Shown here piece by piece: positions 1 through 61,796 of a stretch of 61,796 nucleotides of DNA. Positions within the stretch are counted from its first letter, which is position 1; each line of letters begins with the position of its first letter. Position numbers and translations under genes: made by a program. The stretch comes from Clostridia bacterium (GTDB lineage: Bacteria > Bacillota > Clostridia > TANB77 > CAG-465), in contig JAZSNU010000002.1 of assembly GCA_045536565.1 (NCBI GenBank), positions 1 through 61,796 on the forward strand. Reading direction: 5' to 3'. The notes beneath the pieces were generated by a model. The model ran no database searches. It had not been told where the DNA came from and saw nothing but the letters and a program-made list of their open reading frames with translations.

Positions 1-322
1 GTATACATTTTATGAATCTATCTATTCTTTTAGTTAGAAATAAAAAAGTGCAGTCTCATCTTTCTTTAATCATTTGCCAACATTCTTTTCTCCATTCATC
101 TGCTTCTTCTATGAGGAAGTCAGTTGAAAAGCATGTATACACTAAACCGGACTTCATTTTATAGTTTCCGTTTTTTAATTTTTCTATAGGCTTTTTAAAA
201 TCTTTTGTTTTAACAATATTGCTTGTATTAACATTTCTTTTATAATCACCTTTATGAATATAGCAATGCAAACAACCATCGCTACATTTTTTACAACCTC
301 TCCAAGGATTCCACATTGCCAT
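1..322 (-). pseudogene. DUF5131 / phage Gp37-Gp68-like radical-SAM-fold protein interrupted by in-frame TGA at 56-58; runs off window edge
   Basis: WNPWRGCKKCSDGCLHCY motif and STDF..EEADEWR. The frame continues past the TGA as DCTFLFLTKRIDRF, which contains the family's typical LTKR motif. Confidence 0.8.
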
Positions 323-341
323 ATTATCATCTCTGTAAATA

Positions 342-1085
342 TTATTTAATTAACTTTTCAAATGAATTTGCATTTAATATAGTATTAGATATAAACTCGC
401 CTTTATAAAAATTAGCCCAATTATTAAAAATACAAGGTGCATTTTTGGCTTTTTCTAATGAATCTATTTTTATAAAGTTGATTTTTATATTCTTTTCTTT
501 TGCATAATCTGATAATTCTTTTACTTCATATTCTACATAAGGACATTCATTGCTATAATAAATAGTAAAGTCTTGACTATCTATCTTCATAGTTCTTGCA
601 TTATCATTAAATTTAGGAGTTTCACTATCATCAAATTTTAATGCTAACAATTCATAATCTCCAATATTATCTATTACTTCAAAGCCATAATGTTCAAAGA
701 ATTTCTTTTCTCCTAAAAATGGTTTTTTCTTTTTAGATACAATAGTACATATACCACTTTTCCCTTTTTCTTTTGAATCATTTATTGCATATTCTAATAA
801 TTCTTTTCCTATTCCCTTACCTTTAAAACTACCTGCAACCCATAAGCAATAAATATATTCATAATTTTTACCACTAATAGGAACCCAAGCTGTTTCTATT
901 GGCTCATATTCAATAAATATTTTTCCTCTTGCATTTAATTTTCTAAAAATATGACCATCTTTTAATTTACTTTTTATCCATTCTTTTTTACTATCAACAC
1001 CCTCTTGATGTTTTGGATCTCCTATTGCACAACAGATATGTTCATCATCAATATTTTCTAATGTTAAATTTATATATTCGTTCAT
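342..1085 (-). CDS. GNAT N-acetyltransferase with C-terminal YoaP-like domain
   Basis: EHICCAI N-terminus, CLWVAGSFKGKGIG acetyl-CoA motif, C-terminal ECPY...AKNAPC thioredoxin-like part. Confidence 0.85.
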   Translation of the reverse strand: MNEYINLTLENIDDEHICCAIGDPKHQEGVDSKKEWIKSKLKDGHIFRKLNARGKIFIEYEPIETAWVPISGKNYEYIYCLWVAGSFKGKGIGKELLEYAINDSKEKGKSGICTIVSKKKKPFLGEKKFFEHYGFEVIDNIGDYELLALKFDDSETPKFNDNARTMKIDSQDFTIYYSNECPYVEYEVKELSDYAKEKNIKINFIKIDSLEKAKNAPCIFNNWANFYKGEFISNTILNANSFEKLIK

Positions 1086-1167
1086 TATTATATCTCCTCT
1101 ACAAATTACTATTTCTTGCTACATTATATCATACTTTTTCTAATAATTAACATATATACCCAATTTA

Positions 1168-1196
1168 TTGACTTTGCAAATAAATCTTTATATAAT
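1168..1196 (+). promoter_or_regulatory. sigma-A-type promoter for GNAT/DUF6076 genes
   Basis: TTGACT-17 bp-TATAAT upstream of AAGGAG SD and ATG 1245. Confidence 0.65.
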
Positions 1197-1244
1197 CACT
1201 ATACAATTATTGTGTACCTTTTAAATTGTATATAAGGAGTATTT

Positions 1245-1574
1245 ATGATAATAGAATATGAAGAAAAATATTTAGATGATGTTAGAGATTTACTTGTTGA
1301 ATTGGAAGAATATATTGTTTCAATTGATAAAGATAATTTAGATTATAAATGTCCTAGAGCCTGATACATTACAGAACTAATAGTTTCACAAACTATACGT
1401 TCTAAAGGAATTGGACAAAAATTAATAAATAAAATTGAAGAATATTTTAAAAGTATTAACTGTGAATATGTTTTAGTTGATGTGTTTGCATATAATGACA
1501 ATGCTTTTAACTTTTATTCTAAAAAAGATTATCACTCTAGAATGCATACAATGATTAAGAAAATTGAGGAGTAG
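1245..1574 (+). pseudogene. GNAT acetyltransferase pseudogene (in-frame TGA at 1362-1364, probable internal deletion)
   Basis: Not in ORF track. Translates MIIEYEEKYLDDVRDLLVELEEY...KCPRA*YITELIVSQTIRSKGIGQKLI...VFAYNDNAFNFY. Only 109 codons, short for a GNAT. Confidence 0.85.
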
Positions 1575-1577
1575 TTT

Positions 1578-2657
1578 ATGAAAGATTTAGAAATTGCTTT
1601 TGATTTAAAAGGTTTTTAAGAATATTTTATAAAATATAAAAAGAAAGAATATAAAGGCGAACTTGCTAAAGGAAAAACTAAAACATATTATATTTTTGAA
1701 AAGAAAAAGCCTAGTCCAGAAAATTTAGGTACATTTCTTTTAACTTTCTTAAATACAGATTTTAAGAAAAAGGAAAATTGCAAAGACTTTATATTTGAGT
1801 ACTTGTATGTTAATTTATTAACTTTAGCTAATAATAGAATTCATTTAGAAAGTGAAATACATGGTGATGATATATATCCTACAGATATAACTAAAGTCTC
1901 TTATGATATTATTCTATCTGAAGAAGAAATAGATTATTACTTTGATGAAATATATACAAAATATAAAGATATTTTAATATATTATCAAAAGCTATATACA
2001 GCTGTTGCTAATTTTAAATATTTTGATTTTCTTTCTAAAGAAATAACTTCTAAAAGTAAAGAAAATAAGTTAAAGAAATCAATGATAAAAGAATCTAGTA
2101 AAACAGAAACCTATCATACTTCACTTTCAAATATTGCAACAACTACTTTGTTTTTAAATATTCACTTTAATTTAAGAACATTTTTTACAGATAAAAATAG
2201 GAACTTTATTATAGAAAATATTCCATATAGCTTTTCTTCTAAATACTTTTACGATATTTTATTTATAAGTTTTAGAGAATTTGCTTATATGAAAAAAGAT
2301 ATAATTATACAACAATGTGAGAATTGTAAAAAGTACTTTATTCCTACTACTGCTCACGATACCAAATATTGTGATTCTGTTTTTAGAGGTAAAAAAACTT
2401 GTAAAGAAATTGGAGCTCAAAAAAGTTATGCAGAAAAATTAGAAAATAATAGACTTTTAAAAAAATGGAGAACCAGATATCAAACACTTGCTGGACTTGC
2501 TTCAAAAACTAAACCTGGTTCTAAATCTAAAGCTCCTGAAATGTATGAATATTACAAAACAGAAGGAGCTATAATGAAGGAAAAATATGAAAAAGGTGAA
2601 ATTACAGGAAAGAAATTTGAGGAATGGATTGATAGCACAAAAATAAGGAAAAGTTAA
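1578..2657 (+). pseudogene. DUF6076-like protein with C-terminal Cys cluster; in-frame TAA at codon 14 (1617-1619)
   Basis: GAGGAG SD + ATG 1578 is in frame with ORF 1803..2657; CENCKKYFIP...KYC...TC motif. Confidence 0.7.
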
Positions 2658-2673
2658 GACTTTTCCTTATTTT
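2640..2673. terminator. Bidirectional intrinsic terminator
   Basis: AAAATAAGGAAAAGT-taag-ACTTTTCCTTATTTT perfect inverted repeat between convergent genes. Confidence 0.85.
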
Positions 2674-2688
2674 GATTATTATATCTAC

Positions 2689-5600
2689 TTATTCAAAAGT
2701 ATTAAACTCTTTTTCAGCTTCTTTTTTTTCATTTATAATGCATATATCTATCTGTTTTAAAATCTCAGTATGTTTTCTTTTTCCTATATCTGAAATAATA
2801 GGATTACTATTTTTCTTTAATGTTAAAAATAAATTCTCTCTTTTTTTCAATACGCTAGAATATTTTTCATCCCAAGAATTAGGATAAACTTGAGAAATAA
2901 TGTTTTTCATTATAATTTCATCTTCATAATAATTATCTATAATATACTCTCCCAATTTAGACCACACATAATATCCTGCTTTATCGTCAAACACATATGG
3001 TTCAATTAAATACGATATTTCTAATACTTTTTTATTTGCTTCAACCCATTCTATTATTTTGTCATCATCTATATATTTTAAAATATTATCATTTAAATTA
3101 TATACTCTCTTAAAAAATTCTCTTTTTCCAAAATTAGGTTTTCCTATATAATCAATAAAAACATTTAAAAACTCAATTGGATATACCTTAATTAATGGCA
3201 CTACTATATCTTTATATGGATAGAAATAAATAAAATCTTTCTCAGTTAATAAATTTAATTTTTTATATATTTCCATAGCTTCTTCTATACCGTTATCTTT
3301 ATCAAAAGATACTTTTATTGATTCTGAAATAATATAATTTTCATGATGATCGTTTGAGTCTTTAATTTTATCATAATCAAGATTTACTATATTCTTTCTA
3401 ATATACTGTTTCAATAATGCATCTTCCGGTCTTTCTTTAACTAATCTATATAATGTAAAAAGATTTCTATTATTAAAATTATTATCTTTTGGTAATTTTT
3501 CTAAAAGTTTTATTATTTTTTCTGTATTCATTTCTCTTAAATACCAATCTAAATTACTTAAATTAATATATTTTACAATTCCTAAATCTATAGCTTTCTC
3601 AATTCTTATAAGGTCTTCGTCTTCTAGCGTATATGCTAATTGAAAATCAATATAATTTTTATTATATCTTTCATCACATATAAGATTATCTAATAATTCT
3701 GAGCATAATATTTTATTTTCATCATGATATATTCCTATCAAACTTGAAACAAGCTCTTTCATTATATTTTCATTTTTTTCATATATTAAATTTAATATTA
3801 TATATATCAAATTTTCTTTTTCATCATAATTTTCATATAATCCCTTTGCAAAAAATCCTATTCTATACGATGAACAACTATCATCTAGCAATAATAAATT
3901 TTCTTTAATTCTTTCTTTTTCTATAGCAATATCTTTTCCTAAGTTATATATAATATTGTTAATTTCTTTTTCATTTTCTGTTGTATCATCTATATTAATA
4001 TAAATTCTTTTTCCTTTATCTAAAAAAATCTTAACTTTATCAGAAATAGTTATTGGTTTCACTTTTTCTAATAATAAATCCATTCTTTGCATCAAATCAC
4101 AAGGCACTTTTTTTGAATCAAATCGTTTTATAGAAAGTAATGAAATCCATATTCTTGGCCAACTTCCTTTCAATATATTTTCTTCTACTAATTTTTCTAA
4201 TTGATTATAAAAGCCAATAGAAGATAAATTTTTAAAATTATTTGCAATTATTTCTTTTAACTCTTCGTAACATATTCCTTTATTTAATTGTTCTCCACAG
4301 TATTCTATTGTTCTTTCATACCATTCTCTTGGTTCCGGTTCTAATCCATAATCTCTTATTTGTGAACCACAATCAAATATAGGAACTCCAATAAAACTGC
4401 CATAATCTAGTACTTCATCTATTAGCTTTAAGCCTAGATTCATCTTTGTTTCATCATTATTAGTTAATAACTCATTAATTACTTCAAGCCTCATATCCAA
4501 AGGTGCATGAGTAAAAGATAAGTATATATGAAAAAAACTATTTAATATGTGCCTTATTGAATTATAATTTTCACCAATTTTTTCAGTTAAAGCAAATCTA
4601 ATTATTAAATTTATCGCTCTTACAAAAAATTTCTTATCAAATGCTATATAGCCTAATATTCTAACCCATTCATAAAATTTCTTATTTTGTCGTGAAAAAA
4701 ACAATTCATCTTGTATTCCTTCAATTCTTTCTAATATAATTTCTGGATTTAAAATAGTAATGCATTTTATTTTTTCTAATAAATTATCATTAGCATTTAT
4801 AAACTTTTCGTCATCTATATTCATAAGATACTTATTTACTATATTTTGAGCTTCATCTGAAGTATGTAAAAACTTTAATCTCCTAAAAAAAGAAATACAT
4901 AATCTTTCATTTCTTTCAATTACTTTTATAAGTTTATCTTCTGGATATTTTCTTAAAAATTCTATAGCCAATCTATTAGCTAGTGCATGTGGTAATACAG
5001 CTCTCATATTACCTCTACTTTGAACAATTTGTCTCTTTCTTAATTCATCTATATTCCCAAAAACTTTAAGTGGTTCTTCAGAAATTAAACTAGATATAAT
5101 ATTTAATTCATTTTTCTCATTATCACTATCGTATGTTACATCAAACGAATAAAATAAAGAACAAACTGTCCCTATTTTCAATAAATCATTATCGACTGTA
5201 TTACCTTGATAAAATAATCTTTCAAATAGTTCATTGTCTTTTAAAACACCAATATTCTTTCGTGTATTTATTGATTTAGCTAAATATATAGCAATTCTAA
5301 AATTACCATCCGAACATTTTACAATTGTATCTATATTAATATCGGAAATTTGCTCAAAATCTCTTTTTATTAATTTTTTTAACACTTCATCTGAAGTTGA
5401 AGTAAGATAATAGTTATTAGAATCAATATTATCATCCTCTTTTACTTCATATTCAATTGTCATTAAACTAATCTTACCATTTTCTCTTTGGCACAATTCT
5501 GTTAATTTGTTATGCATCTTTGCTTCACAATTATCTACTATAAGTATAATTTGCTTATTTAAATTTTCTAGTTGTTGAATAAAAGTAATAGGGTCTGGAA

Positions 5601-6429
5601 ACAAGTTATCACTTACATCACCATATATAACCATAGTTTTATTTAATGCATTTTCTCCAATTGTATTATCAAATAATGCCTGAGCTAATCTTGTTTTACC
5701 AACTCCAGACAACCCTGCTAATCTTACAGCATTTTGTGGAACTATTAAGTTTAATCTCATTTGATTAATCCCATCAATCAATTTAAGTTTATTATCTTTA
5801 TTAAAATCATTATAATAAAGAGTTGATTCTTCATTTATAATAAATTCTTGTTCTTTAGTTCTTCTATTTGACCAATTACAATATGATGTCCACCCATTTG
5901 TGTTTTTTTTGTTCTTATCATTAACCCAACATACTAATGATGGATACTTTCTAGTCCAAATTGCTATTCTATTGCTATCATAAAATTTTACTGTTATATT
6001 AGTAATTCCAGATGCATCTAAAATTTCTTTCATTGCACTAATTCTGCTATTATAAGTTACTTCTGTTAAATCATCTCCACTACTAGCAATAATATATGCT
6101 CCATTATTTTCAGATAATGTTTCAATACATTTCTTTATACTACCATCTATATTAGTCATTTCTTTCTTAATTTTAGCTGGAGTCATCATTGGTTTTTTTA
6201 CTTGAAAAATAGTATTTTTTTTAGGTATAAAACCGCAAATTTCACTTTCTTTTACTATATTAACTTTAACATCTATACCATCATCTTTTTCATCTTGATT
6301 GCCACCATAACTTACCCCATATGTATCTTTAATGTTTGCATACAACTCTGCTTCACATAGCATTCCAATCAATTCTCTTAAATCGCTATCATTTAAACTC
6401 TTTATATCTTCCTTACTTATGTTCAACAT
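2689..6429 (-). CDS. 1246-aa protein: N-terminal restriction-endonuclease-like domain, STAND-like P-loop NTPase, long helical C-terminus (candidate antiphage defence protein)
   Basis: DDGIDV...FQVKK (D..D..QxK) motif, Walker A GLSGVGKT, Walker B ILIVDNCE, GGAGGG SD and TGnTATAAT promoter upstream. Confidence 0.7.
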   Translation of the reverse strand: MLNISKEDIKSLNDSDLRELIGMLCEAELYANIKDTYGVSYGGNQDEKDDGIDVKVNIVKESEICGFIPKKNTIFQVKKPMMTPAKIKKEMTNIDGSIKKCIETLSENNGAYIIASSGDDLTEVTYNSRISAMKEILDASGITNITVKFYDSNRIAIWTRKYPSLVCWVNDKNKKNTNGWTSYCNWSNRRTKEQEFIINEESTLYYNDFNKDNKLKLIDGINQMRLNLIVPQNAVRLAGLSGVGKTRLAQALFDNTIGENALNKTMVIYGDVSDNLFPDPITFIQQLENLNKQIILIVDNCEAKMHNKLTELCQRENGKISLMTIEYEVKEDDNIDSNNYYLTSTSDEVLKKLIKRDFEQISDINIDTIVKCSDGNFRIAIYLAKSINTRKNIGVLKDNELFERLFYQGNTVDNDLLKIGTVCSLFYSFDVTYDSDNEKNELNIISSLISEEPLKVFGNIDELRKRQIVQSRGNMRAVLPHALANRLAIEFLRKYPEDKLIKVIERNERLCISFFRRLKFLHTSDEAQNIVNKYLMNIDDEKFINANDNLLEKIKCITILNPEIILERIEGIQDELFFSRQNKKFYEWVRILGYIAFDKKFFVRAINLIIRFALTEKIGENYNSIRHILNSFFHIYLSFTHAPLDMRLEVINELLTNNDETKMNLGLKLIDEVLDYGSFIGVPIFDCGSQIRDYGLEPEPREWYERTIEYCGEQLNKGICYEELKEIIANNFKNLSSIGFYNQLEKLVEENILKGSWPRIWISLLSIKRFDSKKVPCDLMQRMDLLLEKVKPITISDKVKIFLDKGKRIYINIDDTTENEKEINNIIYNLGKDIAIEKERIKENLLLLDDSCSSYRIGFFAKGLYENYDEKENLIYIILNLIYEKNENIMKELVSSLIGIYHDENKILCSELLDNLICDERYNKNYIDFQLAYTLEDEDLIRIEKAIDLGIVKYINLSNLDWYLREMNTEKIIKLLEKLPKDNNFNNRNLFTLYRLVKERPEDALLKQYIRKNIVNLDYDKIKDSNDHHENYIISESIKVSFDKDNGIEEAMEIYKKLNLLTEKDFIYFYPYKDIVVPLIKVYPIEFLNVFIDYIGKPNFGKREFFKRVYNLNDNILKYIDDDKIIEWVEANKKVLEISYLIEPYVFDDKAGYYVWSKLGEYIIDNYYEDEIIMKNIISQVYPNSWDEKYSSVLKKRENLFLTLKKNSNPIISDIGKRKHTEILKQIDICIINEKKEAEKEFNTFE

Positions 6430-6705
6430 AAAAATCCCTCCTAGCTTCGTGTCACATTATATCATTTTTTGTCTTATAAATCTACTAATTCCAGTATCTC
6501 TAGCAATTTTAATTTTCTACTTTTTTCGACAATATTTTCCATTTACATTCCAAACAATACCATACACTTTAATATTATTCTTTCAAAAAATTAATTGTTG
6601 GTTAGACTTTTGTTTTTTAACTTTGTATAATTAATATATACAATCTTTATATTTCAATCTAATTGTAGATTGATGTACTCTCTCCCACACGGAAAGGAGG
6701 ATTTT

Positions 6706-7899
6706 ATGGCAGGGAGTATAGAAAAAAGAGGTAAAGACACATATAGGTTAGTTTACTTTTGTGGTAAAAACCTAGATGGTAGTCCTGCAAGACATACAAA
6801 AACTGTTCATTGTACAAAAAAAGAAGCCAAGCTTGAACTAGCAAAATTTGTTGCAGATATTGAGAAAGGAAATGTTGCCCAAGGTAACTCTATTACATTT
6901 GAGGAATTTGTGGAAATTTGAAAAAAAGATTATGGTTCTAAAGAACTAGCACCTACAACCTATTCTAGATATGTTGCAATATTAAATACTAGAATTCTAC
7001 CATACTTTGGCAAGTTCAAACTAGATAAGATTAAGCCAACAGACATTATGAAATTTTACGATATGCTTGAAAGTGATACACAAATTAAAAGATTAAAAAA
7101 TAATAAAGGTGAAAGACTTAAAAAGCCCTTATCTAGAAAAACTATTTTAGAACATCACAGATTAATTCGTGCAATGTTACACAAAGCTGTATACTGGCAA
7201 CTGCTTGTAAATAATCCAGCTGAAAGAGTTCAACCACCACGAGTTCATAAACCTAAAAGAAGATATTATGATGATGAGCAATGTAAATTCTTATTAGAAA
7301 ATTTAGAGAGGCTAAATGCAGATAATATCAAATACAAAGTAGCTATTATAATAACAATATTTACTGGAGTAAGACTTGGAGAACTTATGGGATTAGAATG
7401 GGATGATATTGATTTTAGAAATGGAATTATTAGTATTAACAAAGCAAGTCAATATTTATCTGATAAAGGAGTATTTACTAAAGACCCTAAAACAGAAAGC
7501 TCTGTTAGAGAGGTTGCAATACCCACATTTGTGATTTCATTGCTTGAAGAATATAAGTTGTGGTATGAAGAACAAAAATCGTTATACGGCGAATTATGGA
7601 CGAATTCAAACAGGTTATTTGTACAAGCTGATGGCAAACCTATGCATCCAGATACAATTAGTAAATGGTTTGTAAAATTTGTAGGAAATATTGGTCTTCC
7701 CGTAATCAACTTTCACGGGTTAAGACACACAAATGCTACACTTTTAATATCTTAAAACATAGATATTGCAGTTGTAGCAGCAAGACTAGGACATTCACAG
7801 ATTACAACAACATTAAACTTTTATGTGCATCCTGTAATATCGCACAATAAAGTTGCAGGAAATGTGTTACAAAATTTATTGTTAACACCAAAAGAATAA
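6706..7899 (+). pseudogene. Tyrosine recombinase/integrase pseudogene (TGA at 6919-6921, TAA at 7753-7755)
   Basis: Single frame MAGSIEKRG...GVRLGEL...FHGLRHT...RLGHS...NFYVH with R/HxxR/H/Y catalytic residues. The stops sit at probable Trp (TGG) and Gln (CAA) positions. Confidence 0.92.
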
Positions 7900-7971
7900 A
7901 AAAATGATAAAAAGTAAAATTAAGAATTTTATTGAAATATATAGTATTTGAAGGTTATAAAAAGTTCGATT

Positions 7972-7990
7972 TCTCCCCAAAATCTCCCCA
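7972..7990 (+). repeat. Direct repeat TCTCCCCA x2, putative integrase arm-type binding sites
   Basis: TCTCCCCA at 7972 and 7983 (11-bp period) between integrase stop and tRNA 3' end. Confidence 0.5.
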
Positions 7991-8073
7991 TTTGGTTAAA
8001 AATAGCTAAAATTTAGAGATTTTTGCAAAAAATAAAAATCGCTAAAACCTTTAAGGCTCTAGCGACTTAACAT

Positions 8074-8149
<76 letters not shown>

Positions 8150-8166
8150 ATTCATTTTACTTGTTT

Positions 8167-8196
8167 AGTATAATATATTTATATGTGCTTTGTCAA
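8167..8196 (-). promoter_or_regulatory. sigma-A promoter of tRNA-fMet
   Basis: TTGACA-18 bp-TATACT on minus strand. Confidence 0.7.
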
Positions 8197-8244
8197 TACT
8201 TTATTGCAAATTTATAATTTTTGTGGCTAAATTTTATTAAAAAC

Positions 8245-9066
8245 TTAGCTTTTGTTATTTAATATATTCCAATACTTCATATATGTATAAATATCTTTTG
8301 GATGATATTTTAAGCATCTAGATATACGGCTGTATAAAACAATTTTAAACATAGCTTTAACTTTTTCTCTTGGCTCATTTGTTAGGGTATATACCTCCTC
8401 TATTTGCATACTTGTTAATAAATCAGTATTACTAACTATTGCAAATAGTAAATCATACAATGGATCCCCTATAACTGGCATAGGATCAATTATTCCTATT
8501 AATTTACCATCTACTTTAACAAAATTATGAGTCCCAAAATCACCATGTATTAGTTTCTTTTCAAATGGATATTTTTGTAATATTTCTGCTGCTTCATATA
8601 CTTCATCTTTACTTTGTATATATTCAGATATGTTTTTACTGCTATACTCTATCTCACTTATCAAGAAATCTTTCCATGTATCTAGTTCTTCGTTAAGATA
8701 TCCATATCCCTCTTTACCATACACTTTATACTTACCACATACCTCTGCTAGTTTTTGTATTGTGTCCTTTGGATCATCTACCACTTTCATGATATCACCA
8801 TGTATAAAGGTATATACTACATACTCGTATTCTGGATCAACATATACTATATCTTGAAATATGTCTAAGTTATTTAATTTCAAAAACTCAACTTCTGCTT
8901 TTAGTACTAATTTATCATTTTGCTTTATTAAATATTTATCGTTAAGCAAAACAACTCTACTAGATGCTCCATCGTTATAGTATTTATGAGATTCATATTG
9001 TAAATCTAATATATCAAGCACACTTTCAATTATTTCCTTATCCTTAATATTTTCAAAATCCAACAT
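8245..9066 (-). CDS. Aminoglycoside phosphotransferase/choline kinase-like family protein
   Basis: LIHGDFGTHN Brenner motif, GIIDP...GDPLYDL. Confidence 0.85.
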   Translation of the reverse strand: MLDFENIKDKEIIESVLDILDLQYESHKYYNDGASSRVVLLNDKYLIKQNDKLVLKAEVEFLKLNNLDIFQDIVYVDPEYEYVVYTFIHGDIMKVVDDPKDTIQKLAEVCGKYKVYGKEGYGYLNEELDTWKDFLISEIEYSSKNISEYIQSKDEVYEAAEILQKYPFEKKLIHGDFGTHNFVKVDGKLIGIIDPMPVIGDPLYDLLFAIVSNTDLLTSMQIEEVYTLTNEPREKVKAMFKIVLYSRISRCLKYHPKDIYTYMKYWNILNNKS

Positions 9067-9092
9067 TTCTCTTCCTCCATAAGTTATATATT

Positions 9093-9428
9093 TTATCTTA
9101 AAATAACATGCTCAAAAAATCTTTCTTGAAACTCAACTAATGCATTAATTTGTTCATCGGTATACTCCTTATCTTCTGGAACAATTACCAATTTATCATC
9201 GTCATCATTTGTTCTATGAACAATAGCTATACATTTACCTGTATACTCCTCTACCGGTTCAAATACACCGAGAACATAGCAATCTAATTCTTCACCATCT
9301 GCACTAATTGTACCAGGTACATAACCGTAATTAACTGGATAAATAAATCCATGTTTTGGATGCTTACTTCCCATTTTTCTATCAATTCTTACATTAATAA
9401 TTTTACCAATATATTCCTTGTTTTGCAT
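9093..9428 (-). CDS. Small family I inorganic diphosphatase
   Basis: YPVNYGYVPGTISADGEELDCYV...DDDDKLV. Confidence 0.88.
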   Translation of the reverse strand: MQNKEYIGKIINVRIDRKMGSKHPKHGFIYPVNYGYVPGTISADGEELDCYVLGVFEPVEEYTGKCIAIVHRTNDDDDKLVIVPEDKEYTDEQINALVEFQERFFEHVILR

Positions 9429-9605
9429 ATTAATTCTCCTCCTTAAATTATTTTTATATATGATACCACAGTTTTAACATTTTGTCACTCTATAATATAT
9501 TCATATATTTAATATTGTACACTAGAAAATACTACAAATCTATGGTACAATACCAACATATTAAAATTATTTAATCCATTAATTAATATTGAAAGGAGAA
9601 ACAAT

Positions 9606-10178
9606 ATGAAAGAAATTGTATTTGTAACCCATAACAAAGGGAAAATAGCTTCTGCTAAAAATGCCTTAAAAGATGTAAACTTCAAAGTATTTGAATATGA
9701 CTTAGATGAACCCAGAAGTGATGATATAGCATACATATCCAAATACAAAGTACTTGAAGCATACAAATTAGTTAAATGCCCCTGTATATCACAAGACTCT
9801 GGCTTTTTTATAGATGCCCTAAATGGTTTTCCAAAAGCATTTGTAAACTTTTCATTAGATACAATTGGTATAGAAGGAATATTAAAGCTAATGGAAGGAA
9901 AAGAAAACAGAAGTTGTAGATTTACAGAATGTTTATCATATTATGATGGTAAGAATCTACATCAGTTTATGGGATACCATGAAGGCAGTTTAGCTACTGA
10001 AATCTTAGGCAAAGATAGTGATAAAAAATGGTCTGATTTATGGTATATATACAAACCCTATGGATATAATAAAACCCTATCTCAAATGACAGATGAAGAA
10101 AGAAATAGCAGAAAAAGAATTAAATCTGTTAGTTCAATGGAAGTATTTGCTAAATGGTATCAAGAAAACATAATATAA
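9606..10178 (+). CDS. Non-canonical purine NTP pyrophosphatase (Ham1/RdgB family)
   Basis: FVTHNKGK, QDSGFFIDALNGFP motifs. Confidence 0.88.
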   Translation: MKEIVFVTHNKGKIASAKNALKDVNFKVFEYDLDEPRSDDIAYISKYKVLEAYKLVKCPCISQDSGFFIDALNGFPKAFVNFSLDTIGIEGILKLMEGKENRSCRFTECLSYYDGKNLHQFMGYHEGSLATEILGKDSDKKWSDLWYIYKPYGYNKTLSQMTDEERNSRKRIKSVSSMEVFAKWYQENII

Positions 10179-10185
10179 GGCGCAC

Positions 10186-10213
10186 AAAGTCCTGCTTAAC
10201 TTAGCAGGACTTT
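10186..10213. terminator. Bidirectional intrinsic terminator
   Basis: AAAGTCCTGCT...AGCAGGACTTT between convergent genes. Confidence 0.8.
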
Positions 10214-10230
10214 ATATATTTTTTCTCTAT

Positions 10231-11442
10231 CTATTTTTTCACTTCAACATTTTCCTCTATTTTTATATTATTTGCTTTTAGTTTATCATTTATTACTTCT
10301 CTAAGTAATAGATATACTGCTGCAAAACCTGGTATACCAATTAATATTCCAAGTATTCCTCCTATACTTCCTCCTATTAGAAGTGCTACTAAAACCCAAA
10401 ATCCAGATATGCCTATTGATGTTCCCACAACCTTAGGATATATTATATTTCCTTCTATCTGTTGAAGTACAATTATATATACAACAAACCAAACTGCTTT
10501 CATAGGACTTATCATAAGAAGTATGAATATTCCTGGTACTGCACCAAAGAATGCTCCAAATATTGGAACTAATGCACTTACTCCTATACATATACTAATG
10601 ATTGGTGCATATTCCATTCTAAATATAACCATACCAATATAGCAAAGTATTCCTAGAATTATAGCCTCCGTTACCTGTCCTGTAACAAATCCAGAATATG
10701 TTTTATTAAACACCCCTGCTGCTTTTGCTACGTAATCTGCTTTATTTTTTGGAAGAAATGCATATACAAATTTCTTTAATGCTTTACATAGTCTATCTTT
10801 ATCAAGTATCATATATACTGCAAGTATAAAGCTAACTATAAAATCAAATATTCCTGATGCTATTCCTGTTGTAATTTTAAATGTTTCAGTTACTATATCT
10901 TCAAGTGTAAGACCTATTTCAGATAATGAAGTATTTATATATGAAACTGCACTATTTACCAAATCATCAGATATACTTAACTTATCTTTTTGCTCATAAG
11001 CAAAATCTTTTACATTTTCTATATATGTTGGAATATTATTTACTATCCCCATTATATTTTCAAAAAGTTTTGGTATAACAAATGTAGTAATAAGTGCAAT
11101 AACAAATAAAATACATACTATTGCAAGAAGCATAGATACAACTCTTATGCCTTTTTTCATCATTTTATTTTTCTTTTCTAATTTTATCTTTTCTTCCGAA
11201 CTTAATTTTTCACCTTTTTTAACTTTACTTTTAGGTGTTAAAATTCTTTCAAAAAATTTAGTTGGTAGATTAATTACAAATGCTAGTGCAAATGCTGTAA
11301 GTACTGTACTAGTATGAGATATAGTCCACCTAACAAAACCTACAATCTTTTCTGTATAGAAAACAACTAGAACAATTAAGATAATACAAATAGCTAGTCC
11401 AAGTATTTTCTTAAAACTTTCCTTATCCTTCACACCTTTCAC
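10231..11442 (-). CDS. AI-2E family transporter
   Basis: Multi-TM; LQQIEGNIIYPKVVG motif. Confidence 0.9.
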   Translation of the reverse strand: MKGVKDKESFKKILGLAICIILIVLVVFYTEKIVGFVRWTISHTSTVLTAFALAFVINLPTKFFERILTPKSKVKKGEKLSSEEKIKLEKKNKMMKKGIRVVSMLLAIVCILFVIALITTFVIPKLFENIMGIVNNIPTYIENVKDFAYEQKDKLSISDDLVNSAVSYINTSLSEIGLTLEDIVTETFKITTGIASGIFDFIVSFILAVYMILDKDRLCKALKKFVYAFLPKNKADYVAKAAGVFNKTYSGFVTGQVTEAIILGILCYIGMVIFRMEYAPIISICIGVSALVPIFGAFFGAVPGIFILLMISPMKAVWFVVYIIVLQQIEGNIIYPKVVGTSIGISGFWVLVALLIGGSIGGILGILIGIPGFAAVYLLLREVINDKLKANNIKIEENVEVKK

Positions 11443-12479
11443 CCCTCTTTATCTAAATCATATTCATCAAATATATTTCCTACAATTTCTTCTACTATAT
11501 CTTCCATTGTAACAACACCTACAACTTTTTGTTTATCCATTACAATTGCAAGTGCTATTCTTAATTTTTGCATACTACTAAATACATCGTCTATTTTATC
11601 CACACTATCTACAAAATATGGATCTCTCATTATTTTCTTTATGTCTATTTTCTTATCTTTACTTTCAGAATAAGACAAGATTATATCTTTAACATTTAAA
11701 ACCCCAATTATATTATCTAGCTCATCGTAATATATTGGCATTCTAGTATATTTATATTTTCTTATAGTAGTTATTATATTTTGCATACTATCATTAATGT
11801 TAACCGCTACCATATCTTCTCTTTTTGTCATTATTTCACTTACAGTTGTATCATTAAATTCAAATATGTTATATATTAATTCTTTTTCTCCTTTTTCAAT
11901 AGTTCCCTTATTTAATCCTTCTGCAACCATTAGTTTTATATCTTCTTCTGTAACCTCTATTTCTTCTTTTTCTTTTATGCCTAATAGTTTACATACAGCA
12001 TTTGTAGATTTTGTAAGTATCCATACAAAAGGATATGCTATTTTAGAAAGTGTTGTTATGCTATTTACCATAAGTTTTGATATTTTTTCTGGTGAATTCA
12101 TAGCAACTCTTTTAGGAACAAGTTCTCCAAATACAAGTGTAAAATATGATAATATAACTGTAACTGTTATAACAATAATAGTTTTTAAAACGCCAACTGA
12201 TACATCAATATATGTTAATTTTTCTACTATATAATCTGCAAAAGTTTCTGCTGCAAATGCACTTGCTAAAAATCCTGCAAGTGTTATTCCTATTTGAATA
12301 GTAGCAAGAAACGAGCTAGGATTATCTAATAACTTCTTTATTTTCCCCCACTTTTTATTTCCCTCTGCTGCCTCTTTATCCACTCTATTTCTATTAAGTG
12401 ATAGAAAAGCAATTTCAGATGCTGCAAAAAGTGCATTTATACCAATAAGGATTATTAGTAATATTATCTCAACTATCAA
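11439..12479 (-). CDS. Hemolysin/CNNM-CBS domain protein (CorC-like Mg/Co transporter family)
   Basis: AASEIAF, FLATIQIGIT, FGELVPK, CBS pair, TMEDIVEEIVG. Confidence 0.9.
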   Translation of the reverse strand: MIVEIILLIILIGINALFAASEIAFLSLNRNRVDKEAAEGNKKWGKIKKLLDNPSSFLATIQIGITLAGFLASAFAAETFADYIVEKLTYIDVSVGVLKTIIVITVTVILSYFTLVFGELVPKRVAMNSPEKISKLMVNSITTLSKIAYPFVWILTKSTNAVCKLLGIKEKEEIEVTEEDIKLMVAEGLNKGTIEKGEKELIYNIFEFNDTTVSEIMTKREDMVAVNINDSMQNIITTIRKYKYTRMPIYYDELDNIIGVLNVKDIILSYSESKDKKIDIKKIMRDPYFVDSVDKIDDVFSSMQKLRIALAIVMDKQKVVGVVTMEDIVEEIVGNIFDEYDLDKEG

Positions 12480-12532
12480 AGAATTTCCACCTCATAACCA
12501 ATTATATCATATAATATATTTTATTGCTATTA

Positions 12533-13573
12533 TTAATTATATTTTTCGTAATCATCTTCTATGCTTCCAACTATCTGTTCAATTATATCTTCCATAGTAA
12601 CTATTCCAAGAGCAATATCCTTTTCTTTTGCTACTATTGCCATATGTTCTTTATGCTTTTTCATATCATTAAATAATAGGTCTAATCTTTTACCGCTAGA
12701 TATATACATACAAGGCTTAACATGTTTTTCAGCCTGCAACTTCTCACCTGCAATCATACTTTTTAATACATTTTTTATGTTAATAGTTCCTACAACCTTG
12801 CGAATATCCGAATCATACACAGGCATTCTTGTATAACCATATTCTAATATTTTTTTCTTTATATCTTCTTTTGTACTATTTATATCAAGCATTACTACTT
12901 TTTCAATATCTACCATTATATCTTCTGCTGTCATTTCATCTAATTTTATATAATTTGATATAATCATACCTTCATTTTTTGAAAGTACTCCCATTTCTTG
13001 TCCTACTTCTACTGCTTCTCTTATCTCGCTATCTTTATATGATATTTTCTCTTTTCTATCTATATCAAACATTCTCATTATAACTGACTCAGTAGATTTT
13101 AAAAACTTAGTTATAGGAGAAAACAACTTAGATGCAAAATATATAAAATTTATTGTCTTTATTACTATTTTTTCTTTCTTCTTTATAGCAATAGACTTTG
13201 GCACTGTTTCTGCAATTATATATATTAAATATGAAAGTACTATTATTGTTATAAGTACTAATATATATTTGTATAAATATGCTGTAGCCTCATAATCAAA
13301 GTCAAACTTGTTATATATTGGTGCTGGTACTATCTCAACAACTAATGCACCAAGCCATAAACTACAAAATGCAACTGCTGATTTCAAAGATGAAACAAAA
13401 GAACTTGGCCTAACTAATATTTTTTTTAATCTATTCATTTTTTTAGTATCATTTTTTATATCATTTAATTCTAATTTTTTCTGGTTTATAGCAAGATATG
13501 CTGTTTCGATTGCACTCATATATCCCATTGCTATAACAAGAAAAACACATGTTATTATCTCTAAATATATCAT
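12533..13573 (-). CDS. Divergent CNNM-CBS domain protein paralogue
   Basis: SAIETAY, AETVPK, YTRMPVY, TMEDIIEQIVG. Confidence 0.85.
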   Translation of the reverse strand: MIYLEIITCVFLVIAMGYMSAIETAYLAINQKKLELNDIKNDTKKMNRLKKILVRPSSFVSSLKSAVAFCSLWLGALVVEIVPAPIYNKFDFDYEATAYLYKYILVLITIIVLSYLIYIIAETVPKSIAIKKKEKIVIKTINFIYFASKLFSPITKFLKSTESVIMRMFDIDRKEKISYKDSEIREAVEVGQEMGVLSKNEGMIISNYIKLDEMTAEDIMVDIEKVVMLDINSTKEDIKKKILEYGYTRMPVYDSDIRKVVGTINIKNVLKSMIAGEKLQAEKHVKPCMYISSGKRLDLLFNDMKKHKEHMAIVAKEKDIALGIVTMEDIIEQIVGSIEDDYEKYN

Positions 13574-13739
13574 TTGTTATTTACTTCCTTATCAACTCTT
13601 AATATTGTTAACATCTACCACTTTATACTTGGTATTATATACCATTTTAAATAAATTCTTCAATAGTTTGTATAAAATATTACAGTAAATTACAATAAAT
13701 ATATAAACAAAAAAGAGAGTACAACTCCCTTTTTACATA

Positions 13740-14543
13740 TTATTTTACAAGTGTTAGTTCAAATTCCCATCCATCATATCTTGTATATTTTAACTTTTCT
13801 TTACTTTCTATTATAATTGTTTCAGCATCGTGCCAATCCTCTTGATACTTTAATTTTATTTCATTATCATTAATTTCATATGTACCATTCATCGTATCTT
13901 GTGCACCAATATAAAACTTATTGCTGCTAAGTAATACCAATTCTAGTATCCCATCAGTTGCAACATATACTCCCGGTAAAACTTTTTTACCAGTCCTCTC
14001 AGATGTTATAACACCATTATTAGTAACTTTATTTAAAGTAAACTCTTGACCGCTAGTATATTTAATAGTTGTATTATTAACTATATTTATATCTAACTTA
14101 TAATAATCAAATGAAGTAATAAATTTTGCATCTTCTTTTTTATCAACCCAACCTAGTTGTATATCTTGTGCACCATACACAACTAATCCTCTTGGTGTAA
14201 TAGCCATTTCTTCTAAGTTCCCATCACTATATAATCCGTAATTAGTTTTGCTAGAAGTAGTTGTTTCTTGCTTAGATGTCACATCAGTACCGTTATTATT
14301 ATCATTATTTGTAACTTGTTCCTCTTTATCATTAGTATTAATTGTTTCATTTTCAGTTTCTTTGTCTGGAACATTAACATGATCGTTTTCTATCAGATTA
14401 TTGTTAATATTTGTATCCACATCATTAGACTTAATACCTATATATCCAAGCCCCCAAGCTATCCCTATACCTATAACAACAATAAATAAAAATATCATGA
14501 TTCCTAACACAATATTATATTTTTTATCATTTTTCATATACAA
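13740..14543 (-). CDS. Hypothetical membrane-anchored extracellular protein with N/T-rich linker and two repeated beta-rich domains
   Basis: N-terminal TM, low-complexity linker, duplicated GAQD and KYT..EF.L motifs. Confidence 0.7.
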   Translation of the reverse strand: MYMKNDKKYNIVLGIMIFLFIVVIGIGIAWGLGYIGIKSNDVDTNINNNLIENDHVNVPDKETENETINTNDKEEQVTNNDNNNGTDVTSKQETTTSSKTNYGLYSDGNLEEMAITPRGLVVYGAQDIQLGWVDKKEDAKFITSFDYYKLDINIVNNTTIKYTSGQEFTLNKVTNNGVITSERTGKKVLPGVYVATDGILELVLLSSNKFYIGAQDTMNGTYEINDNEIKLKYQEDWHDAETIIIESKEKLKYTRYDGWEFELTLVK

Positions 14544-14642
14544 CTCCTCCTTTAATATAAAAATTATATATTAAATAAAAAAATATATCAACATTTATGA
14601 ATTATTTTGAGCATTAAATTTTCAAAAAAGTATATTTTACAC

Positions 14643-14671
14643 TTGACAACACCACAATATTATTGTATACT
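14643..14671 (+). promoter_or_regulatory. sigma-A promoter of tRNA-Met
   Basis: TTGACA-17 bp-TATACT. Confidence 0.8.
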
Positions 14672-14689
14672 AATTGAGTATTAACAAAT

Positions 14690-14766
14690 GGCGACGTAGC
14701 TTAGTTGGCTAGAGCAATCGGTTCATACCCGATAGGTCGTTGGTTCGACTCCAACCGTCGCTACCA
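14690..14766 (+). tRNA. tRNA-Met (elongator, CAT)
   Basis: GGCGACGTAGCTTAGTTGGCTAGAGC...GGTTCATACCC...GGTTCGACTCC...CGCTACCA, resembling Firmicutes elongator tRNA-Met. Confidence 0.95.
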
Positions 14767-14893
14767 TATAATAAAGGAATTACATTTATGTAGTTTCTTT
14801 TTTTATTGTTTATTTTAGTATTTAAAAAACATATATCATATTTTGTTTTATTGTGATATAATCTAATAAAATATATTAAAGGAGGTTTTTTAA

Positions 14894-15538
14894 ATGGCTT
14901 TAATTAAATGTTCTGAATGTGGAAAAGAAATAAGTGATAAGGCACCTAATTGTGTACATTGTGGTTGTCCTATCGAAAAAGATGATGTATGTATCGAATG
15001 TGGAAAAGAGATAAAAAAAGGAAGTAATATTTGTTCATATTGTGGCTGCCCTACTCAAATATCAAATGACACTTCAAACACAAATACTAAATCAACAAAT
15101 AGTGACCTTTACTACGAAAAGGAACTCTTTATTGACAAATTGGAGCTTAATTATGAAAAAATAGAAAAATTCCAAAGATTATTTATAATACTAGGTATTA
15201 TTTGTTGCCTTACACTATTTGGTATAGTTGGAGGAATAATATTATTCATATATGCTGCAATTTATGGCGAATGTAAAAGAAATGATATTATCTTAACAAA
15301 CAAAGGAATAAAAGGTAAAATTCGTTCTTGTGGTTCTACTGAAACAGTTGATATACCACTAGATAAAATAGACTCTATTACTTGTGGGCGTAATTTCTTA
15401 AAAATAGAAAGATTAATCATATCTTCAAACTCAAAAATAAGAGGTGTTATGTTCTCAGCTAATACCGAAGATTTCTGTGATAAAACATTAAAAGAAATAG
15501 AAAAATATAAAAAATATGTATATAGAAGGGATGTGTAA
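14894..15538 (+). CDS. Double zinc-ribbon membrane protein with C-terminal bacterial PH-like domain
   Basis: Four CxxC pairs, TM hairpin, IILTNKGI...VDIPLDKIDSI. Confidence 0.75.
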   Translation: MALIKCSECGKEISDKAPNCVHCGCPIEKDDVCIECGKEIKKGSNICSYCGCPTQISNDTSNTNTKSTNSDLYYEKELFIDKLELNYEKIEKFQRLFIILGIICCLTLFGIVGGIILFIYAAIYGECKRNDIILTNKGIKGKIRSCGSTETVDIPLDKIDSITCGRNFLKIERLIISSNSKIRGVMFSANTEDFCDKTLKEIEKYKKYVYRRDV

Positions 15539-15540
15539 TT

Positions 15541-16176
15541 ATGGCTTTAATTAAATGTTCTGAATGTGGAAAAGAAGTAAGTGATAAAGCAATTTCTTGT
15601 GTAAATTGTGGTGCTCCAATCTTAGGTAATCTAAACACCAATTCTTCTGTAAGTACAAAATTCACAAGTTATGAAGAATATAAAGCGGCCTTGGCTTCTC
15701 AGGAAAATGAAAATACTGAAAGAAAACTTTCAGTACTAGGCAAAATCTGGCTTATATATTTAATAGCAGCATATGGAATTTCAACAATAATTGCTTTACT
15801 ATCACCTATTTTAAAAATGAATGCGTTTAATTTACGCCTTGTTACTGGTTTATTTATTGCTAATATAAATGTTAATTTAATTTTTGAAGCACTACTATGC
15901 TTATCTTGTTTATTACTATACAAAACATTGAACAAAAAACATTTATATATCTTCATTGTTCTTAATTTAGTAAAAGCATTTATTCCTTTACTAAATGGTG
16001 TTATGCTTTTTGGTGCAATACGCAATCTATTTAGTGCCGCTATAACTGTATTACTTACATATTTAGCAGTAAAAAATAGTTTAAATAAAAAAAAATCAGA
16101 TATAAACATAACTAAATACATTATTGTATTAGTTTTAACAGCAGCAATTAATTTTGCATTTTCATTCTTTTTTTAA
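15541..16176 (+). CDS. Zinc-ribbon domain polytopic membrane protein
   Basis: MALIKCSECGKEVSDKAISCVNCG followed by ~5 TM segments. Confidence 0.75.
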   Translation: MALIKCSECGKEVSDKAISCVNCGAPILGNLNTNSSVSTKFTSYEEYKAALASQENENTERKLSVLGKIWLIYLIAAYGISTIIALLSPILKMNAFNLRLVTGLFIANINVNLIFEALLCLSCLLLYKTLNKKHLYIFIVLNLVKAFIPLLNGVMLFGAIRNLFSAAITVLLTYLAVKNSLNKKKSDINITKYIIVLVLTAAINFAFSFFF

Positions 16177-16268
16177 TATATAAATTTAATACGACTTCAA
16201 AGATTTTCTTTGAAGTTTTTTTACACATTTTTCATGTCTATTTAATATTCTTTTGCATCATAATATTT

Positions 16269-17288
16269 ATGGTGATTATTTTGAAAAAATTTGAAATAAC
16301 TAAAATATATTATGAACCAGATATTCTAAACTATCCTCTCGGAATAAAATTATTTGAAAAATATAAAAATATAGAAAAAGTTCCTATAGAAAGTCACAAC
16401 AATATTCCAGAACTTAGGGCAAATTCAAATAAAGATTTTGTAAAGATGAAATCCTACCTTATTATTGGAACTAGAAAATCTTTAAAATGGACACCAAACA
16501 ACAAAATATCTGATTACTTAGTACCATATACTTCATCTGGTTGTATGTCAATGTGTTTATACTGTTATTTAGTATGTAACTACAATAAATGTTCATATTT
16601 AAGAGTATTTGTAAATAGAGAACAAATGCTAGAAAATATAATAAGGAAAGTAGAAAAAAGTAACATAGATTTAGTTTTAGAAATTGGTAGTAATAGTGAC
16701 TTAATATTAGAAGAAACTATTACCGGTAACCTATCTTGGACTATAAAAGAATTTGTTAAAAACACAAATAAAGGTAAACTTACCTTTCCTACTAAATTTC
16801 ATATGGTAGATAGTATTTTACATTTAGAGCATCAAAATAGGATTATACCAAGAGTAAGTGTTAATCCTAAAAGTATAATACAAAAAATAGAGCTTGGAAC
16901 TAGTAATCTTGATCAAAGAATAGAAGCAATAAACAAATTGGCTTCCGCAGGATATCCTGTTGGTATACTTGTTGCCCCTATAATATTTGTAGAAAACTGG
17001 AAAAAGTTATATAAAGACTTAATAGTTTATCTTAGCAAAAAATTATCCGATGAAGCAAAAGAAAAAATATTTTTTGAAGTTATATTCATGACATATAGTT
17101 TTGTACATAATGCTATAAATACAGAAGCTTTTCCTAATTCTCCTGTGCTCTTTTCAAAAGAACTAATGACAGGTCGTGGTAAAGGAAAATATACATACAA
17201 AAATGAGCTTAAAGCAGAAGGAACATTATATATATCATCTCTTTTAAAGAAATACTTTAAGGATAATGAAATAAAATATATTGTATAA
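16269..17288 (+). CDS. splB: Spore photoproduct lyase family radical SAM protein
   Basis: PYTSSGCMSMCLYCYL, EIGSNSDL, TFPTKF, C-terminal GKYTY. Confidence 0.88.
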   Translation: MVIILKKFEITKIYYEPDILNYPLGIKLFEKYKNIEKVPIESHNNIPELRANSNKDFVKMKSYLIIGTRKSLKWTPNNKISDYLVPYTSSGCMSMCLYCYLVCNYNKCSYLRVFVNREQMLENIIRKVEKSNIDLVLEIGSNSDLILEETITGNLSWTIKEFVKNTNKGKLTFPTKFHMVDSILHLEHQNRIIPRVSVNPKSIIQKIELGTSNLDQRIEAINKLASAGYPVGILVAPIIFVENWKKLYKDLIVYLSKKLSDEAKEKIFFEVIFMTYSFVHNAINTEAFPNSPVLFSKELMTGRGKGKYTYKNELKAEGTLYISSLLKKYFKDNEIKYIV

Positions 17289-17310
17289 CCACCTTTTTGA
17301 ATAAATATAT

Positions 17311-17350
17311 AAGCAAGTAGAAATTTTTAAGTTTACTTCTCTACTTGCTT
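17311..17350. terminator. Bidirectional terminator
   Basis: AAGCAAGTAGA...TCTACTTGCTT between convergent splB and mrdA. Confidence 0.7.
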
Positions 17351-17354
17351 TAAT

Positions 17355-19445
17355 TTAATATTTCACTCCACTATTTACCATTGTTTGATCTGTTATATCA
17401 ACTTTTTCTTTCTCAGTTATATTAAAATATTCATCCATAATAGGTTTAACTACACTTGCAGTATATACACCACTTCCACCATGTTCTATAACTGCAACTA
17501 CTGCTATTTTTGGATTATCAGCAGGTGCAAACCCAACAAATAATGCATTATCAGAACCACTTGATACTTGAGCTGTTCCTGTTTTTCCTGCAACCTCAAT
17601 TTTGGAATTTTTAAATGTAATATATGATGTTCCCCCAACCTCTGATGTAACCGTCTTCATTCCTTCTGTTATTGCATTAATATTTTCTTGTTTTAATTTT
17701 ATATTAGTTTCTTTAAAGTTCACACCGGTAAATTCTTCTATATATTCTAACAACTCATCTTGTGATATTTTCTTTCCTTCATTATTGCTTACATCTTTTA
17801 TTAAGCTTACTCTGTTTAACTTGCCACCATTTGATAGAGTTGCAATATAGTTTGCAAGTTGAACTGGTGTATATGAATTATATGATTGTCCTATTGCAGC
17901 AGATAATGTATCACCTAAATACCATTTATCCACATTATTATCTCCTGCTATTGTTCCTTTATTTTCACCTGCAATTTCTATTCCAGTCTTTGAGCCAAGC
18001 CCAAACAATCTAGAATATTTCACTAACTCTTCTATTCCTATTCTTCTTCCTACTTCATAGAAATAGCAATTACATGATACCTTTATTGCTTCTGAAACAT
18101 TAATAAATCCATGTGTTCTTCTATATGATGAATAAACCCAACATTTAGGATTATGACCATATTGATATATTCCTGTATCTTGTATTTTTTCATCCGGAGT
18201 TATTTTTCCAATTTCCAATCCTGCTATCCCAACAAGCATTTTATATGTTGAACCAGGAGAATATGTTCCTGCTATTGCTCTATTAAACATCGGCTTAGTT
18301 GTATCGTTATTTATTTGTTTCCACTTACTATATGAAATTCCTCCTACAAATTCATTAGGATCAAATGCAGGATAACTAGCCATAGCAAGTACATCTGAGT
18401 TTTCTACATCTAATACAACAACACTACCACTAGCGGCATCAGAATATTTTTTAAATGTTCCATTACCCTGACTTATATCATAAATAACTTGTTTTAAACT
18501 ATCTTCTGATACTTTTTGCAATCTATAATCAACAGTTAAAGTTACATTATTTCCAGACTCTGGCTCTTCATATATTTGTTCAGCATTTGCAATACCCATA
18601 CTGTCTACATGTGTTCTAAGTATTCCATCTTTACCTTTAAGATATTTTTCCATGGAAAGCTCTATCCCCATCTTTCCATATGTACTATTTATTGTATATC
18701 CCTCTTTATCCTTCAAGCCTTTATACTCATCTTCTGTTATATTTCCAACATAACCTAAAACATGTGCTGCAACAGTTCCATTTGGATAATATCTTTTAGG
18801 AATTACAGTAATATTTATACCAGGTAAATCTTTTTTTATTTCTTCTAACATTATTACAGATTCATAAGATATATCTTCTGCAAAATCTATTGATTTAAAA
18901 AGTGAATATCCATTTGATGTTATATTATATCTAACTTGTAAAATATTTAATCTATCTTTTGAATTATATTTTTCAAGTTCATATTTTTTATACAAACTAT
19001 TTAAAATATCTTCTGTTTTCATATCTTCTTTAAATTTATATGTGTTATAGAATTTATTTTTATCAGTTTTAGAGTAAAATTCAAGCACATTATTTTCTAT
19101 ATTTAAAGTTGTTTTTACATTATCTCCATTTTTATTTAATATATCTATTACTTTTTTTATTAGATCATTGAGCTCATCATTACTAAGTTTTGTTTTATAT
19201 AACTTTAAATCATATCCAAGTTTATTTGTGGCAAGTAGTACACCATTAGTATCATAAATTTCTCCTCTTGGTGCTTCAATTGTAGAAGAACGAAGCATCT
19301 TCTTCTCAGACATTTCCCTATACTCTTTTCCCTCGACAACTTGAAGTTTAAATAAAGTGATAATGAATATACAAGACACAATACAAACAAATATTTTTAT
19401 TATACTATCTCTATCTTCAAATAATTGTTTAAGTTTCCTTATCAT
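17355..19445 (-). CDS. mrdA: Penicillin-binding protein 2 (class B transpeptidase)
   Basis: STYK, SCN, KTG motifs; follows mreBCD. Confidence 0.92.
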   Translation of the reverse strand: MIRKLKQLFEDRDSIIKIFVCIVSCIFIITLFKLQVVEGKEYREMSEKKMLRSSTIEAPRGEIYDTNGVLLATNKLGYDLKLYKTKLSNDELNDLIKKVIDILNKNGDNVKTTLNIENNVLEFYSKTDKNKFYNTYKFKEDMKTEDILNSLYKKYELEKYNSKDRLNILQVRYNITSNGYSLFKSIDFAEDISYESVIMLEEIKKDLPGINITVIPKRYYPNGTVAAHVLGYVGNITEDEYKGLKDKEGYTINSTYGKMGIELSMEKYLKGKDGILRTHVDSMGIANAEQIYEEPESGNNVTLTVDYRLQKVSEDSLKQVIYDISQGNGTFKKYSDAASGSVVVLDVENSDVLAMASYPAFDPNEFVGGISYSKWKQINNDTTKPMFNRAIAGTYSPGSTYKMLVGIAGLEIGKITPDEKIQDTGIYQYGHNPKCWVYSSYRRTHGFINVSEAIKVSCNCYFYEVGRRIGIEELVKYSRLFGLGSKTGIEIAGENKGTIAGDNNVDKWYLGDTLSAAIGQSYNSYTPVQLANYIATLSNGGKLNRVSLIKDVSNNEGKKISQDELLEYIEEFTGVNFKETNIKLKQENINAITEGMKTVTSEVGGTSYITFKNSKIEVAGKTGTAQVSSGSDNALFVGFAPADNPKIAVVAVIEHGGSGVYTASVVKPIMDEYFNITEKEKVDITDQTMVNSGVKY

Positions 19446-19456
19446 ATCATCACCTT

Positions 19457-19969
19457 CTATCTATAAAAGTTATCTAATTCCTTATCTTTCATGTTTTTTT
19501 CAAATACTTTGTATAACACATATGCAATAGCTATATTTAATAGTATTTCAACTATAATCTGCTTTATCATAGTTAATATGCTTATAACAAGCGAACTATC
19601 TATAATGTAATATACAAATTGAAAACCTGCAAATATACTGGTTGCCATCATTGTTATATATACAATTGCTGCTTTACTCTCTTTTCTATATTTCTTGCTA
19701 ATTAACGAAATGCATAGCGCAATAGTCAAATATGAAACTACCGATTTTCCAAAATCAAAATGGAATATTAAATCTGCAAGTATTCCCATTATACATGCAA
19801 CCATTATATTTATTTCTATCCTATTCCACATTGATATTATAACTATGGTTACTAATATAATATTTGGTGTTATTCCAAATATTTCAAAGTTATTTGCTAT
19901 AACTATTTGAAAAAACAAGGCTAAAATAATTACAAGTGGTATTTTAAATATTGATAATATTTTTTTCAT
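19457..19969 (-). CDS. mreD: Rod shape-determining protein MreD
   Basis: Hydrophobic, GITPN motif, between mreC and mrdA. Confidence 0.85.
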   Translation of the reverse strand: MKKILSIFKIPLVIILALFFQIVIANNFEIFGITPNIILVTIVIISMWNRIEINIMVACIMGILADLIFHFDFGKSVVSYLTIALCISLISKKYRKESKAAIVYITMMATSIFAGFQFVYYIIDSSLVISILTMIKQIIVEILLNIAIAYVLYKVFEKNMKDKELDNFYR

Positions 19970-19983
19970 AATATCTCCTATGC

Positions 19984-20820
19984 TTAATTTACAATAATTC
20001 CTACACTTTTGACATTGTTTATATCAACCAATGGTTTTATAACAGCATACCTATCAATCTCATTCTTTTTATTTATAACCTTCTCTATTGTTCCAACTGG
20101 TATTCCTTTTGGGTATACTTCACCAATTCCTGATGTATATACTATTTCGGATACTGATACCTCTGTATCTATTGGTATATATGTAAGTTTTAATTTACCC
20201 TCATTTTTTAATGTAAAATCACCTTTTACTAATGCGTTTTTATTTACAGATGCAATTTCAACTCCAACCGAAATATTAGGATCGAGTATTGTTGTAACTA
20301 TTGCAGTACTTTTTGATATTGATGTGACATGACCTAAAAGACCATCTTTTGTTATTACAGTTTGCTTTAATTTAATACCATCATCTTCCCCTTTGTTTAT
20401 AACAAAAGTTTCGTTAAAATTATCGTAGTTTTTAACTATAATATCTGCATAAACTAACTTAAAATGATTGTATCTATCTTTTATATCTAATTTTTCTCTA
20501 AGACTATTATTATCCGCCTCAACAACTTCTATTTCTAATAATTTATATTCTAATTCTTCTATCTTTTTTTCTAATTTTTTATTTTCTTTCTTTACTTTTT
20601 TAACACTACCAAAATAACTAAATCCGTCTTCAAAAACGCCAAAAGCAGAAGAAACACCATCTCCTATTGTTCCTGTAATTTTACCAGCAAAGGTAGAAAC
20701 ACCTGGTATTTTTACTTTACTAAAAAACACAAATAGAGCTATTATAACAATAACCCATATGATAATATTAATTTTTCTTTTCTTAGTATTTCTCTTATTT
20801 GACATATTAATATAATTCAT
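19984..20820 (-). CDS. mreC: Rod shape-determining protein MreC
   Basis: TM, coiled coil, INKGEDDGI, TSGIGEVYPKGIPVG. Confidence 0.93.
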   Translation of the reverse strand: MNYINMSNKRNTKKRKINIIIWVIVIIALFVFFSKVKIPGVSTFAGKITGTIGDGVSSAFGVFEDGFSYFGSVKKVKKENKKLEKKIEELEYKLLEIEVVEADNNSLREKLDIKDRYNHFKLVYADIIVKNYDNFNETFVINKGEDDGIKLKQTVITKDGLLGHVTSISKSTAIVTTILDPNISVGVEIASVNKNALVKGDFTLKNEGKLKLTYIPIDTEVSVSEIVYTSGIGEVYPKGIPVGTIEKVINKKNEIDRYAVIKPLVDINNVKSVGIIVN

Positions 20821-20898
20821 TTTACCACCTTTATTAATCTATATTATAGAAATTCTGAGCACCACTTGCCCAGAACACTATAAATATTATTTATACAT

Positions 20899-21915
20899 TT
20901 ATCTTCTTCTCTTTTTTGTAGCTTTTTTAAGCACTTCAATGTTATTTAAAGCAATACCTGTTCCTCTAATTACCGCATCTAATGGATTATCTGCAATATG
21001 TACAGGTATTCCTATTATACTATTTATATATCTATCAATATTTTTTATATATGCTCCTCCACCTGATAGCATTATTCCTCTTTCCATAATATCTGCTGCA
21101 AGTTCAGGAGGTGTTCTTTCTAATGTTTCATTTATTGTTCTTAATATTTCCTCTATAACTCTTTGCATTGCTTCTTGAACTTCTGATGTACAAACTGTTA
21201 TTGTTGCAGGAAGACCTGTTGTAAGTTCTCTTCCTTTAATTTGCATTCTTTCCTCTGTCATAGAAGAATATGCTGCACCGATTGTATTTTTTAATTCTTC
21301 TGCTGCCGCTTCTCCAATTATTACATTTTTCTTGGCTTTAATATATTCAACTATATCTTTATCTATATCATCACCTGCTAAGCGAACTGATTTAGATGAT
21401 ACTATTCCTCCCAATGATATAACCGCTGCTTCCGTTGTACCTCCGCCTATGTCAACTATCATTGTTCCTTCTGGCCCATCTACTTTCAGTCCACTACCTA
21501 TTGCTGCCGCCATTGCTTCTTCCATTATATATACTTCTTTTGCCCCAGATGAATATACAACTTCTTCTACTGCCCTTTCCTCAACATCTGTTATACCTGA
21601 TGGCACACAAACAACTACTCTTGGTTTACTGAAAAATGTTCTCTCTACCACTTTTGATAAAAATCTTTCAAGCATCATTCTAGTAGCATAAAAGTTTGCA
21701 ATAACTCCACCTTTTAATGGCTTGACCGCTAAAATATTATCTGGTGTTCTTCCAAACATTTCTTTTGCATTCTCACCTACTGCTAAAACTTCACCTGTAA
21801 TATCATTAATGGCTACTACCGAAGGTTCTCTAAGAACAATACCTTTGCCTTTTACATATATCATTGTTGTAGATGTACCTAAATCTATACCTATATCTTT
21901 TGCGATTATACTCAT
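20899..21915 (-). CDS. mreB: Rod shape-determining protein MreB
   Basis: IGIDLGT, EPSVVA, DIGGGTTE. Confidence 0.97.
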   Translation of the reverse strand: MSIIAKDIGIDLGTSTTMIYVKGKGIVLREPSVVAINDITGEVLAVGENAKEMFGRTPDNILAVKPLKGGVIANFYATRMMLERFLSKVVERTFFSKPRVVVCVPSGITDVEERAVEEVVYSSGAKEVYIMEEAMAAAIGSGLKVDGPEGTMIVDIGGGTTEAAVISLGGIVSSKSVRLAGDDIDKDIVEYIKAKKNVIIGEAAAEELKNTIGAAYSSMTEERMQIKGRELTTGLPATITVCTSEVQEAMQRVIEEILRTINETLERTPPELAADIMERGIMLSGGGAYIKNIDRYINSIIGIPVHIADNPLDAVIRGTGIALNNIEVLKKATKKRRR

Positions 21916-22601
21916 ATTATTCTTCTCCCCTCATTAAAAACACTAATATCTAACTCTTTTATACTTGTATATTCATTATTTCCAATTACTATATGATCTA
22001 ATAATTCTATGTCAAACATCTTAGCGCCGCTATATATTCGCCTTGTGAAATCTATATCTTGTCTGCTAGGTTTACTATCACCGCTTGGATGATTATGAAC
22101 AACTATTATAGAAGCAGCCATTTGTTTTAAAGGCTCCTTTAACAATTCTTTTATCCCAACTACTGCTTTGTTTTGGGCACCTATTGATACAGTTACAATT
22201 GATTTAACAATATTTTTTGTGTTTAATATAATTACCTTTACTTCCTCTACTTGTTTTTCTTTCATATCCTTACTAAGTAAGCTATATACATCTTTTGGAC
22301 TTGTTATTTTATTTACTTTTTGATTTGAACTAATTGATATTCTTTTTGCAATTTCTATTACTGCTTTTATTTGTATTGCTTTAACTTGTCCTATCCCTTT
22401 GAAAGATTTAAGTTCCTCTATGGATAAGCTATCTATATATTTAAAACTTGATAGTCCACTATTATTTTCCGCAAGTAATATTTTTGCAAGTTCTAAACAA
22501 TTTTTTTCTTTTGTACCACTTTTTATTATAATGGCTAAAAGTTCTGAATCCGAAAGTGATTCTGCACCAAACATTTCTAGTTTTTCATATGGTCTATCCA
22601 T
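21912..22601 (-). CDS. radC: RadC family JAB-domain protein (true start uncertain)
   Basis: RPYEKL...LSDSELLAI, HNHPSG, LLDHIVIG. Confidence 0.92.
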   Translation of the reverse strand: MDRPYEKLEMFGAESLSDSELLAIIIKSGTKEKNCLELAKILLAENNSGLSSFKYIDSLSIEELKSFKGIGQVKAIQIKAVIEIAKRISISSNQKVNKITSPKDVYSLLSKDMKEKQVEEVKVIILNTKNIVKSIVTVSIGAQNKAVVGIKELLKEPLKQMAASIIVVHNHPSGDSKPSRQDIDFTRRIYSGAKMFDIELLDHIVIGNNEYTSIKELDISVFNEGRRII

Positions 22602-22654
22602 ATATGGTGCGTCTTTTATTTTTAAATTATATATGGTCTCATTTTTCTTTTTAT

Positions 22655-22903
22655 CTATTTTACTGCCTTCTTAATTACGAATAACGCTATTACAAAGCCT
22701 AATATTCCTGCGAGATTTAATTTACACATAAACCCTAATGTTAAACTTATAAAGCCTAAATCTAATGTTACAGGATTTGTTAAACCTATATCTTTACCAA
22801 ACGCTAAGAATTTTAGCCATGGTACTTCAAGCGCTAATTCTCCTAAATAAATACCTAAAACTATCCCCATAAAAACTATCATTACTTTAAAAAAACTCTT
22901 CAT
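22655..22903 (-). CDS. DUF4321-like small membrane protein
   Basis: 82 aa, PVTLDLGFI...LNLAGILG, typical position upstream of radC. Confidence 0.75.
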   Translation of the reverse strand: MKSFFKVMIVFMGIVLGIYLGELALEVPWLKFLAFGKDIGLTNPVTLDLGFISLTLGFMCKLNLAGILGFVIALFVIKKAVK

Positions 22904-23082
22904 ATGTTCCTCCTATAATATACATGTAGATTATATATTGAAAGAGTAAATATTTCAAGTATATTACAGAAATATTTCATAAATACAATCACCTTTTTTA
23001 TGCCCACCTAATTAAGGTAACATTTTTATTGCCTTTTGTCAGATTTTATAATATAATTATACAAAACTTGGGAGGAATAAAA

Positions 23083-23628
23083 ATGAGTAAAATAGATAAA
23101 CTAGAAAAAATAAAAGAAAAACAAAAAGAGCAATTAGAAAAATTAGAAAATCGTAAAGAAGTAAAAAAAGTAAAAAGTGTTATGTCTGATTTTAAAAAAT
23201 TCGCAATGAAAGGTAACATTGTTGATATGGCAACTGGTGTTATCATAGGTACTGCATTTACAAAAATAGTTAACTCGCTAGTTAGCGAAATTATAACACC
23301 ACTACTTAGCAAATTAACAGGAAGAGTTAATTATACAGATATGTTCCTTGTACTTGGAAGAGGGAGTTTTAATACACTAGAAGAAGCAAAAGCAGCAGGC
23401 GCAATAACATTAAACTACGGTGTATTCATGTCAAATGTTATAGACTTTTTAATAATAGCATTTACTATGTTTATATTCTTGCGTTATACATTTAATAAAC
23501 GATCAAAAGAAGAACCTCAGCCAAAAGCACCAGCATCTAAAAAGTGTCCTTTCTGTATAACAGATATTGATATAAAAGCGAGCAGATGTCCTCATTGTAC
23601 TAGCATCTTAGAAGAAAACGAAGTTTAA
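23083..23628 (+). CDS. mscL: Large-conductance mechanosensitive channel with C-terminal CxxC-CxxC
   Basis: FKKFAMKGNIVDMATGVIIG; GGAGG SD before ATG 23083. Confidence 0.93.
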   Translation: MSKIDKLEKIKEKQKEQLEKLENRKEVKKVKSVMSDFKKFAMKGNIVDMATGVIIGTAFTKIVNSLVSEIITPLLSKLTGRVNYTDMFLVLGRGSFNTLEEAKAAGAITLNYGVFMSNVIDFLIIAFTMFIFLRYTFNKRSKEEPQPKAPASKKCPFCITDIDIKASRCPHCTSILEENEV

Positions 23629-23675
23629 AATTCAAACACACATACTATTAAAGGTATGTGTGTTTTTACATATTC

Positions 23676-23921
23676 TTATTTTATTTTTTCTATTTCCTCT
23701 CTTGTAAAACCAGTATATTTCATTATCTGATTAATTTTAACATTATCTAATAACATGTTTTTTACAATTTCTAATTTTCCTTCTTTAACACCTAACTGCC
23801 TACTTGCCATTTCATCTCTAATCGCTCTTTGCCTTAACTCTGCTAGTCTCTTTATTTCTTCATCTCCTGTTAGATATTCAAATTCTTTTTCTGCTTTTCT
23901 CATTATTTTATCTTTTTTCAT
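23676..23921 (-). CDS. Putative internally initiated small Rpn protein (RpnS-like antitoxin, 81 aa)
   Basis: In-frame AAGGAG (23931-23936) 9 nt before ATG 23921. Confidence 0.55.
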   Translation of the reverse strand: MKKDKIMRKAEKEFEYLTGDEEIKRLAELRQRAIRDEMASRQLGVKEGKLEIVKNMLLDNVKINQIMKYTGFTREEIEKIK

Positions 23922-24485
23922 TTTGGACAACTCCTTTTTATCCTGATTTAGGAATGCTATCCAGAATTTCAACTTTCTTTGATCCTCTTCTTTAAATAAT
24001 CCTAGTTTTGTTAAATCTACAAAATAATATTTTTGAAGGTCGGTTAATTGATGCTCTTTGTGATTTTCCAAACATATATATGAACCTGATATTACCTCGT
24101 TATATTTAAACAAGCTATAATTCATTAAGAAAATCACCACTTTTGGTTTCATATCTTTATAGTTTTCATTTGGTTTTAGTCCTTCGGAAGTAAGTAAACT
24201 CATATAATAAACTGCCCTGGGTATAGTATTCTTTCTATCAATAAGTTGAATTTCTATATCAAGTTCTTTATCATTTTCTAATATAACCTTAACATCTAAT
24301 GTACTATATTTTTCCTCCGGTCTTTTTGCACCTATTCTTGCCTCTTTTATTATTTCTTTACATACCACTTTTTCATTTATTATACTTTCGATTAAACTTT
24401 CAAGTAAATCTTCATTTCCCTTTTTACAAAATAAAGCTTTAAATATTATATCATTTTTAGGATTTAACTTTTTATCATCTAGCAA
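23676..24485 (-). CDS. Rpn family PD-(D/E)XK nuclease (start probably TTG 24485)
   Basis: PKNDIIFKALF, LDVKV...DIEIQ, RAVYY; AAAGGAGG SD at 24493-24500. Confidence 0.85.
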   Translation of the reverse strand: MLDDKKLNPKNDIIFKALFCKKGNEDLLESLIESIINEKVVCKEIIKEARIGAKRPEEKYSTLDVKVILENDKELDIEIQLIDRKNTIPRAVYYMSLLTSEGLKPNENYKDMKPKVVIFLMNYSLFKYNEVISGSYICLENHKEHQLTDLQKYYFVDLTKLGLFKEEDQRKLKFWIAFLNQDKKELSKMKKDKIMRKAEKEFEYLTGDEEIKRLAELRQRAIRDEMASRQLGVKEGKLEIVKNMLLDNVKINQIMKYTGFTREEIEKIK

Positions 24486-24680
24486 TATCATTCCTCCTTT
24501 TATTTTAACACTTTTAGAATATATATTCAAGCTACGGGTTGTAATTTTAGAACATTTAAAATCTTTATAGAAAAAAACTTTTAAATAAACTTTTATAAAT
24601 TTTATTGATATCAACGAATTTATTATATTTACACACATACAAAAAATCAATACTTTTATATTTAATCTACTAAATAAGAC

Positions 24681-24720
24681 AAAATAAGACTAATTGTCTA
24701 CTCACAATTAGTCTTATTTT
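24681..24720 (-). terminator. Intrinsic terminator after sbp
   Basis: AAAATAAGACTAATTGT-ctactc-ACAATTAGTCTTATTTT. Confidence 0.85.
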
Positions 24721-24727
24721 GCATTTT

Positions 24728-25141
24728 TTACTCACTTACATTTTCGGTAACTAGTTCTTTATCTTTGTTCTTCTTTTCTTTTCTGTTTTGAACTTTTTCG
24801 GTTATTTTATCTATTGCATATCTTCTCATTATAGAGAAATTACTAAATAATCTAGTACTAAATACAATTACTGCTGCTAGATATATATCAACATCTAGTT
24901 TTTCACCTAAGAATACCAATGCTATTGCAATTAAAGCATTTCCAAAAAAGCCAGTTAAAAATATTGTTAAACTAAACTTTCTTTGAGTATTAGATACAAT
25001 AGCACCAAATACTGTATCAATAAATGCTAATATAGCAACCGCAACATATTTGGAAATTGCATATGGCACTATTATATTCATTCCAGCAACTATTCCTAAA
25101 ATAGCACAAACAACAACTATTATTATTCCTACCATATTCAT
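24728..25141 (-). CDS. sbp: Small basic protein family (DUF1290)
   Basis: YVAVAILAFIDTVFG, FLTGFFGN, RLFSN. Confidence 0.85.
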   Translation of the reverse strand: MNMVGIIIVVVCAILGIVAGMNIIVPYAISKYVAVAILAFIDTVFGAIVSNTQRKFSLTIFLTGFFGNALIAIALVFLGEKLDVDIYLAAVIVFSTRLFSNFSIMRRYAIDKITEKVQNRKEKKNKDKELVTENVSE

Positions 25142-25147
25142 TTCCTC

Positions 25148-25990
25148 CTATTCTTCAACTACTGTGGCTTTTGATAAATTTAATTTACCATCATATTTTG
25201 TAATAGTTATACTTTTTTCAGTTGTGATGTTAATTTTAATTCCATATACTTCAAAACTATCTACTAATCCACCCTTTATATTTAATGCACTTTCTAAATA
25301 CTTAGCATTTCCAATTGCTTTTATTGAAAACGGTGCTGCTACCTTTACACCATTTACTTGTATAACTGGTCCTACACATCTTATTGGTGTGTTAGATAAT
25401 ATCCTTTGTCCATTTATAGATATAGCCTCTGCCCCTGCTGCATTAAGTTCATTAACTATTGCTCTTAAATCTGTATCATGAATAAGCATTGATTCAGTTG
25501 ATATATTATCTGAAATTGCCATATCACTATCATCTACTGTTACAACAATACCTTCACCTTTAACAGTTTTCATCCCAGAAAGTGCTGCCATTTGATTTAA
25601 TTGTTCTGTTAATGAATTTATAAGAGTACTGTTATTTGAAGCACTTGTTTTATATTCTTCAACAATTTCTAGATTTTTATCATTTTCTATTTTTAATTCT
25701 TCGTACTCCGTTTTTAATGCTGTAAGGTCATCAATAAGTTCTGCTTCCCTCTTTCCTTGAATTGTTTCATCTGATCTGTTTACAGTATTTAGTTGCGCCA
25801 TAAAGATAAATGAAAGAGCAAAAACTGCTAGTCCAATAAGTGTATATTGCCAAACTGCATTTTTCTTTATGAAATCATTTATTTTCTTTACATTATTTGT
25901 TTCCGCTTTTTTAGACATTTTTTTAACTATATCTTTACTTTTATTTACTTTTTTATCACTTAATTTTGTTTCTTTTATCACAATTCTCAC
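25148..25990 (-). CDS. DUF881 family division-cluster protein
   Basis: VKGEGIVVTVDD, HDTDLRAIVNELNAAGAEAISINGQR. Confidence 0.92.
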   Translation of the reverse strand: MRIVIKETKLSDKKVNKSKDIVKKMSKKAETNNVKKINDFIKKNAVWQYTLIGLAVFALSFIFMAQLNTVNRSDETIQGKREAELIDDLTALKTEYEELKIENDKNLEIVEEYKTSASNNSTLINSLTEQLNQMAALSGMKTVKGEGIVVTVDDSDMAISDNISTESMLIHDTDLRAIVNELNAAGAEAISINGQRILSNTPIRCVGPVIQVNGVKVAAPFSIKAIGNAKYLESALNIKGGLVDSFEVYGIKINITTEKSITITKYDGKLNLSKATVVEE

Positions 25991-25997
25991 TCCTTTA

Positions 25998-26825
25998 TTA
26001 TCCTATTTTTTCTACAAAAGTTGGATTATCCAATGTTAAATCTATTCTTCCGCCTCTTCCCGCTACTTCTTTTAATATTTCTTTTAGAAAACTCATTTTA
26101 TACTCTAAATTTTCTGAAACTTCTGTAACTACTTCTGTTTTGTAATCAAGTGTTAATATTATTTTTGAATTTTGAAATTTAACACTTGTTACCTTCATAT
26201 CTATTTTTGCATTTAAATATTCTTGATATATTGTTTCAAATCTTTGTATTTTTGTATATTCAGTTTCCGGTATACTCTTTCCAAGTTTTTCGTCCTTATC
26301 TAAACTAAGACCAAAAAGTGGCATTTCCTCTGGAAGAATATTCTCTGCACTAACCTTTTCTAACATTATACCATATTTGTCCACTCTTACATATTCATTA
26401 GTATCTTTATTATTTACAACATACTTTGCAGTTCTTTCTTTAACTACAATTCTTAATGTTCCTTCTTTACCAATTTTTATTTTTATATCTTCAATATATG
26501 GTAATTCTTCCAAAACTTTATTCTTTATTTTCCTTCTTCTTACAAAAAGCATGTTACTGTCTTTTGGAATACTCACCGTTTCTACTACTTGCTGTTCTGA
26601 ATAATAATTCGTTTTTTCAACTTTAATACTCTTCATTTTTAAACTATCTGATGTAAAAATATAATATACCCCAAATCCTATTGCAGTTAATATCCCAAGT
26701 ATTATTATCCAAAATAGTAGTAATGCCAAAAATTTCTTTACCTTATTTTTCTTTTTCTTCTTTTTTATATTCTTACCTTTTGCAGATACTTTTACATCAC
26801 TTTTTCCTACATTTCGTCTTGCCAT
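25998..26825 (-). CDS. ftsQ: Cell division protein FtsQ/DivIB
   Basis: Basic N-terminus, TM, POTRA (LPYIE...IVVKER), downstream of murG. Confidence 0.85.
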   Translation of the reverse strand: MARRNVGKSDVKVSAKGKNIKKKKKKNKVKKFLALLLFWIIILGILTAIGFGVYYIFTSDSLKMKSIKVEKTNYYSEQQVVETVSIPKDSNMLFVRRRKIKNKVLEELPYIEDIKIKIGKEGTLRIVVKERTAKYVVNNKDTNEYVRVDKYGIMLEKVSAENILPEEMPLFGLSLDKDEKLGKSIPETEYTKIQRFETIYQEYLNAKIDMKVTSVKFQNSKIILTLDYKTEVVTEVSENLEYKMSFLKEILKEVAGRGGRIDLTLDNPTFVEKIG

Positions 26826-26829
26826 ATAA

Positions 26830-27948
26830 TCACCTTTTTAACACTTTTTGTATTTCGTTATATATAACTTGTTCTACATCATTTTTTTGAAGGCTTCTTG
26901 AAATGTCTGACATTATTTTCAGTTTATCATCTGAACCAATAATATTTTCTATTTCTGTATATAGCGATTCATTTGTAAGGTTTGATTCAATTATTATCTT
27001 ACCTGCACCTGCGTCTTCAAGTACCTTCGCGTTATAATATTGATGATTTTCTGCTGCATAAGGAAATGGCACAAGTATTGCTGGTTTTGATGCAAGGGCT
27101 ATTTCAGTTATAGTCATAGCACCTGCTCTTGTAATTAATAAATCAGCTGCTTTATACATTTTATCCATATCAAATACAAATCTTTCCAACTTGATATATT
27201 TATCTGCATCCTTTACTTGTTCTAATTTTTTATTTACCTCATCATAATTTTTCATACCTGTTGCAAGTACTACAAAAAATTTATTACTTTTCTTTTGAAG
27301 AACCAAATCTACTATTACATCGTTAAATTTTTTGGCACCTTGGCTTCCACCTGTTACAAAAATTATTTTCCTATTGTTTACAACATCCTTTAATCCTAAT
27401 TCTTCAATACATTTTTCTTTATCTAAACTATCTATTTTGTTTGCATCAAATTTGGCAGGCGAACCTGTAAACACAACATTTTTTCTGTTTTTAAGCCTTA
27501 CTTTTGTATCTTCAAATCCAACTAGAACCCTTGAAGCGCTCTTTGCAAACATTTTTACAGCAAGTCCTGGAAATGCATTACTCTCATGTAGTATATATGG
27601 TATTTTTTTGCTTTTTGCTGCCATCATAACAGCACCGCATATATATCCCCCTGTACCTATAACAATATCTGGTTTAAATTCATCAATTATTTTTTTAGCA
27701 TCACTAATTCCAAGAGCAGTATTAATTACTGATTTGAAATTTTTTAGTGTAATTTTTCTATATAACTTGCCTGTTCTTATATGAGCAATATCAAATCCTG
27801 CTTTATTTACTAATTCATTTTCGATACCATTCTCTGTTCCTATAAATAAAAACTTGTTATCTTGCTCTTTTTCTTTTATCATATTTGCAATAGCTATACC
27901 AGGATTTATATGTCCACCTGTACCAGCACACGCTATTATAACTCTCAT
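26830..27948 (-). CDS. murG: Undecaprenyl-PP-MurNAc-pentapeptide N-acetylglucosaminyltransferase
   Basis: GTGGHINP, GTGGY, HESN, GGSQGA, HQYYNA. Confidence 0.97.
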   Translation of the reverse strand: MRVIIACAGTGGHINPGIAIANMIKEKEQDNKFLFIGTENGIENELVNKAGFDIAHIRTGKLYRKITLKNFKSVINTALGISDAKKIIDEFKPDIVIGTGGYICGAVMMAAKSKKIPYILHESNAFPGLAVKMFAKSASRVLVGFEDTKVRLKNRKNVVFTGSPAKFDANKIDSLDKEKCIEELGLKDVVNNRKIIFVTGGSQGAKKFNDVIVDLVLQKKSNKFFVVLATGMKNYDEVNKKLEQVKDADKYIKLERFVFDMDKMYKAADLLITRAGAMTITEIALASKPAILVPFPYAAENHQYYNAKVLEDAGAGKIIIESNLTNESLYTEIENIIGSDDKLKIMSDISRSLQKNDVEQVIYNEIQKVLKR

Positions 27949-27987
27949 TAACTACACCTCCATATAGAAGTATTAATATTATACATT

Positions 27988-29118
27988 TTATTTTGTTGTA
28001 TGTCTAGATATATTAAGCAATATTCCTACTGCTGCTAGGTTTATAACTAGCGAAGTTCCACCATAACTAAAAAATGGTAAAGGCATGCCTGTAACTGGCA
28101 TACTCTTAGTTACAACCGCTATATTTACAACTATCTGAAAAGCAAACATTGCAGTTATACCTGTTGCTATTAACATTCCTAATAAATCATTACATTTTAA
28201 TGCTGTTCTAACGCCACGAATTATGAAATATCCAAATATTCCAATTATAACAGTAGAACCAATAAAACCAAGTTCTTCTGCTGCAACAGCAAATATAAAG
28301 TCGTATTGTGCTTCTGGAAGCCATAAATATTTCTGTCTACTTTGGCCAAGACCTCTTCCAAATAATCCGCCTGAACCTACCGCATATAAACTTTGTGATG
28401 CTTGCCAATTTGAGCCAGTTATATCATCTTCTGGATTTAAAAATGAAGTTATTCTATCCATTCTAAAACCCTTACCAAATATAAAAGCACAACTAATTAT
28501 ACCTATAAATAGCACTAATAGTACAATATATTTTGTTTCTAATTTCATGCCACTTGCAAGGAATATAACAGCGGTAATTACTCCCATTATTACCATTCCA
28601 CTCATGTGATTTTGTAAATACATTACAAAACATACAATAAGCATAAACACTAATGGTTTTAAATATACTAACATGCTTGTCATCTTTTTATAGTTGTTTA
28701 CTATATATGTTGATAAAACAATAGCAAGTGCTACTTTCATAAGTTCTGATGGCTGAAATGTAGTAACCTTTAAATCTATCCATCTTCTTGCTCCATTTAT
28801 TTCTGTACCTATTCCTGGTACTAAAACTAATATCATCATAAGTAAAACTGCTATATATATAACATATGCAAATTTTGAATATACTCTATAATTTATCTTA
28901 GATATAGCAAGCATAACTATTACACCAATTATTGCAAATGCAAGTTGCCTTACTAAAAAGTGATTTGAATCATTAAATTCTGTAAGTGCATAATACGAAC
29001 TTGCTGAGGCTACCATAACAAGCCCCATACATAATAGTATTATAACAGAAAAGAATAACTTAAAATCAAAACTTTTATCACTACCAATACTTGCTACATC
29101 ATTTACTTTTTTACCCAT
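27988..29118 (-). CDS. ftsW: SEDS family protein FtsW/SpoVE
   Basis: GARRW, QPSE, LPEAQYDFIF, SYGGTS. Confidence 0.92.
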   Translation of the reverse strand: MGKKVNDVASIGSDKSFDFKLFFSVIILLCMGLVMVASASSYYALTEFNDSNHFLVRQLAFAIIGVIVMLAISKINYRVYSKFAYVIYIAVLLMMILVLVPGIGTEINGARRWIDLKVTTFQPSELMKVALAIVLSTYIVNNYKKMTSMLVYLKPLVFMLIVCFVMYLQNHMSGMVIMGVITAVIFLASGMKLETKYIVLLVLFIGIISCAFIFGKGFRMDRITSFLNPEDDITGSNWQASQSLYAVGSGGLFGRGLGQSRQKYLWLPEAQYDFIFAVAAEELGFIGSTVIIGIFGYFIIRGVRTALKCNDLLGMLIATGITAMFAFQIVVNIAVVTKSMPVTGMPLPFFSYGGTSLVINLAAVGILLNISRHTTK

Positions 29119-29138
29119 GCCTATTTAAACTCCTTTTA

Positions 29139-30092
29139 CTATATAACATAAGCTAAAACACATAATACAGTTGTAATTATCCAAAATAAAGAAACAACTC
29201 TTGTTTCTTTTAATCCTGAAAGTTCTAAATGGTGATGTAAAGGTGCCATTTTGAACAATCTTTTTCCATGAGTTAATTTAAAATATATTACTTGTAGAGC
29301 AACTGATATTGTTTCAACAACTGGAACAAGTGCAACAACTGCAAGGTATATAGGCATTTTCATAAGAAGCGCCATAGCAGCAACTGCACCACCAAGTGCT
29401 AGTGATCCAGTATCACCTAAAAACATCTTTGCTGGATGCATATTAAATATTAAAAATGCTAAACTAGATCCCATAATTGTACTACCAAATACAGCCATTT
29501 CTGTGTCATTGTTTTTTATAGCAACTGCTGTAAAAAATGCAATTATTATAGTTACTACACCTGTTGCAAGGCCATCTAATCCATCAGTTAGATTTATAGC
29601 GTTACTTGTTCCAAGTAGTATAAATAATGTAAATATAACAAATATACCTACTGGCATTATTACATCTTTATGAATGAAAGGTATAATTGTATCCATACCA
29701 TAATCAAATACAAATATATATAATAATATAAATATTGCAGATATTACAAACAAAAATATCATTTTTTTAAGCGGTGATAATCCTTCTGTATTTGCATATC
29801 TTAGTTTTTTATAATCATCTATAAACCCTACTATACCAAACCCTATAAAAGGCACTATTGCCATTACAAGCTTAGGATATTTAATAGCGACTATTGAAAG
29901 CACTACAAGAGATGCAATAAGTATTACTATTCCACCCATTGTAGGCGTACCTGCTTTTTTAAGGTGTGATTTTGGTCCATCTTCTCTTACTACCTGACCT
30001 ATCTTTAATTTTTTCAAATATGGTAATACTATTAAACTAAGTAAAATACCAAGTATATATGCTCCTAAAAATATTAGCATTTGTAATTTCAT
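29139..30092 (-). CDS. mraY: Phospho-N-acetylmuramoyl-pentapeptide transferase
   Basis: KAGTPTMGG, NLTDGLDGL, GDTGS, MAPLHHH. Confidence 0.97.
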   Translation of the reverse strand: MKLQMLIFLGAYILGILLSLIVLPYLKKLKIGQVVREDGPKSHLKKAGTPTMGGIVILIASLVVLSIVAIKYPKLVMAIVPFIGFGIVGFIDDYKKLRYANTEGLSPLKKMIFLFVISAIFILLYIFVFDYGMDTIIPFIHKDVIMPVGIFVIFTLFILLGTSNAINLTDGLDGLATGVVTIIIAFFTAVAIKNNDTEMAVFGSTIMGSSLAFLIFNMHPAKMFLGDTGSLALGGAVAAMALLMKMPIYLAVVALVPVVETISVALQVIYFKLTHGKRLFKMAPLHHHLELSGLKETRVVSLFWIITTVLCVLAYVI

Positions 30093-30117
30093 TTAAAATT
30101 CAACTCCCATTATATTA

Positions 30118-31593
30118 TTAAAATGTTTCTATATCTTTTCCTTTGATATCTTTTGCTATTTCTTTTACTATTTCTCTTTCATCAAATTTAATCTTTTTAT
30201 TTCCTTTAAGTAATTGATAAGTTTCATGCCCCTTACCTGCTATTATTATAGTATCGTTTTTCCAAGCAATTCTCATAGCAAATTTTATAGCTTCTTTTCT
30301 ATTTTCGATAACTTTGTATAATCCTTTTGTATTTTTAATACCATTTTCTATATCCTTCATAATATTTTTTGGATTTTCTTCTCTTGGATTATCAGTAGTT
30401 ATAACTGTAAAGTCTGCATACTTTCCAGCAATTTCTCCCATAAGAGGTCTTTTTTCAGCATCTCTATTTCCACCACAACCAAATACACAAATTATTCTTC
30501 CTTTTGAATATTTTTTTGTATTTAGAAGTATAGCCTCTAAACTAGCAGGTGAATGCGCATAATCTAAAATTACTGCAAATGTTTTTCCAATATCAACTAC
30601 TTCACTTCTACCCGGCACTCTTATTTCATTTAAAGCACTAAGTATAGCATCCATTTGTGCACCCAACATACTAGTTACTGCTATTGCCGCAAGTGAGTTA
30701 TATACAGTATATCTACCTGGTATATTTACTGTAACTGTTTGAAGCATTTTATTTATATACATTTTAAAATCTACATAATTGTTATTTATTCTTACATCTA
30801 CACATGTAACATTTGCTTCATTATCTAAACCATATTTGGCTATTTTGCATTTTATTAATTTTTCTAATTTTGGAGTATATATATCATCTGCATTTATAAT
30901 AGCAAAATCAGAATTTTCAAATAGTTTTGCTTTGGCAGTTAGATAATTATCCATTGTTTTATGATAATCTAAATGATCTTGTGATAAATTTGTAAATACG
31001 CCAATCATAAAATGAATACCATATACCCTATTTAAATCTAAGGCATGCGATGATACTTCCATAACCACATATTCCATATCTGCATCTACCATATCTTTTA
31101 ATAGTTTTTGTAAATCCAAAGATTCAGGCGAAGTTCTTATTGCTTCTATTTTTTTATTTCCATATGTGTTATATATAGTGCCTATCATACCTGTTTTTTT
31201 ACCTGATGCAAGTAATATATCTCTTATCATATATGCAGTTGTTGTTTTCCCTTTTGTACCTGTTATTCCTATTATTTTTAGTTTACTTGCTGGATTGTCA
31301 TAATATGTACTTGCAACCTTTGCAAGTGCTATTCTTGTATCCTCCACTTTTATAAATGTAACATTTTCTATATTAGTTTCCGTATAGCCTTTTTCTACTA
31401 TAACTGCAACTGCACCATTTTGCACAGCCTCAGTTATATATTCGTGACCATCTTGTTCTAATCCTTTAATGGCTACAAACAAATCACCATTTTCAACTTT
31501 CTTTGAATCATATTCTATTTTATTTATAGCTACATTTAAATTACCTATTACTTCTTTACCCTCTAAATTTTCTATTAAATATTGTAATAACAT
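30118..31593 (-). CDS. murE: UDP-MurNAc-L-Ala-D-Glu--meso-DAP ligase
   Basis: GTKGKTT, EVSSH, DHLDYH, DNPR (DAP specificity), GKGHE. Confidence 0.97.
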   Translation of the reverse strand: MLLQYLIENLEGKEVIGNLNVAINKIEYDSKKVENGDLFVAIKGLEQDGHEYITEAVQNGAVAVIVEKGYTETNIENVTFIKVEDTRIALAKVASTYYDNPASKLKIIGITGTKGKTTTAYMIRDILLASGKKTGMIGTIYNTYGNKKIEAIRTSPESLDLQKLLKDMVDADMEYVVMEVSSHALDLNRVYGIHFMIGVFTNLSQDHLDYHKTMDNYLTAKAKLFENSDFAIINADDIYTPKLEKLIKCKIAKYGLDNEANVTCVDVRINNNYVDFKMYINKMLQTVTVNIPGRYTVYNSLAAIAVTSMLGAQMDAILSALNEIRVPGRSEVVDIGKTFAVILDYAHSPASLEAILLNTKKYSKGRIICVFGCGGNRDAEKRPLMGEIAGKYADFTVITTDNPREENPKNIMKDIENGIKNTKGLYKVIENRKEAIKFAMRIAWKNDTIIIAGKGHETYQLLKGNKKIKFDEREIVKEIAKDIKGKDIETF

Positions 31594-31670
31594 AAAATTA
31601 CCTCTTTCTAATTCAAAATTTAATCTAATTATATTTTACTATCTTTATTTAAGTTTAGTATTTACATTTC

Positions 31671-33848
31671 TTAGTGTAAATCTGTTGTATCAACAAATTT
31701 TACAGTTATAATAGAGCCTTTTTGTACAACATCACCCGGACTAGGATCTTGTATAATTGCATTTCCATTTCCTATTATTCTAATGTTCAGCCCCGCATTT
31801 TTTAATGTTTTTGTTGCTTTAGCAACTGTCATATCTCTAATATCTGGAACAGTAACGGTCAATTTTTCACTATCCAAACTTCTATATACCCTTATGGTTG
31901 AACCAGATACTAGACTTGCACCTACCTTTGGCGTTTGATCAGTTATCAAATCATCTGCTTCAAATTTACTATCTGATGATATTAAGAAGCCAAGTTCTTT
32001 TAATGTCTGTTCAGCCTGTGAATATGTTTTACCAGTTAAATCTGGTACCAATATTTCCTCAATGTTATTTTCTTCTAATGTATAATCTGGATTTACATCT
32101 AAATATCTTAGTGTTTCATCAATGATATTAGATACAACCGGTGCACAAATAGTACCACCTTGGTGACCTTGTGGACCAGTCGGATTATATAGGTTAAGTA
32201 TAATACAAACTTCTGGATCTGTTACTGGTGCTATACCAACAAATGATGCCATATACCAAAGATTGCTTCCCCTTCCTTGCTCACCAGTTCCTGTTTTTCC
32301 TGCTACTGAATAACCTCTAACTTTTGCTGCCTTACCTGTTCCTTCTTCAACAGTCGAATAAAGAGCATCTAAAATACTAGCCGCAGTTTCTTCTGATATT
32401 ACTCTTTTTTTAATTTTTGGCTCTGTCTTAGAAATCAAATTACCATCAGATGATCTAATTTCACTAACAACATATGGTGTTACTATTTCCCCACCATTTG
32501 CCACCGCTGCTGCTGTTACTAAACTTTGCAGTGGTGTTATTTGGAATGTCTGACCAAATCCTGTTGTAGCCAAATCTACCTCCGTCATTGTTTCAGGATT
32601 GTGCAAAATTCCTCCTACCTCTCCTGGAAGATCAATTCCTGTTTTATCTTTTAAATTAAACGCCTCTAAATATTCACAATATTTATCTATTCCAATTTTT
32701 ATTGCACTTTGCATAAATACTGGGTTACATGAATTCATTATACCTTGTCTTAAACTTTGTGAACCATGAGATCTTGGATGTCTCCAACAACGAATAGTCC
32801 ACCCGCCTATTTTCATAGCACCTGAACAATTAAAAGCCCCTGCCTGATCAATTTCTGCTAAGCCTTCTTCAAGCACAGCAGATGATGTTACTATTTTAAA
32901 GGTAGAACCCGGCTCTGCTGTATTTGATATTGCTTTGTTTCTCCATATATCATTAAGAGCAGCTGATTTTTCCTCTGGTGACATAGAGTCCCATTTTGCA
33001 ATTAATTCTTCCGTGTTTGGTTCAAAAGCATTATTAGGATCAAAATCCGGATAAGTTGCCATAGCAAGTATTTCACCTGTTTTTGGTCTCATCATTATTA
33101 TTGCCCCATAATTTGCAACATTTTCCTTTACAGCCTTTGCTAAATTCTTTTCAACTATACTTTGTATTGTTGCATCTACCGTAAGAACTAAATCGTATCC
33201 ATCAATAGGCGCAACATATTGTTCCTCTTTATACGGTGTTTCTCTTCCTTTACCGTCAGCACTTCCAACTATTTTACCAGGAACACCCGAAAGTTCTTCA
33301 TCATATTTTAATTCTAGTCCATATAATCCTTGGCCATCAGTACCTGTAAAGCCTAAAACATGTGATAACAAATTATTGTATTGATATATTCTTTTTGTTG
33401 ATTCATCAACTTTAATTCCATTTATTTCATTATCTAAAACATATTTATATACTTCTGTTGCAGCATCTTCATCTACTTTTGTTTTTATTGTAACTAATGA
33501 AACTTTTTTATTTAATTTTGCAAGTACATCATCTTCTTCAAGTTCTAAAATTTTTGCCAAGTCCTTTGCTACTTGCTCTTTATTCTCTATATCATTTGGA
33601 ACAGCACTAATTGTATTAGTTGATATACTTTGTGCAAGTTTTTTCTCACCTGTGGCATCATATATAGTTCCCCTAGTTGCTGCAACACTTCTATCTCTTG
33701 TCTGCTGTTTATATGCTTTTTCTTCGTAATAGTCCCCTTTTATTATTTGAAGATAAAAAAGTCTACCTACTAAAAAAAGCATCAATATAACAGTAAATAT
33801 TAAAATAACTTTTACCCTTTTTTTGTTTTTTACGCTAGCAAACGCCAA
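31671..33848 (-). CDS. Class B penicillin-binding protein with two PASTA domains (SpoVD/FtsI-like)
   Basis: STFK, SCN, KTG motifs; C-terminal VPDL/VPDI PASTA repeats; dcw position. Confidence 0.9.
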   Translation of the reverse strand: MAFASVKNKKRVKVILIFTVILMLFLVGRLFYLQIIKGDYYEEKAYKQQTRDRSVAATRGTIYDATGEKKLAQSISTNTISAVPNDIENKEQVAKDLAKILELEEDDVLAKLNKKVSLVTIKTKVDEDAATEVYKYVLDNEINGIKVDESTKRIYQYNNLLSHVLGFTGTDGQGLYGLELKYDEELSGVPGKIVGSADGKGRETPYKEEQYVAPIDGYDLVLTVDATIQSIVEKNLAKAVKENVANYGAIIMMRPKTGEILAMATYPDFDPNNAFEPNTEELIAKWDSMSPEEKSAALNDIWRNKAISNTAEPGSTFKIVTSSAVLEEGLAEIDQAGAFNCSGAMKIGGWTIRCWRHPRSHGSQSLRQGIMNSCNPVFMQSAIKIGIDKYCEYLEAFNLKDKTGIDLPGEVGGILHNPETMTEVDLATTGFGQTFQITPLQSLVTAAAVANGGEIVTPYVVSEIRSSDGNLISKTEPKIKKRVISEETAASILDALYSTVEEGTGKAAKVRGYSVAGKTGTGEQGRGSNLWYMASFVGIAPVTDPEVCIILNLYNPTGPQGHQGGTICAPVVSNIIDETLRYLDVNPDYTLEENNIEEILVPDLTGKTYSQAEQTLKELGFLISSDSKFEADDLITDQTPKVGASLVSGSTIRVYRSLDSEKLTVTVPDIRDMTVAKATKTLKNAGLNIRIIGNGNAIIQDPSPGDVVQKGSIITVKFVDTTDLH

Positions 33849-34018
33849 TTAGTTTCACACCCCTTAAATCTTATACATTATATCATATATGCATCAATAT
33901 ATTCTATGTTTTTTTATATATTTTAGAATTTTTTAACGAATTTATTTATATAAAAATCTTATCACAAACCCGAAAAATAAGCAACAATACGATTAAAACA
34001 AAAAGGTAAAAATTGCAT

Positions 34019-34047
34019 TTGACAAAAACAAATTCATATGTTAGTAT
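34019..34047 (+). promoter_or_regulatory. sigma-A promoter for putative antisense sRNA
   Basis: TTGACA-17 bp-TAGTAT with extended TG; oriented against the dcw cluster. Confidence 0.7.
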
Positions 34048-34053
34048 GTATAT

Positions 34054-34165
34054 ATACAACAAAAAAACATAAAATAATAGGGAACATTCAGTTTGGTACA
34101 TTGAATGTCTACCTTAAGATTTTTCTTAAAGGCACTCATTTATGCTTAATGAGTGTCATTTTTTT
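34054..34165 (+). ncRNA. Putative type I antitoxin sRNA (~110 nt)
   Basis: Strong promoter, no SD-led ORF seen, hairpins ACATTCA/TGAATGT and TTAAGA/TCTTAA, ends in terminator GGCACTCATT/AATGAGTGTC + T7. Confidence 0.6.
34131..34165 (+). terminator. Intrinsic terminator overlapping the peptide stop codon
   Basis: GGCACTCATT-tatgctt-AATGAGTGTC-aTTTTTTT. Confidence 0.8.
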
Positions 34166-34248
34166 ATTTCTATTACCAGTACAGCAAGGAGAGATAAAAT
34201 GATACAAATGTATCTTAGAAACTTCAATATAAAGATTCTTTTCTTCAT
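34156..34248 (-). CDS. 30-aa hydrophobic peptide, putative type I toxin (MKKRIFILKFLRYICIILSLLAVLVIEIKK)
   Basis: AAAGGAGG SD at 34259-34266, single TM helix flanked by Lys/Arg, own promoter TTTATA-17-TATAAT (34320-34348). Confidence 0.7.
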   Translation of the reverse strand: MKKRIFILKFLRYICIILSLLAVLVIEIKK

Positions 34249-34459
34249 TTTTATCAAACCTCCTTTCTCTTTCAAGATTAGAGGTAGACACTCTAATAAC
34301 TGATGTTCCCTATGAAAAGATTATACTACTCTATAAGTGTTTTATAAATAACTATAAGTTGTTTTTTATGAAAATTTTATACAAAAAAAAACAAACAGAA
34401 AAGACATCTAATTCTTCTCTGTTTATTCTTTGTAATCTTAAAAATATATTTTTAATTGT

Positions 34460-34921
34460 TTAATTAAATGCTCCCTTTATTTTTTCTACTAAGCTCATTA
34501 TCATGTTACTTGCTGATACTTTTTGTACTGTTTCTTCATTTTCCATATTAATATATATTAACTGACTTTTTTCAGGTTTTTGCATTCCCAATTGTTGTTT
34601 AGCATAAGCTTCAACTTCTGATTCATTCATTATTTCTTCCATTGCTATTTGTGTAGTTGCAAGTTCAGATTTAGCAACAACCAAATCTTGCTTTAATTCT
34701 TGAACATGCAAGTTTTTTTCACTTATTACATTATATCTATATGTTATTACCATAAACATAGTAAATATAATTAAAGTAGTTAAAACTAATGTAGCCCTAT
34801 TACTTTTTGATATTGTATTTTTATTTGTATTCTTTATTAATCTGAACTTATCTTCTGATTTGTTTATTGTTTTCTTTTCAGGCAAGCTTAAATCATAAAG
34901 ATACTTCTTCTCTGCTACCAT
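34460..34921 (-). CDS. ftsL: Cell division protein FtsL
   Basis: TM + coiled coil + VEAYAKQQLGM; follows rsmH. Confidence 0.85.
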   Translation of the reverse strand: MVAEKKYLYDLSLPEKKTINKSEDKFRLIKNTNKNTISKSNRATLVLTTLIIFTMFMVITYRYNVISEKNLHVQELKQDLVVAKSELATTQIAMEEIMNESEVEAYAKQQLGMQKPEKSQLIYINMENEETVQKVSASNMIMSLVEKIKGAFN

Positions 34922-34936
34922 TAGTTTTCCCCTTTC

Positions 34937-35869
34937 TTAAATTCTTTCAAACACTCTTAACTTTGCACTTTTAGACCTTGTATTAATCTCCATTTCTTCC
35001 TCAGTTGGAAGTATTGGCTTTTTAGTAATTATTTTTCCATAAGAAACATAATTACAAACACATTTTGGAAAATCTTTCGGGCAAGTGCATTTCCCTTGCA
35101 TTTCCTCAAATACTCTTTTAACTATTCTATCTTCTAATGAATGGAAAGATATAACGCAAAGTCTTCCATTCTTGTTTAATGCTTTTATAGCATCTCTTAT
35201 TCCGTTTTCCAGTAGTTTTATTTCACTATTTACTTCTATTCTTATTGCTTGAAATACTCTTTTCGCAGGATGCCCTTTATCCATTAACACTTTCTTTGGC
35301 ACACTGCTTTTTATTATATTAACTAATTCTAGCGTAGTTTCTATTTCTTTATTTTCTCTTACCTCTATTATTTTCCTTGCTATTTGCTTCGAGAATTTTT
35401 CTTCCCCATAATCAAAAAATATTCTTACAAGTTCTTCCTCTGAATATTTATTTACAACTTCTTTTGCTGTTAAAATATCATCTTGATTCATTCTCATATC
35501 CAAAGTAGCGTCTTGCATATAACTGAATCCTCGGCTTGCATCATCTAACTGATAAGAAGATACTCCTAAGTCAAGTAAAATACCATCTACGCCATTTATA
35601 TCTAATTTTTCTATAATATTTAATATATTTACATGATTATCATGTACCGCTTTAAAATTATCATAGGCTGATAATTTTTGTTTTGCTACTTTTAATGCTT
35701 CTGTATCTCTATCTATACCTATAAGAAGACCTGTACCATTTAATCTTTGTAATATAACTGACGAATGTCCAGCAAGACCTAACGTACCGTCTACATAAAC
35801 TCCGTCTTTTTTAATATTTAAATTTTCTATACATTCATCTTTTAAAACTGGTATATGACTAAACTCCAT
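34937..35869 (-). CDS. rsmH: 16S rRNA m4C1402 methyltransferase
   Basis: HIPVL, DGTLGLAGH, DLGVSS, FQAIRIEVN, FHSLED, RSKSAKLR. Confidence 0.97.
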   Translation of the reverse strand: MEFSHIPVLKDECIENLNIKKDGVYVDGTLGLAGHSSVILQRLNGTGLLIGIDRDTEALKVAKQKLSAYDNFKAVHDNHVNILNIIEKLDINGVDGILLDLGVSSYQLDDASRGFSYMQDATLDMRMNQDDILTAKEVVNKYSEEELVRIFFDYGEEKFSKQIARKIIEVRENKEIETTLELVNIIKSSVPKKVLMDKGHPAKRVFQAIRIEVNSEIKLLENGIRDAIKALNKNGRLCVISFHSLEDRIVKRVFEEMQGKCTCPKDFPKCVCNYVSYGKIITKKPILPTEEEMEINTRSKSAKLRVFERI

Positions 35870-35898
35870 TTTTTACTCCATTTAATAAAATTAATATT

Positions 35899-36038
35899 TC
35901 TTTTGTTTATTAAACTTTTTATCTTTTGTTTATTAATAATTTTTCCTTTGTTGAGGAGAATTGACTTTTGTATATTTGTAATCTTTTGTTTTAACATATT
36001 TATTTCTTTTGTTAATTTAAATAATTTATCTTTTGTTT
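35899..36038. repeat. Array of seven TCTTTTGTT-like motifs, 18-24 bp spacing
   Basis: Copies start at 35899, 35922, 35944, 35964, 35982, 36005, 36029. Confidence 0.7.
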
Positions 36039-36065
36039 CTTAAAATCCTTAGTTTTCATATATAG

Positions 36066-36497
36066 TTAAATGCCAAGATCTGACATCTGACTAGCAACCT
36101 CTTCTACGCTTATATTATCTTCGCTTGTATAATTAGTCCATTTTTCTCTATCCCATATTTCTGCTCTTGTTATCGCACCAATTACTACAACCTCTTTTGA
36201 AAGTCCAGCATATTCTCTTAAATGAGCAGGAAGAACTATTCTGCCTTGTTTATCTAGTTGACATTCTGTTGCACCTGCTGCAAAGAATCTTGTGAACACC
36301 CTAGCGTTTTGATTAGTTAGTGGAAGTGCTTTTAGTTTTGCTTCAAATGTTTGCCATTCAGCAATTGAATAAATGAATAAGCAGTTATCTAAACCTTTTG
36401 TCACAATAAAAGTGCTACCTAAGTCATCTCTAAACTTAGATGGTACTATAAGTCTTGATTTTTCGTCGATTGAATGATTATATTCACCTAGTAACAA
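36066..36497 (-). CDS. mraZ: Division/cell wall cluster transcriptional repressor MraZ (start probably TTG 36497)
   Basis: GEYNHSIDEKSRL, DKQGRI duplicated motifs. Confidence 0.97.
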   Translation of the reverse strand: MLLGEYNHSIDEKSRLIVPSKFRDDLGSTFIVTKGLDNCLFIYSIAEWQTFEAKLKALPLTNQNARVFTRFFAAGATECQLDKQGRIVLPAHLREYAGLSKEVVVIGAITRAEIWDREKWTNYTSEDNISVEEVASQMSDLGI

Positions 36498-36509
36498 AAG
36501 TTTCACCCC

Positions 36510-36575
36510 CTACCACTTTGCTCCACTTTACTCCACCTGTACCCATATTTTAGTATAAACGCAAAAAAAATGCAA
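36510..36575 (-). promoter_or_regulatory. dcw promoter and MraZ binding boxes
   Basis: TTGCAT-17-TAAAAT (36547-36575), then GTGGAG/GTGGAG/GTGGTA repeats at 10-bp period (36511-36536). Confidence 0.8.
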
Positions 36576-36645
36576 TACCTTTTTATAAAAAAGTTTATTT
36601 TTTTATAAAAAAAGTTTGCATAAAAATTTTATTCTCTATATTTTA

Positions 36646-37341
36646 TTAATCAACTTTTAGTTCTAATAACTTTTGATCCCTAAATCCTAATACCCTTCCT
36701 ATTATATTATTTGGGAATTTATTTAGCAATATATTATATTCAGTTACATCTATATTATATGTTCTTCTAGCCGCTTGTAATTTACTTTCTTCTTTTACTA
36801 ATTGTTCTTGTAAATTCAAGAAACTCTCACACACTTTTAATTCAGGATAATTTTCTAATGTAAATATTATATTATCATATTCTTTATTTAAAAATTCTTT
36901 TTCAATTATGGCATTACTATTAATATATTTCTCTCTAATCTTAATCATTTGTTCTAATACTTTTTGCTGGTAGTTGCAATTTTCTTTAACTACTGTAACT
37001 AAATTTGGTATTAAATCAAATCTATGTTTTAAAAATATATCTATATTAGCAAAATCTTTTTGTATTTCTTTATTTTTAGATGCTAATTTATTATATAGTT
37101 TTATAACATAATAACATAATAATACACTCAAACCAATTATAGTTGACCAAACAGAAAATCCACATTCTTCCCAAAATTTATCTTTCAACATTTTATTTGA
37201 AAACTCAGAAGAAATAGAAAGTATTGGTTCAGTTCGTTCTTTAAATTCTACATAGCTGCTATATCCAGAAAAGAAATTAACTAAAACAATAATTGCAAAC
37301 AATAATATAAAAATCCCCTTAGGAGCTAATATTTTATTCAT
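36646..37341 (-). CDS. lemA: LemA family protein with extra N-terminal TM segment
   Basis: RFDLIPNLV, ENYPELK, RRTYN, FPNNII. Confidence 0.85.
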   Translation of the reverse strand: MNKILAPKGIFILLFAIIVLVNFFSGYSSYVEFKERTEPILSISSEFSNKMLKDKFWEECGFSVWSTIIGLSVLLCYYVIKLYNKLASKNKEIQKDFANIDIFLKHRFDLIPNLVTVVKENCNYQQKVLEQMIKIREKYINSNAIIEKEFLNKEYDNIIFTLENYPELKVCESFLNLQEQLVKEESKLQAARRTYNIDVTEYNILLNKFPNNIIGRVLGFRDQKLLELKVD

Positions 37342-37352
37342 ATACTTTCCTC

Positions 37353-38327
37353 CTATATAACCAATTCTGATATAGTGTTAAAAAGCTCGCTAATCATATT
37401 TTTTATATTAATTACTTTCGTTATGTCATCATACATATCGTTTTGAAAATCTTCGTATTTTCTAATTTCAAATATGGTATAATCGTATAATCTAATATAC
37501 ATAGTATTATTACTTAGCACTAAATCATATTTTAAATTATATTTTTCTCTAATCTCAATTAATTTCAACATCACATCATGAGTAAGAATTTGCAACGCTT
37601 TAATTTCATCGTTAGAAGTAACTTCAAAATACTTTTCAAACTCGTCCATATCTACTGATATTTTATTTTTATCACCTTTTAAAGAAGATATTTCAACTTT
37701 TGCATTTATGTTTATTGGCAAATTTAGTTTTCCCACTAAGCCAATAAACTTAGTAGAATAATATGTATTGCCTTCATCATCTCTTTCTTCTGTTTCAGTT
37801 AATACATTTGAAGCCTCAAATAATGTATTATTACCCATACCGAATCTTATATAATCATTAGAATAGAATCTATCATATCTTTCATTTAGGCTTGCCTGTA
37901 TAAAAGTATATACATCTATACCTTTTGTATGTTCATATTCAAAATTAGTTAGTGTATTTTCAAAAACAGGATATATAATTTGTTTTGTTATAATTGGATA
38001 TAATACTTCTTCATAATGTAATCTTTTTTTGTTTCGTTTATTAGATTTTATTATCATCCATATTGGTAATATTATAATCAATATCAATATTATATTTGTG
38101 ATAAGTTTAACCAACGATACTTTATCATATAAGAGCACAACAATGGCTGCTGCTGGATAAATCACTAATGGACTAAACAATGTAAATAACACCATAAACA
38201 CTAACAACTTTTTCTTTGCCTTCTTAGGCTTAATATTTATTCTTTTGTACTCATCAAATATATTTTTAATATTTATATAATTCTGACTCATAATTTCAAT
38301 ATATTTTTGTTTTATTTCAACACTCAT
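37353..38327 (-). CDS. DUF3137-like membrane protein
   Basis: Two TMs, FEKYFEVTSNDEIKALQILT motif, adjacent to lemA. Confidence 0.7.
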   Translation of the reverse strand: MSVEIKQKYIEIMSQNYINIKNIFDEYKRINIKPKKAKKKLLVFMVLFTLFSPLVIYPAAAIVVLLYDKVSLVKLITNIILILIIILPIWMIIKSNKRNKKRLHYEEVLYPIITKQIIYPVFENTLTNFEYEHTKGIDVYTFIQASLNERYDRFYSNDYIRFGMGNNTLFEASNVLTETEERDDEGNTYYSTKFIGLVGKLNLPININAKVEISSLKGDKNKISVDMDEFEKYFEVTSNDEIKALQILTHDVMLKLIEIREKYNLKYDLVLSNNTMYIRLYDYTIFEIRKYEDFQNDMYDDITKVINIKNMISELFNTISELVI

Positions 38328-38447
38328 TTCTTCAACCCCTTTACCGTTTATATTTTAGTATATACAATACAATTTTTCAACCTTTTTAGGTTGAAAGTGT
38401 ATTAAAAAAAGAAGATAAGCATATAAGCTTACCTTCCTACATTTACA

Positions 38448-39431
38448 TTAATTTATATATGGGTATGGGTTAATACATGTATTATTTACTCTTATTTCAA
38501 AGTGTAAGTGTGGGCCTGTTGACCAACCTGTACTTCCCATTTCACCAATTTGTTGCCCTGCTCCAACCACATCGCCTTCTTTAACATTGAATGCGCTTAG
38601 ATGAGCGTAATATGTAACAACTCCACCTTCGTGTTGTATTTTTACTAAGTAACCATAACTGTTTTGCCATTTAGCATATATAACAGTACCTGCTTTATAT
38701 GCATATATAGGTGTACCTATCTTATTGGCAATATCTATACCTCTATGGCTTCCAGAATAGTATTGTGTATATATACCAGATGTTGGTTTAACACCACCAT
38801 TTACATTTACATTATTGCTATAACTTGCAGATGTTCCTTTATATGCACCAGAACCTCCGCTTGTTTTTTTAACAACTTTTTTAACCACTGGTTTATATCT
38901 ACTTACTAAATCATTATATATAGTTTTTGCTTTTTCGCTGTCTGTTATGTTATTAAGTTCAGCAACTTTTTCTTCTTTAACTTCTACATTTACACCTGTT
39001 GTATTTTTCTTTAAGTCATTTACATAGTTTTCAGCAGATTCTTTTGATGTAAATGTCATTTCTGCATTTTCTTTAACCATAACATTGTATATTGTATATT
39101 CTGTTTTTGCTATATCTCTAACAGATGTATATAAGTTTTGTTCCTCTAATACACTTTTTCTAACATAACTTAATTCATAAGTTGGGTCTGAATCTAAATA
39201 TACTTTAACTTCAACCCCATCTGCTTTCTTTTCATTCGCTATTACTTCGAATATTTCATCAAATTCGGCTTCTGTTTTAAAATATCCTACAATATTATCA
39301 TTTATTTTTGCTCTATATGTTGGTGTATAAATATTCAGTATTGTAACCATAACGGCACTTAATGTTAAAACAAATAATAAAACTGTAAAAAATATGAATC
39401 TTAGCGTTCTGAGCACGCTACTTCCTTTCAT
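38448..39431 (-). CDS. M23 family metallopeptidase
   Basis: HRGIDIA, YAHL, STGPHLHFE; N-terminal TM; start probably ATG 39431. Confidence 0.92.
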   Translation of the reverse strand: MKGSSVLRTLRFIFFTVLLFVLTLSAVMVTILNIYTPTYRAKINDNIVGYFKTEAEFDEIFEVIANEKKADGVEVKVYLDSDPTYELSYVRKSVLEEQNLYTSVRDIAKTEYTIYNVMVKENAEMTFTSKESAENYVNDLKKNTTGVNVEVKEEKVAELNNITDSEKAKTIYNDLVSRYKPVVKKVVKKTSGGSGAYKGTSASYSNNVNVNGGVKPTSGIYTQYYSGSHRGIDIANKIGTPIYAYKAGTVIYAKWQNSYGYLVKIQHEGGVVTYYAHLSAFNVKEGDVVGAGQQIGEMGSTGWSTGPHLHFEIRVNNTCINPYPYIN

Positions 39432-39639
39432 TAATAAAACACCCCTTTTATTTCTTTGCCTCATACAATATCAATTATACCATAAATCGATTAGCATGTC
39501 AAATTTCGGCATATATTTCCTTAATATCAACCCTTTTGTAAAGTATTTTATCATATACTAAATTATATGTCAAATAAATTTCAAAATACCTTGTACACAC
39601 TGATATTGCGGTGTTTTAACGCAAAAGAAAAAGCCAGAG

Positions 39640-39966
39640 TTAATTTACTCTAGCTTTTCTCATCTTTCTCTTATATCCATTATAGGTTCTAACGCCTTTA
39701 ACGAATAAGTAAGGTGAAAAAATTGATACCAGTGCTACTAATACTCTTGAAAGTAATGTTGCATCACGATCAGCAATCGATTTGGTTATAAGATTTACTG
39801 AGTTGTAATATTCAATCATTTTTGCCTCATACATTGTAGAATCACTACTTTCAATTGCAAACGCTCTGCTCAATACAATATCGCCTGAAACAATTATCGT
39901 ATTAATACATATAAGCACGGTAAAAACCAAAATCCCTAAAATTATTATTTTTTTGCTTGTTTTCAT
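39640..39966 (-). CDS. Hypothetical two-TM membrane protein
   Basis: AAGGAG SD, two hydrophobic segments, basic tail. Confidence 0.65.
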   Translation of the reverse strand: MKTSKKIIILGILVFTVLICINTIIVSGDIVLSRAFAIESSDSTMYEAKMIEYYNSVNLITKSIADRDATLLSRVLVALVSIFSPYLFVKGVRTYNGYKRKMRKARVN

Positions 39967-40130
39967 AGTTAAAAAACTCCTTTATAATATAATATATACA
40001 TATATTATACCACTTTTTTATAAATAAATCAAATTTTATGGTAACATCGCACACTATTCTTCTATCTTTTGTTCAAAAAATAGTAACGCCACAATTAACG
40101 TTACTATTTTCTATTATATCATATAATTAA

Positions 40131-42434
40131 TTATTCAACAATTTCAAGGTTAGCAAATTTAGCCATAAGTCTTTTCATTTGACCATTTTCAAACACTATT
40201 TCAACTTTCAAATCGTCATCTTCTGGCTCTGCGCTCTTAATTGTTCCAATACCAAATTTCTTATGTCTAATCTTAACTCCCTCTTTATATCTATCTAAAT
40301 CCACTTCATCTTGTACAGGTGCAGTTTTGCCAATATTTTTAAGGAAGCTATCTACACTTACCCCAAAATTACTCTTTGATTTAAATCCAGAAGAAATATT
40401 AACCGACGATGATGTTCTTGATAATTCATTTATTCTTCTTTGAACTGAACTATAATCATTATCCAAATATCCTTCACTTCTTTGTTCTTGTTTTTTCTTA
40501 ATATTTTCCTTTGATACTTCATCATACAAATCATCAGGTATTTCAGATATAAATCTAGATGGAATTGTATAAGATGTAGAACCATATAATGTTCTTTGTT
40601 TAGCATTAGTAAGATAAAGTTTTTGTCTTGCTCTTGTTATTCCAACATAACAAAGTCTTCTTTCTTCTTCGACATCGTCATGTTCAAATATAGATTTCTT
40701 AGATGGGAACAGACCATCTTCCATACCTACTATAAATACATTGTTATACTCTAATCCTTTTGCACTATGCATTGTCATAAGAGTTACTGCTTCTTCACCC
40801 TCATCTAATTTATCTGTATCTGCAACTAGTGCTATACTATCTAAAAATTCAGATAAAGAATTATCTACTTCTTCTTTTTCAAATTCTGATGCCACACCTA
40901 AAAGTTCATATATATTTTCAAGCCTTCCCTCTGCCTCTGATGTGTTTTCTCTAACTAGCATTTCTTCATAACCTGTAACAAGTAATATTTTTTTCATAAG
41001 TTCAGTTACACTTAATGTGAACTTGTCCTTTATAAGTTCCTGCATCATATCTCTAAATAATATCAAATTACCTGATGCTCTCATCCCTTCTAAATTGCTT
41101 GAATCACTTATTAAATTATATATACTCATATCTTTTGAATCTGCTATTTCTGCAAGTTTATCTACTGTTGTATCACCGATACCCCTTTTAGGCTCATTTA
41201 TTATTCTCTTTAAAGAAACATTATCATTCGGGTTATGAATTAATTTTAGATATGCAATTATATCTTTTATTTCTTTTCTAGAATAGAATTTAAGACCACC
41301 AATTAATCTATATGGAGTACTTTCTCTCATAAACACTTCTTCTATTGCTCTTGCTTGTGCATTAGTTCTAAAAAGTACCGCAAAATCAGAATATTTTAAA
41401 TTGTTTTCTCTTACCATTTTATCTATTGTATCTACAATATATTGTCCTTCATCATATTCATTTTTAGCAGTATAATATTTTAACTTTTCCCCCTCATCAT
41501 TATCTGTCCAAAGTTTCTTATCAAGTTTTGAACTGTTTTTATTTATTACGTGATTTGCAGCATTTAATATATTTTTAGTACTTCTATAATTTTGTTCTAG
41601 TTTTACTATTTTAGCTCCTATAAATTGTTTTTCAAAATTTAATATATTAGAAATATCTGCTCCCCTAAAACCATATATACTCTGTGATTCATCACCTACA
41701 ACACATATATTACCATGCATTGATGCAAGTAAACTAATTAATACAAATTGCGCATGGTTTGTATCTTGATACTCATCTACTAATATGTATTTAAATTTAT
41801 TTTGATAATAATTTAATCTATCTGGATTATGCTTAAACAGTTCTACTGTTAGCATTATAATATCATCAAAATCTAATGAATTGTTTTTCTTAGTTTCTCT
41901 CTCATACTCTTTATATACTTCTGCTATTTTTTCTCTTCTAAAATCACCTTTTACTTCTTTTAAGTACATGTCAGCATTTTTTAACTTGTCCTTAGCAGAA
42001 CTTATTTCATAACATATACTATTTGCTGGAAATTGCTTATCATCAATATTTAATCTTTTTAATATATCCTTTACCACTCTTTGTTTATCAAGCTCGTCCA
42101 TTATATTAAAATCTCTTGTATATCCTAATAGTTCTATTTCTCTTTTTAATATTCTTACACATATAGAGTGGAATGTCCCTAGCCAAATATCACTTGCATT
42201 ATCAGGTAATAAATTATCTACCCTTTCTCTCATTTCCTTTGCCGCTTTGTTTGTAAATGTTATAGCTAAGATTTCCCAAGGATTTACTATACCTTCCTCT
42301 ATCATATATGCTATTTTGTATGTAAGCACTCTTGTTTTTCCACTTCCAGCACCTGCTAGAATAAGCATAGGTCCTTCATTATATGTTACTGCTTCTTGCT
42401 GAACAGAATTCAATTCATCTAGTATTTTGCTCAT
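40131..42434 (-). CDS. pcrA: ATP-dependent DNA helicase PcrA
   Basis: AGAGSGKT, DEYQD, QSIYGFRGA, HSAKGLE, EERRLCYVG, C-terminal Tudor-like HKKFG. Confidence 0.97.
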   Translation of the reverse strand: MSKILDELNSVQQEAVTYNEGPMLILAGAGSGKTRVLTYKIAYMIEEGIVNPWEILAITFTNKAAKEMRERVDNLLPDNASDIWLGTFHSICVRILKREIELLGYTRDFNIMDELDKQRVVKDILKRLNIDDKQFPANSICYEISSAKDKLKNADMYLKEVKGDFRREKIAEVYKEYERETKKNNSLDFDDIIMLTVELFKHNPDRLNYYQNKFKYILVDEYQDTNHAQFVLISLLASMHGNICVVGDESQSIYGFRGADISNILNFEKQFIGAKIVKLEQNYRSTKNILNAANHVINKNSSKLDKKLWTDNDEGEKLKYYTAKNEYDEGQYIVDTIDKMVRENNLKYSDFAVLFRTNAQARAIEEVFMRESTPYRLIGGLKFYSRKEIKDIIAYLKLIHNPNDNVSLKRIINEPKRGIGDTTVDKLAEIADSKDMSIYNLISDSSNLEGMRASGNLILFRDMMQELIKDKFTLSVTELMKKILLVTGYEEMLVRENTSEAEGRLENIYELLGVASEFEKEEVDNSLSEFLDSIALVADTDKLDEGEEAVTLMTMHSAKGLEYNNVFIVGMEDGLFPSKKSIFEHDDVEEERRLCYVGITRARQKLYLTNAKQRTLYGSTSYTIPSRFISEIPDDLYDEVSKENIKKKQEQRSEGYLDNDYSSVQRRINELSRTSSSVNISSGFKSKSNFGVSVDSFLKNIGKTAPVQDEVDLDRYKEGVKIRHKKFGIGTIKSAEPEDDDLKVEIVFENGQMKRLMAKFANLEIVE

Positions 42435-42435
42435 A

Positions 42436-43203
42436 TTATATATCTTCCTCCTCATTATCTATCACAATTATTCCACCATAATCTATTATATCTTCACCAT
42501 CAAAGCTTTTTATTTTTTTGTCTTTACTTTCAATAAAATTAATTATTTTATCACTATTTAAAAATTTATTAACATCACCAAATACTATTACTTCATCATC
42601 GACTACTGTCATAGCTCCACCAATAAAGCCTTGCATATCAGAATATTCAAAACACATTCTATTTGGATTTGTTTCTTTTGGGTTTGTTCTTTTTAACAGT
42701 TTTATATCCGGCTCATAAACAAATAGCACATCTATGCCTTTATCCATCAATGTTTTTGCTATACCCATATCAGATGTTATGCAAGAATTTTCATCTATAA
42801 CTGCTATTGAGCAATTACTATATCCTTGTTTTACATCTATTTTTTCATAGCCTAACTCTTTTATCTTTTCCTTAACTACTTCATCTGTGTAATTAAAATT
42901 GTGTATAGCCTTTTTCCCCATAATACACACATTATATGGTATATCATTAGGATAAGAACCTTTTAACTCCGTTTTTCCGCTAGTAACCTCTATTTTTCTA
43001 CATAAATCTTCATATTTATCTGGTGATACAATAATTTCCTCTCCAATTTTTGTATATGAGATATCCACATGTGCTGCTATTTCATCATACAAATTTATGT
43101 TATATCCTGATTCTATTATTTTATAGCCCAAGCTTTTTATATATTCTTTAATTTTAGTTTTCATTCTAAAATCAGTTATTGCATATTTTGCCAAGCATAT
43201 CAC
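42436..43203 (-). CDS. DUF6873-like (GME/pentein fold) protein
   Basis: HVD, YPNDIPYN, VKQGYSNCS, GFIGG, DYGG; upstream of pcrA. Confidence 0.7.
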   Translation of the reverse strand: MICLAKYAITDFRMKTKIKEYIKSLGYKIIESGYNINLYDEIAAHVDISYTKIGEEIIVSPDKYEDLCRKIEVTSGKTELKGSYPNDIPYNVCIMGKKAIHNFNYTDEVVKEKIKELGYEKIDVKQGYSNCSIAVIDENSCITSDMGIAKTLMDKGIDVLFVYEPDIKLLKRTNPKETNPNRMCFEYSDMQGFIGGAMTVVDDEVIVFGDVNKFLNSDKIINFIESKDKKIKSFDGEDIIDYGGIIVIDNEEEDI

Positions 43204-43208
43204 CTTTC

Positions 43209-44393
43209 TTACATTTCTTCTATGTTTATTTCTTGTATTAATTTAATAGCCATTTGCTTAACTGTATTGGATATAATGTTGCTTTTTTCTTTTATTAACA
43301 TTTTGCTACTATTTTTCTTAATTTCTAGTATTAAATCTTTTAAATTATATATGTTATATAGTTCTACTAATTCTTCTTCCTCTAACAAGTACTCTACAAT
43401 ACCTATTAAAAGTTCATCATAACTATTTGCCTTTTGTAATTTTAATTTCTTTGATATTTCAGATAATACATTATCAAATAATACTTTTTTAGCCTCTTTT
43501 TCTTCTACATTTTTAACGGAATCATTACCTATTCTATATACTTGCTCATCTGTTAAACTAGAAAAAATATCAAATGCAATATTTTTATCTAACTTATTTA
43601 TATAATACTTATTACCTATTAGTTCTTTAATTATTTTTAATGTATCATAATATCCCATTTTTACATTTTTATTTATAACCGTCTCATCTGCAAATAATAT
43701 ACTTCCCAAATCAGAACTTGGAGTTATAGTTATTATATTAACATCTTTATCTTTCTTTACTTTTTTATATACACCTACTGCTCTTGTTCTTATTTCTATG
43801 ATATTTTTATATCCTTTATTTACTAGCATATTTACAGGACAATTATTGTAAAAACCGCCATCTAAAAAAGTCTTTTCTTGTATTTTTTCTGATTTAAAAA
43901 CAGGAAGCTGAGAACTTGCCATTATATATGATGCTATCATTCCCTCATCTATATCCTCTTTATATAATTCGAGAGGTTTTTTATCAGTTAATGAAAATGT
44001 TGCTAGACCATAATCGATCTTTGATTTTCTTAGTTTATCTTCATCTACTAGATTTTCTAAAATATTTTTATATTTAGTCACATCCATACCTTTATTTGTT
44101 GTAGATGATTTAACATATTCTGCTACATTTTTAATAAGGGAAATATCTATTTTTCTATTTACTATTTTATGCAAATCATCTTTACCTATATCAAACAAAT
44201 CAGATGATGTAAGACTATTCCAGCATTCATACAATTTATCAAAATCATTCTGTGCAACAATTGCTGCATTAAATGCTCCAATAGATGTTCCAACTATTGC
44301 TGATATTTTATATCCGTTTTCAATTAATGCTTTTAAAGCACCTATATGATAAGCACCTCTTGCTCCTCCACCTTCTAAGGCTATTCCATACAT
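43209..44393 (-). CDS. Patatin-like phospholipase
   Basis: GGGARG, GTSIG, DGG; start probably ATG 44393. Confidence 0.9.
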   Translation of the reverse strand: MYGIALEGGGARGAYHIGALKALIENGYKISAIVGTSIGAFNAAIVAQNDFDKLYECWNSLTSSDLFDIGKDDLHKIVNRKIDISLIKNVAEYVKSSTTNKGMDVTKYKNILENLVDEDKLRKSKIDYGLATFSLTDKKPLELYKEDIDEGMIASYIMASSQLPVFKSEKIQEKTFLDGGFYNNCPVNMLVNKGYKNIIEIRTRAVGVYKKVKKDKDVNIITITPSSDLGSILFADETVINKNVKMGYYDTLKIIKELIGNKYYINKLDKNIAFDIFSSLTDEQVYRIGNDSVKNVEEKEAKKVLFDNVLSEISKKLKLQKANSYDELLIGIVEYLLEEEELVELYNIYNLKDLILEIKKNSSKMLIKEKSNIISNTVKQMAIKLIQEINIEEM

Positions 44394-44537
44394 ATTATCA
44401 ACTCCTATAATACTTCTCGTATTTTGGCTGTTTGTATTATACCACGAATTTTGTAGATAGGAAATTGTTTTTATACATTTTTCTAAATATTTATATAAAT
44501 AGGAAAAAGAGCTGAAATTAATCAACTCTTTCTTCGT

Positions 44538-44858
44538 TTAATCTTCATAATCTTCTGGCTCTCCGCCATTTAATATAGAAAGTAATATTACTGCATAATC
44601 TTTTGAAAGATATACTTTTTTTCTGCCAGTATAAAATTTTACTTCTTTTAAGAATTCTTCAAAGTTATCATACACCAAAACAGATACAGTTATACTTTCA
44701 TCATCTAATGCTTCTTTATTTTCATATCTTTTAAACTCTATGTCTCCGCCATACTTAACTTCAACAATATAGCCTGTGTTAATAAGTTCTCCATCTTCTA
44801 CAACTGGAATTAGTTTTTTTAATTCATCAAGTGAACGCGGATTAATTATTTTTGACAT
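44538..44858 (-). CDS. Hypothetical acidic protein
   Basis: AAAGGAGG SD, 106-aa ORF, downstream hairpin. Confidence 0.65.
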   Translation of the reverse strand: MSKIINPRSLDELKKLIPVVEDGELINTGYIVEVKYGGDIEFKRYENKEALDDESITVSVLVYDNFEEFLKEVKFYTGRKKVYLSKDYAVILLSILNGGEPEDYED

Positions 44859-44938
44859 ATTAATGTCCTCCTTTACAAAAATTTTATTTAAAATCTTATT
44901 CGTTATTTATTTATGTGAACTATTATACATCATTTATA

Positions 44939-46345
44939 TTATATTGTCAATGTTCCATTCTTAGTATTAACTATAAGTAAAATATTTTCCTCTTCACCTG
45001 TTTTAGCATTTACATATATAATAAAATCTTTTTCGTTTATTTTACCTTTAAACTCATAAACTAAAACTTCATTTTGAGAATCAGTAGGTATTATTGCTAA
45101 CCCTTCACTATTTATTTCAATATTTGGATTCAAGACTTTTTTTGCCTCATCAATTGTAATAGTTGGTGATATATCATCTCTTTGTTTATGATTAAATATA
45201 TACCCTGAGGTTTCAACTGAACACACCTCTCCATCATCCATTGCTATTTTAACTTTTATTAAATCTGGATATAGCGTAATGTTGTCTTGAACTGCTGCAT
45301 AGTTAATCGTAATCATATTTTCCACTTCTAAATAATAAGTTGATTTTATATTTTCTATACCAATATTTTTTAAATATTCCATTCCTATTTTTTCACATTC
45401 TTCCGCCGTTTTGTTTTGTTTTGAAACTTTTCTATCATATATAAATAACGAAAGCATACCACCTTTTTTAGTTATCTCTATATTTACCTTATCCTCTCTA
45501 TTTTTATATTTTGCCTCAAATTCATAGACATCTAATTTACCTTTTGACTCACCTGTATTTTTTATATACTCTATCTCTACATCTTTTTTGGTATTTTGAA
45601 GTATTTCTCTTACTTTCTGAGTTGCCTGTTCTACTGTAACCACAGACTGATTTTCTACCATTACAGGTGTTCTTTCTAATATATGGTTAGAGTATGCACC
45701 ATCATATATCAAGCCTTCATACTCAGTAAATGTTGATGAAATTTTGCTAATATTTGATAACACTTCATTTTCATATTTTTCTTCGCCTAGTTTTTTATCT
45801 CCTTGTTTTTCAACTTCATCCCATTTTAATCTTCCCTTGTTTAAATCAGCATATATGTTATTTAATACATTAGAAATTTCTTCTGCTTTATTATTTACAT
45901 CAGCTAATGTTTTGTATTGCTCCTCTGTAATTCTATCACCAGCTATAGTTTGTTTCATTAATGAATATGAATAATCACTTACCTGTGTTAAAAACTTAGC
46001 GGTATTTGACATAGAATTTTGATTTACTGGAAGTGAAGAAAGATTTTCTTTTGCAAGATTTGATTGTCTCCATATATCTGCATATGTTTTACTAGATTCT
46101 ACTGGTGTTGTAGTTATTCTTGCTTTTGATAGTAATATTTCCACATTTTGCACATAATTTATTAATTCATACATCGATTTGTTATATCCGTCTTGCGCTA
46201 TCTGCTTTTGTCTTTTAAACATATTTGCCATTTGCATACCATAAAGTAATGCTATACCAAACATTACATACGCAAATATCCCCCATGTCCTATGGTCAAA
46301 TTTTCTTTTATATTTATTAATATTTTCTTCTATTTTTTCAAGCAT
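44939..46345 (-). CDS. ypeB: Germination protein YpeB
   Basis: KFLTQVSDYS, LIYDGAYS, YPDLIKVKIAMDDG, PepSY repeats; follows sleB. Confidence 0.93.
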   Translation of the reverse strand: MLEKIEENINKYKRKFDHRTWGIFAYVMFGIALLYGMQMANMFKRQKQIAQDGYNKSMYELINYVQNVEILLSKARITTTPVESSKTYADIWRQSNLAKENLSSLPVNQNSMSNTAKFLTQVSDYSYSLMKQTIAGDRITEEQYKTLADVNNKAEEISNVLNNIYADLNKGRLKWDEVEKQGDKKLGEEKYENEVLSNISKISSTFTEYEGLIYDGAYSNHILERTPVMVENQSVVTVEQATQKVREILQNTKKDVEIEYIKNTGESKGKLDVYEFEAKYKNREDKVNIEITKKGGMLSLFIYDRKVSKQNKTAEECEKIGMEYLKNIGIENIKSTYYLEVENMITINYAAVQDNITLYPDLIKVKIAMDDGEVCSVETSGYIFNHKQRDDISPTITIDEAKKVLNPNIEINSEGLAIIPTDSQNEVLVYEFKGKINEKDFIIYVNAKTGEEENILLIVNTKNGTLTI

Positions 46346-46357
46346 AATATCTTCCTC

Positions 46358-46894
46358 CTACTTTGCAAATGTATGACTTCCAATAACCTTTAAAGTTGGT
46401 CTTGTATATAGCCATTTACTTTTTGTTGTTTTTGCGTTATAAAAGAAAAGTGCACCATTTGTAGGATCTGATCCGTTATATGCTTCTCTTGCTGCTTTTT
46501 TTATTGTAGCCTCATCTTCGTATGCTTTATTTATTTGACCATCTGTAACACTTGAAAACTGTCCTTTTTGATATACTACACCTGCTATTGTATTTGGAAA
46601 TTCTGCACTTTTAACTCTGTTCATTATAACGGCACCAACTGCTACCTGTCCTAAATACGGCTCACCTCTTGCTTCTGCATTTATAACCCTAGCTAAAAGT
46701 TCTACTGCATCAGAGCCACTTTCGGAGTTATCTTTTTTTGAACTTTGGTCAGTAGGTTTCTTTGACGATGTAGAACTTGCATCTGTTTTTGTTGCATAAA
46801 CACTAAATGCTGGAACTTCAAATTCAATATAAGATAAAAACAGCAATACAAAAAGAATTATTATTACGCATACCCTTTTAAATACTTTTTCCAT
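46358..46894 (-). CDS. sleB: Spore cortex-lytic enzyme SleB-like (Hydrolase_2, no PG-binding domain)
   Basis: LARVINAEARGEPYLGQVAVGAVIMNR, DPTNGALFFYN; operon with ypeB. Confidence 0.88.
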   Translation of the reverse strand: MEKVFKRVCVIIILFVLLFLSYIEFEVPAFSVYATKTDASSTSSKKPTDQSSKKDNSESGSDAVELLARVINAEARGEPYLGQVAVGAVIMNRVKSAEFPNTIAGVVYQKGQFSSVTDGQINKAYEDEATIKKAAREAYNGSDPTNGALFFYNAKTTKSKWLYTRPTLKVIGSHTFAK

Positions 46895-46919
46895 TTCTTC
46901 CTCCAAATATTTTCTTACA

Positions 46920-46948
46920 TATTTTGGCTAAAACGAAAAAAAATATAC
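46920..46948 (-). promoter_or_regulatory. Putative sigma-G (forespore) promoter of sleB-ypeB
   Basis: GTATA-17 bp-CAAAATA on minus strand. Confidence 0.55.
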
Positions 46949-46992
46949 TACAACTAAATGTAGTATACCTTATTAATATTTTATATTTCTTT

Positions 46993-47325
46993 TTAATTCT
47001 TTTTCATAATCTTTTTTATCTTGCTATATGCAGCATTTACCAGTATTATACCCATACAAACAAGTGTAATTAAAAGTACTACAACAAAAGGTATAAAGAA
47101 AATAGTAGTATTTGTTTGTATACCAAAAATAATTGTAAGTATGAGTGATATAAAGAAAGTATAATCTACTGTCTTAATAAAGTTCATTTTTTTAACATTT
47201 GATTTTAATTTTGATAAATTAACTTTCTTAGACTTACTATTGGTCTTTGTTTTTATATTACTTGCTTTCTTTTTTGTATTACTAACTTTTCTTTTTATAA
47301 CTTTTTTATTAGTTTTCTTTTCCAT
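46993..47325 (-). CDS. Hypothetical Lys-rich two-TM protein
   Basis: AAGGAG SD, basic N-half, two TMs. Confidence 0.65.
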   Translation of the reverse strand: MEKKTNKKVIKRKVSNTKKKASNIKTKTNSKSKKVNLSKLKSNVKKMNFIKTVDYTFFISLILTIIFGIQTNTTIFFIPFVVVLLITLVCMGIILVNAAYSKIKKIMKKN

Positions 47326-47343
47326 AATTATACTCTCCTTATT

Positions 47344-50300
47344 CTATGCTCTTATATTCTTTCTACAAATACTTGAATAATCACAATATTCGCATGGTAA
47401 TTTACCATTACACTTTTTTGGATTTATTTTTATAACACCCTTGGTTATCTCTCTTCCTATGTCTTTTAATATTTTTTGTATTTTTTCACATTCTTTTTTA
47501 AATTCATCTTCTGTTACCACTTTATTTTTATCATTAATATTTCTGCTATTTACATCTATAAATGAACTAGATGTGTCTTTGTATTTCCTATCTAAACTTT
47601 CTAAAACTTTAACATCACTTATATATATACCTTTTAGTTTCATTGCTTTAATAAGTTCTTTATTTATTTTATTTTCATCATCTGTAAATTCATCTAATTT
47701 CTTTATATCTGCATTTAAAGTAAAATAGTTAATAGCAGCAGGAATTACATCTTTACTTACATCTATGTTTTGTTTATTTTTTACTAACGCACTCATATAT
47801 GTCATAAGTTGAAGTGATATTCCTTCTTTAATATCATTTATACTTATATTTTTATTAGATGATTTGTAATCAACAATTCTAAGATAAACTTTGTCGTTTA
47901 TAACGGCTGAATCTATTCTATCTATTTTACCAACAAGATACATGGTTTTACCATTTTCTAAATTAATTTCTATTGGTGAATACAATGCTCCATCTCTAAA
48001 TTCAACTTCATATCCTAATGGTTTAAACTCACTTTGATTAAAACTTGATGCTATTATCTTAACAATCTTAAACATTTTTCTTTTAAGTGAAGCTTTTAAT
48101 ACAATATATCTGTTATTATCTTTAAATTTGCTATAATTTATTTCAAATATTTTTTCTATAATTTCATCTATTTTGTTTTTAGCCTTTTCTTGAACATTCC
48201 CATCTGTTACAATTTCTTGCCACAACAGATTTCTTTCCATAATCCATTTAGAAAACTTTTCTAAACAGTCATGCATTAATGTACCCATATCCATAACAGA
48301 CAAGCTATATTTTTTTCTAGGTTTTAAATTCAGCATATAATTTGCATAATATGAAAATGGACATCTCTTAAATGCTTCTAATCTAGACACACTACTATTT
48401 AATTTGTCTTTATATATGCTATCTAAAATTTCACCAGATATGTTATTGTCTTTTCTAGAATATTGCAAAATCTTTTTATACTCTTCTTTATTTGAATAAT
48501 GCAAATACATACTATATAGATATTCTATTTGATTATCATTTAAGTTCTCAAACTCTACTACATTACTTAGTAAATTTCTAAAAACTACTTTCTGAGTCAT
48601 TTTGTTTTCTTCAAATAACGGAGTATCATCATAAGATATATTTCCATCTATCGAAATATTTAAAATTCTTTTTAGTTCATTAATTAATTTACCAATTCTA
48701 AGAGGTTCCCCTGTAATCTTTGATACTGGCATTGTAACCGTCAAACTTTCTTTTACATTGGAAAGTGCCATGTATACATTAAATAATGCCATATTAGTTC
48801 TTGATAAACTATTTTGTTTTATATCAATATTATTTTCTTTAAGTTTATCAAGTTCTTTATCTGAAAATATACTATCCTCTGTTGATATATTTGGAAGTCC
48901 ATTTTCATATGCTCCAATTATATACACATGTTTTTTAGGCAATATTCTTGTTTTGTTAATATCACATATTTCTACTTGGTCAATGGTCATAGGTATTGTT
49001 TTTATCTTTCTGTCCTTCATTCCAAATTCAAATAGTTCAGTAAATATTTGAACAGAAATCTCTTCATTTTCAGCAATATTTACTATATTATCAAAAATAT
49101 CATATATTGCTTTTATAATTTGTTTTCTTATATTTCCCTCTTTAATATCCTCATCAGTTATTAAATCAATCTCTCCTGCATATCTATTTATAACTGAATT
49201 TTGTATTATATGGTTATATATTGTTTTAACCTTCTCATTTGCAGTAACCCTTGCTTGTAACTCATCATTAAACTTAGTTATATAGCTAGTTAATTTTTCA
49301 CGAATATCATTTATCTTTTTTAAATCATATACAAAACTACCAATTGAATTTTCATTGTTATTCTTCTTAAATTCTCTATTTATCATATATCCTTTTATTC
49401 CAAATTCAAGGATATAGTTCTCAAAATAGTTTAAATCTTCTTTTGATATATCTAACAGTCCTGTTTTCATTAATAACAACAGTTTATTAACATCTATACC
49501 ATCACTTGAAAGTTTTAACATTAACAATATATATATTGTTAAATTGCTAAATGCTACTTCTGATGTATCATCAAAGTGATAATTTATTTCATATTCATCA
49601 AATATTCTTTTAATACAAAATTCATACTCTTCAAAATTACTCGTATATATTGCAAAATCTCTATATCTAAGAGTTTTATCTTCTCTTAATTTACCAACTA
49701 TCTCTTTTGCAATATTTTCTATTTCTGTATTAGAATTTTTTTCTAACTTTATCTTAACATTACTGCTTTCTTTATCATACTCGCTATATTCATTGTTAAA
49801 TATATTTTTAACTAAGTAATTAATATCTTCCTTTAACACCTGCTTTTCTTTTATTTCTATAACATTAAATTTTACTCCACACTCATCACAAATCTTTTCC
49901 AAATCTTTATATGTTTTGTATGATATTTCAAACATATTTTCTGGCTTACTAGCACTATTTATTTCGTTTTTAGATATTGTAAGAGATACATTAACATCTA
50001 CTCCAAGAGATAGCAAACTAGATATTACACTAAGTTCCTTCTTACTAAAATTGTTATATCCGTGAAAAAATATTTCAGTATTGTTATATTTATCTCTATT
50101 ATCTACTATATATCTAGTAAAAATGTCTAGCATATCAATGTTATCAATGTATTTATCTGCTATATTTTCTTTTGCAAACTCACAGATCTCAAATATTTCT
50201 TTAAGTTTTATTTTTGTTAATTCATCAATACCATCTATTTTTTCTATGCTATCTATATCTAAATTTTCTTTTTTAATGCTATCCATATATGATATTATCA

Positions 50301-50655
50301 TATCTATAAAAGATGGTTTATCTAATACATTTTTAAACAAAGATAAATTATTTTCATTTCTACCTATTATATATTTTATATGCATTCTTTTTTCATCATC
50401 TGATATATATTGTTTATTACTTGTATATTTTTCATCAAGTAGTTTAGATATATATCTAGAAAGAGTTGTTATGTCAGTATTAAGCATTCCATTAGTACCT
50501 GTTTTTTGTAAATACTCTTCCTCAGATGACATTCTTGCCTGTGAAGGAACAAATATTATATTATTCTTCCCTTCTTTTTCATATTCCTTTGCTTTATTAT
50601 ATATGTACTTTCCTTTATCTAAGGTCATGTCACCTATAATACAGTTTAAAGCCAT
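47344..50655 (-). CDS. addB: ATP-dependent helicase/nuclease subunit B
   Basis: SVSRLE..CPF, GKIDRID, DYKSS, LQL..Y, CEYCDYSSIC Fe-S staple. Confidence 0.9.
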   Translation of the reverse strand: MALNCIIGDMTLDKGKYIYNKAKEYEKEGKNNIIFVPSQARMSSEEEYLQKTGTNGMLNTDITTLSRYISKLLDEKYTSNKQYISDDEKRMHIKYIIGRNENNLSLFKNVLDKPSFIDMIISYMDSIKKENLDIDSIEKIDGIDELTKIKLKEIFEICEFAKENIADKYIDNIDMLDIFTRYIVDNRDKYNNTEIFFHGYNNFSKKELSVISSLLSLGVDVNVSLTISKNEINSASKPENMFEISYKTYKDLEKICDECGVKFNVIEIKEKQVLKEDINYLVKNIFNNEYSEYDKESSNVKIKLEKNSNTEIENIAKEIVGKLREDKTLRYRDFAIYTSNFEEYEFCIKRIFDEYEINYHFDDTSEVAFSNLTIYILLMLKLSSDGIDVNKLLLLMKTGLLDISKEDLNYFENYILEFGIKGYMINREFKKNNNENSIGSFVYDLKKINDIREKLTSYITKFNDELQARVTANEKVKTIYNHIIQNSVINRYAGEIDLITDEDIKEGNIRKQIIKAIYDIFDNIVNIAENEEISVQIFTELFEFGMKDRKIKTIPMTIDQVEICDINKTRILPKKHVYIIGAYENGLPNISTEDSIFSDKELDKLKENNIDIKQNSLSRTNMALFNVYMALSNVKESLTVTMPVSKITGEPLRIGKLINELKRILNISIDGNISYDDTPLFEENKMTQKVVFRNLLSNVVEFENLNDNQIEYLYSMYLHYSNKEEYKKILQYSRKDNNISGEILDSIYKDKLNSSVSRLEAFKRCPFSYYANYMLNLKPRKKYSLSVMDMGTLMHDCLEKFSKWIMERNLLWQEIVTDGNVQEKAKNKIDEIIEKIFEINYSKFKDNNRYIVLKASLKRKMFKIVKIIASSFNQSEFKPLGYEVEFRDGALYSPIEINLENGKTMYLVGKIDRIDSAVINDKVYLRIVDYKSSNKNISINDIKEGISLQLMTYMSALVKNKQNIDVSKDVIPAAINYFTLNADIKKLDEFTDDENKINKELIKAMKLKGIYISDVKVLESLDRKYKDTSSSFIDVNSRNINDKNKVVTEDEFKKECEKIQKILKDIGREITKGVIKINPKKCNGKLPCEYCDYSSICRKNIRA

Positions 50656-50663
50656 ATTTCCCC

Positions 50664-51266
50664 CTATATATTTGTTTCAATATCTTCCTTATTTTCTTCT
50701 TCACTTTCTGTTACTTTTTCACTTTCATTATCAAATAATGATATTTCATCTTCTTCTAATTTTGATGCATCAAATTCTGGTAAATCTTCTAAACTAGATA
50801 TTCCCATGCATTTAAAAAACTCATTTGTTACAGAAAATATTGCAGGCCTACCAGGAAGTTGTAATCTTCCAACCTCTTCAATTAAACCATATTCAATTAG
50901 TCTTGAAACTTGTGAATCACTATTTGTTCCTCTTATTTTTTCTATTTCACTTTTTGTTATTTTAGGGTTGTATGCAATTATACTTAAAACTTCCATACAA
51001 GTATTGGAAAGAGTTTGTTTTTTTGTGTTTTGAACAAACTTAGTAACATACTCATAATACTCTTTATTTGATACGAGTTGATACCCACCGTTTACATATA
51101 CTAAACTAATTCCTTTTTTCTTTTCATATTCTTCTTTTAAAAGTTCTATTGCTTTTAATATATCTTTTTCTTCCATTTCTAGTGTTTCTGCAAGTTCATG
51201 AGCAGATACATTTCTTCCTATTGCAAATAATATTGCTTCAATAGCATTTTTTAATTCTTCAAACAT
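50664..51266 (-). CDS. scpB: SMC-Scp complex subunit ScpB
   Basis: IEAILF, EVLSIIAY, IEKIRG, PGRP, SLEDLP. Confidence 0.95.
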   Translation of the reverse strand: MFEELKNAIEAILFAIGRNVSAHELAETLEMEEKDILKAIELLKEEYEKKKGISLVYVNGGYQLVSNKEYYEYVTKFVQNTKKQTLSNTCMEVLSIIAYNPKITKSEIEKIRGTNSDSQVSRLIEYGLIEEVGRLQLPGRPAIFSVTNEFFKCMGISSLEDLPEFDASKLEEDEISLFDNESEKVTESEEENKEDIETNI

Positions 51267-51438
51267 TTTCTACACCTCTATTATTTTTCACTATTATATC
51301 AAATAAATAGACATATTTCTACATGTATATTAAAAATATTATTCTATTTTCTAGTCACATATGTATTAAAAAAGATTCACTAGTATATTTCGTTATACCA
51401 AGTAAATCTTTTATTATTTTTTAATATATATCACAATT

Positions 51439-51990
51439 CTAATTTAAGAAATCTATTTCCTCTGTGTCTGGAACGGGTTTGTCCCAATCTTTTCCATAAA
51501 GGCTATAAAAGATAAAAAGTTTCTCTAATTTTCCCCACTCATTTTTATTTATAGTTTCAAGTAATCCTGCAATTCTATTTACCATGAATTTATTTAATGT
51601 TTTCATATCTTCTTGTGATAACTTACCCTCACTATGCATATCTTCTACTGGACCATTTCTAAATAAATAATGAGTTAATGCTATTGATAAATTATCTATA
51701 TTATCTTCACTTAACATTATAGCCTTGGATGTATTATTTGAAACTTTCGAGAAATCATAATCCGGAAATTTTTCTACAACCTTTTTAATAATACAATTAT
51801 TCATAGTTATATTCCATTTCTTTCTCTTCTTAGTAACATCTGCTTTTGATACACCATACAACTCAGCTATCATACTATCTGGTATATCCTCAAACAAATC
51901 TTCTAATTCTTCCCTTGTTATTTCATCCCAAACTAATTTTTCACCACTGTTTTTTCTTTCACTCAATTTATTATATAACTGATTTCCCAT
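51439..51990 (-). CDS. Hypothetical protein with N-terminal HTH-like segment
   Basis: DSMIAELYGVSKADVTKKRKKW; FRNGPVEDMH motif; own TTGATA-17-TAATAT promoter. Confidence 0.7.
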   Translation of the reverse strand: MGNQLYNKLSERKNSGEKLVWDEITREELEDLFEDIPDSMIAELYGVSKADVTKKRKKWNITMNNCIIKKVVEKFPDYDFSKVSNNTSKAIMLSEDNIDNLSIALTHYLFRNGPVEDMHSEGKLSQEDMKTLNKFMVNRIAGLLETINKNEWGKLEKLFIFYSLYGKDWDKPVPDTEEIDFLN

Positions 51991-52059
51991 AACCTTATTC
52001 TCCTTTTACTTACTAATCATATATTACTATATTTTATATATAATATCAAGAAGACTAAA

Positions 52060-52335
52060 AAGAAAAAACACATCTAAAACATTAAAGGTAACTTTCAATA
52101 CTTTAAATGTGACATTATTTCATTAATATAGTGTGTTAATTCCCCAGTATCTCTGCACACATTAGAACTTGTCTATGAATGCATCTATCCCCAAAAATCG
52201 AGGTGAAAAATGTCAACTTTTGGCCACACTATCTTGATAAATATTATTTATCAAAACATACACACTAAAAAGATACTGGGAAATATAGCATATAACCACT
52301 AAGCGTCAACTACCTATGATTATATTGTTGCTACA
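52060..52335 (-). ncRNA. Candidate structured ncRNA (~275 nt), family unassigned
   Basis: TTGCAA-17-AATAAT promoter (52341-52369), several nested stems, long terminator hairpin 52069-52111 + U tract, no ORF in track. Confidence 0.6.
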
Positions 52336-52386
52336 CCTATATTATTACATACTTTTATCATTTTTGCAAGCGCTTTTAAGTGCTTT

Positions 52387-54834
52387 TTACACCTCTTTAT
52401 AGAAATGTCCATTGGTATATTGCTCTTTATCATTTGAAGTTAATGTCTTGCTTGTTTTTTTATTATTTAATATATCTTTTATTATGCTAATGGTCTTTTC
52501 TCTTTCCTCTTTATTCTCATTATAAATATATAGCCTCATATAGTCTACTTTTCCATTTAATTTTTCTATCGCTTCTTTTGAAAATAGTTTATTTGAGTTC
52601 AGTATCTTCATATTGCAATCAATGCTGTTGTATATCACAGGAAATACTTTATCCTTTCTATCTTTTAAAACATATCTAGCTTTTGTACACATTTTACAAC
52701 CTTCTCTTTTAGAAACAGCTGCTCCTATCATACAAAAATTACTATACATTGATTGGAGATTTCCATATACATCAACTTCAATTTGTTTATCATTTTTTAC
52801 TCTAATATTATTTATTTTATCCAATGTTAATTCATTAGATAAATTTACCCCTTTTATATTTAATTTGCATACTTTGTTTAATGCATCTGAATTAAATATG
52901 TTAAAACTATTGTCTAAGTACATATTAACATCTTCTTTTTCAAACATTTCTATATGTTCAATATTAGTAACAAGGATGTTTTTTATTTCTTTTATTACTT
53001 CCATGTTTTCTTTAATATATTCTTTGTATTTTATTGTTGTAATTGTTGGAAGATATATGCATATTTTATCTTTATCTATTTTACTTAATATCTTATTGCT
53101 GTATCTTACCATATCTTCAAGTGATATATATACTCTATCTAATTTGTTTATTCCATCTAGGTTATTTAATAATGCTATACTCTGTATATATCCAGAAAGT
53201 TTTGTGTTTACATTTCTATCTTGTATTTTTATACTTTTGGCGTTTTCTTGTTCTGCTTTTATTTCTAATTTTTCTTTATGCTTAAATTCTTTTATTATTT
53301 TGTCTGATAATATATCCAACATTTGTCTTCTTACATAGTTTATATTTGAAATAGGTGTAATTAATCCTTCTTCTATTTCTACTTCTATATTATTGACTCT
53401 AAATGGCACATCGCCTGTTTTCTCAAATTGCTTTTTAACATCTTCATAAGTTAAAGATTTATTTATTCCTTTTTCGCAAACTGCTCCATCTTTTATTGTT
53501 ATTTCAAATGTTTTCCCTAATATATTCGTAATTACATTTACTGATATTTTATCCCCTATTTTCATTACAACTTTTAAATCTATATCATTTTTCTTAAATG
53601 ATTTTGAGTTAAATGTTTGTTTTATCTCTTCATTTAATTTTTTACTTGTTATTTTGTATACTTCTTGTTCTTTTTCTATCTTCCCTTTTATATCTCCTAT
53701 TTTTACAATATCTCCTGCTTTTGCCTCTTTTACTCTATCCATTCCTTTTCTAATAAAGGAAATAACTGTGCCTGAAAGTTCGCTGTTTACAATTTCTATT
53801 CCATCGCCTATCATAACATCTTGTTCCAACTTTATTTTTACATTCTTACCTTTATACTCTATTACCTTACCAAGATATGTTCCCCAATGTTTTGGTCTTA
53901 TGTTGCACCATAATTTATTTGAATCTTTACCTTCTAAATATCCAGTCCAAAAGTTTCCTCTATTAAACACTTGTAACAGTTCATTTTTATCTTTTTCTCC
54001 TACTACATATGGCGTATTTTCAAAGCACATATCAATATATTTTCTATATATCCTTGTCACAACTGCTACATATTCTGGTGATTTCATTCTTCCCTCAATC
54101 TTTAATGAATGTACACCTGATGATATAACCTTAGGTAAAATGTCTATTGTGCATATATCTTTTGTACTTAGATAATAATCTTCTTTTAATACATTATTTG
54201 TGTTTTGATCTATAAGTTTGTATGGAAGTCTACATGGTTGTGCACATTTCCCCCTATTTCCGCTTCTTGCACCTATTTGACTACTTAGTTTACATTGTCC
54301 TGAATAACATACACATAATGCACCATGTACAAATACTTCTATTTCTTTATCTACATTATTTACTATATTTTGTATTTCATCTAAGTTTAACTCTCTTGCA
54401 AGAACTACTCTATCTATATTGTTATTTTTATTAAAGAAGTTTACTCCCTCTGTGCTATATACAGTTCCCTGAGTACTGATATGTATTTTTAGATTAGGTA
54501 TTTCTTTTGATATTTTATCTATAAGGCCTAGATCTTGCACGATAACAGCATCTACACCAATAATATATAACTGTTTTGCATATTCCACCGCTCTATCTAT
54601 TTCGTCGTCATTGACTAATGTATTTAATGTTACATATACTTTTACATTTCTTAAATGTGCATAATCTACTGCTTCTTCTAAAAACTCTATATCATTAAAG
54701 TTATCTGCATATATTCTTGCATTAAATTCCGAGCCACCCAAGTATACTGCATCTGCACCATTTTCTACTGCTGCTATAAATTGAGGCTTGCCACCTACTG
54801 GACAAAGCAATTCTGGTTTGTTTGTATTTTTCAA
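52387..54834 (-). CDS. U32 peptidase family protein with DUF3656 (RlhA-like rRNA hydroxylase)
   Basis: GADAVY, HISTQ, HGALCVCYSGQC...GNRGKCAQPCR, KIEGRMK. Confidence 0.9.
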   Translation of the reverse strand: MKNTNKPELLCPVGGKPQFIAAVENGADAVYLGGSEFNARIYADNFNDIEFLEEAVDYAHLRNVKVYVTLNTLVNDDEIDRAVEYAKQLYIIGVDAVIVQDLGLIDKISKEIPNLKIHISTQGTVYSTEGVNFFNKNNNIDRVVLARELNLDEIQNIVNNVDKEIEVFVHGALCVCYSGQCKLSSQIGARSGNRGKCAQPCRLPYKLIDQNTNNVLKEDYYLSTKDICTIDILPKVISSGVHSLKIEGRMKSPEYVAVVTRIYRKYIDMCFENTPYVVGEKDKNELLQVFNRGNFWTGYLEGKDSNKLWCNIRPKHWGTYLGKVIEYKGKNVKIKLEQDVMIGDGIEIVNSELSGTVISFIRKGMDRVKEAKAGDIVKIGDIKGKIEKEQEVYKITSKKLNEEIKQTFNSKSFKKNDIDLKVVMKIGDKISVNVITNILGKTFEITIKDGAVCEKGINKSLTYEDVKKQFEKTGDVPFRVNNIEVEIEEGLITPISNINYVRRQMLDILSDKIIKEFKHKEKLEIKAEQENAKSIKIQDRNVNTKLSGYIQSIALLNNLDGINKLDRVYISLEDMVRYSNKILSKIDKDKICIYLPTITTIKYKEYIKENMEVIKEIKNILVTNIEHIEMFEKEDVNMYLDNSFNIFNSDALNKVCKLNIKGVNLSNELTLDKINNIRVKNDKQIEVDVYGNLQSMYSNFCMIGAAVSKREGCKMCTKARYVLKDRKDKVFPVIYNSIDCNMKILNSNKLFSKEAIEKLNGKVDYMRLYIYNENKEEREKTISIIKDILNNKKTSKTLTSNDKEQYTNGHFYKEV

Positions 54835-54848
54835 ATTAATTTTCCTTT

Positions 54849-55583
54849 CTATTTTAATGTAACTTGTGAATGCAATTTTTCTTTATTTTCATCCATAATG
54901 TATATTTTAGTTTGACCATCTATTTCTTCTTTTAAAAATGTTATTTTATCACCATATTTACATTCTGTCTTATAATGAATTTCTATGTTTGATATTTTAT
55001 CTATAACTTCATCTTCTAAACCTTCTAATGCTAAATCTAGGTATATAACATTATTCATATGATTGTTTTTATCTGTATCTCTTTTTTGTATAACATATTC
55101 AAATATTTGATTTGCATTATCTATATTTACACTAGCATTTATCTTTTTGATATTATTATCAAAGTCTTCTCTTTCTATAACATTAAATTCTTCTACATAA
55201 CTTTCTTCTGCCTTCATTATTCTGTTATTAATTGTATCTACCATAACCCATTGTGCTACGCCTTTTGCAACCACTTCATTATTTGAGTCAAGTAGTTCAT
55301 AATCTCTATAATGATATATTTTATCTACCTTACCTATCCAAGTTCTCACCTTTATTTTTTCATTCCAACTTGGTCTTTTGAATATATCTAATTTCCACGC
55401 TATAACTATCCATGCTTTCCCAGTCTTTATTTCTTCCTTTAATCCATGACCAAGCTGAGTTGCATGCATACCACCTACCTCTTGCATCAGGTTAAGATAT
55501 GATGAAAATCTCATATTGTTATTTTTATCTGTATCCCTTAAATACAATTCAAAATCTTTTTCATATATTGCTGACTTTGTCAT
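54849..55583 (-). CDS. Acyl-ACP thioesterase
   Basis: Double hot-dog fold; DTDKNNHMNNVIY. Confidence 0.9.
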   Translation of the reverse strand: MTKSAIYEKDFELYLRDTDKNNNMRFSSYLNLMQEVGGMHATQLGHGLKEEIKTGKAWIVIAWKLDIFKRPSWNEKIKVRTWIGKVDKIYHYRDYELLDSNNEVVAKGVAQWVMVDTINNRIMKAEESYVEEFNVIEREDFDNNIKKINASVNIDNANQIFEYVIQKRDTDKNNHMNNVIYLDLALEGLEDEVIDKISNIEIHYKTECKYGDKITFLKEEIDGQTKIYIMDENKEKLHSQVTLK

Positions 55584-55708
55584 TTTATTCCTCCAAAAAA
55601 TATATTAAATTAATTAAATAATATTATACCATATTAAAATAAAATGTGTTATACTGTAACGGTAAATTAGTTTTATTCTTGTATTAATATATTTAGGAGG
55701 AGATTTTT

Positions 55709-56620
55709 ATGAAAGGAGAAATTCATGGAAAAACGATTGATTTGCATGTACACAGCATTTGTTCAGATGGAAAAAAGAAAGTTGAAGATGTAATTGAGCT
55801 GGCAATGAAAAACAATGTTGGAGTTCTATCACTTACAGAGCATTACAACATGGGATCTTACAAAAAAGCAAGAAGTCTTGCAGGTGATAATATTGAAATC
55901 ATTCCAGGTGTTGAATTTGGAACAAACCTAGATTGCTTTGGTATGTCAAATAGACATGTTTGTCACATTGGTGCATATTACCCATCTTATAGAATTATAA
56001 AGGTGTTTGATATGTTTGAAACAAGTCGTGACAAATGTGTAAAACGGACTCTTACTAAACTACAAAACATGAACATACCTATAACTCGTTCTGCTGTTGA
56101 AAAAAATGCAAGAAAAAAATCTAGTATAGGAAGATTCGACATTGCCATAACTTTATATAAAATGGGATATTCGGATAGTCCAGTATCTGCTTATGGAGAC
56201 TTTTTAGACCAAGGTATGCCAGGATATATTCAAAGAGATAAACTATCACCTATGGATTTAATTTATCAAATACGAATGGCAGAAGGTGTTCCCGTTCTAC
56301 TTCATCCCAAAAGTTTAAAAATGAATCAAGATGATACTTTTGATTTTCTAACACTTCTTAGAGCATGTGGTCTTGAAGGTATTGAAGTATATAACCCACA
56401 TAACAAAGAAGAACAAGTAGAAAAATTTCTTTCCATGGCAAAAAAATTAGATTTAATACCAACAGTTGGTTCAGATTACCATGCAATATCAAATCAACAT
56501 ATAGAGATAGGAAAAGGTATAAACAATAATTTAAATATATCTGACTACTCTATTATTTCCAGATTAAAAGAAAGACAACATGATATTAAACAAATTCTAA
56601 AAAACTTTAAGGAAGCTTAA
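55709..56620 (+). CDS. PHP domain phosphoesterase (TrpH/YciV-like)
   Basis: DLHVHSICSDG, LTEH, GVE, LHP, GSDYH. Confidence 0.9.
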   Translation: MKGEIHGKTIDLHVHSICSDGKKKVEDVIELAMKNNVGVLSLTEHYNMGSYKKARSLAGDNIEIIPGVEFGTNLDCFGMSNRHVCHIGAYYPSYRIIKVFDMFETSRDKCVKRTLTKLQNMNIPITRSAVEKNARKKSSIGRFDIAITLYKMGYSDSPVSAYGDFLDQGMPGYIQRDKLSPMDLIYQIRMAEGVPVLLHPKSLKMNQDDTFDFLTLLRACGLEGIEVYNPHNKEEQVEKFLSMAKKLDLIPTVGSDYHAISNQHIEIGKGINNNLNISDYSIISRLKERQHDIKQILKNFKEA

Positions 56621-56636
56621 TTTTAAAGCTTCCTTA
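56608..56636. terminator. Bidirectional terminator
   Basis: TAAGGAAGCTT...AAGCTTCCTTA. Confidence 0.75.
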
Positions 56637-56673
56637 TTCATTTATATATACTTTTATCGGATTAGTATTTTAA

Positions 56674-56856
56674 CTATTTTTTTATCTTGTCAATTTTTCT
56701 GCCTATGAAAAAAAGAATTGTTACTGCACCTACAAGTATTAATAGTGTTTTAACCATGCTATTACTTAATATAATTAAAGCACTTGCAATAATAACTAGA
56801 ATAATAGCGAGGTTTGATAATTTTAAATTCTTTTTACTCACTTCTTTTTTAGACAT
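56674..56856 (-). CDS. Small two-TM hypothetical protein
   Basis: GAGGAGG SD, 60 aa, two hydrophobic helices. Confidence 0.7.
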   Translation of the reverse strand: MSKKEVSKKNLKLSNLAIILVIIASALIILSNSMVKTLLILVGAVTILFFIGRKIDKIKK

Positions 56857-56957
56857 ATACTGTCCTCCTCATATTAATGATTTGATTAATAACTTAACCA
56901 ATTTAATTATATCACGCTGCTTTCTTTATGTCAACTTTATTTCAGTTATTGTAATTA

Positions 56958-57608
56958 TTATACTTGTTTATTCTTAATACCATAGATATTCCTACCAGTT
57001 ACATGTGTAAATACTATTAAATAACTTAAAGTAAATAAAAAGGCTGCTGTAACATCACTAGCATAATGAACGCCTAAATATATTCTACTTGCACCTATTA
57101 GTAATATAAGTATAGGCAGCAATACATTTGATGTTATTTTTATTTTTCTATTACTTAATCTTGTATTTATTAAATAAATTAAATATCCATACATTCCCAT
57201 GCTAATAGATGAATGACCGCTTGGAAAACTATAACCTGATTCTTGTATAATATTTATTAATTCTGGTCTTGTTCTTACAAACACATTCTTTAAACCAAGA
57301 TTTAAAAGTGCTACCATAACTAAATTTAAACAAAATAATATTGCTGTTTTTCTATCCTTTTTCTTTATTCCTACTATATAACTAAATATTAAAGCAAATA
57401 TAACTATAAATATAGGGTCAGCTAAATTTGTTATTACTTTTACAATTTTTGTCATTGTTGGAGAAATAAGCTTAGATATAGCGTTATATATGTAATTATC
57501 ATATACATGAATTTTATCTATTACCACAAATATAGCTATCATTGTAAAACAAAATAATAATACACCTACTATAATCCATTTTATATTCTTATTTAATTTA
57601 TTTTTCAT
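56958..57608 (-). CDS. PAP2 family phosphatase
   Basis: KNVFVRTRP, SFPSGHS, SRIYLGVHYASD; start probably ATG 57608. Confidence 0.92.
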   Translation of the reverse strand: MKNKLNKNIKWIIVGVLLFCFTMIAIFVVIDKIHVYDNYIYNAISKLISPTMTKIVKVITNLADPIFIVIFALIFSYIVGIKKKDRKTAILFCLNLVMVALLNLGLKNVFVRTRPELINIIQESGYSFPSGHSSISMGMYGYLIYLINTRLSNRKIKITSNVLLPILILLIGASRIYLGVHYASDVTAAFLFTLSYLIVFTHVTGRNIYGIKNKQV

Positions 57609-57761
57609 TTTATTTCCTCTCATACTAATATACTTTAACGAGAATACTTTATCATATAATATATTTTTATTCAAGAAAAAAGTATCACATCTAAAATAAT
57701 GTAATACTTTTATATTAATTTATAACAATAACTCGTATATCATAATATATTTTGATTTATT

Positions 57762-58265
57762 TTACTGCCCTATTACAAACGATGCTGATGGCTGGCGAGC
57801 CACTGATGTGTCTCCTGTTATTTTTTCAAAATACAAATTAGATAATCTTACTTTTGTTCCATTTGCAATTAGCTCTGTACTTTCTTTATCTACACTTTCT
57901 CCATTCAATGTATAATTAACAACACAGTTAAATTCATTTACTAATTTATCTTTTAATTCTTTATATGTATAATCCTCTTTTAAGGTTATATGACATACAT
58001 AATCTTCATCTATAGTTGTTCTTGTTCCTTCTATTCTACTAGATTTGTTAGCCTCAATTTTTACATGCATTTTTATATATAAATCTACATTTGGTATTAA
58101 TAGTGAATATGCATTAAGTTCTCCTATTTGTCTATCTGCTTCTGATAATAGTTTGTTCAGTTTTGTATCAGTCCATTCCCAATTGTAATTTATTTTACTA
58201 GGAATAAACGCTTTATAATCATTCATTTTTACATATTCGCCTGATTTGCAGTCTTCTAATTTCAA
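57762..58265 (-). pseudogene. Chimeric ORF: N-terminal part of a Fic family protein fused to an unrelated C-terminus
   Basis: YKAFIP...LLSEADRQIGELN...EANKSSRIEGTRTT, typical of Fic N-termini; no HPFxDGNGR motif. Confidence 0.7.
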
Positions 58266-58294
58266 TTTATTACCTCCTCTAAAAGCTCGTATAA

Positions 58295-58834
58295 TTATAA
58301 TAACTTCTCTACTAAATCTTGTAAAGTATATGATATCGTTCTTAATTCTTTATCCTTTGTTGCACTCCTCGTTTGAATATTATCAGTATCTCCTAAAAAA
58401 TTCACACTATAATTTTCACAATATTTTTTTACATTTGTAATATACTCTATGCTAAAATTTATTTTTTGTACTTTTTCTTTTGACATCTTTATAGGGTCTA
58501 AATTACACATAATAGTTTGTCCTGGTGCTACAAAAGTTCCTTTAATATTCCCAAACGGTCTGTGTTCCTTTGAATATGAATAATCTAGTAAGTCTATATC
58601 TGTAGTTAAGTTATTAATAATTGCTCCTGACTGTCCTGAATTTTTTAATACAATGTAATATGAGGGTGAGGAAAAATTTGTAACCCTACTATATATTGTT
58701 ATATAAGGTCTTGTACTATTTTCTATCATTTTGTTATTTTGCTTTAATGTTATTACAACAGTTATTACAGAAATTGCTGCCAATAAAAATGATAATATGC
58801 ATAAAACAACATTTATACAATCTGAAATGTTCAC
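58295..58834 (-). CDS. Hypothetical single-TM protein
   Basis: N-terminal TM, RPY...LKNSG..GA pattern. Confidence 0.7.
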   Translation of the reverse strand: MNISDCINVVLCILSFLLAAISVITVVITLKQNNKMIENSTRPYITIYSRVTNFSSPSYYIVLKNSGQSGAIINNLTTDIDLLDYSYSKEHRPFGNIKGTFVAPGQTIMCNLDPIKMSKEKVQKINFSIEYITNVKKYCENYSVNFLGDTDNIQTRSATKDKELRTISYTLQDLVEKLL

Positions 58835-58849
58835 TGTCTCATCTCCTTT

Positions 58850-59707
58850 TTAATTTCCACTTAATACTTTTATAAAAGTTTCACCTAAAATAGTAGTTAT
58901 AGCTCCATAAAACCAACTATGTTTCTCTAAATGTTTAGACAATCTATTAATAAAACTTTTTCTTGTTTGAACAATTTTAGAATTCTCAAAATTTTCTATT
59001 ATTTCTTTTGTTTCTTGCAATAAATCATGTAACTCTTCTTTATCTTCTCCACCCTTTTCTTCTATTTCTTTTTCAACATTATTAAATGAACTTTCTAAAT
59101 TAAAATTTGAATTTATTGCATTTCCTATTACAAAATTACTTCCATTAGCATTTATTGTTCCAATATTATATGCAATTTGCCTTGACATTTCTAACTGTTT
59201 TTTATATCTTTCTTCGCGTTCAAAATATGTTCTTCCTGCATTTGTAAGTTCTGCATGATATACATTGTTACTAGCCCAATTTACATTTATTAATCCGTTT
59301 TCTTTTAATGTTCCTATTATTCCTCTCACAATTGCATCTGTTTTATCTTCTTCAACTTTTTTAGCTAATAAATCACTAATATTTTTCTCTTCATTATCTA
59401 TTATTTGTTTTAAAAGATCCTTTGCATTTTCTGGTAATTCATTAAACAATTTCTCTCTCATCCCCTTTTTTTCAAAATAAGATATTCCATCCGGAGTAAG
59501 ATTTACTATCCAATCTCCAGAAATAAAAAAGTTATAATTTGCAATATATCCAAATAATTTTAAATTTTCCATTGTTTCTTTTATACAAAATCTCATATAT
59601 TCTTGAAAGTCTGTGTGCATACCTGTTACTTCTAAACTTGAATTGTTATTATATTTAGATAAAATTACAGACAACATATCTTCTTCTTTTCTAGATAATA
59701 AATTCAT
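58850..59707 (-). CDS. Hypothetical protein with tandem winged-helix-like repeats
   Basis: LKLFGYI..LTPDGISYFE and LKENGLI..LTNAGRTYFE repeats. Confidence 0.7.
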   Translation of the reverse strand: MNLLSRKEEDMLSVILSKYNNNSSLEVTGMHTDFQEYMRFCIKETMENLKLFGYIANYNFFISGDWIVNLTPDGISYFEKKGMREKLFNELPENAKDLLKQIIDNEEKNISDLLAKKVEEDKTDAIVRGIIGTLKENGLINVNWASNNVYHAELTNAGRTYFEREERYKKQLEMSRQIAYNIGTINANGSNFVIGNAINSNFNLESSFNNVEKEIEEKGGEDKEELHDLLQETKEIIENFENSKIVQTRKSFINRLSKHLEKHSWFYGAITTILGETFIKVLSGN

Positions 59708-59711
59708 TTCA

Positions 59712-59834
59712 TTATCCCCTCCGCATTATTCTATTTCTAATTACTAATTCTTTTTGCTTATTTTTTAATACTTTTTCTAATTCTTTACTTAAATTTTTTT
59801 CAAACTTTTTTATATCAAATTTAAATTTAGCCAT
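59712..59834 (-). CDS. 40-aa basic ORF (MAKFKFDIKKFEKNLSKELEK...), possibly a frameshifted N-terminus of the downstream gene
   Basis: GGAG SD, ATG overlaps the upstream gene end, fills the gap. Confidence 0.45.
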   Translation of the reverse strand: MAKFKFDIKKFEKNLSKELEKVLKNKQKELVIRNRIMRRG

Positions 59835-60843
59835 CTTTTTCTCCATTTTCTGATTTTAAAATTCTACTCCAGAAATCTTTATCACTAAATTTTAATCCTT
59901 GTCTACTTTCTTCATACCAAAACTTATCTTCTTCTGACATTTCACCTAAGCTTGATAAATAACTTATTTGTATAATACACATTGCATTTGCTATATCGAA
60001 AAATATTGGAAATTGTTCAATTTCATAATCTGTTAGTTTATTATGCTTTTGATATTCTTCTATAATAGCCCTTACTTTTTCAATTGTTTTTTCTTTATTT
60101 TTTACTTCAAAACATAAGTTGCAAGAGCTTACCGCTAAATCTATAATTCTAGGAAGATAATTAGATACCGCAAAATCTATAATCCATATTTTTTTATCTT
60201 TATCTATCATTACATTTGTACTTATAACATCTCCATGAACAAAAGCATTTGGTAATCTTTTTATATCAACTTTCTTAAATCTATCTAATAATTCGTATAA
60301 TTTAATTTTATCTTCTTTCTTTAAATAGCATTCTTTCTCTTTTAATTCATGTTCAAAATTTATAATTGCCCACTTATCATAAATAAAGTTCGATTCTAAA
60401 TTAGCTTTATGTATTATTGCCATTTGTCTTATAATTTCTTTAGTTTCTTCTTCATTTGGAGAAATCCCTAAATCAAAGAAACTCTTGCCTTCTACATATT
60501 CAAACACACATAGTCTATATTTCACATTATTAATTTTTATATTGCATTGACTATTATTATTGGTCTTATATAATTTTGGCGTATTTATTTTTAAAGTACA
60601 AGCTAGTTCTATTCTATCTATATAGTTTATACACTCTTGATCCGTCCTTTCTTTATTAAATATTTTTACACAATACTTTCCTGTTGTTGTTTCTAGTATA
60701 TAATTAAAATCTTCATATCCTACTGTAATAATTGTATCTGAAATATAGTTTCCTAAATTGTACTTGCCACATATTTTCTTTGATATTAAACTTAAATCTG
60801 TATTTAAATTTATTCTATCTGTAAATTCTTGTTCTATATCCAT
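59827..60843 (-). CDS. Phosphotransferase (APH/homoserine kinase type II-like)
   Basis: GYEDFNY, VHGDVISTN, IIDF. Confidence 0.85.
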   Translation of the reverse strand: MDIEQEFTDRINLNTDLSLISKKICGKYNLGNYISDTIITVGYEDFNYILETTTGKYCVKIFNKERTDQECINYIDRIELACTLKINTPKLYKTNNNSQCNIKINNVKYRLCVFEYVEGKSFFDLGISPNEEETKEIIRQMAIIHKANLESNFIYDKWAIINFEHELKEKECYLKKEDKIKLYELLDRFKKVDIKRLPNAFVHGDVISTNVMIDKDKKIWIIDFAVSNYLPRIIDLAVSSCNLCFEVKNKEKTIEKVRAIIEEYQKHNKLTDYEIEQFPIFFDIANAMCIIQISYLSSLGEMSEEDKFWYEESRQGLKFSDKDFWSRILKSENGEKDG

Positions 60844-60853
60844 ACACTACCTC

Positions 60854-61386
60854 CTAAAATTGTCCAACAATTTTCTTTGCAACAATAATACCCACATCAG
60901 ATTTGTTAATTCTTGTTGCTTCTATACTTTCTAAAATTTCATATCCATTATCACTTAATATCTTTTCTATTTCTGGATTACAATAATTTACAGCATAATA
61001 CTTACTATAACATCATCTATTTTTTCTTTGGGTATGTGAACTAAGGTAAATGTAGCACTTATTCCATCAAACTTTTCTTTTAATTTATCTAATTCATATA
61101 AGCTCATTTCCATAATGTTAGCATTAGTAGCTTTCTTTTTCGCTATACTTACCATTTCTCGTGATATATCTATTCCAAATGTTTTAAAACCTTTATCGCT
61201 ATAATACTTCAATAATTCTCCTGTACCACAAGCAATATCTAAAATTAATGCATTATTTTTAAGATAACTTAAAAATACATCCACATACTTTTTATCTTTC
61301 CAGTCTTCTTCTGCTTCTTTTTCATATTTAGTTGAAATCGCATTATATGTTTTTGTCATCTCTTTCTCTATTTCTAAAAAATTCAT
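60854..61386 (-). pseudogene. Class I SAM methyltransferase with internal deletion/frameshift
   Basis: LDIACGTG, GIDIS, FDGI..TLVHIPK, then premature stop. A C-terminal remnant (YAVNYCNPEIEKILSDNGYEILE...IIVAKK) continues in another frame to TAG 60854-60856. Confidence 0.75.
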
Positions 61387-61796
61387 TTTATTTCCTCTCT
61401 ATCAATTTCTCTTTTCACTAAAAAATCTACTCCATAATCTCCAATTGATTCAGTTGCAACGTCAACTGCCGTTCTCAATGCTTTTTGTGGATTTCTAGTT
61501 TTACCCATCATTGCAAGAAATACCCCTGTTACAACATCTCCTGCACCCGTTTTATCAATTACAGGTTTTTGTTGTGTTTCTGCTATAAATGACTTGTCTT
61601 TATATTCATATCTACAACCACTTTTTCCCATTTTAATTACCTTAACAGGTGCTTTACAATCTAATAAATTAGTATATTCTTTGTCTATAAAAGCTATATC
61701 AACACTATCAAAAATTTCTTTTATAAAATCTGACTCTTGTTCCATATAAGCTTCATGAGTATCTATACTTATAATAGCTTTTGACTTTTTTCTAAT
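61383..61796 (-). CDS. PfkB family carbohydrate kinase, C-terminal part (runs off window)
   Basis: VIDKTGAGDVVTG signature; frame open to window edge. Confidence 0.85.
   Translation of the reverse strand: MRKKSKAIISIDTHEAYMEQESDFIKEIFDSVDIAFIDKEYTNLLDCKAPVKVIKMGKSGCRYEYKDKSFIAETQQKPVIDKTGAGDVVTGVFLAMMGKTRNPQKALRTAVDVATESIGDYGVDFLVKREIDREEIK

Follow-up and report, generated by a model that had tools for sequence, protein, structure and literature searches.

An unbroken avs8A-like gene in the remnant of a tRNA-Met integrative element of a gut Clostridia bacterium

A 61,796-nucleotide stretch of DNA from a gut-dwelling Clostridia bacterium (contig JAZSNU010000002.1, called the window below) carries one long gene that belongs by sequence to the already described Avs8 (PD-lambda-4) family, and this avs8A-like gene is the only unbroken gene in the remnant of a small mobile element (Table 1). 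It probably encodes a functional Avs8-family protein, triggered by phage capsid protein, that arrived as cargo of the element and was kept by selection while the element decayed. The analysis shows that the gene belongs to the family, is unbroken and has the conserved motifs and predicted folds, that it sits in a cargo slot, and how substitutions between its alleles are distributed. The host has a 1.13-Mb genome with ~25% GC, whereas the hosts in which Avs8 has been studied are Gammaproteobacteria.

Table 1. Features at and around the avs8A-like gene, in window coordinates
Feature	Position	Strand	Basis
DUF5131-like gene with TGA stop	TGA 56-58	-	in-frame stop
GNAT/YoaP gene, intact	342-1085		
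GNAT acetyltransferase remnant that lacks 52 codons and has a TGA at 1362-1364; it adjoins the left, truncated end of the element	1245..1574	+	intact orthologues
DUF6076 gene of the element backbone, broken by TAA at 1617-1619 (codon 14)	1578..2657	+	profile match, sister-element orthologues
Hairpin of 15 bp where the DUF6076 and avs8A-like genes converge	2640..2673	.	terminator scan
avs8A-like gene (PD-Lambda-4_A family)	2689..6429	-	1246 codons + stop, unbroken (table 11 ORF)
C-terminal all-helical solenoid sensor, residues 521-1246 (~730 aa)	2692..4869	-	predicted structure
STAND-type P-loop NTPase module, residues ~181-520	4870..5889	-	invariant columns, Foldseek, structural alignment
N-terminal effector domain, restriction-endonuclease-like, residues 1-180, D49/D53 and Q76-x-K78	5890..6429	-	invariant motif residues and model
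Shine-Dalgarno sequence AGGAGG, 7 nt upstream of the start codon (ATG at 6429)	6437..6442	-	read from sequence
Tyrosine integrase pseudogene, stops TGA 6919-6921 and TAA 7753-7755	6706..7899	+	intact orthologues
tRNA-Met, integration target, 3' end towards the integrase	8074..8149	-	tRNA call

Assignment to the Avs8 family

Over its whole length, the gene product matches the PADLOC PD-Lambda-4_A profile PDLC03991 (E = 4.5e-200, 665 bits, residues 1 to 1246 against profile positions 3 to 1283 of 1283) and profile PDLC03990 at E = 2.4e-61, and a search of the whole genome with the PD-Lambda-4_A profiles returned the same single match. Its homology with Avs8A of Escherichia coli ECOR07 is full-length and collinear: each protein has a D..D..QxK nuclease-like domain at the N terminus, followed by a P-loop STAND NTPase and then by a long, helical sensor, and the length is 1,246 amino acids (aa) here versus 1,283 for Avs8 (PD-Lambda-4_A). 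In hhalign, a profile of 61 family sequences aligned with the canonical E. coli Avs8A at a probability of 100% (E = 7e-179, 1,263 columns, positions 2 to 1283 of 1283), and BLAST against another E. coli A protein gave 29% identity over 990 aa (E = 2e-116). Pfam yielded at most subthreshold AAA matches on this protein, and NCBIfam nothing meaningful. What sets it apart from E. coli Avs8A is the 29% identity, the lack of Avs8B and a diverged sensor tip, together with an activity that is only predicted.

Avs8 is the new name of PD-lambda-4, a family characterized in two preprints (10.1101/2025.07.02.662641, 10.64898/2026.01.04.697583); the name PD-lambda-4, so spelled, is absent from the main text of Vassallo 2022 (PMC9519451). 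The former study, in its accessible part, describes Avs8 as a STAND NTPase that binds the HK97-fold major capsid protein and then degrades double-stranded DNA (dsDNA), and reports that Avs8A protects without a partner and that its KD for lambda gpE is 127 nM (10.1101/2025.07.02.662641). Sensing of the capsid protein by Avs8 is likewise stated in the accessible part of the latter (10.64898/2026.01.04.697583). The original prediction had called for a nuclease-STAND-sensor antiphage protein acting as a single gene, which is supported, and had raised the possibility of a protein outside the described Avs types. That possibility falls: the PADLOC search gave a strong, full-length PD-Lambda-4_A match, to a family already characterized as Avs8, and the novelty is thereby removed.

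Conserved motifs and predicted folds

The three-part architecture foreseen for the protein is present, with a D..D..QxK N-terminal domain, an NTPase bearing GLSGVGKT and VDNCE, and a helical C terminus of ~730 aa. Conserved motifs across the family are D49, G51, D53, Q76, V77 and K78, then G239-L-S-G-V-G-K-T246 and D299-N-C301. Residues D49, D53, Q76 and K78 are invariant in sets of 20 and of 38 sequences; Walker A (GLSGVGKT, 239 to 246) and Walker B (D299) are invariant as well, and an LPHA motif (479 to 482) is conserved in the helical and winged-helix parts. In the model, the N-terminal domain has a helix at 14 to 33 and strands at 39 to 41, 54 to 57, 72 to 78 and 111 to 116, forming an alpha-beta-beta-beta-alpha-beta core in which D53 starts strand 2 and QxK lies on strand 3. 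Pfam Mrr_cat matched 0 of 20 family members; the N-domain profile aligned with the Mrr_cat alignment at a weak hhalign probability of 1.8%, though with both motifs in register, and its best match to PDB sequences had an E value of 0.34. The family profile had no match to PDB sequences at E ≤ 0.01, and Pfam NB-ARC matched 4 of 20 members weakly.

The model of the N-terminal 520 residues (pLDDT 86.9), searched with Foldseek, had Avs4 of Salmonella (SeAvs4, PDB 8dgf, chain A) as its top match (E = 6.8e-9, 577 alignment columns), followed by Avs3, the plant NLRs NRC2/3, Apaf-1, NOD2, NLRC4 and a STAND-TPR protein. Avs4 likewise joins an Mrr-like nuclease to a STAND NTPase and a sensor made of repeats, and it assembles into tetramers when bound to its target. 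It differs from the protein studied here in that the family profile had no sequence-level match to PDB entries at E ≤ 0.01 and in that, by the title of its PDB entry, it senses the portal protein and not the capsid protein. In VIA-align, which covered residues 175 to 520 and whose rows barely reached residues 1 to 175, NB-ARC scored Z = 11.1 (rmsd 7.3, 268 residues aligned) and the clamp-loader AAA+ protein RFC scored Z = 10.8, a tie that means the fold alone does not exclude AAA+ for the NTPase module. The sensor model (residues 481 to 1246; pLDDT 89.8, pTM 0.71) is nearly all helical and resembles HEAT/ARM solenoids with TM values of 0.2 to 0.34.

Predicted sensor-capsid complex

When the HK97-type capsid protein encoded by a prophage from the same genus was cofolded with sensor residues 521 to 1246, the complex scored 0.69 (runs 0.73, 0.67 and 0.69) against 0.00 for the best control, a measure of model confidence and not of binding, obtained with a capsid alignment of only 5 to 6 rows. 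The partner had a pLDDT of at least 77, and at least 78% of the contacts were shared between runs. The mark reached by this complex is also met by 116 of 157 solved complexes and by 2 of 215 mismatched pairs. The predicted interface spans sensor residues 583 to 1190, and its lowest-error contacts fall on residues 621 to 627, at the near-invariant ENxNSIR motif (620 to 626). Such an interface would agree with the capsid sensing reported for E. coli Avs8A. The host genome itself contains no HK97 capsid gene, and hence no cognate phage is known there.

Could the sensor, within the same family and by the same mechanism, have diverged at its C terminus towards a trigger other than the HK97 major capsid protein? 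The BLAST alignment to the E. coli A protein stops at residue 939; the PADLOC C-terminal submodel PDLC03989 has no match at E ≤ 1, meaning that the sensor tip has diverged; and the C-terminal part shares only 23 to 28% identity with homologues outside the clade. Other Avs proteins have been reported to accept unrelated ligands. The family profile alignment nevertheless reaches the last residue of E. coli Avs8A, and the predicted HK97 capsid complex stands far above its controls, with core contacts on a near-invariant motif, so that another trigger is conceivable but unlikely. Avs7 and Avs10 are further capsid-sensing Avs families. According to one preprint, Avs7, Avs8 and Avs10 all attach to one and the same face of the A-domain of the HK97 capsid protein, with sensor architectures that differ (10.64898/2026.01.04.697583).

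Partner gene and distribution

The E. coli locus of the canonical Avs8A also encodes PD-Lambda-4_B (653 bits), and a second E. coli locus (strain EC71) lists WP_000443183.1, the accession given for ECOR07 Avs8B in the available text of 10.1101/2025.07.02.662641. In the present host genome, the Avs8B profile PDLC03992 had 0 matches at E ≤ 1, with no match among the neighboring ORFs, and tblastn with E. coli Avs8B found nothing in 80 related loci or in the window. High-scoring A genes on an E. coli chromosome and on an Enterobacter plasmid likewise have no PD-Lambda-4_B beside them; thus, Avs8B does not define the A family. The 80 related loci have no conserved neighbor gene at all, the largest cluster comprising 7 of 80. 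An A protein without an Avs8B-like or other conserved partner, at 80 loci in many phyla, agrees with the dispensability of Avs8B for defense reported in the available text of 10.1101/2025.07.02.662641.

Homologues often keep company with defense genes, as expected from the original prediction: at 14 sampled loci, 27 of 123 neighboring ORFs match PADLOC. The family turned up in 3 of 301 genomes searched in the order and in 0 of 5 in the genus, and no relative was found in phage records. The gene might also be thought to serve the mobile element as an addiction or competition module that survives by post-segregational killing, given that it is cargo of an integrative element and that nuclease effectors are in principle capable of killing cells. 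This is very improbable, since no antitoxin-like partner is conserved among the related loci, the characterized trigger of the family is a phage protein, and the element is immobile because its integrase is broken.

Remnant of a tRNA-Met integrative element

The avs8A-like gene occupies the variable slot between integrase and DUF6076 in a family of tRNA-Met integrative elements. Four sister elements in relatives have the same order of integrase, cargo and DUF6076 but differ in cargo, which is a toxin-antitoxin-like pair, a PD-Lambda-2_B-like module, an HATPase_c_3 protein or ORFs of unknown function. Partial copies of tRNA-Met bases 8074 to 8118 adjoin related integrases in relatives. P4-like elements, PICIs and other integrative satellites have hotspots for defense cargo, and the family described here resembles them in its tRNA-adjacent integrase, its conserved backbone with a replication module and its one variable slot; it differs in that no packaging or capsid-redirection genes were seen and no att repeat is present in the window. 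For the backbone gene DUF6076, a literature search found no paper.

The integrase pseudogene is 71 to 75% identical to four intact orthologues (397 to 401 aa), all with sense codons at both stop positions, and DUF6076 orthologues in sister elements are 348 to 426 aa long. The Phage_rep_org_N and IstB-like replication genes of the sister elements are absent here, and the window holds no second att copy or tRNA 3' segment. The integrase stops, the lack of an att repeat and the loss of the replication module together mean that this is a remnant and not a functional element. No empty integration site was found, with 0 of 40 relatives syntenic across the locus.

Intact gene among broken neighbors

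Four of the genes around the avs8A-like gene are broken, by five in-frame stops in all and, in a GNAT remnant whose intact orthologues have 162 and 172 aa, by the loss of 52 codons. The avs8A-like gene itself is undisrupted over all 3,741 bp, exactly as first described. The initial account had further counted five nonsense codons in ~3.7 kb of a decaying island. All five stops exist, but the ~3.7 kb is reached (322 + 744 + 330 + 1080 + 1194 nt) only if the intact GNAT/YoaP gene is included. Only three of the five stops fall inside the integrative element itself. The other two genes affected, the DUF5131-like one and the GNAT remnant, also occur as orthologues in relatives, those of GNAT amid ordinary chromosomal genes, so "island" overstates what belongs together. 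An altered genetic code was considered as a cause of the stops and rejected: they mix TGA and TAA, TGG serves for all 12 Trp residues of the long ORF, and ORFs of 150 codons or more, read with table 11, take up 86% of the window.

A dead relic that is free of stops by chance would fit the decay of the surrounding genes. Five stops in 3,670 nt translate into 5.1 expected in 3,741 nt and a probability of ~0.006 of finding none, and the two element-backbone genes alone (3 stops in 2,274 nt) give ~0.007, in a Poisson test that is post hoc and crude. In addition, the catalytic motifs are all intact, and at family positions that are at least 90% conserved, the conserved residue is retained in 127 of 131 and in 73 of 74 cases (97 to 99%). 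The strong AGGAGG ribosome-binding site and the terminator hairpin are retained as well. Taken with these points, a dead relic is extremely improbable. The hairpin is likely a bidirectional terminator; one terminator-like site was found versus 0.5 expected from shuffles. A scan for promoters gave 36 sites, versus 36.2 expected, and was uninformative in such AT-rich sequence.

Signs of selection on the avs8A-like gene

Two full-length near alleles from other samples are 94.6% and 96.0% identical to the protein, without gaps. Substitutions in one fall on 1 of 192 conserved sites versus 66 of 1,054 elsewhere (P = 2e-4) and in the other on 2 of 192 versus 48 of 1,054 (P = 0.016), with odds ratios of 0.08 to 0.22 at conserved sites. 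This pattern and the retention of conserved family positions suggest purifying selection on the gene, as had been proposed. A further allele, also from a different sample, is split into pieces of 175 and 1,023 aa, showing that gene loss does happen. The closest DNA compared is only 60 to 63% identical at the protein level, so synonymous sites are saturated. Among the matches listed in a search of public sequencing runs, 20 runs from 13 studies contain 20 to 46% of the sampled sequence words.

The gene could instead be intact merely through recent arrival, by a cargo swap or late insertion, with no selection in this host. The patchy spread within the order and genus would fit such a history, as would the varied cargo of the four sister elements, the one split allele and a GC content of 0.20 to 0.26 that lies below the 0.29 to 0.31 of the integrase region. 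However, the alleles are 4 to 8% apart in protein with substitutions that avoid conserved sites, which implies time under constraint, and the root-to-tip length (2.229 versus 2.08 to 2.35 in the clade) shows no acceleration of the branch. Recent arrival without selection is therefore quite unlikely.

Proposed mechanism and implications

The activity, oligomerization and capsid sensing of this Avs8-family protein, and its protection of the host from phage, would follow by homology to the E. coli protein. During phage infection, the C-terminal helical solenoid would wrap a monomer of newly made HK97-fold major capsid protein. Capsid binding would free the STAND NTPase, leading to oligomerization with ATP, and the assembled N-terminal Mrr-like PD-(D/E)xK domains would degrade dsDNA and abort the infection. 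As for its history, the gene would have arrived as cargo between the integrase and DUF6076 of a small tRNA-Met integrative element, which has since lost its replication module and gained stops in its integrase and DUF6076 genes, with the defense gene kept by selection.

A broader reading is offered tentatively, as a possibility that falls short of an even chance. The integrase-DUF6076 slot may mark undescribed, satellite-like elements at tRNA-Met that act as exchangeable carriers of defense genes in gut bacteria with tiny genomes, the window being an end state in which the immune gene is kept and the vehicle decayed. The sensor of this Avs8 clade may have been retuned to the phage capsids of its hosts, with ENxNSIR as a family-wide core of capsid recognition. 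The motif and the predicted capsid interface provide targets for mutagenesis in the characterized E. coli protein.

Nothing new about mechanism follows from the finding, which extends Avs8 to a gut bacterium with a very AT-rich genome of 1.1 Mb, distant from the Gammaproteobacteria in which the family was studied. The window offers a clean natural example of a defense gene that outlives the mobile element by which it was delivered.

Identification as an Avs8A homolog

The protein encoded by the long ORF gave only sub-threshold AAA matches in Pfam and NCBIfam; on the PADLOC profile PD-Lambda-4_A (PDLC03991) it aligned along its whole length (E = 4.5e-200, residues 1 to 1246 against positions 3 to 1283 of 1283). 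To link this match with the experimentally studied system, Escherichia coli loci were fetched. The A gene of FEX669 scores 2518 bits and its adjacent gene 653 bits on PD-Lambda-4_B, and in EC71 the gene at the B position is annotated WP_000443183.1, the ECOR07 Avs8B according to a preprint (10.1101/2025.07.02.662641). A 61-member family profile aligned with the FEX669 A protein over 1263 columns (2 to 1283 of 1283; probability 100%, E = 7e-179), and the A protein of a further E. coli locus is 29% identical over 990 aa by BLAST. The avs8A-like protein clearly belongs to an Avs family already described and biochemically characterized. The functional guess in the original prediction was right in kind; its suggestion that the protein may not match described Avs types is not borne out, given the full-length profile match and the Avs8A alignment.

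The preprint reports that PD-lambda-4 was renamed Avs8, that Avs8A alone protects against lambda, Avs8B being dispensable, that Avs8A binds lambda gpE and the Bas21 capsid protein with KD values of 127 nM and 14 nM, respectively, and that it degrades linear dsDNA only with capsid protein present (10.1101/2025.07.02.662641). Another source independently lists Avs8 (PD-lambda-4) as capsid sensing, binding the HK97-fold A-domain (10.64898/2026.01.04.697583).

Domain architecture and predicted capsid sensing

The architecture proposed from the sequence, a nuclease-like N-domain, an NTPase and a helical C terminus, agrees with invariant motifs and structural models. D49, G51, D53, Q76, V77, K78, the Walker A motif (G239 to T246) and D299-N-C301 are invariant in a 20-sequence alignment, the nuclease residues also across 38 N-domains from many phyla. 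The AlphaFold model of residues 1 to 520 (pLDDT 86.9, pTM 0.78) has an alpha-beta-beta-beta-alpha-beta core in which D53 opens strand 2 and strand 3 carries QxK; C-terminal to this core are a P-loop domain, a helical domain and a part resembling a winged helix. Its top Foldseek match is Avs4 (8dgf_A; E = 6.8e-9, 577 columns), and next in rank come plant NRC receptors, a STAND-TPR protein, Avs3, Apaf-1, NOD2 and NLRC4, with clamp loaders interspersed. VIA-align, applied to residues 175 to 520 only, tied NB-ARC (Z 11.1) with RFC (Z 10.8); therefore STAND and AAA+ are indistinguishable by fold alone. Motif, topology and Avs8A homology are the basis for assigning the N-domain as putatively Mrr type. 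None of 20 family members matched Pfam Mrr_cat, a search of PDB sequences with the N-domain found nothing, and its profile aligned to nine Mrr_cat domains with a probability of 1.8%, DxGxD falling on the Mrr aspartates and the two QxK motifs on each other.

Residues 481 to 1246 are modeled (pLDDT 89.8) as nearly all helical and resemble HEAT/ARM solenoids at low TM-scores (0.2 to 0.34). Two motifs outside the known catalytic sites are family-wide: LPHA (479 to 482), in the winged-helix part, whose His may be the one that senses the nucleotide in STAND proteins, and ENxNSIR (620 to 626), in the sensor at the center of the predicted capsid interface.

No PF05065 capsid gene is present in the host genome; 10 of 61 genomes of the host's family have one, including one of the same genus. 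Complex prediction paired sensor residues 521 to 1246 (61-row alignment) with residues 40 to 309 of this same-genus prophage capsid protein and scored 0.69 (runs 0.73, 0.67 and 0.69), the highest of three controls scoring 0.00. Of 157 solved complexes, 116 attain this mark, as do 2 of 215 mismatched pairs, counts that are approximate with custom alignments. The predicted complex has 185 to 190 contacts, partner pLDDT is at least 77, and at least 78% of contacts are common to the runs. Along the solenoid, the predicted interface extends over residues 583 to 1190, and its lowest-error contacts, at residues 621 to 627, coincide with the near-invariant ENxNSIR motif. A sequence search of the PDB found no Avs8 structure, so the model is unlikely to have reproduced an Avs8 complex solved earlier. 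Capsid sensing by the avs8A-like protein is plausible on this prediction, the score being model confidence and not a measurement.

An intact gene in the remnant of a tRNA-Met element

Features of the window and of related loci (L numbers denote loci fetched from other genomes)
Feature	Position	Strand	Details
DUF5131-like gene	2-322	-	TGA at 56-58; frame extends to window start
GNAT/YoaP gene	342-1085		intact
GNAT acetyltransferase remnant	1245-1574	+	TGA at 1362-1364; in-frame 52-codon deletion
DUF6076 gene			TAA at 1617-1619 (codon 14)
15-bp hairpin	2640-2673		3' of avs8A-like gene, common to convergent DUF6076 gene
avs8A-like gene	2689-6429	-	1246 codons
Shine-Dalgarno AGGAGG	7 bases before ATG of avs8A-like gene	-	read from sequence
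Tyrosine integrase			TGA at 6919-6921; TAA at 7753-7755
tRNA-Met	8074-8149		
273-aa protein	8245-9066	-	just past tRNA; weak APH phosphotransferase match (Pfam E 3.7e-6)
Second tRNA-Met	14690-14766	+	6.5 kb from first, opposite strand
Sister element, L094	9002-13823		cargo differs among sister elements
Sister element, L095	1289-8174		
Sister element, L096	1228-5906		
Sister element, L097	16-4126		
Avs8 homolog and integrase, L020	2655-8433		uncultured Tenericutes MAG
Avs8A locus, L090	3812-8846		Enterobacter plasmid
Avs8A locus, L091	6001-11613		E. coli STEC434

The long ORF had been read as unbroken amid five neighboring nonsense codons, and this was confirmed: it runs without interruption under table 11, in a region of ~20 to 30% GC, and all five in-frame stops were located. 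The figure of ~3.7 kb for the other coding sequence is recovered if the intact GNAT/YoaP gene is counted in. One caveat bears on the term island: the mobile element proper contains just three of the five stops. At the neighbors' rate, the Poisson chance of zero stops in 3741 nt is ~0.006, or ~0.007 with the rate taken from only the two element backbone genes. An altered genetic code was rejected as the cause of the stops: they mix TGA and TAA, all 12 Trp codons of the long ORF are TGG, and table 11 ORFs 150 codons or longer span 86% of the window.

The integrase is 71 to 75% identical to four intact orthologs (397 to 401 aa), which have sense codons at both stop positions. DUF6076 is the weakest pseudogene call, because its stop precedes the conserved region of the protein. 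The DUF5131-like gene has the N terminus WNPWRGC..CSDGC..CY, and DNA of relatives is 78 to 82% identical across it. The GNAT remnant has lost its 52 codons by comparison with intact orthologs (162 and 172 aa) from two relatives; these orthologs sit amid ordinary chromosomal genes, suggesting that the deletion truncating the element also extended into the chromosome.

The integrase ends 175 bases from the tRNA-Met 3' end. In four relatives, related integrases (74 to 75% nucleotide identity) adjoin tRNA-Met or incomplete copies of the 45 bases at its 3' end, and the gene order is integrase, variable genes and DUF6076; a Phage_rep_org_N gene follows in all three loci reaching past DUF6076, one of which also has an IstB-like ATPase. 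As variable genes, the first element has two ORFs without assigned function. The second carries genes for a Beta-protein, a cII-like protein and an HTH-M78 protein (PD-Lambda-2_B, E = 3e-28), the third has a SocA/Panacea antitoxin pair, and the fourth encodes an HATPase_c_3 protein of 687 aa. Farther out in these loci are restriction-modification systems, an SLFN-type helicase and a Ppl-like protein. The window has the matching order of broken integrase, avs8A-like gene and broken DUF6076, the decayed chromosomal GNAT gene abutting the last; the replication module is absent from the locus, and no second att copy occurs within the window. No mention of DUF6076 was found in the literature searched, and the sister elements may be an undescribed family of satellite-like defense carriers.

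In the Tenericutes locus, a 44%-identical Avs8 homolog adjoins a same-family integrase (69% aa identity), tail to tail and not head to head, the sole such case in 16 close loci checked.

Probable purifying selection and horizontal arrival

Positions at least 90% conserved in 60 homologs are retained at 127 of 131 sites in the N-terminal 520 residues and 73 of 74 in the C-terminal part, within the relatives' range, and the root-to-tip distance (2.229) falls inside that of its own clade (2.08 to 2.35). Two further full-length alleles, gapless and 94.6% and 96.0% identical, fall in the 90% cluster of the protein. Substitutions hit 1 of 192 conserved positions versus 66 of 1054 others in the first (P = 2e-4) and 2 of 192 versus 48 of 1054 in the second (P = 0.016). 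A third allele, 92% identical and from another sample, is split into 175 and 1023 aa (P0123 and P0124) on one 6583-nt contig. The break lies in the stretch from residue 175 to 224 and reflects either a genuine disruption or a misassembly; for this allele the counts are 2 of 140 versus 79 of 883 (P = 7e-4). This sequence pattern, conserved positions kept and substitutions avoiding them in three alleles, points to the purifying selection originally proposed, acting while the alleles diverged, with occasional loss. The Avs8 family occurs in 3 of 301 genomes of the order; in the host's family, 0 of 78 other genomes have it, and in the genus 0 of 5. This rarity fits horizontal arrival.

Partner gene and defense neighborhood

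Nothing in the host genome matches PD-Lambda-4_B at E ≤ 1, nor does any neighboring ORF. The Avs8 family is large: 477 of 7997 scored proteins pass E ≤ 0.001, nearly all of 1240 to 1280 aa, and in species-representative genomes relatives are encoded in 540 of 596 candidate stretches, across many phyla. The best 80 loci share no conserved neighbor gene (largest cluster, 7 of 80), and tblastn with the E. coli B protein found no match in them or in the window. High-scoring A genes of the Enterobacter plasmid and E. coli STEC434 also lack Avs8B. With B missing and no conserved neighbor, the family is therefore effectively single gene, as anticipated for this locus. The Avs8A genes of STEC434 and the Enterobacter plasmid adjoin other defense genes, coding for a reverse transcriptase of the AbiP2 type and a PD-T4-5/AbiD-like protein.

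Defense neighbors were sampled from every third of 41 loci with full flanks (14 loci, 123 neighbor ORFs). PADLOC matches at E ≤ 1e-10 numbered 27 of 123 ORFs (raw count) and were spread over 12 loci, the other 2 having none. A strong named system was found in 8 of 14: PDC-S02; Borvo; AbiE with a type III restriction enzyme; pPIWI-RE; Dsr1; type I R-M with PDC-S23; retron III-A; and DrmD with PDC-S06.

Overall, the interest of this Avs8 member is modest and lies in its host lineage, in the lack of an E. coli Avs8B match and of a conserved partner gene in the best 80 related loci, in its place in the cargo slot of a decayed tRNA-Met element, and in a testable, conserved motif of the sensor that falls within the predicted interface with the capsid protein.

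Follow-up and report, generated by a model that had tools for sequence, protein, structure and literature searches.

The window, by which we mean the whole stretch of 61,796 nucleotides that was analysed, carries on its minus strand an ftsL/divIC-like gene (34460..34921; PF04999, E 2.7e-4, just below its cut-off) and a gene for a class B penicillin-binding protein (PBP) with PASTA domains (31671..33848; PF03717, PF00905 and PF03793). The gap between them is 611 bp long and houses two promoters, a 30-aa ORF and an antisense terminator. The peptide mRNA promoter, located by promoter scan on the minus strand (34320..34348), consists of a -35 box TTTATA (34348-34343), a 17-nt spacer and a -10 box TATAAT (34325-34320). 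The predicted toxin mRNA is about 245 nt long (34066..34313, minus strand), its ends being inferred from the promoter and from a terminator called T2. From its 5' end, this mRNA contains a leader segment forming long-range helix 1 with the 3' arm of T2 (34300..34311; three pairs changed on both sides), a leader core AGAGUGUC (34287..34294) that is complementary, on the mRNA strand, to the 5' arms of both the antisense terminator T1 and T2, and an anti-SD sequence UACCUCU (34280..34286), predicted to bind the Shine-Dalgarno (SD) sequence while the mRNA is nascent and the 3' UTR once it is full-length. The SD sequence AAAGGAGG (34259..34266) lies 10 nt ahead of the ATG of the ORF (34156..34248), which encodes a basic-hydrophobic-basic peptide reading MKKRIFILKFLRYICIILSLLAVLVIEIKK, the likely toxin. 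T2, the predicted mRNA terminator (34066..34114, minus strand), has arms at 34114-34102 and 34091-34079 followed by a U-rich tail, and both of its arms additionally pair with the mRNA leader. On the plus strand, the promoter TTGACA-17-TG-n-TAGTAT (34019..34047; promoter scan) precedes a predicted antisense RNA of about 112 nt, the putative antitoxin (34054..34165), composed of a variable-loop hairpin, a variable middle part and T1. T1 (34131..34165, plus strand; stem 34131-34157 and a T run) overlaps the stop codon, and the antisense RNA overlaps the end of the ORF by about 10 nt (34156-34165). The layout of two convergent transcription units proposed in the preliminary description, with its ORF, SD sequence, both promoters and plus-strand terminator, was thus recovered in full. 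Elsewhere in the window, a LemA-like ORF and an adjoining membrane-protein ORF (36646-38327, minus strand; names given by eye) were seen upstream of an mraZ-like gene.

The promoter scan returned seven promoter-like sites, a number at chance level (8.8 ± 3.4 in shuffled sequences); the two promoters described above were the best two of the seven, each scoring 10/12. Terminators were above chance (two, against 0.2 ± 0.5 in shuffles). For comparison among homologues, 131 of 233 distinct modules passed the motif filters and were clustered at 90%, which gave 68 representatives. The TT of the -35 box and the core -10 bases of the peptide mRNA promoter were invariant in 17 aligned copies, and the 75 nt preceding the antisense hairpin contained the motif TTG-17-TAnnnT in 62 of the 68 homologues, compared with 6% of shuffled controls. 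It is because of this conservation that the promoters are credible beyond chance. The fold of the antisense RNA had a z-score of -4.5, and covariance model R1, whose training set includes this copy itself, scored 34059-34165 at 96.7 bits. A conserved TTGCATAAAAT motif was also seen in the 5' part of the antisense RNA (alignment A5, columns 8-20), outside the predicted overlap with the mRNA.

The direction of the terminators was examined through their U-tracts, which formed no part of homologue selection. T1 was followed by a U-tract on the antisense strand in all 61 scorable homologues (seven of the 68 were not scorable), and on the mRNA strand in only one, so that T1 as a bidirectional terminator was rejected. 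A second U-tailed hairpin, T2, was present on the mRNA strand in 60 of the 61. This pattern suggests that the mRNA reads through T1 and ends at T2. The antisense terminator that the preliminary description had placed over the stop codon is present there, but it is one-way and the mRNA has a predicted terminator of its own; consequently, the two RNAs are predicted to overlap by about 95-100 nt instead of a few bases, and with an mRNA ending at T2 the antisense RNA is predicted to cover the whole 3' UTR.

The 30-aa ORF is under purifying selection, with a median dN/dS of 0.33 over 2031 pairs among the 68 representatives and the greatest variability at third codon positions; the spacing of the SD sequence was fixed among homologues. 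The peptides of the representatives had a mean net charge of +5.7 and a best 15-residue hydropathy of 3.26. Glycine was wholly absent from them, and the P-x-x-x-G motif of Fst, which the first reading of the window had already noted as lacking in its peptide, was found in 0 of 68. AlphaFold2 predicted a single helix over residues 3-29 (pLDDT 91), which is weakly informative for so short a chain. With a pattern built from non-coding motifs only, an ORF of 30 aa was present in 191 of the 233 distinct modules, a set that includes seed loci found with ORF-containing queries, and no ORF was present in 11. Other peptides were carried on the same RNA scaffold among weaker matches to the RNA model, namely peptides of 26-27 aa (xKKDFL...), 29 aa (KKKDLLISFL...CIKK) and 35-37 aa, and the lengths that share this one scaffold range from 24 to 37 aa. 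An intact module of the short type was also present in the window's own family. In L035, L016, L081, L097 and L228 the stop codon was lost and the ORF entered T1, giving extended peptides of 34-41 aa; several longer database proteins with similar tails appear to be read-through forms.

The peptide had been taken as unrecognised and possibly the founder of a new family, and the database searches agreed with this. Pfam searches with 2, 16, 48 and 45 peptides gave no significant match (best E about 0.02), nor did searches of the peptides against NCBIfam (best E 0.015) and PHROGs (best E 0.041); against PDB sequences, one match at E 3.2 was obtained, and none in a second search. The ESM Atlas gave no usable match, which bears on neither absence nor novelty. 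The Hol_Tox profile (PF16935), which we take to cover the BsrE/BsrG/TxpA/SprG group, matched neither copy in a search of the genome at E<=10 and was absent from the Pfam matches of 16, 48 and 45 members. Fst_toxin (PF13955) gave no match, a profile that also passed its cut-off in 0 of 14 control genomes. Rfam returned nine chance matches on the window at E<=10, far under gathering scores, and on 13 loci at gathering it returned only glmS and a tRNA, both in the flanks; no Rfam antitoxin family was among the matches for the window or the 13 loci. Among protein representatives, 74 matches were found at E<=0.001, and all 20 that were inspected belonged to the same peptide family.

A second intact copy was found downstream of recO in the window's genome (G000:C2:104240-104515; L002:1476-1820). 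It was 80% identical to the window copy, and the differences clustered in the antisense-RNA loops. Across 401 genomes of the order, a search with the peptide profile identified 19 copies, distributed over 10 genomes; one extra weak profile match inside a long ORF was discarded. The DNA pattern of non-coding motifs matched at least 120 stretches in GTDB genomes and at least 121 in metagenomes. Among the 80 GTDB matches listed, 56 were titled Bacilli, six Tenericutes and three Clostridia, and out-of-place titles (Muribaculaceae, for example) may stem from mislabelling or misbinning. With the antisense-RNA covariance model, matches were obtained in 15 of the 79 genomes from the window's family and in 55 of the 101 from a Bacilli family, where a single genome had as many as 12; among 150 other genomes sampled across the phylum there were none. 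The host lineages are presumably TANB77-like and RF39-like. Up to six copies per genome were present in the window's own family and up to 12 in the Bacilli family; presence within the window's genus was patchy (one of five genomes). Tandem arrays of two to three modules, some with mixed peptide subfamilies, were seen in L129, L143, L104, L038, L395, L423 and L448; the ldr and ibs loci of E. coli, which are likewise repeated in tandem (PMC2887945), are comparable.

A midpoint-rooted tree was built from 45 modules, comprising 14 from the window's own order and 31 named GTDB records, with metagenome rows excluded; the choice of root means that no direction of transfer is claimed. The own-order copies needed at least three changes on this tree and shared a well-supported branch (100/98) with five Bacilli or Tenericutes copies. 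The two own-order outliers come from short contigs and could be binning errors. The two copies in the window's genome were not sisters, and recent duplication there was rejected. Exchange of the module between two bacterial classes would be compatible with this tree. As to carriers, the module had no match in the plasmid collection; the one 49-nt match in the phage collection was rejected as chance; and no match among viral contigs was confirmed by the peptide, the DNA pattern matching two of them, one of which (L196) holds an unrelated acidic ORF. The module behaves as a scattered, self-maintaining element that is free of context.

The pairing within the mRNA was analysed by folding and by comparison. 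The minus-strand sequence 34060-34314 folded into one long 5'-3' helix of -72 kcal/mol (z -7.3), and 0 of 200 shuffles were as stable. Two segments of the mRNA leader are complementary to sequence within the antisense gene. In an alignment of 65 mRNAs, the named structure was paired in 98.6% of cells, compared with 39-46% for slid controls, and the CCUC of the anti-SD, which never varied, formed pairs with GGAGG in 99.7% of cells; the leader and 3' motif filter by which 131 of the 233 modules were retained favours this result. Changes on both sides of a pair occurred in 51 cells, against 19.4 ± 4.0 in shuffles, but they were confined to three of 26 pairs, a pair count reached by 145 of 500 shuffles, and most pairs were invariant.

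A strand test on 119 modules of three subfamilies, read on the mRNA strand, gave G-U and A-C counts of 130 and 17 for the leader with the T2 5' arm and of 63 and 11 for the leader with the T1 5' arm, whereas the T1 hairpin gave 16 and 82; the homologues are related, so these counts are not independent events. The G-U excess fits leader pairings formed on the mRNA strand, and the A-C excess a T1 hairpin formed on the antisense strand. Between subfamilies, changes in the leader core were accompanied by changes in the T1 arm (GAGUGUC/GACACUC, UUGAGUACU/AGUACUCAA and UUGGGUGAU/AUCACCUAA). An alternative pairing between the T1 3' arm and the T2 5' arm gave 63 G-U and 25 A-C, and is another way to read the covariation of T1 with the leader. 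Some Bacilli copies showed, by eye, a possible pseudoknot joining the first loop of the antisense RNA to its 5' part; other copies lacked it, and the idea was rejected.

The cost of opening the SD sequence was computed at equilibrium, with no kinetics, for the 68 representatives. The mean cost was 8.25 kcal/mol for the mRNA before the stop codon, 9.85 kcal/mol when the T1 arm had just been made and 5.36 kcal/mol at full length. It rose on making the T1 arm in 57 of the 68, and was lower at full length than in the nascent mRNA in 62; the window's own series was 6.5, 8.1-8.3 and 5.0. In all 34 representatives tested (every second one), the native 3' UTR gave a lower cost than shuffled 3' UTRs. 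When the 3' part was blocked, as a mimic of the antisense RNA, the cost returned to 8.25 kcal/mol, although the bound state resembles the nascent one almost by construction, the 3' part simply being forced unpaired. In the full-length mRNA the anti-SD still lay on the SD sequence with a mean probability of 0.61, compared with 0.38 on the 3' UTR, so that the predicted opening is partial; the RNAalifold consensus retained the SD helix. Activation by 3' trimming, as in aapA or hok, was rejected on the model, because the computed costs were 5.27 and 5.20. Duplex energies for non-cognate pairs were about -99 and -105 kcal/mol, compared with -161 kcal/mol for the cognate pair; since the non-cognate duplexes are still stable, cross-protection is plausible. 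A gene for RNase III is present in the genome.

The two genes of the module were not lost equally. In the window's family, 18 of 26 antisense matches had an adjacent ORF, seven had none (three of these at one site and therefore not independent) and one was split inside T1 by an insertion sequence (IS). At each of two chromosomal sites, a full module in some genomes was matched by the antisense part only in others (L014 against L339-L342; L036 and L040 against L352). In the Bacilli family, 96 antisense matches were taken in regions chosen from the matches listed; four contig-end cases and one opposite-strand artefact were dropped, and 18 of the 91 evaluable matches, judged by eye, had a deleted, truncated or start-less peptide gene. 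One of the 91 was ambiguous, and six peptide genes missed by the script were found intact. In contrast, 54 of 56 peptide matches retained the antisense gene, 49 by a listed match and five more on inspection. In one of the 56, T1 had gone along with the toxin leader; in another (L469:1387-1600), leader and ORF were kept, but the antisense gene had its 5' half replaced by a tRNA-like gene. Loss of the peptide gene ahead of its antisense partner is as would be expected for a toxin, and this one-sided decay supports the type I toxin-antitoxin (TA) reading that the layout had first suggested, although reuse of T1 as a terminator for host genes could partly add to it.

Several of these loci showed further features. 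Modules were seen directly behind tRNA-like genes at L469:1387-1600 and L344:1400-1760. At L041:1827-3622 (G070:C35), an IS with HTH and rve integrase ORFs lies in T1; it cuts the 5' part of the antisense gene off from the peptide gene and also deprives the latter of its 3' pairing segment. The orphan antisense genes at L338, L339 and L340 have kept their promoter and lie just upstream of host genes (by eye, a release-factor-like ORF and a pilin-like ORF), for which they could now serve as promoter or attenuator.

The locus was also compared with known type I systems as described in the sources cited. Against the general size ranges for such systems, a hydrophobic ORF of 20-60 aa and an mRNA of 150-400 nt (PMC8594479), the peptide here has 30 aa and the mRNA a predicted length of about 245 nt; a separate complementary antisense RNA within 60-200 nt is present at the level of sequence, and an SD sequence sequestered by an anti-SD was obtained by computation. 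The predicted mechanism parallels that of bsrG/SR4, whose control logic was shown by experiment: the antitoxin opens a 5'-3' helix, P1 (nt 1-35 with 232-262), whereupon the SD stem lengthens from 4 to 8 bp (PMC3834814, Jahn and Brantl 2013). As in that system, a convergent antitoxin lies over the 3' part of the mRNA; a long 5'-3' helix, lengthening of a local SD stem on release of the 5' end and decay through RNase III are predicted here (PMC3834814). However, bsrG has a separate terminator hairpin after P1, whereas in the present module the arms of the terminator also serve as the 3' partners of the leader; SR4 has a length of 180 nt, compared with about 112 nt for the antisense RNA here; and BsrG has 38 aa with a charged C-terminus, compared with 30 aa, a basic N-terminal third and a KK end.

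The descriptors for bsrE/SR5 and bsrH/as-bsrH (PMC8594479 Table S1) likewise agree in an mRNA of 200-300 nt, a peptide of 25-35 aa, a P1 stem, an anti-SD upstream of the SD sequence and an antisense gene 3' of the ORF with an overlap of 3-30 nt. They differ in an antisense RNA of 128-192 nt (160-200 nt ± 20%), which is longer than the approximately 112 nt here, and in a loop between SD and anti-SD of 3-10 nt, compared with 15 nt here (PMC8594479). The bsrE/bsrG/bsrH group has an SL5 hairpin after P1, whereas the module has no separate SL5; and SR5 is reported to leave the SD structure of bsrE unchanged (PMC6562991), whereas a change is predicted here. The module was set apart from BsrE/BsrG by profiles, Rfam and descriptors. 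With Fst/RNAII (par) and SprA1/SprA1AS it shares convergent genes, a membrane peptide of about 30 aa, a leader stem that holds the SD sequence and scattered chromosomal copies (PMC8167048, PMC8309996). However, the APxxxG motif of Fst/SprA1 occurred in 0 of 68 peptides here; Fst/SprA1 have a shared bidirectional terminator and an antitoxin of 60-65 nt, compared with a one-way T1 and 112 nt; and the direct repeats of Fst are read by both RNAs, whereas here the repeats are inverted on the DNA and give intramolecular 5'-3' pairing. With aapA/IsoA of Helicobacter pylori the module shares a 30-aa peptide, multiple copies and sequential metastable folds followed by a stable 5'-3' interaction, but IsoA lies over the 5' UTR and the start of the ORF, whereas the antisense gene here is 3' of the ORF, and the aapA 5'-3' interaction silences until 3' trimming, whereas here it is predicted to loosen the SD sequence (PMC6733600). 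Judged against these sources, the module is not Fst, SprA1 or AapA (PMC8167048, PMC8309996, PMC6562991, PMC6563280, PMC6733600, PMC2887945). The comparison with type I families that had been suggested for this locus thus ended with no Hol_Tox, Fst_toxin or Rfam antitoxin match.

Taken from sequence, the locus is quite probably a chromosomal type I TA module of an undescribed family, consisting of a likely toxic 30-residue peptide, predicted to form one helix, and an antisense RNA of about 112 nt predicted to silence it. Its RNA design is likely a variant of the bsrG/bsrE type, with a new peptide family that is abundant in uncultured gut lineages. Its place in the division gene (dcw) cluster, between ftsL-like and class B PBP genes on the same strand, had been thought unusual, and a small membrane peptide regulating division had been considered as an alternative; acting with FtsL and the PBP, such a peptide would make the site functional. 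Because envelope synthesis or division is disturbed by Fst and BsrG (PMC8309996, PMC8167048), overproduction of the peptide could also give a division phenotype. However, the module was absent from the ftsL-PBP gap in all nine relatives whose locus included both flanking genes (a tenth, without the PBP side, was left out of the count), and the paralogue adjoins recO. This gap measured 90-114 bp in genus g6 and 190, 240, 318 and 780 bp in the window's genus, where it has features of its own: the terminator-like hairpin behind the ftsL-like gene, a host feature upstream of the module (34386..34431, minus strand; terminator scan), has a counterpart with a T-run at the same place in same-genus relatives (judged by eye), and the extended -10 (TG-n-TATAAT) before the PBP gene (33877..33885, minus strand; read from the sequence and missed by the promoter scan) was present in all four same-genus relatives having both genes on the locus. 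The operon was therefore likely divided before the module came, and the module likely landed between the ftsL terminator and the PBP promoter. In one same-genus genome, an unrelated hydrophobic-looking ORF lies inside the gap (L319, G054, about 1957-2733), which suggests an insertion hot spot behind the ftsL terminator. The division reading is thus largely refuted and retains hardly any probability; the dcw site is likely incidental, a chance of insertion, and nothing here indicates a bearing of the module on cell division.

A non-toxic regulatory membrane peptide, acting as an adaptor or inhibitor in the manner of MgtR under antisense control, is a better-founded alternative that we nevertheless consider improbable. 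A single helix, constant length and purifying selection would suit any functional membrane peptide, the NCBIfam profile small_MgtR gave a non-significant match in one of 16 members (E 0.088), and the tolerance of up to six copies (own family) or 12 (Bacilli) would be easily understood. However, no target gene is linked to the module: across the 68 representatives, many of them on loci too short to show a neighbour, 86 neighbouring ORFs fell into 74 families of at most two members each. The patchiness among close kin and the use of one RNA scaffold for peptides of 24-37 aa also speak against it, and the layered block on translation and the peptide-first loss fit a harmful product. Scattered intergenic copies, inverted complementarity between the ends, and ORF-less copies, some directly downstream of host genes, would also be expected of a structured non-coding repeat, such as a miniature mobile element or portable terminator, with an incidental ORF and no RNA-RNA control. 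This is very unlikely, because the dN/dS value, the fixed SD spacing and the variable third positions mark a coding sequence, two conserved promoters face each other, and the G-U asymmetry favours RNA pairing on one strand over an inverted repeat in DNA.

For the type I TA module, the following course of events may be proposed. It would start from two conserved promoters, one U-tailed terminator per strand, and the conserved SD/anti-SD and 5'-3' complementarity read in the sequence. According to the folding predictions, the SD sequence of the nascent mRNA would be closed by the local anti-SD; the leader core would then pair with the emerging first arm of T1, tightening the block; and after termination at T2 both T2 arms would refold on the leader, compete for the anti-SD and loosen the SD sequence. 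By analogy with bsrG/SR4, the antisense RNA would strip the 3' end of the mRNA from the leader so that the SD hairpin re-forms, and RNase III would cleave the mRNA/antisense duplex. At a shortage of antisense RNA the peptide would be made and would damage the membrane or envelope synthesis, membrane damage being suggested by known type I toxins.

A wider reading, which we put forward tentatively and with some doubt, is that the module represents a portable chassis, made of RNA, that carries toxins and has its own timer. The leader core of 8-9 nt would be handed from the arm of the antitoxin terminator to that of the mRNA terminator, so that the message is locked during synthesis and switched on, without processing, only once the terminator refolds onto the 5' end. 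The cargo (24-37 aa) would be swapped on this chassis, which would pass between Clostridia and Bacilli without an evident carrier and reach a dozen copies in 1-Mb genomes, and orphan antitoxins may immunise the host against incoming copies.

Type I TA systems have usually been discovered in cultured bacteria, through the similarity of their peptides. In its kind and basic control logic the present system follows what is already known from bsrG/SR4; what is added here is a large family, missed by standard protein and RNA libraries, from streamlined, uncultured lineages of the gut. The literature covered, which left T1TAdb itself, tables S7-S8 of Fozo 2010 and most subscription papers outside, held no description of such a family in these lineages, and T1TAdb or those tables could hold a member of it. 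Fozo et al. (2010) suggested that type I loci do not spread horizontally (PMC2887945); the exchange between two classes with which the module tree is compatible would contrast with this. The hundreds of diverged copies are rich comparative data for a staged folding of the mRNA in which a terminator may double as activator, and they make the life cycle of a chromosomal type I system visible, from insertion at unrelated sites through tandem copies and change of the peptide to loss of the toxin first.
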